54,839 nucleotides of DNA, from assembly GCA_964569715.1 (NCBI GenBank), contig CAZMUD010000001.1, forward strand, positions 1 through 54,839. The letters are read 5' to 3'. Source of the stretch: an uncultured Dehalococcoidales bacterium. Lineage in GTDB: Bacteria > Chloroflexota > Dehalococcoidia > Dehalococcoidales > UBA2162. The translations under genes and the position numbers were made by a program. Below are positions 1 to 54,839 of the stretch, one piece after another (the stretch's first letter is position 1; every line of letters starts with the position of its first letter). The notes beneath the pieces were generated by a model. That model saw only the letters and a list, made by a program, of their open reading frames with translations. It made no database searches and was not told where the DNA came from.

Positions 1-1
1 G

Positions 2-259
2 GCTACCTTCACTTTCAGCGCTGAGGAACAAGAGCTTTTCCAATCCAGAGGCTATGTTAATGAGCCCAAGCGTTGTCCCTCATGCCGTCAGGCAAGGAAG
101 TCACAGCGCTACGGAAGCAGCGGCTACGGTTCCAGCCGACAGATGTTCCCCGCGGTATGCGCCGAGTGCGGCAAAGCCACCGAAGTACCCTTTGAACCTC
201 GTGGTGATAGGCCGGTTTACTGCAGCGATTGCTACCGCAAAATCAAAATGAGTAGTTAA
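2..259 (+). CDS. zinc-ribbon protein (CxxC-x17-CxxC type), C-terminal part; 5' end outside window
   Basis: Frame 2 is open from the window edge: ATFTFSAEEQELFQSRGYVNEPKRCPSCRQARKSQRYGSSGYGSSRQMFPAVCAECGKATEVPFEPRGDRPVYCSDCYRKIKMSS, with TAA at 257-259. It has CxxC pairs (CPSC; CAEC...CSDC). It is not in the ORF track; track ORF 54..251 is the overlapping wrong frame. Confidence 0.6.
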   Translation, partial: ATFTFSAEEQELFQSRGYVNEPKRCPSCRQARKSQRYGSSGYGSSRQMFPAVCAECGKATEVPFEPRGDRPVYCSDCYRKIKMSS

Positions 260-336
260 TGCCGGGGTTTGACCTCAGGACATACATGGGTTGAGATAAT
301 TGGCCCGTGTATGTCCCTAGAATGTGTTGGTGTGTT

Positions 337-522
337 ATGTCGTTAGAAGTTTCGATACGTGAAGGTGAATCCCAAGATTCCCTGTTGCGTCGCTTTCAAA
401 GGATAGTGCAGACGAGTGGAATTCTGCGCGAGGCAAAGGCCCATCGTCATTTTCTATCCAAGGGAGAGACGGCACGTCTGAAAGCGCAAAAGAGCGCCAG
501 ACGAAGGCGCAATTACAGTTAA
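337..522 (+). CDS. rpsU: 30S ribosomal protein S21
   Basis: MSLEVSIREGESQDSLLRRFQRIVQTSGILREAKAHRHFLSKGETARLKAQKSARRRR has S21 length, an LRRF.R motif and a basic tail. Start taken at the internal ATG 337 of ORF 307..522. Confidence 0.85.
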   Translation: MSLEVSIREGESQDSLLRRFQRIVQTSGILREAKAHRHFLSKGETARLKAQKSARRRRNYS

Positions 523-628
523 ACCAGAAAGCAACCAATGAGCTAATGTTTCTGGTCGAACTCAGCATAGGTACTTGAGGCAAGACAGTCGGCACGGGGT
601 TACGAAATTAAGCAAAAGGAGCACTAAT

Positions 629-946
629 ATGAAAATCTATGTGGGTAACTTATCCTTTGATGTAACTGAGGAAGAATTACGGCAAGAATTTGAGGCTTTT
701 GGAGAAGTGACGTCTGTAAACATCATAACAGACAAGTACAGTGGGCGACCTAAGGGATTCGGGTTCATTGAAATGGCAACAGTGTCCGAAGGTCAAGCTG
801 CAATTACTGCCCTCAACGGAAAAACACTAAAAGAACGGACCCTTAATGTTAATACAGCTCGCCCTCGTTCTGAGAACAGAGGTGGTTCGTCTTACGGTGA
901 CCGGAGAGGCGGCGGGTTTAGCGGGGAAAGACAGAGAAGATATTAA
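629..946 (+). CDS. RRM-type RNA-binding protein with RGG-like tail
   Basis: MKIYVGNLSF (RNP2) and KGFGFIEM (RNP1), with C-terminal RGGSSYGDRRGGGFSG. AAAAGGAG lies upstream of ATG 629. Confidence 0.9.
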   Translation: MKIYVGNLSFDVTEEELRQEFEAFGEVTSVNIITDKYSGRPKGFGFIEMATVSEGQAAITALNGKTLKERTLNVNTARPRSENRGGSSYGDRRGGGFSGERQRRY

Positions 947-1075
947 ACTCTCTCTTCATTTATTTCTGCTTAAAACACACAAAATATATTCATAACTCCG
1001 AAGGGCTATTAGTTTAGGCGTTAGTGACAAACAGTGAGCCAAGCCTAACCTAATCACCAAAGAAGGATGAGCAAT

Positions 1076-1402
1076 ATGAATATCTATGTGGGCAACTTAT
1101 CTCTCGAGGTGACTGAGGAGGAATTACGGCAAGAATTCGAGGCTTTTGGAGAAGTGATATCTATAACCATTATGAACGATAAGTACATTGGTAGCGGGCA
1201 ATCCAGGGGATACGGATTTGTTGAAATGCCATCACAGCCTGAAGGTCAAGCCGCAATTACTGCCCTCAATGGAAAAACACTTAGGCATAGGACGATTGAT
1301 GTTATTCAAGCCCTCCCTCTTTCTCACAATGGTGGCAATAGCTCCTATAGTCACAAGAGAGGAAGCAGGTACAGTAGGAATGTAAGACAGAGAAGATTCT
1401 AA
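1076..1402 (+). CDS. RRM-type RNA-binding protein (tandem paralog)
   Basis: MNIYVGNLSL (RNP2) and RGYGFVEM (RNP1). GAAGGA lies 8 nt upstream of ATG 1076; ATG 1067 is too close to the SD. The first ~90 nt are very similar at nucleotide level to 629..720. Confidence 0.9.
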   Translation: MNIYVGNLSLEVTEEELRQEFEAFGEVISITIMNDKYIGSGQSRGYGFVEMPSQPEGQAAITALNGKTLRHRTIDVIQALPLSHNGGNSSYSHKRGSRYSRNVRQRRF

Positions 1403-1672
1403 ACCCTTGGTCATAATCTATATGCCCGAGATATATAGCAATCAGCCAGTTTATTTAGCCGAGGTTAAAAGTTAGATTAAGAACTCCTTGTTCCGTCCGC
1501 TTAGCTCCACCATGATGGGCGGTAGATAGAACTGGTATGACTTATCTCCTTAACAAGGCTCCCAATGAAGGTTTGCTTTTCCAGAAGTGCGCTCTACTGG
1601 AGTGGGACAGGTCTTCTATATAAAGTATCACGGCCTTAATGTTGGTGCAGGAGTGACTATCATGTGCAAAAA

Positions 1673-1704
1673 GTGGTCGGGGTGGAAGTCTCCACCCCGA
1701 CCAC
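1673..1704. terminator. bidirectional intrinsic terminator hairpin
   Basis: Perfect 14-bp stem GTGGTCGGGGTGGA / TCCACCCCGACCAC with loop AGTC. It is flanked by CAAAAA on the left and TTTACTTTT on the right, between convergent genes. Confidence 0.75.
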
Positions 1705-1755
1705 TTTACTTTTGGCGGGTGAGCTTGCGCTCGCCGTTACCCCTGCTCTATGAGA

Positions 1756-3543
1756 TTATATTGCTAGGTGAATAGCCTGCGAGGCAACGACAATCCAGGT
1801 GACTAATATGCCACTGAGGAAGGCTCCAGCGTACACATGCCCCGTCTTACGATAGAAGTAGGTGTTAACTAGGGCGACAATTGTGAATATTGGTAGCAAC
1901 TGGAAGGCAATGATACCAAATAGCGATTCATTAGGGAATGCCAATTCACCACCCGCTAGGAGCGGTATGTACTGGACCAGCAGCAAGACCACGAAGCCGA
2001 TAACCAGCAGGCCAAAGTTTATCAGCATCTCACGACCACGGCCAATCTCAGTTCCTTCACCTCCCCTGGGGCGAAGTTGACCGTGCAGTGTCATGGCCAG
2101 AACCAGGAAGAAAGCGGTAAAGGGAATCAGGTAGCACAGGAAGATACGGAAATGGAGTGCCGACATCGGTTTCACCGCGAATACCCAGAAGCGAAAGTCA
2201 GTCTGGAAGAACCAGTCCGAGAATGCCAGACTCAGGTAACCGGCAAGTGCCACCAGGGCAGCTAACAAGAAGGACTTGCCAATCCTTTTCCACCCTATCC
2301 CACTGCCCCAGGTGAGTCCATAGTCGCTGGCGGTGGCTTTCGCCTTGCGGTTGAACACGAAATGCCACAACAGGAAAAGCAGCAGCGCGATAGCACCGGT
2401 CAGCAGTACCCATATCAACAACTGGGTGGTGATATCTTCGGGGAAGAGCGGGTTGGCTGCCATCTTCCACGTGACAAAATATTCCTTGAACGTAAAATAG
2501 GTCAAGGGCGGTAAGGCAGCAAAGATAAGAGCCGATATCCACCATGTAATGCCCTTGGCAGACTTAGTTTCGGCCGGGGCTTCCCCCAAATCTCTGAAGA
2601 AGCCGGACTTACTCAAGAGCAAACTGCCGACGGGGAAGAGCAGCAGGACCATGCCGATGAGGGCAATCAAAGTACCGATTTCCTTCCAGAACCATATCTG
2701 GTTGGAAGGCGGTAAATCGTTGCCTCCCTCCAGGGTTGACTGGAACCATTCAACCGCATTGCCAATAGCCGTTGTTGAAAGATGGTCACCCGGGTGGGTG
2801 GTGGTCGGCATGTAGAGCTTGCGAGCGGTACCGTCCTCAATTGAGCCGTACAATTCGCCCACGACCACAGGGTCTGTTGTTCCAAATTGGGCTTTAAGCT
2901 TATCAGTGTTGACGATGTCCTTGGGGATAGCCGCGCCCCACATGAGCTGTGAGAACTCGTCCCACTCTGAAAAAATCAAACCTAGATTGCGTGGGAAGCT
3001 ACCTGTACCTGGTGGAGAGTAGACGCCGGTAGCAGACCCTGCCAGGATGATAGACTTGTAGGTGGTCGGGTTCACAGCTGCTGCTATGACGGCCGCCCAG
3101 CCACCCATCGAGTGCCCTTCGAGGCCGATGTTCTCTTTGTCAACGATGTCGAGACTGCTCAGGTATTTCAGACCATCAGTGCCACCAAAGGCGTTTGCAA
3201 AAGCGGGCGGGTCTGAATAGCCGTGGCCGGTTTCGTCCATCGCGAGCACCACATAGCCGCGCCGCGCGAACTCGATGGCAAAGCCATCCTGCATTTCGCG
3301 AGTGTTGATGTAACCGTGAATAGCGAGAATACCAGGAGCCGGGTTATCTGCGGTTACACCATCGGGCACGTACAGCAAGCCGCTAATAATCACACCGTTA
3401 CTGCCGGCAAAGCGTATATCCCGGACTTTCACGTTGCCCCAGTCCCTTTGAGTCAGATTGGCTAGCAGTCCACCTATCAATATCAGACACAGGGCAATCA
3501 CAAGGACTATCTTTGTATACTTGGTTCGTTTTTCACTTTGCAT
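1756..3543 (-). CDS. membrane-anchored alpha/beta hydrolase fused to a C-terminal polytopic membrane domain
   Basis: N-terminal TM segment; HGY...DETGHG and nucleophile elbow GHSMGG; the C-terminal half contains several hydrophobic segments. GGAGGAG lies 5 nt upstream of the ATG. Confidence 0.65.
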   Translation of the reverse strand: MQSEKRTKYTKIVLVIALCLILIGGLLANLTQRDWGNVKVRDIRFAGSNGVIISGLLYVPDGVTADNPAPGILAIHGYINTREMQDGFAIEFARRGYVVLAMDETGHGYSDPPAFANAFGGTDGLKYLSSLDIVDKENIGLEGHSMGGWAAVIAAAVNPTTYKSIILAGSATGVYSPPGTGSFPRNLGLIFSEWDEFSQLMWGAAIPKDIVNTDKLKAQFGTTDPVVVGELYGSIEDGTARKLYMPTTTHPGDHLSTTAIGNAVEWFQSTLEGGNDLPPSNQIWFWKEIGTLIALIGMVLLLFPVGSLLLSKSGFFRDLGEAPAETKSAKGITWWISALIFAALPPLTYFTFKEYFVTWKMAANPLFPEDITTQLLIWVLLTGAIALLLFLLWHFVFNRKAKATASDYGLTWGSGIGWKRIGKSFLLAALVALAGYLSLAFSDWFFQTDFRFWVFAVKPMSALHFRIFLCYLIPFTAFFLVLAMTLHGQLRPRGGEGTEIGRGREMLINFGLLVIGFVVLLLVQYIPLLAGGELAFPNESLFGIIAFQLLPIFTIVALVNTYFYRKTGHVYAGAFLSGILVTWIVVASQAIHLAI

Positions 3544-3867
3544 TTACTCCTCCTAGATTGGTATCGAATCTGTATGAACCACTGGCACTTCTTGTAAGAT
3601 ACCACGGGGTTGTAAAGTCCATCAGGTGGGTAAAAACGGATAAATTAAACTCACAAGGTTACCACCTCCTCTTCGACGAGTCAATGATAAACATCTGATA
3701 TATAGTAGTGCGGAGTAGCGGACTAATTGTGGAAAGTATATACCTGTCTTTGGAATAATACAATAGTTATGGCAAGTCGTTTGGAGAACTGGATGAGATT
3801 CCGGGGGCTGCGGTGTATGGCTCACATAAAGAGGGAATAACACCACTACCGTTACCAGGGCATGACT

Positions 3868-3905
3868 TTGCGTAGTTACTCATTACCGCAATTGCGCAGT
3901 TACTC
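3868..3905. promoter_or_regulatory. cluster of TTGCG/CGCAA half-sites including the 10-bp palindrome CGCAATTGCG (3887-3896)
   Basis: tTTGCGtagttactcattacCGCAATTGCGcagttactc. The direct repeat TTGCG[T/C]AGTTACTC occurs twice. The same palindrome recurs at 5017-5026. Confidence 0.45.
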
Positions 3906-4215
3906 TTTTGAAGAGCTCCTCATCGGTCTTAACTCCCCGCACATCCAGCTTGGTGGTGCTGAAAGCCCGCACCATAGCCTCAATGAGCCTCGTCTTGCTG
4001 ATTTTCTTCCCACCGCTGAACTTCGCCGTTGAAGCCAGGGCTTCTAGGTAGGCATCTTCGTCGCGGTTTAGAAATACGGATAGCTTAATCATAGCCACCT
4101 TGGCTTGCTCAGTCGGTTCCCCCTTTTTTGGTGTTGCCGCTGGTTTATCAGCACCGGTGAGACGGTCCAATGCGGTCCCGTAGGCAAGTTCCTCGGTTAC
4201 GCTAGCCCTTTTCAT
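3883..4215 (-). CDS. small ParA partner, probable ribbon-helix-helix DNA-binding protein (ParG-like)
   Basis: ATGA overlap with the upstream ParA gene. The N-terminal ~45 aa are low complexity ([14 protein letters not shown]). The C-terminus [42 protein letters not shown] fits a strand-helix-G.S-helix pattern. Confidence 0.5.
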
Positions 4216-4988
4216 TTCATCACCTCTTCTATAAGTAATCTGTAGGCATTGGCTCCGACAGACTTGGTGGCATAGGTGAGTATCGACTGCCCGGCTGCCG
4301 GGGCTTCCTTGAAGCGAACACTCGTGGGAATAAGAGTATCAAACACCCTTATCTTGTCACCAAAAGCTTTCTTGGTAACCTCTATAACCTCCCTGCTGTG
4401 CAGGGTGCGGGAGTTGGTCATGGTAAACAATATGCCTGAAATCTCCAGAGCCGGGTTAATCCTATCCTTTATCCGGATAATCGTGCTCAGTAAGATTACA
4501 AGCCCTTTCATAGCCAGGAAGTCGGCTTGCAGGGGTATGATTACCTTGTCGGCTGCGGATAAGGCGTTGATTGTTAAAAGCCCGAGGCTGGGCAGGCAAT
4601 CCACCAGTATAAAATCGTAAACCTGGCGTATTGGCTGGAGCATCTCTCTTAACATCAGTTCCCTGGTAAACGCCCCCACCAAGTCAAGCTCGGCCTGCGA
4701 TAGCTCTATGCTAGCCGGGACAAGGTCAATATTAGGCTTGCCGGTCGGGACAATAACATCATGGATTGAGGGGCTTCCTCTATTCTTGATAGTGCTAGCC
4801 AGGACATCATACCCCGTGCGTTCGAGAGCATCAGGGTTAAGCCCCATGGTGATGGTAAGGCTAGCCTGTGGGTCCCAGTCAATAAGCAGCACCCGCTTGT
4901 TATGTTCACTGAAACCTTGAGCCAGGGCTGCTGCCGTAGTTGTTTTACCTACTCCGCCCTTCTGATTGGCGATACAGATAACCGGCAT
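4212..4988 (-). CDS. ParA/Soj-family partition ATPase
   Basis: Deviant Walker A in [22 protein letters not shown], then [12 protein letters not shown]; 258 aa. Confidence 0.9.
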
Positions 4989-5009
4989 AACCCCCCCCTG
5001 TTATTCATA

Positions 5010-5038
5010 ACTATAGCGCAATTGCGTAATTGCGTCAA
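5010..5038 (-). promoter_or_regulatory. putative parA promoter with operator in the spacer
   Basis: Minus strand reads TTGACG - 17 nt (caattacgCAATTGCGc) - TATAGT, ~22 nt upstream of ATG 4988. The spacer is filled by CGCAATTGCG (5017-5026) plus TAATTGCG. Confidence 0.5.
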
Positions 5039-5064
5039 TACGGAGTTTCGCAACTAGCTCTATA

Positions 5065-5093
5065 TTGATTCAAGTATGACAAGGTGCTACACT
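5065..5093 (+). promoter_or_regulatory. possible sigma70-type promoter for the GNAT/GT4 genes
   Basis: TTGATT - 17 nt - TACACT. This would leave a very short leader before ATG 5107. Confidence 0.3.
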
Positions 5094-5106
5094 GGTGCGT
5101 ATACGG

Positions 5107-6087
5107 ATGAGCTATACTGTTACCCAGGAGAGTTTTGATAGCCTTGCTTCCTGTTGGGATGACCCAAGTCAGCGTTTGCGGTGGAATTCAATCTGCATTT
5201 TGCCTGCCTGGTTGAAGACCTGGTGGCAAGAGTTCGGCAGCGGAAATGAGCTCTTTCTGAGCGCTGTTAGGCAGGGAGAGAAAATCATCGGCATTGCTCC
5301 ACTTCTAGTAAAAGAAGGGAAGGCTTCTATCATCGGTAGCGATGACCTCTGTGATTATCACGACTTTATTATTGCCCCAGAAAGGGAAAAGGATTTCTTT
5401 GGCGTCCTGCTCGATGATTTAAAGCAGAAAGGTGTCGGTCACCTAGATTTAGGACCGGTGAGGCCTGATTCAACAGTGCTCACCCACCTGGCAGGTATAG
5501 CCCAGAACCGGGGATATGAGGTTCTCTACCACCCAGAGGATGTTTCTGTAGAGCTAGATTTACCCGCTACCTGGGAGGAGTATCTGGCGATATTGAGCGC
5601 AAAGCAGCGCCATGAAGTGAGACGCAAGCTAAGGCGATTATGGGAGGCAGGTAAGATTGATTACCACTTTGTTAAGAATAGTGCGGCTGTCCATGACGCT
5701 ATGAGCGTTTTCCTAAAGATGTTTTCCGAGAGCAGGCAAGATAAAGCAACCTTCCTGACTGCCCGAATGGAATCGTTCTTCAGGTCACTGGCCGAGGCTA
5801 TGGCTGAGATTGGACTACTGAGGCTCGGCATTCTTGAGCTGGATATGTTGCCCGCAGCTATGATTATGTGCTTTGATTACAACGATTGCATATATCTCTA
5901 TAATAGTGGCTACGAACCCCAATATAACTCCTTAAGCGTGGGGCTACTTTCTAAAGTCCTCTGCATCAAAGAGAGCATTCAAGAGGGCAAAAAAAGGTTT
6001 GACTTTCTCAAAGGGGATGAAACCTACAAATACCACTTGGGCGGGAGAGAAGTCCCCTTATACAGATGCCAGATAACTATCAAGTGA
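5107..6087 (+). CDS. GNAT-superfamily protein of the CelD/BioF2-like (FemAB-like fold) type
   Basis: ~326 aa with C-terminal ...YLYNSGYEPQYNSLSVGLLSKVLCIKESIQEGKKRFDFLKGDETYKYHLGG, typical of this family as I recall it. The start could be 5095 or 5107. Confidence 0.55.
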   Translation: MSYTVTQESFDSLASCWDDPSQRLRWNSICILPAWLKTWWQEFGSGNELFLSAVRQGEKIIGIAPLLVKEGKASIIGSDDLCDYHDFIIAPEREKDFFGVLLDDLKQKGVGHLDLGPVRPDSTVLTHLAGIAQNRGYEVLYHPEDVSVELDLPATWEEYLAILSAKQRHEVRRKLRRLWEAGKIDYHFVKNSAAVHDAMSVFLKMFSESRQDKATFLTARMESFFRSLAEAMAEIGLLRLGILELDMLPAAMIMCFDYNDCIYLYNSGYEPQYNSLSVGLLSKVLCIKESIQEGKKRFDFLKGDETYKYHLGGREVPLYRCQITIK

Positions 6088-6109
6088 CAAAGGAGAGGAG
6101 AGAACTCTG

Positions 6110-7342
6110 ATGCCAGCCACCCAACTGAGAATAGCTATGCTCAGCGTGCATAGCTGTCCCGTAGGCAATCTGGGAGCCAAAGATACTGGCGGCATGAGTG
6201 TCTACATACGAGAACTGGCTCGCGAACTGGGCAAGCAAGGACATTCAGTGGATGTCTATACCCGTGTTCACGACCCCGTAGACAGTCAAATTTATGCTCT
6301 TGGTCAGAATGCCCGGCTTATTCACCTCAGGGCAGGTGAGGTTGAGGAGATACATAAGTTAGCCGTATATTCTTATCTTCCCGACTTTGCCTGCAATTTG
6401 GAGAATTTCAGGAAGCATAACGGCCTCCAATATGATTTAGTATTCAGCCATTACTGGCTTTCGGCTTGGGTGGGGGAATATCTACAACAATGGTGGCATG
6501 TCCCCCATATCACCATGTTCCACACACTGGGTGCTGTTAAAAATACTATTGGTATTGGAGAGGATGAGCCTGAACTTCGTATTGAGGCGGAAAGAGACCT
6601 GGCTCAAAATTGCCATCATATTATCGCCCCAACGGAGAAAGAAAAAGAGGAGCTTATCCTGCACTACGGCTCTTCGGCGGAGAGAATTGGTGTAATTCCT
6701 TGTGGAGTGAATTTGGAGCTATTCCAGCCCGTGAACAAAGAGCTAGCCAAACAGCAACTAGGCTTTGTTGACGATAAGGTCATCCTGTTTGTCGGCCGGA
6801 TTGAGCCATTAAAGGGCATAGACCAGTTAATAAAGGCTATGCCCTACCTGCCAGATACTCAAAAACCAAGATTGGTTATAATCGGCGGCGATGAAAATAG
6901 CCAATATGAACTAGAAAAGCTACAGGGACTGTCCCGCAACCTCCATATACAGGATTCGGTTACCTTCCTGGGTTTGATAAAGCATGAGCAATTGCCCTAT
7001 TTTTACAGTGCGGCTGATGTTTGTGTGGTCCCCTCCTACTACGAAAGCTTTGGGCTGGTAGCTCTGGAATCCCTGGCTTGCGGCACGCCAGTAGTGGCGA
7101 CCGATGTGGGCGACCTCAAAGGTGTTATTCGTCAAGGAGAGACGGGGTATGTGGTAATAGACAATACTCCCCACCACCTTGCCGATAAAATAGCTTCACT
7201 GCTTTCCAAGCCAAGCCCTGATACAGAATCTGCCCTCTCAATTCGGGCGTCAGTAAGCAGATTTGACTGGCCAAATATCGCTGAGGCGATTATCGAAGAA
7301 TGCCGACTGGTGCTGGCTAATTATTTTGCCCTCGTGCCTTAG
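6110..7342 (+). CDS. GT4 glycosyltransferase, MshA-like (D-inositol-3-phosphate glycosyltransferase family)
   Basis: LSVHSCPVGNLGAKDTGGMSVYIRELARELGKQGHSVDVYTR, FSHYWLSAWVG, FHTLGAVKN and the EX7E region SYYESFGLVALESLACGTPVV. Confidence 0.7.
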   Translation: MPATQLRIAMLSVHSCPVGNLGAKDTGGMSVYIRELARELGKQGHSVDVYTRVHDPVDSQIYALGQNARLIHLRAGEVEEIHKLAVYSYLPDFACNLENFRKHNGLQYDLVFSHYWLSAWVGEYLQQWWHVPHITMFHTLGAVKNTIGIGEDEPELRIEAERDLAQNCHHIIAPTEKEKEELILHYGSSAERIGVIPCGVNLELFQPVNKELAKQQLGFVDDKVILFVGRIEPLKGIDQLIKAMPYLPDTQKPRLVIIGGDENSQYELEKLQGLSRNLHIQDSVTFLGLIKHEQLPYFYSAADVCVVPSYYESFGLVALESLACGTPVVATDVGDLKGVIRQGETGYVVIDNTPHHLADKIASLLSKPSPDTESALSIRASVSRFDWPNIAEAIIEECRLVLANYFALVP

Positions 7343-7378
7343 TTTTCCCACCCTTCCCTGACTTCCCTGTCTCGTGTC

Positions 7379-8332
7379 CTAGTTTAAAACCTTTTCGTAC
7401 CACAAGCTGCTTGTCCGAACCTCAAAACCAACAGACCGGTAAAGGGCACAGGCTGTCTCGTTCTCACTGTCAACGCTCAACACAGCCACCCTTACTCCTT
7501 TGCTTCTGAGGCGAGCCAGCCCGGCCAGCAGCAATCTTCTACCTATGTCCACTCCCCTGTAATCCGGGTCCACGCCGAGCATAAAGATTCGCCCTTTTCT
7601 TTCGCCGATGGCTGCTTCCCCCTCACCGGTTACCTCCGTCCAGCAATAGCCAGTGACTTTATCTCCGTCGTAGGTTAAGACTACATCCTCCAGGGAAAAA
7701 CTGCTTAGATTGGTGCGGTAGGTTACTTCTTCCATGGTGTTGGGGTTGTATCCCCAGGTGCCAGCAAAGGAACGATTCTGAATCTGGGTCAGTTTGTCTT
7801 CTTCACCACGCCTTAGATGGCGGCACCCTAGAGCAGCCTGGTCAATATCCTGCCAACGGAGCTGAGCCATGTCCAGCCTCAATTCAAGGAAACGCCGGAC
7901 ACACTCAAAACCCAATTCAGACAGCACACTTTCGGCAACAACATTATCCTCCCTTATATTTACATGGGCTGCTTTGACTCCCAGTTCTCTAGCCCGGCGG
8001 ATAGCGTAACTAAGGAGTTTTATGGACAACCCTCTTCTGCGATGCCCAGGTTGTACCCAGGAGTTGAGAATAACACGCTCTACGGTCAGCTCCGGTGCCA
8101 CATCCATATAGCCGACGAGGTTGCCAGCTACTTCAACAATAAACAAGTCTTGCTCAGGGGAATAGTTTGGCCGACCTAAGTCCTCAGCAATGACCTGCGG
8201 TGAAATATACCGCCCGGCCGGCTCCAGTCTTTCAGCTTCAACGCTTAATAGGACAAACTTATTGAAATCTGCAGGCTGATAATTTCTAATGGTATAATGG
8301 GAATTACTCATATTACTCACCGACATCATCAA
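7379..8332 (-). CDS. tandem-GNAT acetyltransferase, MshD (mycothiol synthase)-like
   Basis: Two GNAT halves, VQPGHRRRGLSIKLL and VDPDYRGVDIGRRLLLAGL...LSVDSENETACALYRSVGFE; ~310 aa as in MshD. The start is ambiguous (TTG 8332, ATG 8329/8326/8311). Confidence 0.6.
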   Translation of the reverse strand: MMMSVSNMSNSHYTIRNYQPADFNKFVLLSVEAERLEPAGRYISPQVIAEDLGRPNYSPEQDLFIVEVAGNLVGYMDVAPELTVERVILNSWVQPGHRRRGLSIKLLSYAIRRARELGVKAAHVNIREDNVVAESVLSELGFECVRRFLELRLDMAQLRWQDIDQAALGCRHLRRGEEDKLTQIQNRSFAGTWGYNPNTMEEVTYRTNLSSFSLEDVVLTYDGDKVTGYCWTEVTGEGEAAIGERKGRIFMLGVDPDYRGVDIGRRLLLAGLARLRSKGVRVAVLSVDSENETACALYRSVGFEVRTSSLWYEKVLN

Positions 8333-8406
8333 GCCATAATTGTATCAGCCTCACAGATATTATACAATATCTAGTTGGTATCTCAAAACGAGGAGGCTCA
8401 AGTAGA

Positions 8407-9102
8407 ATGGTCAAGCCGGTTCAGGTGATGGTGGTTACTCCGCATCCGGACGATGCTGAATTTGGCGTCGCTGGAACGGTGGCTCGCTGGACACGTGAAG
8501 GGAAGGACGTCATATACGCGGTCTGCACCAACGGCAACAAGGGCACTACTGACCCCAACATGAAGCCGGATGAACTGGCAAAAATCCGAGAGAAAGAACA
8601 ACTGGCGGCGGCCAAGCTGTTAGGGGTAAGAGAGGTCATCTTCCTGGGCTATCCAGACCAGACTTTGGAAGATACGCCTGAGTTCCGGAAAGAGATTGTG
8701 CGCTTGATTAGGATGTATAAGCCTGAGACAGTGGTAACTGCTGACCTATACCGGCGCTATCTCTGGCATCGTGACCACCGAATCACCAGCCGGGTTACAT
8801 TAGATGCCGTTTTCCCTTATGCCAGGGATTTGCTTGCCTACCCTGACTTGCTGGAAGAAGGTCTTCAACCTCATAAGGTGAAAGAGGTATTACTCTGGGG
8901 TGCTGAGGAACCCAATTACCGCTCTAATATCACAGACACCTTTGATATCAAAATTGCTGCCCTGCGCTGTCATAAGAGCCAGGTAGGACATAACCCATCC
9001 CCAGAAATGGAAGGATGGTTGAGAGAGCGGGCTAAGAATATGGCCAAGGGAGAGGATTACGAACTAGCCGAGGCTTTCTACCGACTAGAGATATGGCGGT
9101 AA
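8407..9102 (+). CDS. PIG-L family deacetylase (MshB/BshB-like)
   Basis: VMVVTPHPDDAEFGVAGT...H.DH motif (WHRDHR). GGAGG lies 10 nt upstream of the ATG. Confidence 0.8.
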   Translation: MVKPVQVMVVTPHPDDAEFGVAGTVARWTREGKDVIYAVCTNGNKGTTDPNMKPDELAKIREKEQLAAAKLLGVREVIFLGYPDQTLEDTPEFRKEIVRLIRMYKPETVVTADLYRRYLWHRDHRITSRVTLDAVFPYARDLLAYPDLLEEGLQPHKVKEVLLWGAEEPNYRSNITDTFDIKIAALRCHKSQVGHNPSPEMEGWLRERAKNMAKGEDYELAEAFYRLEIWR

Positions 9103-9126
9103 TTAACTCCTGCCCACAGGAATGAG

Positions 9127-9345
9127 CTAAGATGAAAGCCAGAGTACATCCCCGCAAAGATTGGGATTATGGGAGCGAGAGGAAAAGGCAGCAAATTCGT
9201 CTTTCTCCTTCTTTAACACCGTAGGAGCACCGTGGCCGGGGTATATTGGGGTGTCGTCGGGCAATACAAAAATCTTCTCGGTTATGGATTTGATTATCTG
9301 CCTGAAAGCATCTGGCGACCCTGTCTTACCCGGACCCCCGGGGAA
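9127..9345 (-). pseudogene. C-terminal remnant of an MBL-fold metallo-hydrolase
   Basis: Minus-strand frame reads ...FPGGPGKTGSPDAFRQIIKSITEKIFVLPDDTPIYPGHGAPTVLKKEKDEFAAFSSRSHNPNLCGDVLWLSS* (stop 9127-9129). It has no start codon. The frame runs up into the neighbouring gene's terminator hairpin and closes at a stop at 9424-9426. Confidence 0.55.
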
Positions 9346-9395
9346 ATCTGAATATGTCGCTTCCCAGCTGGGACAGACGACCTGTAAAAAGAGGA

Positions 9396-9423
9396 GGGGC
9401 TCCTGCCAGTGGGCAGGAGCCCC
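9396..9423 (-). terminator. intrinsic terminator of the carboxylesterase gene
   Basis: Perfect 12-bp stem GGGGCTCCTGCC / GGCAGGAGCCCC with loop AGTG, followed on the minus strand by CTCTTTTTAC. Confidence 0.75.
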
Positions 9424-9438
9424 CTAAATTGAGCGGGT

Positions 9439-10998
9439 TTATTCTTGTGGGGTAGCACGAGCCTCCAATATCCCGGATTTTACCTGTAGCGTATCTCCGA
9501 TATCAAGGTACTGGTCAGTAGCCGCCTCGTAGGCTGGCCACGTGACTAGGCCTTCTACACTTGGGTCTCCGGTTGCAGCAAACTGAGCCCACATAGTCAT
9601 CATGGCTTCAGCTACCCTTTCATCCATCTCGTCAAGCCCTGGGTCCGGCTGTTTGGCGCCGCCACTCTGGGGGAGCCTCAGGTTCCACAGTTCAGCTATC
9701 CCCTCCAAACGGCCGAAAACGTATTGTACCTCAAGCCCATGAAAAGCTACAACACCTTCCTCCCTCCAGCCAGTCGGCACATGAGTGAATACATAGGCAT
9801 ACCCCTTGGATTTGCCAGTGCTCATAACGGGAGCCCAGTCCGCAACCCCCTCAATCATTCCCGGAAAATCCGCGCTGTTACAACCGATGATGAAGGGAAC
9901 ATCGTTCTGCCTGCCCGCTTTGAATATGTTCTCCGGGGTATCTGGCAGAGACCAGCCATCCACCGTTATGACGCCAACATAAAGACCAAAAATGCCTGTT
10001 GCAGTAGTGGCGATCTCCTGCCAGCTCAAGGCGCGCAGGGCAGCCAGCACATCTTCTTCCCCGGCGACGCCGAGTTTAGCCGCCAGTTTCTCACCCATCT
10101 CTTCCGCTTTCTTTAAACTGGAAGCAGCAAGGGGTGGTGTTACTGATTCTGCGATTGCCCAAACTCCGCTTTCGATGATAGCCCGGTGGAAAAGCCCTTT
10201 GGCTAAAGGTGAAACCATCAAGTTATGAGTCTTCGCACCGCCCCCGGACTCGCCAAAAATCGTGACATTGTTGGGGTCACCACCGAAGGCAGCGATGTTC
10301 CTCTGCACCCACTTCAAGGCAGCGATTAAGTCTAATTGGCCGTAATTTCCAGAAGCATTGATGCCTGATTCCTCGGTAAGTAAGGGGTGAGACAGGTAAC
10401 CTAGCGCTCCCAGCCGGTGGTTGACGGTTACTACCACTACACCGTGCTGGGGCAGTGCTGTGTTGCAACAGCTCAGCGAGTTGCCGGAAAGAATGCTTAA
10501 GCCGCCGCCATGGAACCAGACCATTACAGGAAAACGCTCGGTCGTCTTTTTGGCCGGCGTCAGGACGTTTAAGTAAAGGCAGTCTTCGCTTAGCTCCCCT
10601 AGCCCAGTTATTACCTCCACCTGCGCGGCCCGATTGCTCCACTGAGTGCATTCCCGGATTCCCGACCAGGGAGCAGCCGGTTGCGGTGGCTTCCACCTCA
10701 AATCACCCACGGGCGGAGCGGCATATGGGATTCCTCTATAGATACGCACCTCGTTTCCAACATCACCCTGCACTGTCCCGGAAACGAATCCAGTGTCTAT
10801 TTCTACTGGATCAGCGAAGACTGCAGCCAAGTCGCTCTGCAAGGACGCTACCTGAGCCTGTGCGGCGTCCTTATCAGCTACCGCCTCATCATATTCTTCC
10901 TGAGCTACACCGCAACCGGCCAGCACCGGCACTATCAGCGCCAGGACCAGGAACAGGACTACAAATTTGTACCAAAAGTTCCTTTTTAGCTGCCTCAT
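9439..10998 (-). CDS. type-B carboxylesterase/lipase family lipoprotein
   Basis: Lipobox LAGC after a hydrophobic N-terminus; EDCLYLNV signature; nucleophile motif FGESGGG. GGAGG lies 8 nt upstream of ATG 10998 (ORF track start is 11025). Confidence 0.85.
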   Translation of the reverse strand: MRQLKRNFWYKFVVLFLVLALIVPVLAGCGVAQEEYDEAVADKDAAQAQVASLQSDLAAVFADPVEIDTGFVSGTVQGDVGNEVRIYRGIPYAAPPVGDLRWKPPQPAAPWSGIRECTQWSNRAAQVEVITGLGELSEDCLYLNVLTPAKKTTERFPVMVWFHGGGLSILSGNSLSCCNTALPQHGVVVVTVNHRLGALGYLSHPLLTEESGINASGNYGQLDLIAALKWVQRNIAAFGGDPNNVTIFGESGGGAKTHNLMVSPLAKGLFHRAIIESGVWAIAESVTPPLAASSLKKAEEMGEKLAAKLGVAGEEDVLAALRALSWQEIATTATGIFGLYVGVITVDGWSLPDTPENIFKAGRQNDVPFIIGCNSADFPGMIEGVADWAPVMSTGKSKGYAYVFTHVPTGWREEGVVAFHGLEVQYVFGRLEGIAELWNLRLPQSGGAKQPDPGLDEMDERVAEAMMTMWAQFAATGDPSVEGLVTWPAYEAATDQYLDIGDTLQVKSGILEARATPQE

Positions 10999-11319
10999 GA
11001 TATCTACCTCCTCTGTTTTCATCATTTCGTTCCTGAGAACTCATGTGCCCTGTCAAGAAAGTTGGTTATTTTTCAGCCCACGTGCAAAAAAATTATTATA
11101 TCACTATCCCCCCTTTGTCAAGCAGGCTGTGGCTCCGTTCACGAGTCTAACTTCTCTTCCCCCCAAAATCTGAACACATCCTAGACCATCGGCTAAATCG
11201 GGGTGGGCTTTATATCTGAAAGACGAGTCATCTTTAGCCACGACCACCATTTTTCTTCACTCCTTAATTATTTAAGCAGCATACCCACGGTTGCATTATA
11301 TCATGCAGGTCAAAACTTG

Positions 11320-11328
11320 TGGTATAAT
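11320..11328 (+). promoter_or_regulatory. extended -10 element TGGTATAAT
   Basis: Perfect TGnTATAAT. ATG 11336 follows 7 nt later, implying a leaderless or near-leaderless transcript. Confidence 0.4.
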
Positions 11329-11335
11329 GCAATCA

Positions 11336-11878
11336 ATGCGAAGAAATCTATTCTTATATCTGGCTCTGGCTTGCTTTGTCGGTCTTATAGCCATATTTGT
11401 GGTTGACGGCTATCTGGGTACCTACGATACCGTTTACATAACCGCCGGCGAACGATCGTTGAAGGTAGAGGCTGACGTTTGGCAGCGCCAATACCCAACT
11501 TATGGTGGACCCATTTATGAAGAAGAACCTATGTCTGTAGAAGGAGACAAAGGTGGTTATTACATGGGCGCCAACCGGGATGAGAAGATATCCTTCCGCT
11601 ATGAAGTAGATAATCGCGTGTTTTCAACCTATAAGGCTGATATTGAGGCATCAGTGTGGCACAGTCAGGAAAAGGTGCGTGACTTAATATCACGCCCAAT
11701 ATCAATAGCTGCCTTTGATAAAGGAGAGTTGGAGTGGGTAGTAGATAACACCGAGCTTCTCCCGACGGATATTCTTCCAGAGCAAAGTTATCAGTACACA
11801 GTAATCATAAAGAGAGGCGAAATAGAGCGGAGGATAGTCGTGTTTATAAATCCTGCCGGCTATCCGAGAAAGTATTAG
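11336..11878 (+). CDS. hypothetical membrane-anchored protein
   Basis: MRRNLFLYLALACFVGLIAIFVV is a single N-terminal TM; the rest is soluble. No family recognised. Confidence 0.5.
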   Translation: MRRNLFLYLALACFVGLIAIFVVDGYLGTYDTVYITAGERSLKVEADVWQRQYPTYGGPIYEEEPMSVEGDKGGYYMGANRDEKISFRYEVDNRVFSTYKADIEASVWHSQEKVRDLISRPISIAAFDKGELEWVVDNTELLPTDILPEQSYQYTVIIKRGEIERRIVVFINPAGYPRKY

Positions 11879-11892
11879 GAGTTTAACGGCGT

Positions 11893-12069
11893 ATGCAGCT
11901 AACATATGTACTATATGGTTTCGGAGTTCTGCTATGCGTGGCTGGCATCGGCTATCTGGCAGCAGAATATGTGAAGTATATGTCGGAGATAGGGAAACTG
12001 CTTGCCTTGCTGCTGACGGTAGGTATGTTTGGCTTTCTGGGCAAATACTTTGAAGAGCTGGGGTGGTAG
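11893..12069 (+). CDS. hypothetical 58-aa two-TM protein (below ORF-track cutoff)
   Basis: ATG 11893 to TAG 12067-12069: MQLTYVLYGFGVLLCVAGIGYLAAEYVKYMSEIGKLLALLLTVGMFGFLGKYFEELGW. It fits exactly between neighbouring same-strand genes. Confidence 0.4.
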   Translation: MQLTYVLYGFGVLLCVAGIGYLAAEYVKYMSEIGKLLALLLTVGMFGFLGKYFEELGW

Positions 12070-12073
12070 CTAG

Positions 12074-12337
12074 ATGGGAATAGTAATTACAATAGCAACG
12101 TTTGCCATTCTAGGCTTTATTGGCTGGCTTATTTACCGTGCGGTAAGAGGAAGGCAGGTCAAAGCTCACCACGTTACCTATGGTATTGCCGTGATTACTG
12201 GCATTTTTACCTACGGCTTCTTCCTCAGCATGAACATACCGCAGCCAATTAAGATATTGCTGAGCATTATTCTAGGGATAATTTTAATTATCCTGGCAGC
12301 TTTTCTTCAGCGCCGCCGCCAACCAGGCAAGCCCTAA
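12074..12337 (+). CDS. hypothetical small membrane protein (3 TM)
   Basis: 87 aa with three hydrophobic segments and a basic C-terminus RRRQPGKP. Confidence 0.5.
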   Translation: MGIVITIATFAILGFIGWLIYRAVRGRQVKAHHVTYGIAVITGIFTYGFFLSMNIPQPIKILLSIILGIILIILAAFLQRRRQPGKP

Positions 12338-12461
12338 GTTTGTCTGATTCTGTTGGCTCGGCCTCTTCCTTAAGCTATCACCACAGCCCCTGTAGTCAAA
12401 AATAAAGGCATTAATCCCCGTTTCATATATAATGGGGGGGGGCTTGATGTGGAGTGATAGT

Positions 12462-12971
12462 ATGAGCGGAGAGTTAAAATATATTACCTTCAATACCGAT
12501 ATGGGTTGGGTAGGAATATTGGCTTCGGCAAAAGGGCTGCTCGACACTACCTTGCCCCAGCGCTCAGCTCAAGAAACACATCAGCTATTAGGTGAGAGCG
12601 TAAATCAGGCTACCTGGTCTCCTCGCCTGTTTGATGACCTAATGGAACGCCTCAAGGTTTACTTTAGCGGTCGTAAGGCAGCCTTCCCTGATGAGCTTGA
12701 CCTGTCGGGGGCTACCCCCTTTCAGCGTGAGGTATGGGAGGCAACCAGGCTTATTCCTTATGGTGAGACAAGGAGTTACCTCTGGGTGGCTGAACAGATT
12801 AAGAAACCAGGGGCAGCGCGGGCAGTGGGGCAGGCTCTAGGTAGAAACCCTCTGGCTGTTATCGTCCCCTGTCATCGGGTAGTAGCCAGTGATGGCACGC
12901 TCGGTGGCTTCGGTGGAGGACTGGAGATGAAGCGGCGTCTTCTTTGTCTGGAAGCCTCAGCTATTAGTTAA
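12462..12971 (+). CDS. ogt: methylated-DNA--protein-cysteine methyltransferase
   Basis: Active site IVPCHRVV, plus TPFQREVW and YGETRSY. GGAG lies 7 nt upstream of ATG 12462; a TATAAT at 12428-12433 overlaps the track start 12432. Confidence 0.9.
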   Translation: MSGELKYITFNTDMGWVGILASAKGLLDTTLPQRSAQETHQLLGESVNQATWSPRLFDDLMERLKVYFSGRKAAFPDELDLSGATPFQREVWEATRLIPYGETRSYLWVAEQIKKPGAARAVGQALGRNPLAVIVPCHRVVASDGTLGGFGGGLEMKRRLLCLEASAIS

Positions 12972-14351
12972 GGTAACACCAGAATAACTTGTCCCCCTAT
13001 CAAACATCGTGTTTATTCTAAGTTCTAAAAAATCCAGTTCGTATTTCTTAATCAGCCCTTCATCAGCAAAGCTAAAGTAGCTGTTGTCACCTATTACGAT
13101 ATGGTCTAACACCTTAATCTGAACAATATTGCCAACAAAGACCAGGTCTCTGGTGAGTTGTTTATCGCTCTTGCTGGGGGCAGGGTCACCCGAGGGGTGG
13201 TTATGGACAAAAACCACAGCAACGGCACGGTGCTCAATGGCACTTTCTACAATCTCACGGGGACGGATTGGGATACTCTCCAGCGTGCCTTCAAAGAGAG
13301 TGACCGTGTCAATAATCTGGTTTCGGCTATTTAGGTAGATAGCCTTGAATACCTCTTTCTTCAGGTCTCGCATTGAGTAGGAGAGGTAATCAAAAACCTC
13401 TTTGGAGGACTGATATAGGGGCTTATCAATAATTTTCTTTTTAAGAACCTCGGTGGGTAATTCATGTAGAAGCTTAATACAAAACATACAACTGGAAGTA
13501 AACCCAACCTGCTCTAGCTCTTGCGGAGAAGCTGACAGCAGTCCCCTGATGTCCTTGAACGCTTTAATGCACTCTTTTGACAGCCGTTTGCACTCCCGAG
13601 AGGACAAGGCAAGGCTTAACAATAATTCAATAACCTCTTGGTCACTAAATCCCTCAAAACCTGACCTGATAAACCTCTCCCGTAACAGTGACATACGTCC
13701 TCTTAATAGAACCAATGAAGTTATCTCCTGACTTTCCCTTGGCTTTATTAACATCCACTCACCTGCCCGTCTTATGAGACCAAATTGGTGATTTCTCATC
13801 ACCTCTATCATTTCGTTTGCTCCACATTCAGCGAGGGGATATGTGCAAATGGCGAGCATACGATACTTGCCGATGATATTATTTACCTCTTCTTCATAAT
13901 CAGCAAACTTTCTCCAACCTCCCTTCTCAAGCCAAGCCGCATCCCCTGTCACTCTTATGCCATCATAACCCTTAGCCAGGGCTTGATTGAGCTTATCAAT
14001 CCAGGCACCAAGAACCCTTTGTTTATTGAAAGTACCGCCTTTAAGATACCATTCGGTATGCGGAATAATCTCTATTTGTCCTCTTTCCAGATATTGAGCG
14101 AAATTAGGCACAGTCTGCCTCATTGCTTCCTCAGCTTCTTTTTCACTACAGGGCTTTGAAGTAACCCAGATACAAGACTCATTACTTTCTAAACCTACCT
14201 TGAAATAAGGCACCAGAATATCAATTAAGTCTTGTTTAGTATCATAAAATGAACAAAGGTGCATGCCCCAAGGGACAGCACCTACAGCATCAATCCCCGT
14301 TTCTCTAGCTCTTTCTTCCAGTGATGTTCGTAATGTACCTTGCGAAGCCAT
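12957..14351 (-). CDS. MEDS-domain / RadC (JAB-MPN) fusion protein
   Basis: The N-terminal half has the MEDS hallmark PWGMHLCSFYDTKQDLIDILVPYFKVGLESNESCIWVTS. The C-terminal half is a full RadC module ending in HNHPSGDPAPSKSDKQLT. Start chosen at ATG 14351 (GGAGGTG upstream); the track ORF extends to 14444. It overlaps the ogt 3' end by 15 bp. Confidence 0.75.
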   Translation of the reverse strand: MASQGTLRTSLEERARETGIDAVGAVPWGMHLCSFYDTKQDLIDILVPYFKVGLESNESCIWVTSKPCSEKEAEEAMRQTVPNFAQYLERGQIEIIPHTEWYLKGGTFNKQRVLGAWIDKLNQALAKGYDGIRVTGDAAWLEKGGWRKFADYEEEVNNIIGKYRMLAICTYPLAECGANEMIEVMRNHQFGLIRRAGEWMLIKPRESQEITSLVLLRGRMSLLRERFIRSGFEGFSDQEVIELLLSLALSSRECKRLSKECIKAFKDIRGLLSASPQELEQVGFTSSCMFCIKLLHELPTEVLKKKIIDKPLYQSSKEVFDYLSYSMRDLKKEVFKAIYLNSRNQIIDTVTLFEGTLESIPIRPREIVESAIEHRAVAVVFVHNHPSGDPAPSKSDKQLTRDLVFVGNIVQIKVLDHIVIGDNSYFSFADEGLIKKYELDFLELRINTMFDRGTSYSGVTLTNS

Positions 14352-14480
14352 CCTCACACCACCTCCAACGTTGCTAAAATCCCTTATCCGTATATTATAT
14401 TGCACCTGCCAACATATGGCATAAATAATGCCAATTGGGGACAAGATTTAATAGTTTTTATGATACTTTTATGCCAATTA

Positions 14481-14525
14481 GAGACAACGGGTTAGTGTTG
14501 GTGGCTAGGGGAGCCAGTGAAGCTC
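14481..14525. repeat. 45-bp direct repeat, copy A (partner at 18696-18740)
   Basis: gagacaacgggttagtgttggtggctaggggagccagtgaagctc versus gggacaacaggttggtgtttttagctaggggagccagtgaagctc. The last 22 nt are identical, and I count about 39/45 identical overall. Confidence 0.8.
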
Positions 14526-14597
14526 ATAGGCTTTGGCTGTGGACTGGAAATGAAGCAGCGTCTTCTTTGTCTAGAAGCCACAGCCAGTATTGGGTAG
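14504..14597 (+). pseudogene. ogt 3'-end remnant
   Basis: With one small deletion it reads ASE..LIGFGCGLEMKQRLLCLEATASIG*, compared with intact Ogt ASDGTLGGFGGGLEMKRRLLCLEASAIS*. The nucleotide similarity to 12886-12971 is visible by eye. Confidence 0.7.
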
Positions 14598-14606
14598 AGT
14601 ATTACC

Positions 14607-17003
14607 CTATCCCCTGCGGACAGGCTCCTCCCCAGCAACTTTATTCTTGTCTACCTCCTCACCTGCCAGCGGCAATTCAATAAAGAAGGTAACACCTTGT
14701 CCCGGTTTACTTTCGGCGTATATCTTGCCACCGTGCTCGGTCACAATGCCATGGCAGGCGCTAAGCCCTAAGCCGGTGCCACCCCTATCCCCCCTGGTGG
14801 TGAAAAATGGGTCAAAGACCCTGCTGAGGTTTTCGACTGGAATCCCGGGACCATCATCAGCAAACGAAATCCGGATACAGTCCTTCCCCCGCTGAGTTTT
14901 GATGGTGAGCTTCCCCTCACGGTCTGCCTCGGTCATGGCCTGCTCGGCATTGAGAATGATGTTCAAGAAAACCTGCTGAATTTGACCAAAATCGCCAACC
15001 GTCTCTGGCAGGCTGGGAGCAAGCTCAACTGCAAGGTCAATATTGCCCGATTTCAACTCGTAAGCCCTTAATTCCAGAGTCCTTCCCAGAATCTCGTTTA
15101 TGTCCAGACATTCCTTCTTTGGCCCACGGCGGCGGGCAAAGGTCAGCAGATTCTCCACCACTCTGGCAGCACGTCGAGCTTCATTATGAATCCTCTCTAA
15201 ATCCTGGCTGATTTCCTGGCTAGTGCTTTTTTTCATAAGACGCTCAGAAAATCCTATTACCCCGGTAAGAGGGTTATTTATCTCGTGGGCAACGCCGGCG
15301 GCCAGCTCACCAATAGAGGCCAGGCGACTGGAGAGAGCAAGCTCCTGCTGCAGCTCCTTCTCCCTCTCCTCCGCCTGCTTAAGCTCGGTGACGTCTATGA
15401 TAACCCCTCTCATGCCGACAGGCTTGTTTTCACGGGTAATAGCAGAACCATATACGATAGCGGGGAATGTGCTGCCGTCCTTCCTCAGTGCTGTGTATTC
15501 ACTACCGCCTATCTTTTTCCCACTTAATACCCTTCGCATATCCTCTATGACTCTGTCTTTGTCCTCCGGAATAAAGAGTTCAATACAATTCAACTCTTTC
15601 CGGACATCCTCTAAAGTATAGCCAAAGGCTAGAGTGCCCTGGCGGTTGGCGAAGGTGAGATTGCCTTTTTCATCAAGTTCATATACGGTTTGTGGTAAAG
15701 AATTAACTATGTCTATGAATCTCTTCCTGGTCTCCTTGAGTGCATCCTCTACCTCTTTGCGCTCGGTGATGTCCCGGATAAAAGCAACATTGGCACGCTC
15801 CCCCTTGTATGTCGTATAGGCACTGGTAAGCTCAATGGGAACCTCGGTGCCATCTTTTCTGATAATGGACATCTCGAAAAGTCCCGGCATAATTGCACCC
15901 CGCATCTTTTCTCCATGTCTTTCTAGAGAAGCCTGGCGGTGTTCGGGGTGGACGAGGTCGAAAAACGACATACCGAGCAGTTCCTTCCTGGAGTAGCCGG
16001 TGATGTGGGGCCACTCATCGCTAACGAAGGTTTGGGTGGCATTTCCCTGCTCAGTATCCTGCAGCATGACAACAGCCTCCCCCACTTTGCCACCCAGATT
16101 GACGAGGGCGCGATATCTCTCTTCTGACTCCCGCAGAGCCTCCTCTGCCTGCTTGCGCGCGGTGATGTCCCGGATAATGGTCTGCACAATTCCTTTTTCT
16201 TCATCAACCACCCTTGAGCTTAAGTCAATATCAAAGAGGGTCCCATCTTTTCTCTTGGCTTCTGACTCGAGTCTCACGTGCCCTATCTTGACTAGCTGCT
16301 GGAACTCTCTTTCCATTCTTTCAAACTGACTTTCAGAGAAGAACTGTGCCATATTCATCTGTAGAAACTCGTCTCTACTGTAACCTACTAATTCTTCAGC
16401 CCTCTGATTTATATCCAGTATTTTACCGTGAGAGTCTTGCACAATTGCGATGTCATTCAATAGTTGGAACAAGTTTTTAAATTTTTGCTCTGACTCCCGC
16501 AGTGCCTCTTCAGCCCGCTTGCGCTCGGTGATGTCACGCATCGCGGCTAGACAAACTTCTTTTCCATACCATGTGAAGTAGCTAACTGATATCTCTGTGG
16601 GGAAAACACTTCCGTCTTTCTTCCTGTGATAACATACAGGAATGTATTCTGTGGCAGTCATTGTTGCGCGGCGAGTCTTCTCAGGTTCTGCTGAAAAATC
16701 GGTGTTATTCATTTGAAGTGCTTCTTCCCGGCTATATCCATACATCTCCATTGCAGCGTTGTTCAAATCAAGGATTTCACCTGTATCAACCTCTATTAAA
16801 AAGAGGGCATCAGAACTCAAGTCAAATAATTGTTGATACTTCTCCTCACTCTCCCGTAGCGTCTGTTCCGCCCATTTGAGCCCACTTTCTAGTATTTCGA
16901 ATTCGGCGACCTGTTGGCGCAACTCTGTCAGTTTACTTATGACTTGCTCTTTTGTCTTACCTTCGTCAGATAACATAATCCAACCCCCCTTTTGACAGTT
17001 CAT
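14607..17003 (-). CDS. cytoplasmic multi-PAS sensor histidine kinase
   Basis: Repeated PAS-like blocks are separated by ITERK.AEEALRESE linkers. H-box HEINNPLTGV; HATPase_c motifs DDGPGI and GGTGLGLS; no TM segment. ATGA overlap with the upstream regulator; an alternative start is ATG 16976. Confidence 0.9.
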   Translation of the reverse strand: MNCQKGGWIMLSDEGKTKEQVISKLTELRQQVAEFEILESGLKWAEQTLRESEEKYQQLFDLSSDALFLIEVDTGEILDLNNAAMEMYGYSREEALQMNNTDFSAEPEKTRRATMTATEYIPVCYHRKKDGSVFPTEISVSYFTWYGKEVCLAAMRDITERKRAEEALRESEQKFKNLFQLLNDIAIVQDSHGKILDINQRAEELVGYSRDEFLQMNMAQFFSESQFERMEREFQQLVKIGHVRLESEAKRKDGTLFDIDLSSRVVDEEKGIVQTIIRDITARKQAEEALRESEERYRALVNLGGKVGEAVVMLQDTEQGNATQTFVSDEWPHITGYSRKELLGMSFFDLVHPEHRQASLERHGEKMRGAIMPGLFEMSIIRKDGTEVPIELTSAYTTYKGERANVAFIRDITERKEVEDALKETRKRFIDIVNSLPQTVYELDEKGNLTFANRQGTLAFGYTLEDVRKELNCIELFIPEDKDRVIEDMRRVLSGKKIGGSEYTALRKDGSTFPAIVYGSAITRENKPVGMRGVIIDVTELKQAEEREKELQQELALSSRLASIGELAAGVAHEINNPLTGVIGFSERLMKKSTSQEISQDLERIHNEARRAARVVENLLTFARRRGPKKECLDINEILGRTLELRAYELKSGNIDLAVELAPSLPETVGDFGQIQQVFLNIILNAEQAMTEADREGKLTIKTQRGKDCIRISFADDGPGIPVENLSRVFDPFFTTRGDRGGTGLGLSACHGIVTEHGGKIYAESKPGQGVTFFIELPLAGEEVDKNKVAGEEPVRRG

Positions 17004-17545
17004 CCGCCAATGTGAGTGGCATGCAGAAAAGTATTGACGGCAGCAATAATGCCCTCTTCGCCGAAAGGCTTATTCATAACCCCAAAAGGACCTTGGGCCA
17101 GAGCCCGCGCCATCATTTTACTATCGGGGTAGCCAGTGATGATAATTACTGGCAACCTGGGCTTGACCATTTTCATCTGGCGAAAAAGCTCGGCGCCATC
17201 CATGCCAGGCATTTTGAGGTCAAGAAAAACCAGGGCAAAATCCCCTTTTTTCACCAGTTCCAATCCTGCCAAAGCATCCCCAGCCAGCATCACGGTGTGC
17301 CCTAGCTCCTCCAGGGTCTCCTTGAATAGCGTCCGAATCATCTCCTCGTCATCGACGACAAGGATAGTTGCCTTAGTTCCAACCGAGTTTCGTTGTAGCC
17401 ACTCATCAATTGAGTCCTTCTCAAACCTCCAATTACGGCCTACCTTGGCTGCCGGGATATTACCTCGCTTGAGTAGCCTGTATATCGTCTTCTCAGTGAC
17501 CCGCAGATAATCAGCTATTTCTTGAAGAGTCATAAGCTCTGTCAT
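17000..17545 (-). CDS. response regulator: excisionase/MerR-type HTH + receiver domain
   Basis: LTLQEIADYLRVTEKTIYRLLKRGNIPAAKVGRNWRFEKDSIDEWL is followed by ILVVDDE...LVFLDLKMPGMDG...KP. Confidence 0.85.
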   Translation of the reverse strand: MTELMTLQEIADYLRVTEKTIYRLLKRGNIPAAKVGRNWRFEKDSIDEWLQRNSVGTKATILVVDDEEMIRTLFKETLEELGHTVMLAGDALAGLELVKKGDFALVFLDLKMPGMDGAELFRQMKMVKPRLPVIIITGYPDSKMMARALAQGPFGVMNKPFGEEGIIAAVNTFLHATHIGG

Positions 17546-17574
17546 ATTGCCTTCCTCTCCTCAATTTCTACGAT

Positions 17575-18420
17575 TCATTGGGCTCTGGTGTGTGCTGATG
17601 TGGCACCGCTATACACGTTATCTTCTGGGCGAATGGACTGCTCTTGGGTTTGTCCAGTCTCGCCTTTTTTAAGAGTTACAAAGACAGTTTTCCTGGGCCT
17701 GTCTTTTAGCCTTGGTACGGCTGCGACTCTCTTAAGAAGGCCGGGACTGGCCTCCCCGTTAAGCGGTTTTTCACTTATTTTTTCTATCTCGGGCATCTCT
17801 CCTAACTTATTCAGGATATCCGCCATCGGTGCAGCCTGTGGTAAGACAACCGTCATGGCAGTGCCCTCCTGCCAAGAGCCAACCACTTGCAGCACGCGGG
17901 ACCGAAGCATCTCCTCCACTTGACTGGCAAATCTCATCAACTGGTTAGCCTCAATAGGTGGAAGTATAACCAACTGCATCTCCTCAGGCATGCTGGTGAA
18001 TTCTTCTGCCTCTTCGGCAAGTCTCTCTTCATACTCAATCAGGGATTTCTTGGTCTCTAAGGCGGTGCGTATACCGGTAGCGACTCTATCTAGGTCAAAC
18101 GGTTTGACAATATAGTCTAAAGCCCCCAACTTCATAGCCACAACAGCGGTACCAACGTCATTGACAGCCGTTACCACGATAACGGCCGTATTGTGGCGAT
18201 TTGACCGTATCTTCGTCAATACCTCCAAACCAGATATACCATGCAACCTTATATCCAGCAAAACTACATCGAAGTCCTCTGTGTCCAGTTTGGCGAGGGC
18301 ATCATTACCAGTGAGAACCGCAGTGCACAGGTAGCCCCGTTCAGTTAGTTCCTCATAGAGGACATCACATACCACCTGCTCGTCGTCCACAATAAGGATA
18401 CTTGGCTTTTTGGAAACCAT
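17575..18420 (-). CDS. response regulator: receiver domain + unassigned ~150-aa C-terminal region
   Basis: ILIVDDEQVV...VVLLDIRLHGISG...IVKP, then a C-terminal part with no motif I recognise. GGAGGTG lies 5 nt upstream of the ATG. Confidence 0.8.
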   Translation of the reverse strand: MVSKKPSILIVDDEQVVCDVLYEELTERGYLCTAVLTGNDALAKLDTEDFDVVLLDIRLHGISGLEVLTKIRSNRHNTAVIVVTAVNDVGTAVVAMKLGALDYIVKPFDLDRVATGIRTALETKKSLIEYEERLAEEAEEFTSMPEEMQLVILPPIEANQLMRFASQVEEMLRSRVLQVVGSWQEGTAMTVVLPQAAPMADILNKLGEMPEIEKISEKPLNGEASPGLLKRVAAVPRLKDRPRKTVFVTLKKGETGQTQEQSIRPEDNVYSGATSAHTRAQ

Positions 18421-18490
18421 TTTTCACCTCCCCTTACTTTACTAGCATACGCTTATGCGCTGACCTTGTTCCAGACACCACTTGCAGCAA

Positions 18491-18703
18491 CTGATACTAA
18501 TCATCTCTTAAAGTTCACTAAAGTCTGTAATAGTTTACTAAAGTCCATACCAAAATGTCAAGAGGTATGGGCAAGATTTGCGCCAGTTCGGGACAAACTG
18601 ATACTAATTATCTCCTAAAGTATACTAAAGTCTGAAATAGTTTACTAAAGTCCATACCAAAATGTCAAGAGGTATGGGCAAAATTTGCGCAGTTCGGGAC
18701 AAC
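18491..18703. repeat. 107-bp tandem direct repeat (2 units, 18491-18597 and 18598-18703)
   Basis: The units differ at about 8 positions including a 1-nt indel. Each carries three (A/C/T)CTAAAGT boxes and the inverted repeat CCATACC-N13-GGTATGG. Confidence 0.9.
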
Positions 18704-18740
18704 AGGTTGGTGTTTTTAGCTAGGGGAGCCAGTGAAGCTC
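18696..18740. repeat. 45-bp direct repeat, copy B (partner at 14481-14525); contains a short ogt-derived fragment
   Basis: See copy A. gccagtgaagctcggcgg matches ogt gccagtgatggcacgctcggtgg with the same internal deletion as remnant A. Confidence 0.75.
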
Positions 18741-19508
18741 GGCGGCAGATAATTTAGCTCTGTACAGCCTTCGCTTAGCCTCAGAGACCCCTTTTATTTT
18801 CAGGTTCAAGAAATCCAGTTCGTATTCCTCAATCAGCCCTTCACCAGCAAAGCTGAAGTATCTATTGCTGCCTATTATGATATGGTCTAAGACCCTAATC
18901 CGCATGATACTCCCGGCATAGACCAGGTCTCTGGTCAGCTCTTTATCACTCTTGCTGGGCTCGGGGTTGCCTGAGGGGTGGTTATGGGCAAAAATCAGCG
19001 AGGCGGCATTATTTTTAATAGCACTTTCCACAACCTCACGGGGGGAGACAGAGCTGCTATTTATTGTCCCTTCAAAGAGGTCTTCAGTTTCAATAATCTG
19101 GTTTTGGATATTTAGATAAATAACCTTGAATACCTCTTTCTTGAGGTCTCGCATTGAGTGGTAGAGATAATCAAAAACCTCCTGGGCGGACTTATAAATA
19201 GGCTTATCAATAATTTTTTCCTTAAGGAATTCCCTGGCTACTTCCTGCGTCAGCTTGATACCAAAGGCACTATGAGCACCAATGCCGTCTATTCGCTGTA
19301 ACTCTTCGGGGGGAGCTTCCAGAACTCCTCTCAGGGTCTTGAATTTCTTTAGAGCCTCCTTTGCCTGTCGTTTACAGTCCTTACGGGGTGTGCCCAGGCT
19401 TAGAAGTAACTCAATAATTTCGTAGTCATGGAAGCCCTTAAGCCCCGACTTAATAAACTTTTCTCGCAGCCTTTTCCTGTGTCCTAGTGATATACTATCT
19501 GAAGGCAT
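18720..19508 (-). CDS. radC: RadC-family JAB/MPN protein
   Basis: HhH region IDGIGAHSAFGIKL and JAB motif HNHPSGNPEPSKSDKELT. It lies 31 nt downstream of dnaE on the same strand. The C-terminal ~25 aa read into the ogt-derived scar. Confidence 0.9.
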   Translation of the reverse strand: MPSDSISLGHRKRLREKFIKSGLKGFHDYEIIELLLSLGTPRKDCKRQAKEALKKFKTLRGVLEAPPEELQRIDGIGAHSAFGIKLTQEVAREFLKEKIIDKPIYKSAQEVFDYLYHSMRDLKKEVFKVIYLNIQNQIIETEDLFEGTINSSSVSPREVVESAIKNNAASLIFAHNHPSGNPEPSKSDKELTRDLVYAGSIMRIRVLDHIIIGSNRYFSFAGEGLIEEYELDFLNLKIKGVSEAKRRLYRAKLSAAELHWLP

Positions 19509-19539
19509 TTTGGATTTTTCCTCTTTACATATTCTAACA

Positions 19540-22500
19540 CTAGGAAGCCAGGGCTTCTACCCTTAGCCCACTTTCTCCCACCAGCTCTATCAGCCGCTGA
19601 TGAAGCTCGGGGCAGTAGCTTGTCTTAGACAACTTAAGGCTATTAATCTCCCCATCAATTTCTATACGCAGGATAACCTCGTCCTGTCCGGGGAACTCTT
19701 TCAGAGTGTCATTCACTTTCTGCAGACTGGCTATATCGCTATCCTTATCACTGGTCTGAGTGATGCTGATTACCAGTCGGTGGCTTTTGGCTAATGCAGT
19801 GTCAGGCGGAGTTTCTTCAGCTACCACCGGCGCCTCACCGGGTTCGGGAGTAACGATTTCTTCAGTCTGGGCTGCTTCTGGTTGGTAGCAGCGCACACTA
19901 TCGCAGTTCAGCTGCACTCTATCATTCCTTAGCTTCACCTTACCTTCAACCAGTAATATATTCCCCTCTTCCCATAGCTCCCTGGTACTATTATAGACTG
20001 TGGACCAGACCATAACCTCAACCCTACCATCAAGGTCTTCCAGAACCACACTGGCAAAGGGACGGCGGTCTCTAGTAAACAGATGGCTAACCGAGGCTAC
20101 CATGCCGGCTACCACCACGGTCTGCCCTACCAGCTCGGCATCAATCTGACCGCACAGGGTGGTATTCTCTGGGGCCAACTTACCGGCAAATGAGCTGAAG
20201 GGATGCTCAGAAAGGTAGACTCCCATCAGCTCCCTCTCCCAGACTAGCTTCTCCTTGATAGAGATATCGGCTGCGGGCAGGTCAAGGCTAGGCATTGGCA
20301 GCGGCATTGCTTCACCCCACAGGTCAAACATGGTAGATTGTCCTGTTTCCCGCAAACGCTGCTCCCGTTGCGCTAGAGAGAGGATACTATTGATGTTATG
20401 GAGTAGCGTGCCTCGGTCGCCCAAAGAGTCCAGGGTTCCAGCCTTAATCAGGCTCTCCACTACCCGCTTGTTTACCCCACGCAGGTCGCAACGGCGGCAA
20501 AGGTCTTCAATAGATTTGAAATCGCCTCCCTTATTACGCTCAGTAATAATAGGCTCTATAGCGCCAAGGCCTACATTCTTGATAGCGGTTAGCCCAAAGC
20601 GAATAGCCGGAGCATGGTCACTATCCTCTTCTATAGAAAAGGTAGCTTGACTCCGGTTTATGTCAGGCGGTAGCACGGTAATATCCAGGCGACGGCATTC
20701 AGCAACAGCACTAGCCACCTTCTCTGGCTGGTCGGCATTGGTAATCAGGAAAGCAGTAATGTATTCTGCCGGGTAGTTTGCCTTGAGATAGGCAGTTTGA
20801 TAGGCAATAAGGGCATAGCTTACACTGTGAGCCTTATTGAAGGCGTAGCCAGCAAAGGGCTCAATAAGGGCAAAGACCTCATCAGCTACCTCAGCCGAAA
20901 ATCCTTTCTTCCTGGCTCCAGCAATAAAGCCACGCCTTTCTTTCTTCATAACTTCGGGAATCTTCTTGCCCATTGCCTTGCGGAAGATGTCAGCCTCCCC
21001 CAGACTATAGCCAGCGAGGGCTTGCACGATAAACAGCACCTGCTCTTGATATACAATCACCCCGTAGGTTTCCTCAAGGATGCTGGCCAGGGCGGGGTCA
21101 GGGTAACGGATAGGCTCCTCACCATGCTTGGCTTTAATGAAGGTAGGGATGTGCTCCATAGGTCCAGGGCGATACAGGGCTACCATAGCGGCAATATCGC
21201 TGAAGGTGGTCGGTTTAAGCTCCTTGATGTAGCGGCGCATGCCAGCCCCCTCCAGTTGAAACACACCGGTAGTTTCCCCCGAGGAGAGCAGCTCAAAGGT
21301 CTTGGCGTCATTCAGCGAGATATGATGCAGGTCAATATCAATACCACGGTTTTGGTAAATAATCTCCTTTGCCTTGCCCAAGATGGTGAGGTTAGCCAGA
21401 CCGAGGAAGTCCATCTTCAAAAGGCCAATCTGGGCAATATCTTCCATAGTGAACTGGGTCATAACAGTTGCTTCACCGTTAGCCTTGCTTACTCGTTGCA
21501 GAGGAACATATCTGGTAAGGGGCTCTTTAGATATGACTACTCCGGCAGCATGAGTGCTAGCGTGGCGAGCAATACCCTCTACCCTCCTGGCTGAATCAAC
21601 AAGGTTACGAACCACTGCATCCTCATCGTAGGTATTACTGAGTTCTCTATTCCCATCCAAGGCTCGAGCCAGGGTCATATTTGGGGCAAAGGGAACCAGC
21701 CTGGCTACGCGGTCAACATCACTATAAGGCATGCCCAGGGCTCGACCCACATCCCTGAGGGCAGCCCTGGCACCCAGTGTGCCAAAGGTAATAATCTGGG
21801 CAACATGGTCTTGCCCGTATTTTTGCGATACATAGGAGATGACCTCGTCACGGCGGCCATCCTCAAAGTCTAAATCTATATCTGGCAGCTCTTGACGCTC
21901 CAGGTTGAGAAAGCGCTCAAAGACCAGTTCATTTTCAACAGGGTCAACCTCAGTGATACCCAGGCAGTGAAGGACAATACTGGCCGCAGCACTACCCCTA
22001 ACCCCGAACAGTATATTATGCTCCTTGGCGAAGGAGATAATGTCCCAGACAACAAGGAAGTAGTTGGCAAATTGAGTCTTCCCTATTACTTCCAGCTCAT
22101 AGTCAAGCCGCTGCTTTATCTCCGGAGTAGGTGCAGGGTAGTATCGGGGTAGACCCTCATAACAGAGGTCAGCCAGAAATTGGTCGGCAGTTTTCCCCTC
22201 AGTCAACCCTATCTCAGGAAGGTAAAGACGGCCAAACTCGAGCTTGAGGTTACACATCTCAGCAATGCGCCCGGTGTTCTCTATAGCCTGAGGAATATCA
22301 CGATAAAGCTCCGCCATCTCCTGCGGACTCTTGAGATAAAAAAAGTCGCCAGCCATCTTCATTCTCTTGTCATCATAGATGGAAGAGTTGGTGCCGATAC
22401 ACAGCAGCAGGTCATGGGCTGAGGCATCCTCCTGATTAATATAGTGGACATCGTTAGTTGCTACCAGCGGAATATCCAACTCAGTGCTCATAGCTATGAG

Positions 22501-23052
22501 ACCCTGATTTATCTGCTCCAGTTCAGGAATGGGGTGCCTCATTATTTCAAGGTAGAAACCGCCAAGTGTTTGCTTATACCACAAAGCAGCCTGTTTTGCC
22601 TCATCAAGTCGTCCTTCCAGAATGAGGTGGGGAACCTCACCAGCGATACATCCAGAGAGGGCAATAAGACCCTGATGATACTGTTTAAGAAGCTCTTTAT
22701 CTATCCGCGGCTTGTAGTAAAAGCCCTCAAGGTGCGCTTTGGTGGTGAGCTGGATTAAATTGCGGTATCCCGTCTGGTTTTTGGCTAGTAGAACAAGGTG
22801 GTAGGGTCTCTTATCGCTGGCATTACGACTGAAGCGGCTATCCTGAGTTATATAAATCTCGCTGCCGATAATGGGTTTTATGCCTGCCTCTTTGGCTGCC
22901 AGGTAGAACTCAATAGCGCCATACATAACGCCGTGGTCGGTTATAGCCAGGCTGTCCATTCCCAGTTCTTTGGCTCGCAACACCAGTTGAGGGATACGGG
23001 ACATGCCATCAAGCAGGCTATACTCGGTGTGGACATGAAGGTGAGTAAACAT
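19540..23052 (-). CDS. dnaE: DNA polymerase III subunit alpha
   Basis: 1170 aa. PHP N-terminus MFTHLHVHTEYSLLDG, a polymerase core (GLLKMDFLGL, YRPGPM) and an OB-fold C-terminus. Confidence 0.97.
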   Translation of the reverse strand: MFTHLHVHTEYSLLDGMSRIPQLVLRAKELGMDSLAITDHGVMYGAIEFYLAAKEAGIKPIIGSEIYITQDSRFSRNASDKRPYHLVLLAKNQTGYRNLIQLTTKAHLEGFYYKPRIDKELLKQYHQGLIALSGCIAGEVPHLILEGRLDEAKQAALWYKQTLGGFYLEIMRHPIPELEQINQGLIAMSTELDIPLVATNDVHYINQEDASAHDLLLCIGTNSSIYDDKRMKMAGDFFYLKSPQEMAELYRDIPQAIENTGRIAEMCNLKLEFGRLYLPEIGLTEGKTADQFLADLCYEGLPRYYPAPTPEIKQRLDYELEVIGKTQFANYFLVVWDIISFAKEHNILFGVRGSAAASIVLHCLGITEVDPVENELVFERFLNLERQELPDIDLDFEDGRRDEVISYVSQKYGQDHVAQIITFGTLGARAALRDVGRALGMPYSDVDRVARLVPFAPNMTLARALDGNRELSNTYDEDAVVRNLVDSARRVEGIARHASTHAAGVVISKEPLTRYVPLQRVSKANGEATVMTQFTMEDIAQIGLLKMDFLGLANLTILGKAKEIIYQNRGIDIDLHHISLNDAKTFELLSSGETTGVFQLEGAGMRRYIKELKPTTFSDIAAMVALYRPGPMEHIPTFIKAKHGEEPIRYPDPALASILEETYGVIVYQEQVLFIVQALAGYSLGEADIFRKAMGKKIPEVMKKERRGFIAGARKKGFSAEVADEVFALIEPFAGYAFNKAHSVSYALIAYQTAYLKANYPAEYITAFLITNADQPEKVASAVAECRRLDITVLPPDINRSQATFSIEEDSDHAPAIRFGLTAIKNVGLGAIEPIITERNKGGDFKSIEDLCRRCDLRGVNKRVVESLIKAGTLDSLGDRGTLLHNINSILSLAQREQRLRETGQSTMFDLWGEAMPLPMPSLDLPAADISIKEKLVWERELMGVYLSEHPFSSFAGKLAPENTTLCGQIDAELVGQTVVVAGMVASVSHLFTRDRRPFASVVLEDLDGRVEVMVWSTVYNSTRELWEEGNILLVEGKVKLRNDRVQLNCDSVRCYQPEAAQTEEIVTPEPGEAPVVAEETPPDTALAKSHRLVISITQTSDKDSDIASLQKVNDTLKEFPGQDEVILRIEIDGEINSLKLSKTSYCPELHQRLIELVGESGLRVEALAS

Positions 23053-23079
23053 TGTCCTTCCTGGCTCAGCGTTTGAATA

Positions 23080-23088
23080 ATTATAGCA
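23080..23088 (-). promoter_or_regulatory. extended -10 element TGCTATAAT upstream of dnaE
   Basis: Minus strand reads ctgTGCTATAATtattcaaacgctgagccAGGAAGGAcaATG. Confidence 0.35.
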
Positions 23089-23180
23089 CAGGGTTAACTT
23101 TTAAAGTATTTTTGTACTCGCCCAACAGGGCTAGTTTTTGAGGTATTTCCCGATTAGATTAAAGAAGCTATTAAGGTAAC

Positions 23181-23350
23181 CCATCCCCCTGACCCCCTTC
23201 CCTTAATAAGGGAAGGGGGAAAAGATTATTTAAGAGAGGCTCCGCCTCTCTTTGACTCTCTTATTTTTGGGGGTGTTTAAGAGGGGCTTCGCCCCTCTTT
23301 TCTATCAATCCCCCTCTCCTTTGAAGGAGAGGGGGATTAAGGGGGTGAGG
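23181..23350 (+). repeat. composite palindromic intergenic repeat, locus 1 (full: hairpins A, B, B', C + tail)
   Basis: A: CCCCCTTCCCTT-aat-AAGGGAAGGGGG (23193-23219). B: AAGAGAGGC-tcc-GCCTCTCTT (23232-23252). B': AAGAGGGGC-ttc-GCCCCTCTT (23279-23299). C: ATCCCCCTCTCCTT-tg-AAGGAGAGGGGGAT (23308-23337). Tail: TAAGGGGGTGAGG. Confidence 0.9.
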
Positions 23351-23406
23351 TAGATAAATACTATTATTTTTAACCTTGACAGTGTAAAATCTCAGCGGGG
23401 ATAAGA

Positions 23407-24102
23407 TTGAAAATTTTGGGTATTGCCGCTAAATGGGTTTTTATATTGTGTCTGCCCATGCTGCTGCTGTCAGCCAGCATCGGCTGGGCAGTAAATAGCC
23501 TCTGGCTCTATAAATATGGCTTTGAGAAATACAATGTCAGCCATACTACCGGCCTGGTCGACTCGGAGCTAGAAAACGCAGCCACCGGGCTAATTAGCTA
23601 CTTTAACTCTGGTGAAGAATATATTAGCCTCACCGTAATTAAGGACAACGAACCGTTTGTTTTATTTAATCAGCGAGAGGTAGTTCACCTCAAGGATGTC
23701 AAGGGGCTGATTCGGCTGGATTACCGGGTTCTACTGGGGACGCTGATTTATGCTTTAAGCTATGCTGGAGTTAGTCTTTTCTGGCGTAAGGGAAAATATC
23801 GGAGAAGACTGGCGTGGGGGGCGGTTGGTGGGGGTAGCATCACCCTGGCTTTAATGCTAGCTCTGGGGTTAGGGACACTACTAGGTTTTGACCAGCTATT
23901 TTTACAGTTTCACCTCATCAGCTTCAGCAATCAGCTATGGCAGCTAAGCCCGACCAGAGACTACCTGATAATGCTCTTTCCCCGGGGCTTCTGGTATGAT
24001 GCTACTCTCTTCTGTGCCCTGGGAACAGTGGGTATGACCGTAATTCTAGGCGGGGTGGCTGGAGGGTATCTACTGTTTACTAGAAAAAGTTTTGTTTTTT
24101 GA
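23407..24102 (+). CDS. TIGR01906/DUF1461-type integral membrane protein (Lit-like)
   Basis: An N-terminal TM, an ~80-aa loop with REVVHLKDVKGLI, then three C-terminal TMs. TTG start as given by the track. Confidence 0.55.
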   Translation: MKILGIAAKWVFILCLPMLLLSASIGWAVNSLWLYKYGFEKYNVSHTTGLVDSELENAATGLISYFNSGEEYISLTVIKDNEPFVLFNQREVVHLKDVKGLIRLDYRVLLGTLIYALSYAGVSLFWRKGKYRRRLAWGAVGGGSITLALMLALGLGTLLGFDQLFLQFHLISFSNQLWQLSPTRDYLIMLFPRGFWYDATLFCALGTVGMTVILGGVAGGYLLFTRKSFVF

Positions 24103-24163
24103 TAATAGGTGTCATAATACAACCAGATAATCAAAAATATCTGCCAAATATTGGGGGTTAATT

Positions 24164-24952
24164 ATGAAGAAAGCCATTATTCCAATCATATTGGTAGTAG
24201 TATTAACAGCAGCACCCCTACTTTCAGGGTGTGAAGTAACTGGCCCCGGAGGTGTAGTTAGCGAAGAAAAGGATTTTGCCGATTTTACCTATGTTGATGT
24301 AGAAGGTACCTTTGAGGTCGAAATAATCCAGTCGGATTCATTCAGCACTTCCGTAAGTGCCGATGAGAGCTTCTTCGATTATATCGCCGTCACCAAAGAA
24401 GGAAACACATTAAGAATATATCTCAAGCCACGCCACATTTTCACTGACTTCACCCTGGGGGCAAAAACCTTGAAAGCCAAGATTACCATGCCCGCTCTGT
24501 ATGGATTAAATCTATCCGGGGCAAGCAAGGCAACTGTCACCGGATTTAAGTCGTCAAAGGATTGCAATCTCAATGTATCAGGGGCAAGTTCCGTAGATAT
24601 AGATGATATTGAAGTGGGTGACATAGAATTTGAAGTATCGGGAGCAAGTAAAGTTAGCGGTAGTGTGAACGCCAGCGATGTAAGATTTGAAGTATCGGGG
24701 GCGAGCGAAGTTGACTTAGAGGGTTCGGCGGACAATATTATGCTTACCGCATCCGGTGCCAGCAAGGTAAACCTGGCTGATTTTCCGCTCAGCAATGCCA
24801 ATGCCAAACTCAGTGGAGCCAGTGAAACAACCCTAGACGTAAAAGGAAGACTGGATGCTGTTCTAAGCGACGCCTCAAGACTTTATTTTCAGGGAAACCC
24901 CACCATGGGCAACATCAGCGTAACCGGCGCCTCAACCATAAAACACGAATAA
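24164..24952 (+). CDS. lipoprotein with DUF2807/GIN-type beta-helical repeats
   Basis: Lipobox LLSGC. There are seven SGAS(K/E/S) repeats (LSGASKATV, VSGASSVDI, VSGASKVSG, VSGASEVDL, ASGASKVNL, LSGASETTL, VTGASTIK). Confidence 0.55.
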   Translation: MKKAIIPIILVVVLTAAPLLSGCEVTGPGGVVSEEKDFADFTYVDVEGTFEVEIIQSDSFSTSVSADESFFDYIAVTKEGNTLRIYLKPRHIFTDFTLGAKTLKAKITMPALYGLNLSGASKATVTGFKSSKDCNLNVSGASSVDIDDIEVGDIEFEVSGASKVSGSVNASDVRFEVSGASEVDLEGSADNIMLTASGASKVNLADFPLSNANAKLSGASETTLDVKGRLDAVLSDASRLYFQGNPTMGNISVTGASTIKHE

Positions 24953-24972
24953 GAAGAAAGGGGATAGTTTAT

Positions 24973-25470
24973 ATGGAAGGGGAACATCTAGCTGCCGTCT
25001 GTGGGCTTTATTGCGGGGCTTGCAGTTTATACCGTGCCCGGCGCGACAACGACCCACAGCAACTAGAGGAGCTACTACAGACTCTGTCGGAACACTGGCA
25101 GGTGCTCTCGGATGAACTCGATTGCGATGGCTGCCTTGCCGGAGGCCGCCTTACTCCTTATTGCCGCGAGTGTAAGATGAGGCTGTGTGCGGCGGATAAG
25201 CCGGGGGTTACCCGATGTTCCGACTGCCCGGACTTCCCCTGCTCCCTCATCACCGACTTCAACAACGACGGAGTCCGTCACCATGCCGAAGTCCTGGAGA
25301 ACATCCGCCACCAGCGTGAGATAGGCGTTGATGAGTGGCTACAGGAAGAATATGAGCGGTGGCGCTGCCAGTTCTGCGGGGTCTCTTTGGAATGGTATAC
25401 CCGGACCTGTTACCGCTGCAGAACACCCCAGCCCCACCGCCTCCCCTCACTGCCGAGGGATGAGAAGTAG
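24973..25470 (+). CDS. Cys-rich protein, DUF3795-like
   Basis: CGLYCGACSLY near the N-terminus, then CDGC, CRECKMRLC, CSDCPDFPC, CQFCG, CYRC. Confidence 0.45.
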   Translation: MEGEHLAAVCGLYCGACSLYRARRDNDPQQLEELLQTLSEHWQVLSDELDCDGCLAGGRLTPYCRECKMRLCAADKPGVTRCSDCPDFPCSLITDFNNDGVRHHAEVLENIRHQREIGVDEWLQEEYERWRCQFCGVSLEWYTRTCYRCRTPQPHRLPSLPRDEK

Positions 25471-25593
25471 TCTCTAAACACGGACGAAACCAACCAAACC
25501 AGAAAGGCTATAATTTTGGGTGGGGTGGTGGGTCAATAAGAATCTCTTTCACCATCTCCAGCGGCTACTTGCCAGTAATTCATAATTACCTCC

Positions 25594-25716
25594 TTATCTC
25601 ATCCTCACCCTCTTCAATCTATTCAGTGCCTCGTTCTTTTCTCTAATTCCCAGTTTTGTTTTATGGATAGCTTTACTCAAAAGCTCAATGCTCTGGTCGT
25701 AGGTTTTCCTACCCAT
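25594..25716 (-). pseudogene. 3'-terminal gene remnant (copy 1), possibly DUF763-like
   Basis: MGRKTYDQSIELLSKAIHKTKLGIREKNEALNRLKRVRMR* is a paralog of the longer remnant at 26415-26600. It is followed by AAGGAGG and a 16-codon stub, MNYWQVAAGDGERDSY* (25533-25583). Confidence 0.45.
25603..25707. repeat. ~105-bp direct repeat, copy 1 (partner 26424-26528)
   Basis: cctcaccctcttcaatc[t/c]attcag[t/c]gcctcgttcttttctctaattcccagttttgtttt[a/g]tggat...gctcaatgctctggtcgt[a/g]ggtttt; offset 821 bp. Confidence 0.85.
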
Positions 25717-25791
25717 CCTCAGCGACAATGATGAGTGTCTGACTGTTCTCTGCAAGCCTAGGGACACTTGGTTCTTTGTTCGTCAGGTAGC

Positions 25792-26343
25792 CTAGTTACC
25801 GAGCTTGACGGCCGTGCCGTAGGCCAAAAGCTCAGCGGCAGTGCCGACGACACTGGTAGTCACGAAGCGGACGTTAATGACGGCGTCAGCCCCCAGCTCC
25901 TCAGCCTGGGCTATCATCCGATCAGCAGCCACTTTACGGGCTCGCCCCATCATCTCCGTGTACTCAATCAGCTCACCACCAAGAACCAGTCGCATTAGAG
26001 CCGAAATGTCCCTTCCGAGCCAGATGGCAAAGATGGTATGCCCCCTGACCAAGCCCAAAGTCTCAGTGACCTCACGACCTGGGACTTCCGCAGAATTTTG
26101 AACCAACATCTGAGGCTGGGGCTCCTCGGGTGGGAGCTCTCCCCCAAGGGCCCCGCCTTTCTGCCGTTCGGCGGCCACCGTTAGCAAGATGACCAGAATA
26201 CCGCCCAAAACGCAGTAGACCGCAATCTTGAACCACAAGGGCAATCCCGGATAGTTGTAGATGTACCAAGGCACCCCGGCAAAGATGGCGGTGAAGAGCC
26301 CGAGTACGAAGACCGAGGAACCGACCAGTCGAATTATCTTCAT
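25792..26343 (-). CDS. YbjQ/UPF0145 (heavy-metal-binding-like) domain protein with two N-terminal TM segments
   Basis: C-terminus GLVRGHTIFAIWLGRDISALMRLVLGGELIEYTEMMGRARKVAADRMIAQAEELGADAVINVRF...AYGTAVKL. AAAGGAGGAG lies 5 nt upstream of ATG 26343 (track start 26418). Confidence 0.8.
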   Translation of the reverse strand: MKIIRLVGSSVFVLGLFTAIFAGVPWYIYNYPGLPLWFKIAVYCVLGGILVILLTVAAERQKGGALGGELPPEEPQPQMLVQNSAEVPGREVTETLGLVRGHTIFAIWLGRDISALMRLVLGGELIEYTEMMGRARKVAADRMIAQAEELGADAVINVRFVTTSVVGTAAELLAYGTAVKLGN

Positions 26344-26414
26344 AGTTTCTCCTCCTTTGGCTAAGATTTCTGAATTCAGTATTGCTCCCCGAGCAAGGTT
26401 CGAACTATGTTCTA

Positions 26415-26600
26415 TCATACACCCCTCACCCTCTTCAATCCATTCAGCGCCTCGTTCTTTTCTCTAATTCCCAGTTTTGTTTTGTGGATGGCTCCGGATA
26501 GTAGCTCAATGCTCTGGTCGTGGGTTTTTCTGTCTACCGGGTAGGGGATGCCGTCCTTGCCACCGTGGGCGAATATGTTATCCAAGTCTATTATAACTAT
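26415..26600 (-). pseudogene. 3'-terminal gene remnant (copy 2), possibly DUF763-like
   Basis: Between in-frame stops: IVIIDLDNIFAHGGKDGIPYPVDRKTHDQSIELLSGAIHKTKLGIREKNEALNGLKRVRGV*. It has no start codon. The HGGKDG.PYPVDR motif recalls DUF763 C-termini, from memory only. Confidence 0.45.
26424..26528. repeat. ~105-bp direct repeat, copy 2
   Basis: See 25603-25707. Confidence 0.85.
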
Positions 26601-26640
26601 TCACCCAAGGGATTGCGAAATGCAGTGGTGACCTACTCCG

Positions 26641-26681
26641 TTTTGTGATGTTTTTGTGACTTCTTACCCTCATTTTGTGAC
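26641..26681 (+). promoter_or_regulatory. three phased TTTTGTGA(T/C) boxes
   Basis: Boxes start at 26641, 26652 and 26673 (spacings 11 and 21 bp). A 7-bp inverted repeat TAAATGT-gat-ACATTTA follows at 26735-26751, about 30 bp before ATG 26780. Confidence 0.35.
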
Positions 26682-26779
26682 ACGGGTGTGAGTCGATTTC
26701 ACCAAACTACAAAGGGACCAATCGTTAATAACATTAAATGTGATACATTTATCAATCTTAAATCAAGTACTACAAAAGG

Positions 26780-26983
26780 ATGACATATATGGTAATGTGG
26801 AAGTTAAAGAGCTGCCCTCGATGTAGGGGTGATATCTTTATTGACAAAGAGCTGGATGGCTGGCACGAGCAGTGCCTCCAGTGCGGCTACGTGCGCAACA
26901 TACCAAACACAGTCAACGTCCACCAGCACAGTGGCGATAAGGAGAAGAAGGAGTTGTCCAAGTTATCTAGCCGATACCCTTAG
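26780..26983 (+). CDS. small zinc-ribbon protein
   Basis: CPRC-x17-CLQC: MWKLKSCPRCRGDIFIDKELDGWHEQCLQCGYVRNI. The start could be 26780, 26789 or 26795. Confidence 0.55.
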   Translation: MTYMVMWKLKSCPRCRGDIFIDKELDGWHEQCLQCGYVRNIPNTVNVHQHSGDKEKKELSKLSSRYP

Positions 26984-27018
26984 AGGCAAAGGGGAAGGGC
27001 AATAGCCTAAGACATCAA

Positions 27019-27249
27019 TTATATACTGCAGGTATCGCAGTTAGTAGCGCCACAGCTAGCGCAGGGGCTGCCCCCTACGGGAGAAGTCAGCCCACTCTCA
27101 TCCGTGGAGAAGCAAGCGAAGGTGGATAATACCCGTTCAGCGCTTTGCTGGCAGTGGGGGCAGGAAGCCGCCTCACCAGCCTGGCTTAACGGGCGTAATA
27201 GCTCAAACTTTAAATTACAATCAGAGCAAACATACTCATATATCGGCAT
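27019..27249 (-). CDS. FmdB-family zinc-ribbon protein
   Basis: MPIYEYVCSDCNLKFELLRPLSQ....CPHC is the canonical FmdB N-terminus (CxxC_CxxC_SSSS). Confidence 0.9.
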   Translation of the reverse strand: MPIYEYVCSDCNLKFELLRPLSQAGEAASCPHCQQSAERVLSTFACFSTDESGLTSPVGGSPCASCGATNCDTCSI

Positions 27250-27340
27250 TTTTCTTCTCTCCCCACCATTAGTTTAAGCAGTTTCAAGTAGTAAGTCAAG
27301 CCTGAGAGTCTTTATCAATCCAATCTTGTCGATTTATATA

Positions 27341-27528
27341 ACCCCATCCCCTGTATCCCCTTCCCCTTGATAAGGGGAAGGGGAAGATTTTGAAAAGAGG
27401 GGCTGACGCCCCTCTTAAACGCCCCTACTTATTAACTTAAAGTAAGGAGAGTTAAAGAGAGGCTTCGCCTCTCTTACATATAATTCCCCCTCCCTTTCTA
27501 AGGGAGGGGGATAAAGGGGGTGAGTTAC
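27341..27528 (+). repeat. composite palindromic intergenic repeat, locus 2 (full; central module inverted relative to locus 1)
   Basis: A: TCCCCTTCCCCTT-gat-AAGGGGAAGGGGA (27356-27384). B': AAGAGGGGC-tgac-GCCCCTCTT (27395-27416). B: AAGAGAGGC-ttc-GCCTCTCTT (27455-27475). C: TCCCCCTCCCTT-tct-AAGGGAGGGGGA (27485-27511). Tail: TAAAGGGGGTGAG. Confidence 0.9.
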
Positions 27529-27588
27529 CAAATAGATATTAAAGGGGATAGGTTTCCAGACAGTCTCGGAGAGTTTAGTGACACCTCT

Positions 27589-29142
27589 TTAAGCTTCCCA
27601 GACCACCTTGCCACCAATAATAGTCATCTCAACCTTAATATCTTTTATCTGTGCCGGGGGTGTTTTAGTCGGGTCATCGCTTAGTAACACCAGGTCAGCC
27701 AGCTTGCCCGGAGCAATGGAGCCTTTTATATCCTCCTCAAAAGAGGCGTAGGCAGCATTTATGGTATACATAGCCAGTGCCTGACTGGCTGAAATGCGTT
27801 CCTCGGGTAGAAGCTGCTGCCCTGATTCAGCCTGTCTGGTGACGGCAGCATATATGCCGACTAATGGGTTATCAGGGACTATTGGTGAATCTGAGCTACC
27901 GGCAACAATCACCCCACTGTTGAGGAAAGACTTAATTCGGTATAGCCACGGCAGCCGGTCAGCCGGCACCATAGCCAAATATCTTTCGCCGCTATAATAG
28001 AGGAAGGGGGGCTGAGTAACTACCACCGCCTGAAGCCTCTTTAGTCGCTTAAGCAAGCGAGAAGAGCACTCGGAGCAGTGCTCGATGCGGTGGCGCCGTC
28101 CAGCTTGAGGGAGCTGACTATGGGCATATTCCAGAGCAATGATGGCTGCTTCCACCGTGCCTTGCTGAATGGCATGGATAGCCAGTTGAAAGCCAGCCCG
28201 GTGAACATCAAGTACCTGCTGGTTTAACTCCGGCTGGGGAGGGTAGAGCTGTCCGGTGGCCTCACTCAGTACCATCTTTACCCCACCCAGACGCAACTGA
28301 CTATCACCGGAGCCTGAAACTAAGCCCGCCTCCTGAAACTGGCTTAAAGCTTCAATACCAGACATCATATATAGCCGGCTCTTTAGCTTGCCGCTGTCCT
28401 TAAAATGGCAGAATTTCTGCCAACGGTTAAAATCATTAACCACTGTCGCATCTTGCAGAGAGGTAATCCCTTGAGACAGGTAGTGCCGATTAGCTAAGGT
28501 TATGCCATTGGTTAGCTCGGCTTCGGCTAGAGGAGGCATTACCTTTTCTCTGATATGGCCTAGCATCTCACTCCCTAATAGGAGACCGGTTGGTTCCCCG
28601 GTGTTGAGGTCTCGGTCAAAGAGCCCGCCCGGTGGCTCCGGTGTTTCCCCGGTAATACCAGCCAGGGAGAGTGCCAGACTATTGAGCACGCAGGCGTGCA
28701 GGGAACGGTGAGACAGGACTACCGGATGGTGAGGTGCTACCTCATCAATATCCCAGCGAGTCGGGTGGCGTTTCTCGGCAAGGTAAAAATCGTTATAGTC
28801 GGTGCCGGTAATCCACTGGCCTGATGGGGTATGCCGAGCCTTGCGGCTGATGACTGCCTTTATGTCACTAATAGAGCTAACTGATGACGGGCTCAGGTCA
28901 ATGCTGAGCTGCTTTCTTATAAAGGAGAAAATATGGCAATGGGCATCATTAAAACCAGGCACCACAGTTTTAGCCTGGCAGTCAATTACTCTGGCTTTGG
29001 CTCCCCTGACCGACTCCAGGCTTTCGTTACCGCCGACCAGTAAAATCTTGTCACCCTTAATTGCCACCAGCTCAGCGGTGGGTTGCCCGGGGTCTATGGT
29101 TATCACATTAGCGTTTTTCAGAATAAGGTCAGCAACTGACAT
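27589..29142 (-). CDS. amidohydrolase-family metal-dependent hydrolase (Amidohydro_3/YtcJ-like)
   Basis: ILKNANVITIDP...AIKGDKILLVG...VVPGFNDAHCH and C-terminal GSIAPGKLADLVLL; 517 aa. Confidence 0.8.
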   Translation of the reverse strand: MSVADLILKNANVITIDPGQPTAELVAIKGDKILLVGGNESLESVRGAKARVIDCQAKTVVPGFNDAHCHIFSFIRKQLSIDLSPSSVSSISDIKAVISRKARHTPSGQWITGTDYNDFYLAEKRHPTRWDIDEVAPHHPVVLSHRSLHACVLNSLALSLAGITGETPEPPGGLFDRDLNTGEPTGLLLGSEMLGHIREKVMPPLAEAELTNGITLANRHYLSQGITSLQDATVVNDFNRWQKFCHFKDSGKLKSRLYMMSGIEALSQFQEAGLVSGSGDSQLRLGGVKMVLSEATGQLYPPQPELNQQVLDVHRAGFQLAIHAIQQGTVEAAIIALEYAHSQLPQAGRRHRIEHCSECSSRLLKRLKRLQAVVVTQPPFLYYSGERYLAMVPADRLPWLYRIKSFLNSGVIVAGSSDSPIVPDNPLVGIYAAVTRQAESGQQLLPEERISASQALAMYTINAAYASFEEDIKGSIAPGKLADLVLLSDDPTKTPPAQIKDIKVEMTIIGGKVVWEA

Positions 29143-29157
29143 TTTAGAACTTACCTA

Positions 29158-29241
29158 CCTCACCCCCTTAATCCCCCTCTCCTTCAAAGGAGAGGGGGAA
29201 ATGATTATAGGAGAGGGGTTTCGCCCCTCTCTGACTCTCCC
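29158..29241 (-). repeat. composite palindromic repeat, locus 3 (inverted; tail + C + one B-type hairpin)
   Basis: CCTCACCCCCTTAATCCCCCTCTCCTTCAAAGGAGAGGGGGAA (43 nt, identical to 47941-47983), then GAGAGGGGtttCGCCCCTCTC and TGACTCTCC. Confidence 0.9.
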
Positions 29242-29333
29242 GCAAAGATAAATAGCCTCTTTTTAATCTTTTGACCAGGTAACCACAGGGTAGTATACTA
29301 CTGAGTAACCTACTCCGACAAATGGAGACCAAG

Positions 29334-30062
29334 ATGAATATGGGGGAGCGAGCCGAGAAACTGGTTTCGTGGCTGAGAGAGAGAGTATTGGCTGGCGAGT
29401 GTAAGGGGGTGGTGCTGGGCATGAGTGGTGGGGTTGATTCCTCAGTAGCGGCGGTATTATGTCAGCGTGCCTTCCCACAAAGCATGTTTGGAGTGCTTAT
29501 GCCCTGCTACAGCAGCCCGGAGGATGAGGAGCACGCCCTGGCTGTAGCCAGCAAGTTTTCTATTCCAACTAAAACGGTGGTTCTTGACAGCGTTTTTGAC
29601 ACCTTACTCAAGGTATTGCCTGAGGATAGTGCTGACCCGGCGGCTAGCCAGCCGGCTCAAGCTAACCTCAAGGTCAGGTTAAGGATGCTCACCCTTTATT
29701 ACTTCGCCAATCAGCTTAAATATATGGTGGTCGGCTCAAGCAACAGGAGTGAGCTTTCTGTAGGCTACTTTACCAAATATGGTGATGGCGGGGTAGATAT
29801 TCTGCCCTTAGGCAATCTGGTTAAAGGGCAGGTGAGTGAGCTAGCCAGCTCCCTGGGTATTCCGCAGGAAATTATAAATAAGCCTCCCTCAGCCGGCTTA
29901 CGGCCAGGACAAACCGACGAGGGTGATTTGGGGTTCAGCTATGACGAACTCGACCGCTATCTGGTTAGCGGCCAAGCATCAGATGAGGTGCGGGGGATGA
30001 TTGAGTCTATGATGGCGGCTGGTAGCCACAAGCGCTTACCACCCACAGTGCCTACCTTCTAG
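29334..30062 (+). CDS. nadE: NH3-dependent NAD+ synthetase
   Basis: PP-loop VVLGMSGGVDSSVAA, plus NRSELSVGYFTKYGDGG. GGAGA lies 6 nt upstream of ATG 29334 (track start 29322). Confidence 0.9.
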   Translation: MNMGERAEKLVSWLRERVLAGECKGVVLGMSGGVDSSVAAVLCQRAFPQSMFGVLMPCYSSPEDEEHALAVASKFSIPTKTVVLDSVFDTLLKVLPEDSADPAASQPAQANLKVRLRMLTLYYFANQLKYMVVGSSNRSELSVGYFTKYGDGGVDILPLGNLVKGQVSELASSLGIPQEIINKPPSAGLRPGQTDEGDLGFSYDELDRYLVSGQASDEVRGMIESMMAAGSHKRLPPTVPTF

Positions 30063-30155
30063 GCTTCGCCTCTCTTTAACTCTCCTTTATTACCTGCCAC
30101 TTTGAAGGAGAGGGGGAAGAGGATTTGTTAAAGGGGCTTCGCCCCTTTTAATCCC
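30062..30155. repeat. composite palindromic repeat, locus 4 (degenerate/truncated)
   Basis: aGGCttcGCCTCTCTTtaACTCTCC (left arm replaced by the nadE 3' end), a half C hairpin TTTGAAGGAGAGGGGGAA, and AAAGGGGC-ttc-GCCCCTTT. Confidence 0.7.
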
Positions 30156-30232
30156 CTTACTAATAATGACCTTCCCTGTTTTTGGGCTCGTTTATCAAGG
30201 GGTCAGGTTAATAAATACTCTCATTTTTTTTC

Positions 30233-30261
30233 TTGCTTTAGCCAGTTCCCTGTGTTATTAT
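30233..30261 (+). promoter_or_regulatory. putative recA promoter
   Basis: TTGCTT - 17 nt - TATTAT with an upstream TG (TGTTATTAT), 16 nt before ATG 30277. Confidence 0.35.
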
Positions 30262-30276
30262 TTAGTTGAGGCGAAT

Positions 30277-31290
30277 ATGACCACGGAGAAAGGGAAAGCG
30301 CTAGAGCTAGCCATTGGCCAGATCGAAAAGCGATTTGGCAAAGGCTCAATCATGAAGCTGGGAGAATCGACCGCCATGTCCCCGGTGGAGGTTATCCCCA
30401 GTGGTTCAATGTCACTAGACCTAGCCTTAGGAGTAGGGGGTATTCCCAGAGGGCGGATTACAGAAATATTTGGCCCCGAGGCATCAGGGAAGACTACGTT
30501 GGGTCAGCATATAATTGCTTCAGCACAGAAGCAGGGAGGTATAGCTGCCTATATTGATGTAGAGCATGCCCTAGACCCCACCTATGCTAGCCATTGCGGG
30601 GTCAATGTTGACGACATGCTCATCTCCCAACCAGATGCCGGGGAGCAGGCCCTGGAGATTACCGAGGCGCTGGTCAGGAGCGGGGCGGTTGATGTAATAG
30701 TAATAGATAGTGTAGCCGCCCTAGTACCCCGGGCCGAAATTGAGGGGGAGATGGGGGATACCCATGTTGCCTTACAAGCCCGCCTAATGTCACAAGCCCT
30801 GAGAAAGCTGGCTGCCGCTATCGGTAAAACGGGAACAGCAGTGGTATTCATCAACCAGTTAAGAGAAAAGGTCGGCATTATCTTTGGTAATCCTGAAGTG
30901 ACACCAGGTGGTAGAGCTCTAAAGTTCTATAGTTCGGTCAGGATAGACCTAAGGCGTGTCGATACTATCAAGCGGGAAAACGAGGCAATAGGCAGTCATG
31001 TCAGGGCCAGAGTAGTTAAAAATAAGGTTGCGCCTCCCTTTAGAAGTGCTGAGTTTGACATCATGTTTGACCATGGGATAAGTCTGGAGGGTGACCTCCT
31101 TGACCTTAGTGTAGAGCTGGGGCTAGTGAGTAAGTCTGGCGCCTTTTTCTCCTATGGTGACATTCGCCTAGGGCAAGGCAGGGAGAATGCCAAGCAGTAC
31201 CTGTCTCAGAATCCTGAGCTTGCCCAAGAGATTGAGCAGCGGATTAGAGCCTCAGCTATCAGCACCCATCATCTTCTGGTCAGTGAATAG
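30277..31290 (+). CDS. recA: recombinase RecA
   Basis: [25 protein letters not shown], Walker [11 protein letters not shown], and [10 protein letters not shown]. Start at ATG 30277 (GAGG upstream), not track start 30166. Confidence 0.97.
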
Positions 31291-31341
31291 AAAGTTTATG
31301 AACTGACAGATTAATAGATAACAAGTAGATAGTAGGTGCAG

Positions 31342-31371
31342 GTAAAGCTGAGGCTATAGCCTCAGCTTTAC
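31342..31371 (+). terminator. 30-nt perfect palindrome between recA and recX (attenuator/partial terminator candidate)
   Basis: GTAAAGCTGAGGCTATAGCCTCAGCTTTAC; there is no T-tract after it. Confidence 0.4.
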
Positions 31372-31397
31372 GTGTTAGAAGGGGGTAGGGTAAGTTA

Positions 31398-32048
31398 ATG
31401 AGGAAGATTACTGCCCTCCGTATCGGGAGGGGTCGGGGGAAGCGGGTAAATATATTCTTAGACGGCAAATTTGCTTTCAGCCTGGAAGCTGAGGTGGCAG
31501 CCAAAGAGGGATTGCAGGTTGAGGAGGTGCTATCGGACGAGCAGATTGAGGCACTGGCTAGGTCTGACCACTTTCACCGCTGCCTTAATGCTGCTATCCA
31601 CTACCTTAGCTACCGACCCCGGAGTGAGTCTGAGCTAAGAGAGAGGCTTCGTCAGCGTGGTTTTGATGGTGATACTCAAGAGGCAGTAATAACCAGGCTA
31701 AAGGAGCAGGGATTGGTGGATGATATGGCTTTCGCTCAATTCTGGAAGGATAACCGGGAATCGTTTAGCCCTCGCAGCCAGTGGCTAACCAAGCTGGAGT
31801 TGAGGCGGAAGGGCGTGGCTAACGACATCATAGACCAGGTGGTTGATGCCATAGACAATGATGCTAGTGCCTATCGGGCAGCCCTGGGTAAAGCTCGAAG
31901 TTTACCCCAGTTTGACTATCAGAGCTTTCGTCGCCGATTAGGTGAATATCTCAAGCGACGTGGATTTAGCTACGGGGTGATACATCATACTGTGGAACGG
32001 CTGTGGCAAGAACAGGAGGGTAGCGGCGTAAAGCTGGAAAATGGATAG
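31398..32048 (+). CDS. recX: recombination regulator RecX
   Basis: It lies immediately downstream of recA, with repeated helical modules (SESELRERLRQRGF, ...RRKGV, ...LKRRGFSYGVI). Confidence 0.85.
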   Translation: MRKITALRIGRGRGKRVNIFLDGKFAFSLEAEVAAKEGLQVEEVLSDEQIEALARSDHFHRCLNAAIHYLSYRPRSESELRERLRQRGFDGDTQEAVITRLKEQGLVDDMAFAQFWKDNRESFSPRSQWLTKLELRRKGVANDIIDQVVDAIDNDASAYRAALGKARSLPQFDYQSFRRRLGEYLKRRGFSYGVIHHTVERLWQEQEGSGVKLENG

Positions 32049-32111
32049 TATTAGCTATTCATAGTCTACCCTTACTCAATAGAAAGTTACAAAGGGAAGG
32101 GGGGTGAAAAA

Positions 32112-33659
32112 ATGGGAACTGAATTCTATATCGACTATGTCGCATTAATCATGACGTTTTTCATCGGTGTGGTACTGGGAGGCACGGTTGTCTTTTTCTT
32201 CCGGCGAATGGCGATTAATCGTCAGCTTCGAGTTGCCCAGAGGAAAGCGGCTAGAACAGTGGCTGAAGCCAGACTTGAGGCCAAGAATGCGCTCAATGAG
32301 GCGAAGGAGGAGGCAGAGAAAGTCAGGTCAACAGCTGACACAGAGTATCGTGAACGGCGCGCTGAACTACAGCGTCAGGAGAACCGTCTGTCCTCCAAGA
32401 CGGAGACCTTAGAGCGCAGGTTAGAAGGTGTGGAGCAGCGTGAACGCAATCTGGCTAACAAGGAAAAGGGGATAGAGTCCATTCGCGCTGACCTTACCGA
32501 GGTTAGAGATAGGCAATTAAAGCAGCTAGAGCTGATTTCGGGTATGTCCAGTGCCGAGGCAAAGCAGGCCCTGCTTGAGAGAATAGAGGGTGAGATGGGA
32601 GAGGAAACTTCAAGGCGCCTTAGGGAGTGGGAAGATAAGTTAAAGGAGGAAGCTGATAGGAAAGCCCAGGGGATTTTGTCCCAGGCTATCCAGCGCTCCG
32701 CCTCTGAGGTGGTATCTGAGACCTCAGTGGTTAGTGTTCCTCTCCCCGGTGATGAGATGAAAGGTCGGCTTATCGGGCGAGAGGGTCGTAATATTAGAGC
32801 TCTGGAGCAGGCTACTGGCGTTGACCTAATTATTGACGATACACCTGAGGCAGTAACCCTGTCTAGCTTTGACCCGGTGCGGCGAGAAGTAGCCCGCCTG
32901 GCTTTAAATAAGCTTATCGTTGATGGCCGTATCCACCCGGCTCGTATTGAAGAGGTGGTAGATAAGGCCAAGGAGGAAGTAGACGCTACCATCTATAGTG
33001 CTGGCGAGCAGGCAGCATATGAGGTAGGGGTGCACGGACTACGTCCTGAGTTAATCAGGTTGCTTGGTCGTCTTAAGTATCGCACTAGCTATGGACAGAA
33101 TGTTTTGGCGCATAGTATTGAGGTCGCTTATCTAGCTGGCATGATTGCTTCAGAGTTGGGAGCCAATGTTGCCATAGCTAAGAAAACCGGGCTGCTTCAT
33201 GACATTGGCAAGGCAGTAGACCGCGAGGTGGAGGGCACTCACGCTGCTATCGGGGCTGACCTTGTTAAGCAATGGGATAAAACCCCTGAGGTTGTTCAAG
33301 GTATCGCTGAGCACCACTTTGAGACTACTACTACCGGTGTTTGGGGCTATATCACCTCAGCGGCTGATGCTATCAGTAGCGCCAGACCAGGAGCCAGGCG
33401 TGAGTCGTCAGAAAACTATCTGAAACGGCTAAGGGCGCTGGAGGATGTAGCCAATAGCTTCAAGGGAGTAGAGAAGTCCTTTGCTATCCAAGCTGGTCGT
33501 GAAATCCGCATTCTGGTCAAGCCGGAAGAGATTGATGACCTAGGGGCAATGAGGCTTGCCCGAGACATCGTTAAGAAGATAGAGGAAGGCCTGGAGTACC
33601 CGGGCCAAATAAAGGTTACCGTGCTCAGGGAAACAAGAGCTATAGATTATGCTAAGTAG
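32112..33659 (+). CDS. rny: ribonuclease Y
   Basis: N-terminal TM, a long coiled coil, a KH domain ([15 protein letters not shown]) and an HD domain (LLHDIGKA). Confidence 0.95.
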
Positions 33660-33662
33660 GAG

Positions 33663-34493
33663 GTGTCAGCAAGGGGAAGAAGACAAGCTCTGGTGAAGTG
33701 TCTATCCCCTGCCGAAGAGCTGGTGTTAATATTAGCGGTTGGTGATATAATTGGACGGCCTGGTAGGCAAGCAGTGAACAAGCTCTTGCCTGGTCTGCGA
33801 CAGCAATACGGGCTAGACCTGGTCATTGCTAACGTTGAGAATGTTGCTGGCGGTTTAGGTGTAACGCCACCTACAGCTAGAGAGCTACTCGATGCCGGCG
33901 CTGATGTGCTGACCTCGGGAAATCACATATGGGCTCAGAAGGAGATTATTCCATACCTTGACGGTGAGATGCCTATTTTACGCCCGTTAAATTATCCCCC
34001 AGGTGTGCCTGGGAGGGGCTATCTGGTCAAAGGTCAGACTATGGTGGTTAATTTGATAGGGAGAACCTTTATGAGCAATTTCGATTGCCCGTTTAGAGCT
34101 ATGGACCAACTACTATCTGAGCTTAGCCCCAAGCCACCGGTTATTGTTGTTGATTTCCATGCCGAGGCAACATCAGAGAAGATGGCAATGGGGAGATACC
34201 TGGATGGTCGGGTCAGTGCTGTGCTCGGCACCCATACTCACGTGGGAACCATTGATACCCAGTTGCTACCTCAGGGCACCGCCTATGTTACCGATATTGG
34301 CATGACCGGTCCGGCTGACTCAATTATAGGTGACGACATCGAGGCAGTGCTTCAGCGCTTTCTGACTATAATACCCCATCGTTTATCCGTTGGGCAGGGC
34401 AAAACAATATTTAATGCGGTCTTGGTTAGGGTAGATGACAAGAGTGGTAAGGCGATGAGCATTGACCGAATCTATCAGGAGGTGGAGGAGTAG
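33663..34493 (+). CDS. TIGR00282/YmdB-type metallophosphoesterase
   Basis: ILAVGDIIGRPGR...VIANVENVAGGLG...TSGNHIW...DFHAEATSEK...GTHTHV. The true start is probably an internal GTG (33693 or 33723). Confidence 0.85.
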   Translation: MSARGRRQALVKCLSPAEELVLILAVGDIIGRPGRQAVNKLLPGLRQQYGLDLVIANVENVAGGLGVTPPTARELLDAGADVLTSGNHIWAQKEIIPYLDGEMPILRPLNYPPGVPGRGYLVKGQTMVVNLIGRTFMSNFDCPFRAMDQLLSELSPKPPVIVVDFHAEATSEKMAMGRYLDGRVSAVLGTHTHVGTIDTQLLPQGTAYVTDIGMTGPADSIIGDDIEAVLQRFLTIIPHRLSVGQGKTIFNAVLVRVDDKSGKAMSIDRIYQEVEE

Positions 34494-35344
34494 TGTCCAA
34501 GGTAGACCTCCACATACATTCAACTGCATCTGATGGCCGACTGAGCCCGGCAGAGGTCGTCCGTAAATCAGCAGAGGCAGGGCTAACTGTTATTGCCCTG
34601 GCTGACCATGACACTGTGGATGGTATTGTTCCCGCTCTGGAAGCAGCCAAAGCCTTCCCCTGGCTAAAAGTGATGCCCTGCGTTGAAATTAGCACCTATG
34701 TCCCCACGGGTGAGGTTCATGTTCTAGGCTACCTTATAGATTATACTCACCCTGAGTTGCAGGCTACTTTAAGGAGAATGCGTAATTCCCGGCAGGAGCG
34801 GGCTCAGGGGATGATTGCTAAACTGAAGAATCTAGGTTTGCCCATTGAGTGGGAGCGGGTCCAGGAAATAGCCGGCAGCGGTTCCATAGGCCGTCCTCAC
34901 CTTGCCCAAGCTATGTTAGAGAAAGGCTATATAGCCTCAATCAAAGAGGCGTTTACCAAGTATATAGGCTGGGGTGGGCCAGCCTATGTTGAACGGGACA
35001 AGATGACCCCTGGAGAGGCAGCGAAGCTGATATTGCAGGCTAACGGCTTGCCAGTGCTGGCACACCCATCAACTGTTAACGACCCGGAGGCGATGGTTAT
35101 TGAGCTAAAGGCGAGCGGTCTGGTAGGCATTGAAGCTTACTATGATGGCTATACTGCCGAAGAAATCAAGAGGCTGGTTAGCCTAGCCGAGAGGTATGGT
35201 CTTATCGCCACCGGCGGCAGTGACTACCACGGTCTAGACGCTAGCACCGAGACTATGATTGGTGGCGCTGATGTGCCGATAGAATCAGCGGAGCAACTTA
35301 TAGCTCTGGCCGAGCAGCGAGCACTAAAGCCAGCCAGCCCGTAG
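34493..35344 (+). CDS. PHP-domain phosphoesterase
   Basis: VDLHIHSTASDG...LADHDT...HP...GGSDYHG. Confidence 0.85.
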   Translation: MSKVDLHIHSTASDGRLSPAEVVRKSAEAGLTVIALADHDTVDGIVPALEAAKAFPWLKVMPCVEISTYVPTGEVHVLGYLIDYTHPELQATLRRMRNSRQERAQGMIAKLKNLGLPIEWERVQEIAGSGSIGRPHLAQAMLEKGYIASIKEAFTKYIGWGGPAYVERDKMTPGEAAKLILQANGLPVLAHPSTVNDPEAMVIELKASGLVGIEAYYDGYTAEEIKRLVSLAERYGLIATGGSDYHGLDASTETMIGGADVPIESAEQLIALAEQRALKPASP

Positions 35345-35358
35345 CAGAAGGAGGGGTT

Positions 35359-36099
35359 GTGGTTATTGGGTTTATATTACTGGTATTAGCTGCCTATCTT
35401 CTGGGTTCGGTACCAGCCGCTTATCTAGTGGCTAAATGGTCCCGGGGGATAGACATCAGGCAATTTGGCAGTGGCAATGTCGGAGCGGCAAATGTATTAG
35501 CAGTTGTTGCTAGGCGGTGGAGTATCCCGGTAACCATTTTTGACATCGGTAAAGGCGCATTAACAGTATGGGTAGCCCAACTGATAGGGCTTGGTGCTGC
35601 TCAGCAGGTAACAGTGGGTATCGTTACGATTATCGGGCACAATTGGCCAATATTTCTTCGCTTTCAAGGTGGACGCGGTGTTTTTACCACTCTTGGCGTT
35701 GTCACCATGCTATCCCCCAAACTGGGCCTCATACTCCTGGTACTGTCCTACTCACTGGCCCCACTACGACAGGTAGCGCTAGGGGTGACTCTAGCATTGG
35801 TCTCTTTACCCATTTTTAGCTGGTTCCTTAGCCAGCCACTGGACATAGAAGAAAGACTGCCGATTACGCTGGGCTTCGTGGCACTAGCCTTGATAGTCCT
35901 ATCAAGGCGGCTGATGGCGCCAAGAACTCCCCTTAGTGAATCAGTATCCCCAGGAGAGCTATTCTTTAATCGCCTGCTTTTTGACCGGGATATAAGGGAC
36001 AGAAAAGTCTGGATAAGCCAAAGCCATATCGGGGTAAGCTCAAGGGAACAAGCTCCCGGGCAAGAGGAAGAGCAGGAGAAGGGTCGATTAATATCCTGA
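35359..36099 (+). CDS. plsY: glycerol-3-phosphate acyltransferase PlsY (with ~50-aa C-terminal extension)
   Basis: AAYLLGSVPAAYLVAKW...DIRQFGSGNVGAANV...GHNWPIFLRFQGGRG. Confidence 0.9.
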   Translation: MVIGFILLVLAAYLLGSVPAAYLVAKWSRGIDIRQFGSGNVGAANVLAVVARRWSIPVTIFDIGKGALTVWVAQLIGLGAAQQVTVGIVTIIGHNWPIFLRFQGGRGVFTTLGVVTMLSPKLGLILLVLSYSLAPLRQVALGVTLALVSLPIFSWFLSQPLDIEERLPITLGFVALALIVLSRRLMAPRTPLSESVSPGELFFNRLLFDRDIRDRKVWISQSHIGVSSREQAPGQEEEQEKGRLIS

Positions 36100-36117
36100 G
36101 AGGCGCCACCCCTAGAC

Positions 36118-36354
36118 CTAGCCTTCCCTAATGAATTGTCTGGCAATGGTCATTCGCTGCATCTCAGAGGTACCCTCATAGATTTCAAGAATTCTGGCAT
36201 CGCGGAAATAACGCTCTAAAGGATAATCCTTAATATAGCCGTAGCCCCCATGTATTTGAATAGCTTTAGTAGTAACAAACATGGCTGCTTCAGCAGCAAA
36301 ATCACGCACCATTGTCCTCAGCATTTTCTGGTCCTCAGTCAGTGAAAAGTCCAT
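36118..36354 (-). pseudogene. internally deleted acyl-CoA dehydrogenase relic (78 aa, in frame)
   Basis: [20 protein letters not shown] (a canonical ACAD N-terminus) is joined directly to [55 protein letters not shown] (a canonical ACAD C-terminus). About 300 aa are missing. Confidence 0.75.
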
Positions 36355-37297
36355 CCTTACCTCCTAACGAAACCTGGGCAATGATTTTTGAGGCAGCCGA
36401 CCGAGGATTGGTTTTCCGATACACCAAGTCGTCCACCAGCTTTGCTAAGTAATCTTTATCCATTCTCTCAATATAATTCTTAAGAGAACTTTCAACAGCC
36501 ATCGTCAACTCTAGTTTGGCTCTTTCCCGGCGGCGCTTTTCCAGTTCCCCACTGGAGGTGAGGAACTCCCTATGCCTGAGGATTTCCTCCGCTAATTGCT
36601 CGGTGCCTATATCAGAGACTGCCTCGGTTAAGATTATACCCGGCTTCCACTCACCAGGAAGGTGGGTTTTCATCTCAAGCATAACTTCCAGTCCGGTTCT
36701 TAAATTGTCAGCGCCCTCTCTATCTGCCTTATTTATGACAAAGATGTCAGCCACTTCCAGAATACCGGCTTTCATCATTTGGATTTCATCCCCCATCCCT
36801 GGAGTCAAAACAATAATAGAGGTATCAGCAACCCTAGCAATATCTACCTCTCCCTGCCCTGAGCCGACCGCCTCGACAAAGATGATGTTTTTACCCATAG
36901 CATCCATAACATGAATCGTATTTACCGTAGCCTTTGATAATCCCCCTTTCCAGCCTCTGGCAGCCAGGCTTCGAATAAATACATCCTTATCTACGCCATA
37001 GCTCTGCATCCTTACCCTATCCCCTAATATTGCCCCGCCGGTAAAAGGACTTGTCGGGTCGAGAGCAACAACGCCAACTGTCATATTTTTCTTTCTAAAG
37101 ACATTTATTAGACTGCCGAGCAGTGTGCTTTTGCCGACACCCGGGGCACCGGTCATGCCAACTATATAGGCCCGTCCGGTGTGGAGATAGACGCTCTCCA
37201 GTTCCTCAACTGCATCTGATACTTCATCCTCTATGCCTCTCATCAGCCTAGCCGCAGCTAGAACATCACCCTCTAATATTTTGTTTACTAGATTCAT
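36335..37297 (-). CDS. meaB: methylmalonyl-CoA mutase-associated G-protein chaperone MeaB/ArgK
   Basis: P-loop [16 protein letters not shown] motif (VINKAD). GGAGG lies 5 nt upstream of ATG 37297 (track start is GTG 37312). Confidence 0.9.
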
Positions 37298-37321
37298 CTT
37301 CGCCTCCGGCACGAGCTAAGC

Positions 37322-37729
37322 CTACCTAAGAAGCTTTACGTTCTCTTTCGTCCACTTTATTATTTCCTCAAGGGGTGTGCCTGGTAGGAATACCTCCTTG
37401 ATACCGACTTCCTTGAGCCTGGGAATATCTTCTCCAGGGATAATGCCGCCACCAACAACTGTAATGTCGATGGCCCCCTTTTCTCTCAACTGTTTGACTA
37501 CCTCGGTGAAAAGATACATATGAGCACCAGAAAGACAGCTAAGACCAACCAGGTCAACATCCTCTTGTATAGCAGCATTAACTATCTGCTCAGGTGTCTG
37601 ATGCAAGCCAATATATATCACTTCAAAGCCAGCATCCCTATATTTCCTGGCTACAATTTTTGCTCCCCGGTCATGACCATCTAAGCCCGGTTTGGCTATT
37701 AGTACTCTTAATTTCCTCTCCAAACTCAT
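37322..37729 (-). CDS. B12-binding subunit of an acyl-CoA mutase
   Basis: [18 protein letters not shown] (DxHxxG), plus GLSCLSG and VVGGGIIP; 135 aa. Confidence 0.9.
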
Positions 37730-37771
37730 TCTCTCCTCAAATCAGAAGTTAGCCTTCGCACCCGATGTCTA

Positions 37772-39448
37772 CTAGTAGAAGCCAGGGTCTCGATACTCAC
37801 CGAAAACTTGGCGATACACATCACAAATTTCCTGTTCAGTAACATATTCTTTAACGGCTTCAATCACATAGGGCATTACATTTTTGTCACTTTTACAAGC
37901 AACACGAAGAGCATCCAGTGTTTGGGCTACCTTTCGATTATCTCTTGCTCTCTTAACTTCTTTTAGTCTATGAATCTGTTCAGCTTCTACTTTTTCATTG
38001 ACCTTTAATAATTCAATGGGGGTTTCTTCATCAGTAACATATTTATTTGTCCCTACCATAACCTTTTCTCCCCTGTCTATCTGCTGTTGAAAATTATAAG
38101 CGGCATTGGCAATCTCAGTCTGGGGGAACCCTTTGTCAATAGCTGCCAACATACCCCCCATTTTATCTATCTTTTCGATATACTCCCAAGCCTTCTCCTC
38201 TATTTCATTGGTTAACGCTTCTACAAAATAAGAACCAGCTAGAGGGTCTATCGTATTAATCACCCCTGTCTCCTCAGCCAGAATCTGTTGAGTGCGAAGG
38301 GCAATATTGACCGCAAAGTCAGAAGGTAAAGCCAAAACCTCATCAAGGGAATTGGTGTGTAAAGACTGCGTTCCCCCTAAAACCGCAGCCAGAGCCTCAG
38401 TAGCAATCCTGATAATATTATTGAAAGGCTGGTGAGCGGTGAGGGAACAACCTGCCGTCTGAGAGTGAAACCTCATCCACCAAGTGCGAGGATTTTTGGC
38501 TTTGAACCTGTCCCTCATTATTTTAGCCCACATCCTTCTAGCGGCTCTAAGTTTAGCTATTTCCTCAAAGAAGTCTATATGAGAATTAAAAAAGAAGGAA
38601 AGTCTGGGAGCAAAGACATCAACATCTAGCTTCTTTCTGTCGATAACATCCTTTACATAAGCTATCCCATCAGCCAGGGTAAAGGCTAGCTCCTGAACTG
38701 CAGTAGAGCCTGCCTCCCGTATATGGTAGCCACTGATGCTTATCGCATTCCACCTAGGAACATGCTTGGTGCCAAACTCGATAGTATCACTAATAAGTCT
38801 AACGGAGGGTTCAGGGGGACACATAAAGGTCTTTTGAGCAATAAATTCTTTGAGCATATCATTTTGAATTGTGCCACCCACTTTGTCCCAACTTACTCCC
38901 TGTTTTTCGGCGGCTACCAGATACATAGCCCAAAGTATGCTGGCTGGTGGGTTAATTGTCATAGAAGTTGTTACTTCATCCAAAGGGATATTCTTAGTCA
39001 AGACCTCAAAATCTGCCAGAGTATCAATGGCTACCCCGCACTTCCCACATTCAGCAATAGCCTTTGGAGAATCGCTATCATACCCCATTAATGTGGGGAA
39101 GTCGAAGGCAGTGCTTAGTCCTGTTTCACCCTCTTTTAATAACTGATGCCACCTTTTATTAGTGTCGCTGGCGCTTCCGAAGCCGGAGAACATGCGGAAT
39201 GTCCATATTCTTCCCCGATATCCGGTAGCTTGACAGCCTCTAGTGAACGGATAAGCGCCAGGATAACCGATATTAGCAGCAAAGTCCAAATCCTTGATAT
39301 TCTCTGGGGTATATATTGGTTCTATATCTAAGTTAGAAATAGTAGAGAACCGTTTCCCCTCCTGAAGGTCATTGGTGACTTTTTTTACCTCCTCTAACCA
39401 CTTCTTCATTCCCTGATGCGCCTGATTTAATGTTTTATCACTAAACAT
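37772..39448 (-). CDS. acyl-CoA mutase large (substrate-binding) subunit, methylmalonyl-CoA mutase family
   Basis: YPFTRG....GYRGRIWTFRMFSGFG, TGLSTAFDFPT and ISISGYHIREAG; 558 aa. Substrate specificity not assigned (see findings). Confidence 0.85.
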   Translation of the reverse strand: MFSDKTLNQAHQGMKKWLEEVKKVTNDLQEGKRFSTISNLDIEPIYTPENIKDLDFAANIGYPGAYPFTRGCQATGYRGRIWTFRMFSGFGSASDTNKRWHQLLKEGETGLSTAFDFPTLMGYDSDSPKAIAECGKCGVAIDTLADFEVLTKNIPLDEVTTSMTINPPASILWAMYLVAAEKQGVSWDKVGGTIQNDMLKEFIAQKTFMCPPEPSVRLISDTIEFGTKHVPRWNAISISGYHIREAGSTAVQELAFTLADGIAYVKDVIDRKKLDVDVFAPRLSFFFNSHIDFFEEIAKLRAARRMWAKIMRDRFKAKNPRTWWMRFHSQTAGCSLTAHQPFNNIIRIATEALAAVLGGTQSLHTNSLDEVLALPSDFAVNIALRTQQILAEETGVINTIDPLAGSYFVEALTNEIEEKAWEYIEKIDKMGGMLAAIDKGFPQTEIANAAYNFQQQIDRGEKVMVGTNKYVTDEETPIELLKVNEKVEAEQIHRLKEVKRARDNRKVAQTLDALRVACKSDKNVMPYVIEAVKEYVTEQEICDVYRQVFGEYRDPGFY

Positions 39449-39496
39449 AATATCCCCCCTCTACCACTTTCCAATGAGACCATAAACGATTATTTA

Positions 39497-39580
39497 TTAG
39501 CTCCCGCCATATTGTTCACGCAGCACTCGCTTAAGAACCTTACCCATAGGGTTGCGTAGAAGCTCATCGGGTCTGTTTAC
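39497..39580 (-). pseudogene. C-terminal remnant of an AMP-dependent acyl-CoA synthetase/ligase
   Basis: VNRPDELLRNPMGKVLKRVLREQYGGS** is bounded upstream by an in-frame stop inside repeat locus 5. The GK..KR.LRE motif is typical of this family's C-terminus. Confidence 0.5.
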
Positions 39581-39583
39581 TTA

Positions 39584-39693
39584 CCTCACCCCATTATTTT
39601 AATTAACCCCATCCCTCGAAGAGTCTTCGACTTAACAAGGGGAAGGGGAAAATTCTTTTCTGAAGAGGGGCTTCGCCCCTCTTAGACTCCCCT
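39584..39693. repeat. composite palindromic repeat, locus 5 (rearranged)
   Basis: Inverted tail fragment CCTCACCCC, then AACCCCATCCC...AACAAGGGGAAGGGGAAAATT (right arm of hairpin A only), then AAGAGGGGC-ttc-GCCCCTCTT + AGACTCCCC. Confidence 0.75.
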
Positions 39694-39780
39694 TAGAAAC
39701 CAAAACCTATCTTAACTAACCTCACTACTGACGTCAAGGCTCGTATAGAAGAGTGGAAAGGACAAAGGAGAGAACCAACA

Positions 39781-39978
39781 TTAATCTTCAGCGAGTTCAA
39801 AAAATGCCTGGCTGGTCATCCGAGCGGCACAGGGCGTGCTTCTACCTCGCCAGAAAGGAATCCAGATATCCCCGGCATGCAGAATCAGGTCAACACCGCT
39901 GAAAGCACCTTTTACCTGAGGAGGAAGTGCTTCACTCGGCAAGGCGATATGAGTATCTGAAAGCAGTCCGATAAGCAA
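39781..39978 (-). pseudogene. truncated calcineurin-like metallophosphoesterase (YfcE/MJ0936-type N-terminus only)
   Basis: (TTG)LIGLLSDTHIALP...VDLILHAGDIW keeps the DxH and GD motifs, then ends after 27 more residues. The GNHD/H motifs are absent; 65 aa versus the ~160 expected. Confidence 0.55.
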
Positions 39979-40014
39979 TGTTTTGCGTCACTATAGAGAA
40001 TATCAGCTTCTCTG

Positions 40015-40662
40015 TCAACCATTTGTGCCGAACTGGCAGATATTTTGGAGGCAACACTGCTGGCAAAGGGGACGGTTGCGGCAGACATTCTTACCCAGGT
40101 AGACCAGCAGGGCATGATATTCATTGAACAGCCTGGCATCGGCGGGCAGATTATCCATAAAAAGGGACTGATAGGCGGTATAGCTATTATTATCCGGTGC
40201 CCACCCGATACGGTTGATGATGCGACGAGTATAAGCGTCAATAACAAAAATTGGCTTATTAGCCGCATACAGTATTATGGAATCAGCTGTCTCCTGTCCA
40301 ATACCATAGACAGAAAGAAGCTGCTGGCGAAGCTGGTCAGTATTAATGGCAAACAGCTTACCCAGGTTGTCATGGCAGTATTCTCCTAGCCAGTGAGCCA
40401 GGGACTTGAGCTTGCGTGCCTTGGCGTTATAGTAACCACAGGGGCGGATAAGGGTAGCGATTTCAGAGAGGCTGAACCGGCGTAGCGCTTGGGGTGATAG
40501 TGCCTTGGCCGCTTTCAGATTGGCTATAGCCTTCTCCGCATTCAGCCAGGCAGCGGATTGGGTAAGTATGGCGCCTACCATTACCTCAAATGGCTCCTCG
40601 GCTGGCCACCAGTGTTGAGGTCCGTAGCCGTCCATAAGCTGATGATAGATATTTTGTAACAT
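40015..40662 (-). CDS. endonuclease III-related HhH-GPD protein with C-terminal Fe-S cysteine cluster
   Basis: GPQHWWPAEEPFEVMVGAILTQSAAW, plus LLSVYGIGQETADSIILYA and a C-terminal cysteine cluster (CRNRPLCQQCCLQNIC). Confidence 0.75.
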   Translation of the reverse strand: MLQNIYHQLMDGYGPQHWWPAEEPFEVMVGAILTQSAAWLNAEKAIANLKAAKALSPQALRRFSLSEIATLIRPCGYYNAKARKLKSLAHWLGEYCHDNLGKLFAINTDQLRQQLLSVYGIGQETADSIILYAANKPIFVIDAYTRRIINRIGWAPDNNSYTAYQSLFMDNLPADARLFNEYHALLVYLGKNVCRNRPLCQQCCLQNICQFGTNG

Positions 40663-40708
40663 GACCCGTCAATTGGTTCTTCACCGGAGCACTTTGGCAG
40701 CACTTGAC

Positions 40709-41140
40709 TTATCGATTGGTTATCCACTGGGGCACTTTGGCATCAGCTACCGAATCATATCCAGGGATATAGGGTTTTATATCTATTACTGGTGAGCCAT
40801 CAATGGCATCGAGCCCTTTGACTTTTAATATGTTACCCTGGCGCTGGAGCAATCTAACGGTAGCTTTGCCTATCGGATTCGGCCTATTCGGTGTCCGGGT
40901 GGCGAAAAGCCCTTTTAAAGGAACCCCTTTTCTGCCCATCGGATGCACCTTGAGTGGCACCTCATCAGAAGCAGCTTGGTACATCCAGTAAAGAACTATG
41001 ATATGGGAGAAGTCACCCAGCCCATCTAGAGCCTCGGCCAAACTGCTATCAATCACTACCTCCGAAACGGTCTCCTCAAAGTCGCGCCTGGCTGGTTGCT
41101 TAATCTCATTTCTGACGATACCAATAGCTTTCACTCTCAT
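40709..41140 (-). CDS. trmO: tRNA (t6A37-N6)-methyltransferase TrmO/TsaA family
   Basis: IGIVRNE...HIIVLYWMY...LFATRTPNRPNPIG...GLDAIDGSPVIDIKPY. Confidence 0.85.
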   Translation of the reverse strand: MRVKAIGIVRNEIKQPARRDFEETVSEVVIDSSLAEALDGLGDFSHIIVLYWMYQAASDEVPLKVHPMGRKGVPLKGLFATRTPNRPNPIGKATVRLLQRQGNILKVKGLDAIDGSPVIDIKPYIPGYDSVADAKVPQWITNR

Positions 41141-41170
41141 CCCCCGACAGCCAAAAGAAAGTCCATATAA

Positions 41171-41386
41171 CTAGCCCCTGGCGCGCCAAACACCCCAGCG
41201 CTTAACAAAGAGCTTCATCTCCCCACCGCAGTTGCGAAAGTCCTGGCAAGGGAAGACACCACGTGGTTCGCCACCACGCGCTCTAACCGCTGCTTCCCAC
41301 GCATCCTTACCTTCAAGTGCCTCCGCCACACTTTCCCTATCGGTAAGCTCCATCCCGCACCTATCACAAACTAGCTTTTCCACCAT
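41171..41386 (-). CDS. hypothetical small Cys-containing protein
   Basis: MVEKLVCDRCGMEL...FPCQDFRNCGGEM; no family recognised. Confidence 0.4.
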   Translation of the reverse strand: MVEKLVCDRCGMELTDRESVAEALEGKDAWEAAVRARGGEPRGVFPCQDFRNCGGEMKLFVKRWGVWRARG

Positions 41387-41486
41387 GCCTATCTCCTCAA
41401 ATTCTAGGCAGATTGCCAATCACAAGATAGAGCTTGCGGCTACCACGCTTCAAGGGTAGTTTGGATTTACCCTGGGTCTGGGGGTT

Positions 41487-41906
41487 TTACCGTTTGGTGT
41501 ATTGAGGTGCCTTGCGAGCCCGCTTAAGACCGGGCTTCTTTCTCTCTTTGACCCTAGAATCTCTGGTAAGCAACCCGTTTTGGCGTAGCACCGGCTTAAG
41601 GTTTTCATCTACCTCAACCAGAGCTCGGGCAATGCCATGAGAGATGGCACCACTCTGTCCTGATATGCCACCACCGGCTACTTTGACCACTACGTTATAC
41701 TTACCAAGGCTCTCAGTAAGCATAAGAGGCCTCACTATTGCTTGACGGTGCGCTACGCGAGGGAATAGCTCCTCATAGGGGGTACCATTTACAATAATAG
41801 CATCACCGCCCGGCAACAGCCTTACCTGGGCTACCGCCGTCTTGCGCCTGCCTGTCTTATGGAAGTAAGCTTGCTTTCCCAAAGGAATCTCCTTTTCCTT
41901 CTTCAA
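41487..41906 (-). CDS. rpsI: 30S ribosomal protein S9
   Basis: GRRKTAVAQVRL...GGGISGQSGAISHGIARAL...RDSRVKERKKPGLKRARKAPQYTKR. Confidence 0.97.
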   Translation of the reverse strand: MKKEKEIPLGKQAYFHKTGRRKTAVAQVRLLPGGDAIIVNGTPYEELFPRVAHRQAIVRPLMLTESLGKYNVVVKVAGGGISGQSGAISHGIARALVEVDENLKPVLRQNGLLTRDSRVKERKKPGLKRARKAPQYTKR

Positions 41907-41907
41907 A

Positions 41908-42351
41908 CTACCCCTCCTCCGCCTTGACCGAGGTAGCTTTTATTTGACCCTGATAAGGGTGAGCATCACCAACATAGACCCTGAGCCTTTTCATCATTTT
42001 AGCCCTCAACCGAGTGTGAGGTAACATACCTCTGACAGCATGCTCAATCACCCGGGTTGGATGGGTCTGCATCATTCTCTCTAAACTGATACTTTTAAGT
42101 CCCCCAGGATACCCAGAATGTCGGTAATAGAGCTTCTGTTTAGTCTTATTACCAGTAACACGAATCTTCTCAGCGTTGATAACAACAACAAAATCGCCCG
42201 TGTCCAGATGACGGCAGAATATTGGCTTGTGCTTACCCATAAGCAAGCCAGCTACTTGGGTGGCTAGTCTGCCCAAAACTTTATCTGAGGCATCAATAAT
42301 ATGCCACTCTCGCTTAATATCAGAAGCCTTAGTACTATAGGTTTTTAACAT
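41908..42351 (-). CDS. rplM: 50S ribosomal protein L13
   Basis: [28 protein letters not shown]...[10 protein letters not shown]. Confidence 0.97.
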
Positions 42352-42384
42352 ATGTCATCCTCAAAAGTCAGTGCCAAGCTCTTT

Positions 42385-43203
42385 TCAAACAACCTCTTCC
42401 GCAAACGGATGTGGGTAATTTACCTGCATAAGGCATAGCCCGCAGGCAGGAGCAGTTGGCCCAGCCAGGCCAGGTTTTTTCGCCTCCATTATACTATAAA
42501 ACTCATCACCGCTCATCCTATCCAAGCCAACTCTGATTAGAGCCCCTACCATATTACGCACCTGATGGGGTAAGAAGGAATTAGCCACTATATTGAAAAC
42601 GGCTGATTTCCCGTCCTTCCTCATTTCAGCTCGATACCCTCTCCGTACCGTGTTCTTTATCCCGAGCCCGATACCGCTGGTAAACGAAGCAAAGTCATGC
42701 TCACCGATAAGAGCCTGACACACCTGATTCACAGCATCAATATCCAGACGGCCAGCAACACGGTAGCAGAAACCTTCCCTCAGTGGAGAACGTGTCAAGC
42801 TATTTAATATATAGTAGTTATACTCCCGGCTCACTGCATGGCGCCTAACACTAAAGGAATCTTTTACTCTATGTGCCGCCTTAACCGCAATGTCCCTGGG
42901 CAAATAGTAGTTTAGCCCGTTAACAAATGTCCGCAGGGAATGAGGTGACCTAGTCTTGAAACTGACCACCTGCCCCTTGGCATGAACCCCAGCATCAGTG
43001 CGGCTAGCCGCCATCACCCGAGTCTTTTCTCCAGTAAGTTTCCACAGCGCCTTTTCTATCTCACCCTGAATGGTGGCCAGACTAGCCTGTAGCTGGAAAC
43101 CATGGTAGCGTGTGCCATCATATTCCAAAATTAATACAATCCTGGTGGTCGTCGCCAAGCTGACAACCGGCTCTACCTCTGGGTTGACGGCAGTAAGCAC
43201 CAT
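42385..43203 (-). CDS. truA: tRNA pseudouridine(38-40) synthase
   Basis: LEYDGTRYHGFQLQ...ASRTDAGVHAKGQV...HQVRNMVG. Confidence 0.93.
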   Translation of the reverse strand: MVLTAVNPEVEPVVSLATTTRIVLILEYDGTRYHGFQLQASLATIQGEIEKALWKLTGEKTRVMAASRTDAGVHAKGQVVSFKTRSPHSLRTFVNGLNYYLPRDIAVKAAHRVKDSFSVRRHAVSREYNYYILNSLTRSPLREGFCYRVAGRLDIDAVNQVCQALIGEHDFASFTSGIGLGIKNTVRRGYRAEMRKDGKSAVFNIVANSFLPHQVRNMVGALIRVGLDRMSGDEFYSIMEAKKPGLAGPTAPACGLCLMQVNYPHPFAEEVV

Positions 43204-43557
43204 TTACTTCACCAACTCAAGCTGAACCATAGCTGCCCCGTCACCCAATCTACGTCCTAATTTAGTGATACGGGTATAGCCGCCAGGGCGTTCGGCATAC
43301 CTTTGGGCAAGCCCAGTAAATACCTTATCGGTCACTGTTTTATCAAAAATAAATGATAGCACCTGGCGACGGGAGTGAAGTCCACCCTTCTTACCCAATG
43401 TAATCATCTTCTCAACCAGGCTACGGGCTCGCTTAGCTTTAGCCTCGGTAGTGGTAATCTTCTCGTAACCCAAAAGGTCAGTCACCAAGTTACGATACAT
43501 CGCCCTCCTATAGCTTGAAGTCTTGCCTGATTTTCCCTCGACTGCTTTACGACCCAT
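43204..43557 (-). CDS. rplQ: 50S ribosomal protein L17
   Basis: [27 protein letters not shown]...RPGGYTRI. Confidence 0.96.
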
Positions 43558-43606
43558 GTTACCCTACCTCAATAAGCAACTGAAGGCGACCTTATCACCC
43601 ACGCCA

Positions 43607-44665
43607 TTACGCAGCTTGACTCTCATCTGTTTCTGCCTCAGTCTCGGTTGGGCTTCCAGTCTCCACGCCTATTTCTCTGGTCGCTAAATCGGCTGCCTCC
43701 TCCGCCTCGGCAGGCTTTCCCTCTTCCTCGCCTTCTTTAGCTTGAGACGCCAGAGAAAGCCCCAGTGCCTCAAGATGCTCCCCTACCTCCCGTTTAGATT
43801 TCTGCCCAAAATTGCGCAGCGCCATCAGGTCTTTCTCCCCTTTACTTACCAGTTCCCCCAGTGTAGCGATGCCGCCACGCCTTAAGCAATTCAAAGTGCG
43901 CACTGAGAAATCCATCTGCTCCACAGACATATTAGCTAGCTCCTCAGGAATAGCTAAGCGGCTAGGCTTCTCTTCTATCTGCAAAATCCGGGTATAACTG
44001 ACAAATGGAAATAGCTGCTCCGTCAGAATTTCAGCACTGCCGCTAATTGCGTCGGCCGGCGTCATAGTGCCATCCGTCCACACTTCCAGGTACAACCGCT
44101 CACGGCCAGCCTCTTGACCAATATGAATTGGCTCAACAGTAAAATTAACCTTGCGTATTGGGGTAAAGATAGCATCCACTGGAATTACCCCTACCGGGAG
44201 ATTATCGCTGGATTCAGCCTCCTTATAGCCCTTAGACAGCTCCACATCAAACTCTACATAAAGTTTGGCTTCAGGTGAATCTAGGGTGGCTAAATAAAGC
44301 TCAGGGTTGGCAATTTCAAAGTCAACCGAGGGCTGAATATCAGCCGCTGAAATCCGTCCCTCCCCTTCCACCTCCAGTGTTAGCTTACCTGGTTGACCAG
44401 AAAGGGACTTTAACCTCAGCGCTTTAACATTGAGTAAAAACTCTGTGGTATCTTCCTTTATGTAAGGAATGGTAGAGAATTCATGTTGAATCCCCTCTAT
44501 CTTAACCCTGCTCACGGCTGCTCCTTGAAGAAAGCCAAGAAGCACCCGCCGCATGGCATTCCCCAGAGTTATACCAAAACCCTTCTCCAGTGGCTCGGCG
44601 ACAAATCGCCCAAAGTTATCCCCACTTTCAACACACTCAATCTTAGGCACTACGAGGCGAAACAA
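43607..44665 (-). CDS. rpoA: DNA-directed RNA polymerase subunit alpha
   Basis: FGRFVAEPLEKGFGITLGNAMRRVLL, C-terminal domain LSVRTLNCLRRGGIATLGEL, and an acidic tail. Confidence 0.96.
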   Translation of the reverse strand: MFRLVVPKIECVESGDNFGRFVAEPLEKGFGITLGNAMRRVLLGFLQGAAVSRVKIEGIQHEFSTIPYIKEDTTEFLLNVKALRLKSLSGQPGKLTLEVEGEGRISAADIQPSVDFEIANPELYLATLDSPEAKLYVEFDVELSKGYKEAESSDNLPVGVIPVDAIFTPIRKVNFTVEPIHIGQEAGRERLYLEVWTDGTMTPADAISGSAEILTEQLFPFVSYTRILQIEEKPSRLAIPEELANMSVEQMDFSVRTLNCLRRGGIATLGELVSKGEKDLMALRNFGQKSKREVGEHLEALGLSLASQAKEGEEEGKPAEAEEAADLATREIGVETGSPTETEAETDESQAA

Positions 44666-44677
44666 AACGCTACCTCC

Positions 44678-45292
44678 TCATCGTGAGTAGTACTCAACTA
44701 TAGCCTTTCCGTCAAACTTGGCACCAATATCGTCAGGGGTAGGCAAGGATAAAACCTGACCGACAAGGTTCTCCTTATCTAGACTTAGCCAACTGACTAC
44801 AGACTTAGCCTCGATACTCTCAACCATCTGTTTATAATACTCAGTTTTGGCACCACTCTCCTTCCAGTTAATGGTGTCACCTTCTTTGACCAAGCAAGAG
44901 GGTATATCAGCCTTGCGCCCGTTGAGCAAAATATGCCCGTGTTGAACTAGCTGACGAGCTTGAGCGCGGGAATCGGCGAAGCCTAAACGATACACCACAT
45001 TATCAAGCCGCCTCTCCAGCAGCACTAGTAGATTTTCCCCGGTGATACCTGCCTGCCTCTCAGCTTGAGCAAAGACCAGCCTGAACTGCCTCTCCAGAAC
45101 TCCATAGCTATAGCGGATTTTCTGCTTCTCTATTAATTGAAGCCCACGCTCAGAAACTCTACGCCGCCGACCCATAGGCCTCCTGCGTCTGTCCATGGCG
45201 CATTTAGGTGTAAGACACCGGCTGCCTTTAAGCATTAGCTTCTCATTACACCGGCGACACAACTTACAAACTGATGCTGTATATCTTGCCAT
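44678..45292 (-). CDS. rpsD: 30S ribosomal protein S4
   Basis: MARYTASVCKLCRR...LERRLDNVVYRLGFA.SRAQARQLV.HGHI. Confidence 0.96.
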   Translation of the reverse strand: MARYTASVCKLCRRCNEKLMLKGSRCLTPKCAMDRRRRPMGRRRRVSERGLQLIEKQKIRYSYGVLERQFRLVFAQAERQAGITGENLLVLLERRLDNVVYRLGFADSRAQARQLVQHGHILLNGRKADIPSCLVKEGDTINWKESGAKTEYYKQMVESIEAKSVVSWLSLDKENLVGQVLSLPTPDDIGAKFDGKAIVEYYSR

Positions 45293-45301
45293 TTTTTTAT
45301 C

Positions 45302-45694
45302 TTATACCCGCCTTCTTTTAGGAGGACGGCAACCGTTATGCGGGATAGGAGTCACATCCATAATACTGGTAATATAAAGGCCTGAGTTCTGGAGAGAACG
45401 AATAGCCGCCTCGCGCCCACTGCCCGGACCCTTAACATAAACCTCTACCTGACGCAGGCCATGCTCCATAGCTTTCCGTGCCGCATCACGAGCTGCCAAC
45501 TGAGCAGCATAGGGAGTACCTTTGCGTGAACCCTTAAACCCAGCCGTCCCCGAACTCCCCCAGGCGATAACGTTCCCCTCGGGGTCGGTGAGAGTCACCA
45601 AGGTATTATTAAAAGTAGATTGGACATAGGCTCTTCCTGAAGCAATGGTCTTCCGTTCTCGCCTTCTTCCTTTAGTTCGCTTCTTTTGTGCCAT
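45302..45694 (-). CDS. rpsK: 30S ribosomal protein S11
   Basis: [49 protein letters not shown] lies 6 nt upstream of ATG 45694. Confidence 0.96.
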
Positions 45695-45723
45695 CTTGCT
45701 CTCCTGCTTAAACAAAATTTTGA

Positions 45724-46113
45724 TTACTTCTTGGTCACGCCGCGCCTCTTGCCTCTGCCAGCTACTGTTTTACGGGAACCGCGCCGGACACGGGCATTAG
45801 TGCGCGTCCGCTGCCCTCTAACCGGCAAGTTATGGCGATGCCGGATACCCCGATAGCTGCCAATTTCAATAAGGCGTTTAATATCAAGGTTAACCTCTTT
45901 TCTAAGCTCCCCCTCAACCTTATGCTCCCGGTCAATAATCTCTCGGAGGCGGTTAACCTCCTCTTCGGTAAGTTCATCCGTCTTAACCTCAGAATTGACA
46001 CCAGCCTGAGCTATAATCCGCTGACTCAGAGTGGGACCAATGCCGTAGATATACTGCAATGCGACCCAAATTTGCTTATTTCGGGGTATATCCACCCCAG
46101 CTATACGTGCCAT
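45724..46113 (-). CDS. rpsM: 30S ribosomal protein S13
   Basis: [26 protein letters not shown]...[24 protein letters not shown]. Confidence 0.97.
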
Positions 46114-46139
46114 CCAAGCCCTCCTTGCTCAACAGAATA

Positions 46140-46253
46140 TTAGCCCTGCCTCTGCTTATGCTTGGGGTTAGAACAAATGACCATGACTACCCCTCGCCGC
46201 TTTATCACCTTACACTTTTCACATCTAACCTTAACTGAAGCTCTAACTTTCAT
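46140..46253 (-). CDS. rpmJ: 50S ribosomal protein L36 (missed by the ORF track)
   Basis: Minus strand, ATG 46253 to TAA 46140-46142: [37 protein letters not shown]. It sits at the conserved position between infA and rpsM. Confidence 0.93.
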
Positions 46254-46283
46254 AACTGCCTCTCATAGTATCCAGCAAAAGTA

Positions 46284-46502
46284 TTACTTAAACCGATAGG
46301 TAATCCTGCCCCGATTCAGGTCGTAAGGTGAAAGCTCAACCAACACCTTGTCGCCAGGTAAGATTTTAATATAATGCAGTCTTATCTTACCAGAAATGTG
46401 AGCCAGTACCCTATGTCCATTGGGCAGCTCAACACGAAACATCGCATTAGGCAATGGCTCCACTACTACCCCTTCGACCTCAATAGCCTCCTTCTTAGGC
46501 AT
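46284..46502 (-). CDS. infA: translation initiation factor IF-1
   Basis: [68 protein letters not shown]. Confidence 0.97.
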
Positions 46503-46513
46503 AAACCCCCTGT

Positions 46514-47263
46514 TTATAAAGTAGTAAGCACCTCAGGCTCAACGTCAGTGATGGCAATGGTATGTTCAAAGTGTGCCGAATAACTCCCATCACTGGTAAA
46601 CACTGTCCAGTGGTTATCGCCAAGTTTAGTGCGCCAGTCACCAATGTTCACCATAGGCTCAAGGGCAAGTGCCATACCTTTCTTCAATACCGGTCCCCGT
46701 CCCGGTGGACCAAAGTTAGGTATTTGAGGCTCTTCATGCATCTCCCGGCCAATACCATGCCCTGTGTACTCACGCACCACTGAATACCCCCTCGACTCAG
46801 CATAATGCTGAATGGCGGCTGAAATGTCCCCCAGCCTCGCCCCGGGATAAGCAGCCGCGATGCCAGCTTTCAGGGCACCCTCGGTTGTTGCCATAAGCTG
46901 TTCCGCCTGCGAGCTAATGTTACCCACACCCACTGTTAGCGCAGCATCACCCTGAAAACCCATAAAAATAGCACCAAAGTCAAGGGATACAATGTCGCCC
47001 TCGTGCAGAACCCGTGACCCGGGAATCCCATGCACTATCTCGTCATTAACTGATACACAGAGATTAGCTGGAAATCCTCGATATCCCTTAAACGAGGGTT
47101 TGGCTCCCAGTCTTGCTACCTCTCTAGCTGCGATGACATCTAACTCCTCAGTTTTCATCCCCGGTCTCACCTGTAACTTTAGCACCTCCAGCACGGTGGC
47201 GACAATCCTGCCAGCCTGCCGCATAGCTGCAATTTCCTGGTCGGATTTGATGATTATGCTCAT
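46514..47263 (-). CDS. map: type I methionine aminopeptidase
   Basis: [16 protein letters not shown]...VHGIP...GDIVSLD...[12 protein letters not shown]...LALEPM...FEHT. Confidence 0.95.
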
Positions 47264-47940
47264 CCCACCCTCGAGCTGACAAATTCCATACGAAGAGCTT
47301 CTACTATTCTTCTCTCCACCTCATCTACACTCCCCTCTCCATCTACCTCTAATAGCTTACCTGCCTGGGTATAGTAGTCAATAAGGGGAGCCGTCTCAGC
47401 AAAATAGACCTCAAGGCGCTTTTTAACTGTCTGGGCGGTATCATCAGGGCGTTGATACAACTCACCACCACACTGGTCGCACTTACCCCAAACCTTGGGA
47501 GGAGAATTTACAGCATGATACGGGGCTTGGCATTGACGGCAAACCCAGCGCCCACTGAGCCGCCCCAGCAGCTCCTTCTCAGAGACCTTGATATATACCA
47601 CCTTATCTATCGCCTTACCCTGCTCAGCCAGGGCTTTATCCAATGCCTCAACCTGTTTCAAATTCCTGGGAAAGCCATCAAAAATCACCCCGCTTTGTGA
47701 GTCAGGGGCCGATATACGCTCCAAAACCATTCGTATCGTTATCTCGTCAGGGACTAGCTTCCCCTTCTCCATATAAGACCTAGCCTGTATGGCTAACTCG
47801 GTCCCCTGTTCTAGTGCCTGCCGGAACAGGTCGCCAGTAGCAATATGCACTAGTTTCAGTTCCTGTGCCACTCCGGCTGCTTGTGTTCCCTTACCGGCAC
47901 CGGGAGCACCCAGAAAAATAATATAGAGATTATTTATCAA
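47260..47940 (-). CDS. adk: adenylate kinase (zinc-lid type)
   Basis: YIIFLGAPGAGKGTQ, with lid CRQC...CDQCGG. Start set at TTG 47940; the 10 codons upstream in the track ORF (MKERGIKGVR) are the translated repeat element. Confidence 0.9.
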   Translation of the reverse strand: MINNLYIIFLGAPGAGKGTQAAGVAQELKLVHIATGDLFRQALEQGTELAIQARSYMEKGKLVPDEITIRMVLERISAPDSQSGVIFDGFPRNLKQVEALDKALAEQGKAIDKVVYIKVSEKELLGRLSGRWVCRQCQAPYHAVNSPPKVWGKCDQCGGELYQRPDDTAQTVKKRLEVYFAETAPLIDYYTQAGKLLEVDGEGSVDEVERRIVEALRMEFVSSRVG

Positions 47941-48030
47941 CCTCACCCCCTTAATCCCCCTCTCCTTCAAAGGAGAGGGGGAAGGTGCATGTTCTGAAGG
48001 GGCGGAGCCCCTTCAAATTTCCCTTGATAA
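47941..48030 (-). repeat. composite palindromic repeat, locus 6 (inverted), inserted between secY and adk
   Basis: CCTCACCCCCTTAATCCCCCTCTCCTTCAAAGGAGAGGGGGAA (identical to 29158-29200), TGAAGGGGC-gga-GCCCCTTCA, and a hairpin-A remnant TTTCCCTTGATAAG. Confidence 0.9.
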
Positions 48031-48094
48031 GCGACCTCACGGTAGACAATTTTTACTCCTATTTCAACTGCCGAAATACAGCTTCTAGCAATCT

Positions 48095-49411
48095 TTATTT
48101 GATAAAGCCTTCGTAGCGCCGCATTACCAGTTGTGCCTCCATCTGTTTCATAGTATCCAGCACCACACCAACCACAATTAATAAGCCCATGCTGGACAAT
48201 TGTATCACCTGGACATTGGTAATCTCCCGAGCCAAGAAGGGTATTATCGCCACTCCAGCTAGGAAGAGAGCACCTGCCCAGGTAATGCGGCTAATCACAT
48301 GGTTAAGATAATTAGCAGTCTGTTTCCCCGGTCGAATCCCAGGAACAAATCCCCCCTGCCGCTGCAAGGTGCCAGATAAATCCTGCTGCTGAAAAATCAC
48401 CATAGTATAAAAGAAGGCAAAACCGACCGTTAGCAGAAAATAGAACCCCCAGTAAAATAAGCCCATAGGCACGGCTGCATTAGGATTAAACAGGTTCATA
48501 ATATGATTAGCCAGATTAGGGTCAGCCCCGGTCGGATTGGCAAAATAACTGGCTACCATCCCAGGGAAGAGCACCATAGACATAGCAAAGATAAGGGGTA
48601 TCATCCCGGCGGTGTTCACCCGCAGCGGAATATGGGTTGCCCCTGATTGCTTATACATACGCCCACTACGAAAGACGGTGCGTGCATACTGCACCGGAAT
48701 GCGGCGGTGTGCTTCAGTAAAGATAACTATGACCACAATGGTGACTAGGGCTATAAGAACATAAGCAACTAAGCCGCCAAACTGTTCCTTAGCCAGAAAA
48801 CCGCTGCCAATCATTTCCGGTAAGCCAGCCACAATGCCGGCAAAGATTATTATAGATATACCATTACCAATGCCGTATTCAGTAATTATCTCACCTAGCC
48901 AGACCAGGAAGATGGTGCCGGCTATCATGGCAAAAACTATGGCTGCTGTTGGCAATAATTCAGCACTCGCCACAACACCCTCACGCTGGAGCAAAACTAG
49001 CTGTCCGTAACCGGCCAGACCAGCCAAAGGCACTGTCAGCCAGTGAGTAAACCGATTAATCTTGTGCTGGCCAGCTTCTCCCTCCTGGGAAATAGCTTGT
49101 AGCTGGGGTATAACCGGCACCATCAGTTGCATAATAATTGAAGCCGTTATATAGGGGTAAACCCCCATCGCCGCCACACTGAAGTTCCTCATGGCGCCAC
49201 CACTAAACATGTCCAGCATGCCCAGTAACGGCATATTCTCAAATAGCTGCTGCAAGGCATCAGGGTTCACCCCGGGTAGGGGCACATGAGCTACAAAGCG
49301 GAATACTACCAGAATACCAAAGGTGAGGAGAATGCGGCGCCTTAAGTCAGGCAGACGGAAGGCGTCAAGCATCGCCTGAAGAAGTCGCGGCCTAGTTTGC
49401 CTCGGACGCAT
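48095..49411 (-). CDS. secY: preprotein translocase subunit SecY
   Basis: [26 protein letters not shown]...[15 protein letters not shown]; 10-TM profile. GGAGGAGGTG lies 4 nt upstream of ATG 49411. Confidence 0.95.
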
Positions 49412-49856
49412 GCCCCACCTCCTCCACTCTGCCCCCTGCCGCCTCAATCTTGGCTTTAGCGGCAGTAGAGAACTTGTGTGCCTTTACCAAAAGGGGATGA
49501 TTAATATCACCCTCGGCCAGAATCTTAACCGGCTGCCGTAGGGATTTCACCAACCCGGCAGCTACCAATCTCTCTGGTGTTACCTCACTCCCCGACTCAA
49601 ACATACTAAGCTTGTTTAGATTAATAACGCTATACTCTGTCCGAAAAATATTGACAAAGCCACGCTTCCGTGGCAAGCGCTTAATTAGAGGCAACTGCCC
49701 ACCTTCAAAGCCAGGCCTAGTCTTGTAGCCAGAACGAGACTTTTGCCCTTTAGAGCCCCGCCCCGAATAGGTACCATGTCCGCTACCGTCCCCCCGCCCC
49801 ACTCGCTTCCTGCTCTTCTTAGAACCGGGAGCCGGGGACAGTTCATTCTGCCTCAT
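49392..49856 (-). CDS. rplO: 50S ribosomal protein L15
   Basis: [38 protein letters not shown]...FEGGQLPL. Confidence 0.96.
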
Positions 49857-50037
49857 CAGCTTTTGCCTCCACCTTGACTAGATGTCTCACCTTGTTAATC
49901 ATACCTCGAATTGAGGCTGAATCATTATGGCTAACACTCTGATTTAGCCGACGAAAACCAAGAGCCTTCAAGGTTCTCTTCTGGCCCTCACTATAGCCAA
50001 TACCGCTTTTGACCCAGGTGATATTTAGCCTAACCAT
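49843..50037 (-). CDS. rpmD: 50S ribosomal protein L30
   Basis: [32 protein letters not shown]; conserved position. Confidence 0.93.
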
Positions 50038-50092
50038 TAGTTATACCGCCTCCTCGAGACTACTGAAAAAGCTAAAGACCTTTTTCAGCAAA

Positions 50093-50650
50093 CTACCCCT
50101 CCTCACCACCAGCCTTAACTTCCACTGAAGAACTGCGTTCCTCAGTGGTTTCATTAACAACTCCCCTGCGTCTGGCCAACTCCTCCTTCGGGTCTTTAAG
50201 CTGGCTCAGGGCAAGCATCGTTGCCTTAGCCACATTAATGCGATTAGCGCTGCCCAGCGACTTAGTCAGAATATCCTTGATTCCGGCTGCCTCAAGCACA
50301 GCTCGAATACTACCACCGGCAATAATACCGGTGCCTGGTGCCGCTGGTTTAAGCAAGACCTGGGCTGCTCCGAACTTAACCTTCATTGTATAAGGAATTG
50401 TTGTCCCGGCTAGCGGCACTTTAATCAAATTCTTCTTGGCAATAGCGCTAGCCTTGTTAATGGCCAATGGCACCTCATTAGCCTTGCCCAAGCCAATGCC
50501 TACATTTCCATTGCCATCTCCGGTTACCACCAAGGCACTAAAACTGAGGCGTTTCCCCCCTTTCATCACCTTGGCCACCCGATTAATATTGATCAGCTTG
50601 TCAGTCAGGACAAGCTCTGTTGGCTCTATCTTGGTTAGCAGCTCCTTCAT
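50093..50650 (-). CDS. rpsE: 30S ribosomal protein S5
   Basis: [43 protein letters not shown]. Confidence 0.96.
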
Positions 50651-50668
50651 TCTTTCAAACTGTCTCCA

Positions 50669-51034
50669 TCAAAATTTCAATCCCCCCTGGCGGGCTGCCT
50701 CAGCTAGGGCTTTAACTCTACCGTGATACTTGTACCCACCACGGTCAAAAGCTACCCGGCTTATCCCCTGGCTCAGTGCTCGCTTGGCTACTAGGGAACC
50801 GACTAGCTCAGATTTGGTCGTCTTGTTTTTACCAACGGCCACACTTTTTATCTCCGGGTCCAGGGTCGAGGCAGAGGCTAGCGTATGCCCTCGTGAATCA
50901 TCAATCACCTGAACATAAATATGGTTCAGGCTGCGGAAAACACACAACCGAGGTCCAGAGTTCGTGCCCTTCACCTTGGCTCTAACTCGAAGGTGTCTTC
51001 GACGACGGGCCACCCTTGGGGTATCTTTCACCAC
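50669..51034 (-). CDS. rplR: 50S ribosomal protein L18
   Basis: [35 protein letters not shown]...[26 protein letters not shown]. Confidence 0.96.
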
Positions 51035-51589
51035 TTATTCCCTCCCCGCTATAGCCTTACCCGCCTTGCCGGCTTTGAGGCGAACTGACTCCCCAACATA
51101 TCTAATACCCTTACCCTTATAGACATCAGGCGGGCGGACAGCTCGAATCCTAGCTGCCACCTCGCCAACTACTTCCTTATCAATCCCCGTAACTGTGATG
51201 CGATTGCCTCCCTCTACACCAAGGGACACGCCTGGTAGCGGTGACACCTCTACCAGATGTGAAAACCCGATACGGATTACCAGCTTATCCCCGGCCTTTT
51301 CAGCCCGATAACCGACGCCCACTATTTCAAGCCCCCTCTCAAAGCCTCTAGTTACACCTTCCACCATGTTAGCCAAAAGACTCCGTGTCAGTCCGTGTAA
51401 GGAGCGATGCACCCGGCCATCGCTGGGCCGTAATACCACCAGGGTATCATTATCTAGGGTAATAGACATATCAGGATGAAAACGACGATGAAGCTCCCCT
51501 TTGGGTCCGGTTACAGTAACCTCACCCTGTTTAATACTCACCGTCACACCCGGTGGCACAGTTATCGGCATCCGCCCTACTCTAGACAT
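51035..51589 (-). CDS. rplF: 50S ribosomal protein L6
   Basis: MSRVGRMPITVPPGVTVSIKQGEVTVTGPKGEL...PPDVYKGKGIRY. Confidence 0.96.
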   Translation of the reverse strand: MSRVGRMPITVPPGVTVSIKQGEVTVTGPKGELHRRFHPDMSITLDNDTLVVLRPSDGRVHRSLHGLTRSLLANMVEGVTRGFERGLEIVGVGYRAEKAGDKLVIRIGFSHLVEVSPLPGVSLGVEGGNRITVTGIDKEVVGEVAARIRAVRPPDVYKGKGIRYVGESVRLKAGKAGKAIAGRE

Positions 51590-51610
51590 AGGTATTGCTC
51601 CCAGACTTAC

Positions 51611-52009
51611 TTACATCACGTAACATAATATTTCTCCACCAACCCCTTGGCGCCAGGCCTGTTGCCCCGTCATCACCCCCTTAGATGTTGAAACAATGGC
51701 AACGCCCAGACCACCAGCCACACGGGGAATCTCTTGCCAGCCAACATATACCCTTAGTCCAGGCTTACTTACTCGCTCCAATCCAGAAAGGACTGGCTGG
51801 TTTTTATCGCTATACTTGAGGTGAATCTGAATTGCCCGGTGCGGCTTGCCCCTAAGCACCTCATAGTCACTAATAAAACCCTCGTCTTTAAGGATTTTAG
51901 CAATAGACAGCTTCATCTTTGAGGCTGGTATCAGCACCGAATCATGCCGCACCATAACCGCATTGCGTATTCGGGTTAGCATATCCGCTATTGGGTCAGA
52001 GACAGTCAC
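51611..52009 (-). CDS. rpsH: 30S ribosomal protein S8
   Basis: [13 protein letters not shown]...SKPGLRVY...[16 protein letters not shown]. Confidence 0.96.
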
Positions 52010-52039
52010 TCTTCCTCCCTTAAGCTATATTTAATCTAG

Positions 52040-52225
52040 TTACCAGCTTGATTTTCTCACGCCGGGAATCTGACCGGCAAGAGCCAGCTTGCGAAAGCAA
52101 ATGCGACACAAGCCAAACTTACGTATATAAGCGCGAGGCCGACCACACAAGCGACACCGATTATGCTGCTGAACCTTATACTTAGCCGGACGCACCCACT
52201 TGGCAATTTTTGATTTCTTGGCCAT
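52040..52225 (-). CDS. rpsN: 30S ribosomal protein S14, zinc-binding type Z
   Basis: [10 protein letters not shown]....[32 protein letters not shown]. Confidence 0.95.
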
Positions 52226-52236
52226 TATAACTCCAC

Positions 52237-52779
52237 TCAATCCAGAGCGAAAGGCATACCTAATAACTCCAACAGGTGCTTGCCTTCCTCATCCGTCTTA
52301 GCTGTAGTGATAATTGATATTTCTAGTCCTCGTGCCTTATCTATCTTATCGTAATCTATTTCCGGGAAAACAGTTTGCTCCTTAAAGGCTAAGCTATAGT
52401 TGCCCCAGCCATCAAAAGAGTTTCTGGAGACCCCTTGAAACTCACGGATACGGCACAAGATAGTATTTACCAGCTTGTCAAAAAAGTCATACATGCGCTC
52501 CCCTCGCAGGGTTACCTTTAACCCGATAGGCATCCCTGTCCTCAACCTAAAGGCAGCAATAGATTTCTTGGCGCGGGTGGTCACCGGGTGCTGCCCTGAA
52601 ATAGCAGCTAAGTCCCCCTCGGCCGCTTCAAGAGCCTTGGCATTCTGAATTGCTTCTCCCACGCCAATATTAAACACCACCTTCTCCAGGCGTGGCACCT
52701 GCATGATATTCTTATACCCGCCACGCTCCATCAGGGCCGGGATAACCTCTTTTCTATACCTCTCCTTCAATTGTGACAC
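52237..52779 (-). CDS. rplE: 50S ribosomal protein L5
   Basis: [40 protein letters not shown]...[16 protein letters not shown]. Confidence 0.96.
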
Positions 52780-53091
52780 TTAATCAATCACCTCATGACA
52801 AACATGACAGATCCGAACCTTCTTGCCACCCTCTAAAAAACGGAAACCAACCCGGGTGGGATGATTACATTTACTGCACAGTAACATAACATCCGACATA
52901 TGAATTGGCGCCTCCCGTTCTATTATGCCCGCCTGCCTAACTTGGCGCATGGCCCTGGTATGCCTTTTGATAAAGTTGATACCCTCTATCATTACCCGTT
53001 CATCCTTGGGGTAAACAAAGCGCACCTTACCCTTCTTACCCCTATCCTTACCGGCGATAACCAGCACGGTATCATTCTTTCTAATCCTCAT
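52780..53091 (-). CDS. rplX: 50S ribosomal protein L24 (CxxC...CxxC variant)
   Basis: IRKNDTVLVIAGKDRGKKGKV (KOW) and C-terminal CSKC...RVGFRF...CHVC. Confidence 0.95.
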   Translation of the reverse strand: MRIRKNDTVLVIAGKDRGKKGKVRFVYPKDERVMIEGINFIKRHTRAMRQVRQAGIIEREAPIHMSDVMLLCSKCNHPTRVGFRFLEGGKKVRICHVCHEVID

Positions 53092-53174
53092 CGCTACTAA
53101 AACTAGCCGGAGAAACCTAGATTACCCAGCTTTTGCCTTTCCCCGCTAACCTCCTATAAGACTCGCCGTCCCCC

Positions 53175-53543
53175 TCATAAAACCTCGGGTGCCAATGAGA
53201 CAATCTTGGTAAAATTTTTCTCTCTCAGCTCCCTGGCTACCGGTCCAAATATTCGGGTTCCCTTAGGGTTATTCTTGTCAGTGAGAATCACAGCCGCATT
53301 CTCATCAAACCTGATGGAAGAACCATCGGGGCGTCGATATGGCTGAGCGGTGCGAATAATAACCGCCCTGACCACTTCCCCCTTCTTTACCGCTCCCCCG
53401 GGGGTTGCCCGTTTGACTGAAGCTACAATGATATCACCCACCCGAGCATATTTCTTACCAGTGCCACCCAGCAAGCCAATACACATAATCTGTCGGGCAC
53501 CGGTATTATCTGCCACCTTAAGTCTAGTATAAGATTGAATCAT
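53175..53543 (-). CDS. rplN: 50S ribosomal protein L14
   Basis: [22 protein letters not shown]...[11 protein letters not shown]. Confidence 0.97.
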
Positions 53544-53639
53544 GCTGCCCTATCCTTTTCCTAAACTTTCAACCTGCGCTAGCTCCTACTATATTTTTAC
53601 TGCCAACGCCTATGAGGTTTCCCTAGCCATAAGAAAGTT

Positions 53640-53921
53640 TCAGGTTATCTCACTAGGCAGAACCTCTACTACCTCTTTCTTGCTTATTATCTCAGCCACT
53701 CGCCACCGCTTCTCCTTGGACAGGGGACGAGTTTCTACAATCCTTACTATATCCCCTTTCTCACACTCATTCTTGGCATCATGAGCCTTATACTTAACTA
53801 CCTTTTTGATAGTCTTCCTATATAGCGGATGATGCTTGGTTGTCTCCACCGCCACCACCACCGTCTTGTCCATCTTATTACTTACTACACGACCGGTCCT
53901 GGTTTTGCGCTTTGTCTCCAT
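53640..53921 (-). CDS. rpsQ: 30S ribosomal protein S17
   Basis: [63 protein letters not shown]. Confidence 0.96.
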
Positions 53922-53969
53922 TATTTCAAACTTACCTCAGGCTTAACTTTGTCTCGTAGACTGAAAAAC

Positions 53970-54167
53970 CTACCCCAGGCTTAGCTCTCTCTCCCTCATT
54001 ATAGTCTTAAGCATGGCAATCTTCCTTTTAACCTGCCGAATTTGGCGATGGTTTACCAATTGCTTGGTGCTCAGGCGAAAGCGAAGCTCAAAAAGCTCAC
54101 GGTGAGCTGCCTCCAGTTGCCTTACCAAGTCTTCCGAACTGAGAGCCCGAATTTCCTCGACCTTCAC
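53970..54167 (-). CDS. rpmC: 50S ribosomal protein L29
   Basis: [26 protein letters not shown]....QL.N...IRQVKR.IA. Confidence 0.94.
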
Positions 54168-54619
54168 CCTGCGCTTGCTCCTACTGTTTTTTCACGGCCA
54201 GCGGCTACAGTGGACCCTCTGGTGACAAATCTAGTGTCTATCGGGAGTTTGTGCGAAGCGAGACGCATTGCCTCTTTAGCCACTTCCTCAGCAACACCCG
54301 ACATTTCAAATAGAATCCTGCCCGGTTTAACCACAGCTACCCAATGGTCAGGGGCACCCTTCCCTGAACCCATGCGGGTCTCCGCCGCCTTTTTGGTAAC
54401 CGGTTTATGGGGGAAAACACACACCCAGATATTGCCACCACGACGAACATGATGAGTAATTGCACGGCGAGCTGCCTCAATTTGACGAGCGGTAACCCAA
54501 GCCGGTTCCAGTGCCTGCAAGCCAAAATCGCCAAAGACAACCGTGTTCCCTACATTGGCTTTACCCCGGCGCCGTCCTTTGTGAGCCTTACGGAATTTCA
54601 CTCGCTTAGGTTGTAACAT
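54164..54619 (-). CDS. rplP: 50S ribosomal protein L16
   Basis: [21 protein letters not shown]...[19 protein letters not shown]...[18 protein letters not shown]. Confidence 0.96.
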
Positions 54620-54839
54620 CACTCTCTCCCGGTTCTATAGATACCTCTGCCTCGGCTACCAGCTCGGCAGGTGCCTCCTCAACCTCCTCTACCTTGGCTT
54701 CCGGAGTAGGTGCTGCTCTAGCTCTCCTCTTTGCCGCTGGCTTAGCCGGCTTCTCCTCCACTTCCACACTTGCCTCGGCTACCGGCTCGGCAGGTGCCTC
54801 CTCAACCTCCTCTACCTTGGCTTCCGGAGTAGGTGCTGC
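54606..54839 (-). CDS. rpsC: C-terminal tail of the upstream gene, by position 30S ribosomal protein S3; 5' part outside window
   Basis: The frame is open from the window edge to TAA 54606-54608, overlapping the rplP start. Only an Ala/Pro/Glu-rich tail is visible ([18 protein letters not shown]...), so the S3 call is inferred solely from the S3-L16-L29-S17 gene order. Confidence 0.6.
54648..54839. repeat. 69-bp direct repeat, two copies (54648-54716 and 54771-54839), period 123 bp, inside the S3 tail
   Basis: tgcctcggctacc[a/g]gctcggcaggtgcctcctcaacctcctctaccttggcttccggagtaggtgctgc, with a single mismatch (54661 a versus 54784 g). Copy 2 runs to the window edge. Confidence 0.9.

Follow-up and report, generated by a model that had tools for sequence, protein, structure and literature searches.

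What could a RadC module be doing behind a sensor domain? The question is raised by a gene in the window (the whole stretch of DNA that was analysed, 54,839 nucleotides of a contig from an uncultured Dehalococcoidales bacterium), in which a MEDS domain and a RadC module share one reading frame. RadC occurs in most bacterial lineages (PMC3239186). Nucleic-acid or nucleotide processing is predicted for RadC-type JAB domains, whose function is unknown (PMC3239186; PMC5512222; PMC11981726), and a 2025 review regards both the function and the catalytic activity of RadC as unresolved (PMC11981726). The published guess, a nuclease or nucleotide-processing enzyme, is based only on fusions to DNA-handling domains. 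MEDS is a sensory domain by prediction, catalogued as an inactivated KaiC, and its ligand (a small hydrocarbon derivative or another signal) is also a prediction of the literature (PMC5847659; PMC11197473).

The MEDS-RadC gene and its neighbours

The gene, the signals in front of it and its two conserved neighbours are as follows.

12957..14351, minus strand: MEDS-RadC gene, the second RadC paralog with a sensor fusion, 464 aa (continuous ORF; Pfam and NCBIfam)
14362..14366, minus strand: GGAGG resembling a Shine-Dalgarno sequence, placed 9-10 nt ahead of the start codon at 14351 (read from the sequence)
14394..14422, minus strand: promoter-like site ATGCCA-17-TATAAT (consensus scan, 10/12 matches)
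18720..19508, minus strand: canonical radC, 262 aa, helix-hairpin-helix (HhH) intact, the ancestral direct upstream neighbour of the fusion gene
12432..12971, plus strand: ogt-type O6-alkylguanine-DNA alkyltransferase gene (PF01035, E 7.8e-34), convergent

The open reading frame extends over 12957..14444 (minus strand) without interruption, and the ATG at 14351 gives a product of 464 aa. The start of MEDS-radC and the upstream stretch GGTGGTGTGA are also conserved by alignment in the homologous locus L091, with which the TATAAT of the candidate promoter aligns as well. Strings quoted in the initial annotation were located in the translation at residues 28-65 (WGMHLCSFYDTKQDLIDILVPYFKVGLESNESCIWVTS), 383-396 (HNHPSGDPAPSKSD) and 283-295 (GFTSSCMFCIKLL); a further one, IDGIGAHSAFGIKL, is found in the canonical paralog (18720-19508, minus strand). 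Rfam at gathering thresholds detects no structured RNA in the window.

Domain structure of the MEDS-RadC protein

The protein is composed of the following parts, all encoded on the minus strand.

13785..14261, minus strand: MEDS domain, residues 31-189 (PF14417; KaiC/RecA-like fold without Walker A motif)
13692..13739, minus strand: flexible linker, residues 205-220 (pLDDT <50; site of PAS insertion in the long forms)
13416..13688, minus strand: RadC N-terminal helical domain, residues 222-312, both helix-hairpin-helix signatures degenerate
13467..13526, minus strand: degenerate second hairpin, residues 276-295 (PQELEQV-GFTSSCMFCIKLL; comparison with canonical neighbours)
13053..13412, minus strand: RadC-type JAB domain, residues 314-433 (PF04002; PDB 2qlc by sequence and fold)
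13164..13205, minus strand: JAMM metal motif H383-N-H385-P-S-G-D-P-A-P-S393-K-S-D396, with E333 as the upstream Glu

The MEDS domain is matched by PF14417 almost over its whole length (E 1.3e-49, 168.6 bits with a cut-off of 29.8, profile positions 2-161 of 161), and the match lies within residues ~1-220, where it had been expected. This domain has a pLDDT >90 in the AlphaFold2 model, and its fold is matched by Foldseek to FlaH (4yds), Sso2452 (2w0m), KaiC CI (4tl7) and PH0284 (2dr3) with TM 0.55-0.59 and probability 1.0. The Walker A motif GxxxxGK[ST] is present in 0 of the 120 family members searched. MEDS is an inactivated KaiC/RecA-like fold, the P-loop being absent. The AlphaFold2 model as a whole (pTM 0.51) consists of two confident halves with a disordered linker between them, and contains no confident MEDS-JAB interface.

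The second half is a complete RadC module, as the initial annotation had stated for this one ORF: the whole profile of the RadC equivalog PRK00024 (NCBIfam) matches residues 224-434 (195.5 bits, cut-off 180), TIGR00608 gives 172.8 bits (cut-off 133.85) and PF04002 gives 147.4 bits (E 2.3e-43, cut-off 22.1). The JAB domain corresponds to PDB 2qlc both by sequence (hmmsearch E 5.2e-35) and by fold (Foldseek E 4.9e-13, TM 0.88, 40% identity). The JAB/MPN metal motif is intact, in agreement with the first reading of the sequence, and E333, H383, H385, S393 and D396 are invariant, together with the pair D416-H417, among 59 aligned members of the family.

Between the linker and the JAB domain, UPF0758_N reaches just 24.3 bits at residues 224-282, where its cut-off is 27.1, and HHH_2 has no match in the protein (Pfam). 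Canonical radC of the window has the RadC Pfam match and scores 42.2 bits with UPF0758_N, 230 bits with PRK00024 and 21.1 bits with HHH_2 (E 3.5e-4), the last being below the cut-off of 27. The second hairpin, I-[DN]-G-I-G-[PA]-H-S-A-F-G-I-K in the canonical proteins, is changed to G-[IVL]-[TPD]-P-x-C-x-F-x-I-K in the fusion type, and 98% of the 114 sequences have lost one residue here; the protein of the window has G-F-T and this deletion where the canonical one has G-I-G. The GIG difference from the paralog had been noticed before, and it proves to be a conserved state of the family. The basic motif GHRKRLRE and the Gly of the first hairpin are also gone family-wide in fusion-type RadC. The net charge of the N-domain is +2.2 in the fusion type versus +5.9 in the canonical type (p 1.5e-4), so that the former is still mildly basic, and the helix-loop-helix geometry is preserved in the AlphaFold2 model.

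A signal-gated JAB enzyme that had lost its DNA-binding clamp was the original proposal. The loss of the HhH signature, the first hairpin Gly and GHRKRLRE throughout the family and the lower N-domain charge make a signal-gated JAB enzyme with a weakened DNA clamp a reasonable inference from sequence, although this evidence is indirect. A four-cysteine metal site (C254/C261/C288/C291) was also considered for the N-domain and rejected, conservation of these positions being just 26%, 75%, 68% and 49%, respectively, among 114 sequences.

Origin of the two paralogs

In a tree of RadC modules, one branch parts the canonical from the fusion type, and identity is 79% within the canonical group, 61% within the fusion type and 51% between the groups. 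The two adjacent genes arose by duplication of radC in a Dehalococcoidales-like Chloroflexota lineage. The first copy remained canonical, with a basic N-terminus, two helix-hairpin-helix hairpins and JAB. The second copy retained the invariant JAB (JAMM) metal centre, while its DNA-backbone-binding signatures decayed. It also gained MEDS at its N-terminus, and in many lineages its linker took up one or two PAS domains.

The fusion protein resembles canonical RadC/YicR/UPF0758 (2qlc) in having the complete module, which starts with the first helix and includes all of JAB, with the E...HxH...S..D site intact, and in its ~51% identity to canonical paralogs of the same genomes. It differs in the N-terminal MEDS, in lacking GHRKRLRE and both hairpin glycine signatures, in a less constrained and less basic N-domain, and in forming a separate clade.

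Proposed function

MEDS-RadC is rather likely to be a signal-gated, sub-functionalised RadC paralog, in which RadC replaces the kinase transmitter. The input would be MEDS, with or without PAS, and the output would be the RadC module, since the latter occupies the place usual for a kinase transmitter. A putative ligand or partner bound to MEDS could alter the oligomeric or conformational state, by which metal-dependent hydrolysis at the JAB site would be switched on or off. The substrate class would be that of canonical RadC, for which the published prediction from context makes nucleic acid or nucleotide probable. The second copy probably acts with, or parallel to, the neighbouring canonical RadC and not via the adjacent two-component system.

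The relatives of the MEDS domain are consistent with such an arrangement. A search with just the MEDS domain matched 6608 representative proteins, 1928 of them with E <1e-30. MEDS-(PAS)n-HisKA/HATPase kinases make up at least 78 of the best 150 matches (54-75% identity), and RadC is present in only 3. The same tightly conserved subfamily (50-75% identity) is found at the N-terminus of many PAS-histidine kinases and HTH proteins, and in proteins that stand alone, in bacteria and archaea. RadC-attached and kinase-attached domains interleave in a neighbour-joining tree, the nearest neighbour being of the same class for 104/111. No second MEDS gene is present in the window or the related loci. The signal of this subfamily is probably a general one; the domain stays 50-75% identical across bacteria and archaea whatever output it carries.

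Close to MEDS-RadC stand the MEDS-(PAS)n-kinases, the MEDS-HTH regulators and MEDS proteins that stand alone (DcmR, EtnR2, RsbA-type; 'iKaiC', Galperin et al. 2018), whose N-terminal MEDS is 50-75% identical; the PAS array after MEDS and the DITxxK exit from the last PAS are shared as well. The output of MEDS-RadC is different, a RadC hydrolase module taking the place of HisKA/HATPase or HTH, and neither a phosphotransfer domain nor a DNA-binding HTH domain is detected in it by Pfam. Earlier RadC fusions (RadC-DinG helicase, ArdC-RadC and DnaG primase-RadC; Iyer et al. 2011, 2017; the 2025 DinG review; PMC3239186, PMC5512222, PMC11981726) likewise use RadC-type JAB as a module of a multidomain protein. 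In those fusions RadC is joined to domains for DNA processing or anti-restriction, for the most part on mobile elements (PMC3239186, PMC11981726, PMC5512222), whereas the partners in MEDS-RadC are signalling domains and its gene is chromosomal, syntenic with dnaE, radC and ogt.

A RadC module behind MEDS and PAS, in the place of the histidine-kinase transmitter, is a new kind of clue to RadC function: its position behind sensor domains argues that RadC is a catalytic effector worth regulating. Each genome also offers a matched pair to biochemists, a canonical DNA-binding RadC beside a sensor-fused RadC with weakened signatures.

An inactivated KaiC/RecA-like module could also serve in assembly or targeting instead of ligand sensing, substituting for the lost HhH in access to the substrate. 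MEDS would then oligomerise the JAB enzyme or dock onto a partner, which could be canonical RadC (a JAB-JAB heterodimer like the MPN pairs) or an ATPase ring of RecA/RadA/KaiC type. The fold matches the ring-forming ATPases KaiC, FlaH and RecA; the MEDS identity of 50-71% across distant phyla and the frequent stand-alone form fit a conserved partner interface; the tandem with canonical radC is invariant, and the decay of the DNA-binding signatures goes together with the gain of MEDS. However, the same MEDS is mostly N-terminal in PAS-histidine kinases and HTH regulators, which is the classic input position, and the PAS domains inserted behind it also suggest signalling, so that an assembly role is a serious alternative but an unlikely one. 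RadA/Sms (a RecA/KaiC-like ATPase with a Lon-protease-like domain; PMC5512222) is similar by analogy only, combining a KaiC/RecA fold with a peptidase fold in a DNA-metabolism neighbourhood; the families are unrelated, MEDS is devoid of Walker A, and RadA/Sms has another order of domains and another catalytic domain.

Conserved gene order and the inserted two-component block

The order (dnaE)-radC-[MEDS-(PAS)-RadC]-<ogt is found in 7/7 independent related loci, in which the six different proteins of the paralog have 54-68% identity to the query. Canonical radC adjoins the fusion gene in all of them, two-component genes being absent there, and ogt is the convergent partner of MEDS-radC in every related locus. 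In the window the 3' end of ogt overlaps MEDS-radC by 15 nt, and the active site PCHRV of its product is present here and in 7/7 related loci checked. The wider neighbourhood is a syntenic housekeeping region (Lit, dnaE, radC, ogt, PIG-L, GT4). The conserved order may partly reflect shared ancestry inside one order instead of functional coupling. A role in anti-phage defence, or as a mobile-element RadC, was rejected in view of this synteny and of PADLOC, in which no defence-system model matches the MEDS-RadC fusion.

By analogy with MPN/JAB heterodimers, the tandem of canonical RadC and MEDS-(PAS)-RadC could form a two-subunit enzyme, signal-controlled beside ogt under alkylation stress, although we regard this as improbable. 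DNA binding would be provided by the HhH of canonical RadC and signal control by MEDS-(PAS)-RadC, whose MEDS subfamily would respond throughout to a single small molecule or state of the cell; a nucleotide or a C1 compound, methylating or halogenated, would be examples. Alkylation stress could then switch on RadC-type nucleic-acid processing next to ogt. If this were true, RadC would be the first enzyme of the JAB fold shown to serve a one-component signalling protein as its output domain, and a ligand-controlled version would be available for finding the RadC substrate.

The window departs from the conserved order by a block between the two radC genes.

14607..18690, minus strand: inserted block of two 95-nt tandem repeats, REC, HTH_17-REC and kinase, outside the conserved module
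17575-18420, minus strand: REC gene of the block (Pfam)
17000-17545, minus strand: HTH_17-REC gene of the block (Pfam)
14607-17003, minus strand: 4xPAS histidine kinase gene of the block (Pfam)
14475..14525, minus strand: relic of the radC 3' end (AELHWLP and stop) with 30 nt downstream, 84% identical to 18690-18740
14522..14589, minus strand: relic of the MEDS-radC stop with the antisense ogt 3' end, 81% identical to 12899-12966

The first relic is collinear with the radC 3' end, the spacer and the MEDS-radC start of L091, and the second stands directly after the stop codon of the kinase gene. Positions 14475-14589 keep remnants of the ancestral radC/MEDS-radC junction. The kinase and the two regulators are a secondary insertion, because these relics bound the block. 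The block is absent from 7/7 related loci and present in the same-species contig L096; no exact match to the kinase of the window was found in public assemblies.

It had been suggested that the protein serves as an output or input of the two response regulators and the PAS kinase next to it, with co-transcription of all these genes. The genes do lie on the same strand, MEDS-radC following the kinase stop by 255 nt with no terminator-like site between, and the arrangement is the same in L096, an independent contig. But radC lies directly upstream in each of the 7/7 related loci, the relics indicate insertion of a cassette, the conserved region in front of MEDS-radC, with its promoter-like TATAAT, is still in place, and the protein is devoid of REC, HPt and HisKA/HATPase domains (Pfam, E<=0.01). 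The tie to the two-component pathway is not supported, because the block is a secondary insertion absent from the related loci, and we consider it quite improbable.

Constraint on the second paralog

The second paralog might instead be a copy that is decaying or does not catalyse, acting as a pseudoenzyme or a regulatory decoy of canonical RadC. Evolution of its N-domain is indeed much faster than that of the canonical one (pairwise identity in the same 8 genomes 54% versus 83%), and its UPF0758_N score falls under the cut-off; judging from these alignments, the fusion-type N-domain evolves faster and under weaker constraint. The catalytic part behaves differently: in the same 8 genomes the fusion-type JAB is 73% identical (canonical 79%), where the fusion-type MEDS is just 54%. 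All JAMM residues and D416-H417 are invariant in the 59 members, the JAMM His/Ser/Asp motif is intact even in five outliers that a regular expression missed, and the ORF is intact in >100 clusters, which makes this reading very improbable.

Occurrence and forms of the architecture

Among the best 120 database clusters, 111 have the MEDS and RadC architecture (41-99% identity), and about 45 of these 111 carry PAS between both domains. A chimeric assembly or a frameshift fusing two separate genes, for which nothing speaks except that the architecture is rare in published work, is practically negligible, since the ORF is continuous, homologs align through the linker, the junction recurs in JGI, ENA, NCBI and Logan assemblies, and a 99%-identical copy with identical neighbours occurs in an independent assembly (L096; SRR8556704). 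The earlier reading of a single ORF is borne out, and MEDS-RadC is a real conserved gene of Dehalococcoidales-like Chloroflexota.

In the initial annotation this architecture was not known to have been described. Our literature search, which may miss recent work on RadC function, found no paper naming both the MEDS domain and RadC, but in public databases the architecture is recurrent, the few naming sources labelling it plain "DNA repair protein RadC". In a scan of a genome collection with the family alignment, generic RadC motifs dominated: the hits were ordinary RadC genes of many phyla, with no more than one Dehalococcoidales locus.

The fusion exists in two forms, MEDS-RadC and MEDS-PAS(1-2)-RadC. 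In the long forms the last PAS ends with DIT[EDA][RL]K and the first RadC helix follows ~15-20 residues on, which resembles PAS-to-kinase junctions. Long and short forms are strongly interleaved in the RadC-module tree, through either repeated gain and loss of PAS or noise. Members without MEDS (257-262 aa) are nested within the fusion-type clade, which implies that the paralog can function without MEDS.

Domain architecture and predicted structure of MEDS-RadC

The MEDS-radC gene (12957–14351, minus strand; 464-aa product) occupies a reading frame which ends at 12957 and is open without interruption to 14444. The ATG at 14351 is its likely start, since GGAGG lies 9–10 nt upstream and the start and upstream sequence align with the homolog at the related locus L091. 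All four peptide strings quoted in the initial annotation are found in the translation, and the joining of MEDS and RadC in one ORF is confirmed: in Pfam, residues 31–189 match MEDS over its full length (E 1.3e-49) and residues 314–433 match the RadC-type JAB domain (E 2.3e-43), and the NCBIfam RadC equivalog model covers residues 224–434 end to end, exceeding its cut-off. UPF0758_N, the RadC N-terminal domain, scores 24.3 bits at residues 224–282, under the Pfam cut-off of 27.1.

The AlphaFold2 model (59 homologs; mean pLDDT 85) is confident in both the MEDS and the RadC half, residues 205–220 being disordered; since the pTM is only 0.51, the position of the two halves relative to each other is not fixed by it. 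According to Foldseek against PDB, the C-terminal domain resembles RadC structure 2qlc (TM 0.88), to our knowledge the only solved RadC. The MEDS half is similar to ring-forming KaiC, FlaH and RecA-superfamily ATPases (4yds, 2w0m, 4tl7, 2dr3; TM 0.55–0.59, probability 1.0), and the Walker A motif is absent from all MEDS-RadC family members searched. The predicted fold and the missing motif reproduce the published label of MEDS as inactivated KaiC (PMC5847659).

Distribution of the fusion and of its MEDS module

Both Pfam domains are present in 111 of the 120 best clusters (41–99% identity), drawn from JGI, ENA, NCBI and Logan assemblies, and a 99%-identical copy in run SRR8556704 has the same neighbours as in the window. 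Because the architecture recurs in separate assemblies, the chimeric join which the initial annotation had considered could be excluded for practical purposes. About 63 members of the best clusters are short forms like the window protein. About 45 are long forms (567–813 aa), in which the disordered linker is the precise insertion point of one or two PAS domains; the last PAS terminates in the usual DIT[EDA][RL]K, and the first RadC helix begins 15–20 residues on. The MEDS/RadC inserts of database proteins P0007 (593 aa), P0012 and P0014 (582 aa) and P0042 (732 aa) are not or barely recognised as PAS by Pfam, and may represent a different or divergent sensor domain. Most entries are nameless; where a few sources do give a protein name, it is simply "DNA repair protein RadC". 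The organism names given are those of Dehalococcoidales, Chloroflexota or Chloroflexi MAGs, a range which rests on few entries, and the genome-collection scan matched mostly generic RadC motifs.

The MEDS half alone, used as a query against 1.84 billion representative proteins, gave 6608 matches, 1928 of them below 1e-30. Among the best 150 of the 6608 (54–75% identity over ~195 residues), at least 78 are MEDS-(PAS)n-HisKA or HisKA_3-HATPase kinases, the remainder being mostly truncated MEDS-PAS proteins; RadC occurs in only 3. A second search returned the same tight subfamily (50–71% identity) as stand-alone, HTH-linked or PAS-linked proteins, with bacterial (Deltaproteobacteria, Nitrospirota, Planctomycetota, Bacillota, Acidobacteria, Dehalococcoidia) and archaeal names (Methanobacterium, Methanosarcina, Thorarchaeota). 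By these searches, the MEDS module is general and strongly constrained, not a local invention, and a predicted input module is shown to be shared, RadC taking the position of the kinase transmitter. Subfamily members (database proteins P0121–P0268 and P0283–P0398) from distantly related phyla of bacteria and archaea keep 50–75% identity, with a kinase, an HTH or nothing attached. Judging from the sequences, so strong a conservation is unusual in sensor domains and implies that the members share a ligand or partner.

Divergence of the fusion-type RadC module

In a distance tree, one branch parts canonical from fusion-type RadC modules; mean identity is 79% within the canonical group, 61% within the fusion type and 51% between them. 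GHRKRLRE, LGTPRKDCK and I-[DN]-G-I-G-[PA]-HSAFGIK, invariant in the canonical neighbours, correspond to xxLTxLQE, L-[VCA]-L-P and G-[IVL]-[TPD]-P-x-C-x-F-x-IK in the fusion type, and a one-residue deletion with the fusion-type signature is found in 98% of 114 sequences. In pairwise comparisons over one set of eight genomes, the N-domain is 83% identical among canonical and 54% among fusion-type proteins, and JAB 79% and 73%, respectively; N-domain net charge falls from +5.9 to +2.2 (p 1.5e-4). An alignment of 59 members shows no variation at E333, H383, H385, S393, D396 or the D416-H417 pair, and the JAMM motif is also complete in the five members not caught by the regular-expression search.

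The invariant JAMM residues, taken with the lost N-domain motifs and charge, indicate a predicted catalytic site which is conserved while DNA-backbone-binding signatures have decayed. The DNA-binding clamp had initially been described as lost; the decay of the HhH and basic signatures and the lower charge are consistent with this by sequence comparison. MEDS-less forms (257–262 aa) in the same genomic slot nest within the fusion-type clade, so MEDS can be lost again. At related locus L003 (8979–9773), the canonical RadC reads HNHPSGNPEPGTHD, with the JAMM serine replaced by glycine; the adjoining MEDS-RadC retains the full motif.

Genomic context

Seven independent related loci were compared, which encode six different proteins (54–68% identity to the query) and take in both short and long forms as well as one that lacks MEDS. 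All seven have the order canonical radC, 97–323 nt spacer, second RadC gene and convergent ogt-type alkyltransferase gene. The 3' end of ogt usually overlaps the second RadC gene, dnaE is often just upstream of radC, and the PCHRV active site is present in every ogt gene. In none of the seven are the two radC genes separated by two-component genes. The flanks in the window are syntenic with the relatives (Lit and dnaE on one side; PIG-L, GNAT, GT4 and Acetyltransf_6 on the other); the difference lies in three genes separating the two radC genes.

Features of the locus
12432–12971, plus strand, ogt
14475–14525, radC 3' relic: last radC codons and 30 nt downstream, copy of 18690–18740 (84% identity)
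14522–14589, relic of the MEDS-radC stop and antisense ogt end, copy of 12899–12966 (81% identity)
14607–17003, minus strand, 4xPAS histidine kinase gene
17000–17545, minus strand, HTH_17-REC gene
17575–18420, minus strand, REC gene
18720–19508, minus strand, canonical radC

Between 14525 and the start codon, the window is collinear with the "radC 3' end - spacer - MEDS-radC start" of L091. On the two relics and this collinearity, the kinase and regulators are a lineage-specific insertion.

Possible mechanism and relation to known systems

MEDS-RadC is probably a signal-gated hydrolase: MEDS, with or without PAS, would serve as the input and gate the JAB hydrolase, either by way of the linker or by oligomerisation, and the substrate class would be that of canonical RadC. 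This substrate was predicted to be nucleic acid or nucleotide by Iyer and colleagues (PMC3239186, PMC5512222); a 2025 review still describes RadC function as unresolved (PMC11981726).

Alternatively, and with distinctly lower probability, MEDS could be a module for assembly or targeting and not for ligand sensing; it might then pair the protein with the canonical RadC encoded next to it. Membership in the pathway of the adjacent PAS kinase and regulators, as initially proposed, is improbable and unsupported, since the cassette is a lineage-specific insertion lacking from the seven loci and Pfam finds no receiver or phosphotransfer domain in the protein. A non-catalytic duplicate, to be set beside the invariant JAMM residues, is slightly less credible still, and an assembly artefact is hardly conceivable.

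Considered as a signal-gated hydrolase, MEDS-RadC would recast RadC as a regulated effector. It agrees with the RadC family in sequence, motif and fold and departs from it in the N-terminal HhH; its N-terminal half agrees with the MEDS family in sequence and fold. It does not belong to the two-component proteins, and the PADLOC defence library gives no match for it. Published RadC fusion partners (HhH, ArdC, DnaG primase, DinG helicase; PMC3239186, PMC11981726, PMC5512222) include no signalling domain. The literature search, which possibly missed recent RadC biochemistry, found no paper that mentions MEDS and RadC together; the architecture appears undescribed, as initially supposed, but it recurs among the best clusters. 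MEDS-RadC is a genuine, conserved, so far undescribed RadC variant and not a new kind of system. Canonical and fusion-type RadC form a matched paralog pair for experiments.

Further features of the locus

The relics adjoin each other in the stretch from the kinase stop to the start of MEDS-radC. On the plus strand, a block end (like 18690–18740) is joined to a block start (like 12899–12966), the junction expected of tandem duplication. This order suggests that the ogt-to-radC segment was duplicated or recombined and that in one copy the kinase cassette fills the MEDS-radC slot. The spacer from radC to the first regulator gene contains two tandem 95-nt repeats (18489–18690; 94% identical), both with a promoter-like TTGACA-18-TAAACT site and the motif TTGTCCCGAACTGGCG; the region has the look of a promoter or operator that was duplicated at the border of the inserted cassette. 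The HTH_17-REC gene overlaps the kinase start by 4 nt, and its product matches PADLOC model mad1 (E 7.9e-13) via its 50-residue HTH only.

In related locus L094, a few kb separate radC from an upstream region (1–4550) with a primase-polymerase/D5 gene, small HTH genes and a phage-type integrase, and no dnaE is present within the 10 kb shown; by gene content, a mobile element is inserted there. At loci L007 (8867–9250) and L008 (2328–2711), a chagasin-type peptidase inhibitor gene (Inhibitor_I42) stands between the MEDS-less second RadC and ogt.

The motif TTGTC[CT]C[CT]AATTGGCA, with palindromic core CCAATTGG, is present in two copies upstream of MEDS-radC (14429–14444 and 14472–14487, minus strand), and a variant is found at 18581–18596 (minus strand); the equivalent spacer of L091 has two close variants, TTGTCCCCAATTGACA. 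With up to 3 mismatches, 4 occurrences were found in the window against 0.6 expected, a number also reached in 2 of 100 shuffles. The motif is a possible operator. The 3' ends of MEDS-radC and ogt overlap by 15 nt in the window (12957–12971) and by 16–103 nt in relatives L001, L009, L091 and L094; with this convergent overlap conserved, the two genes may affect each other by antisense interference or coupled termination.
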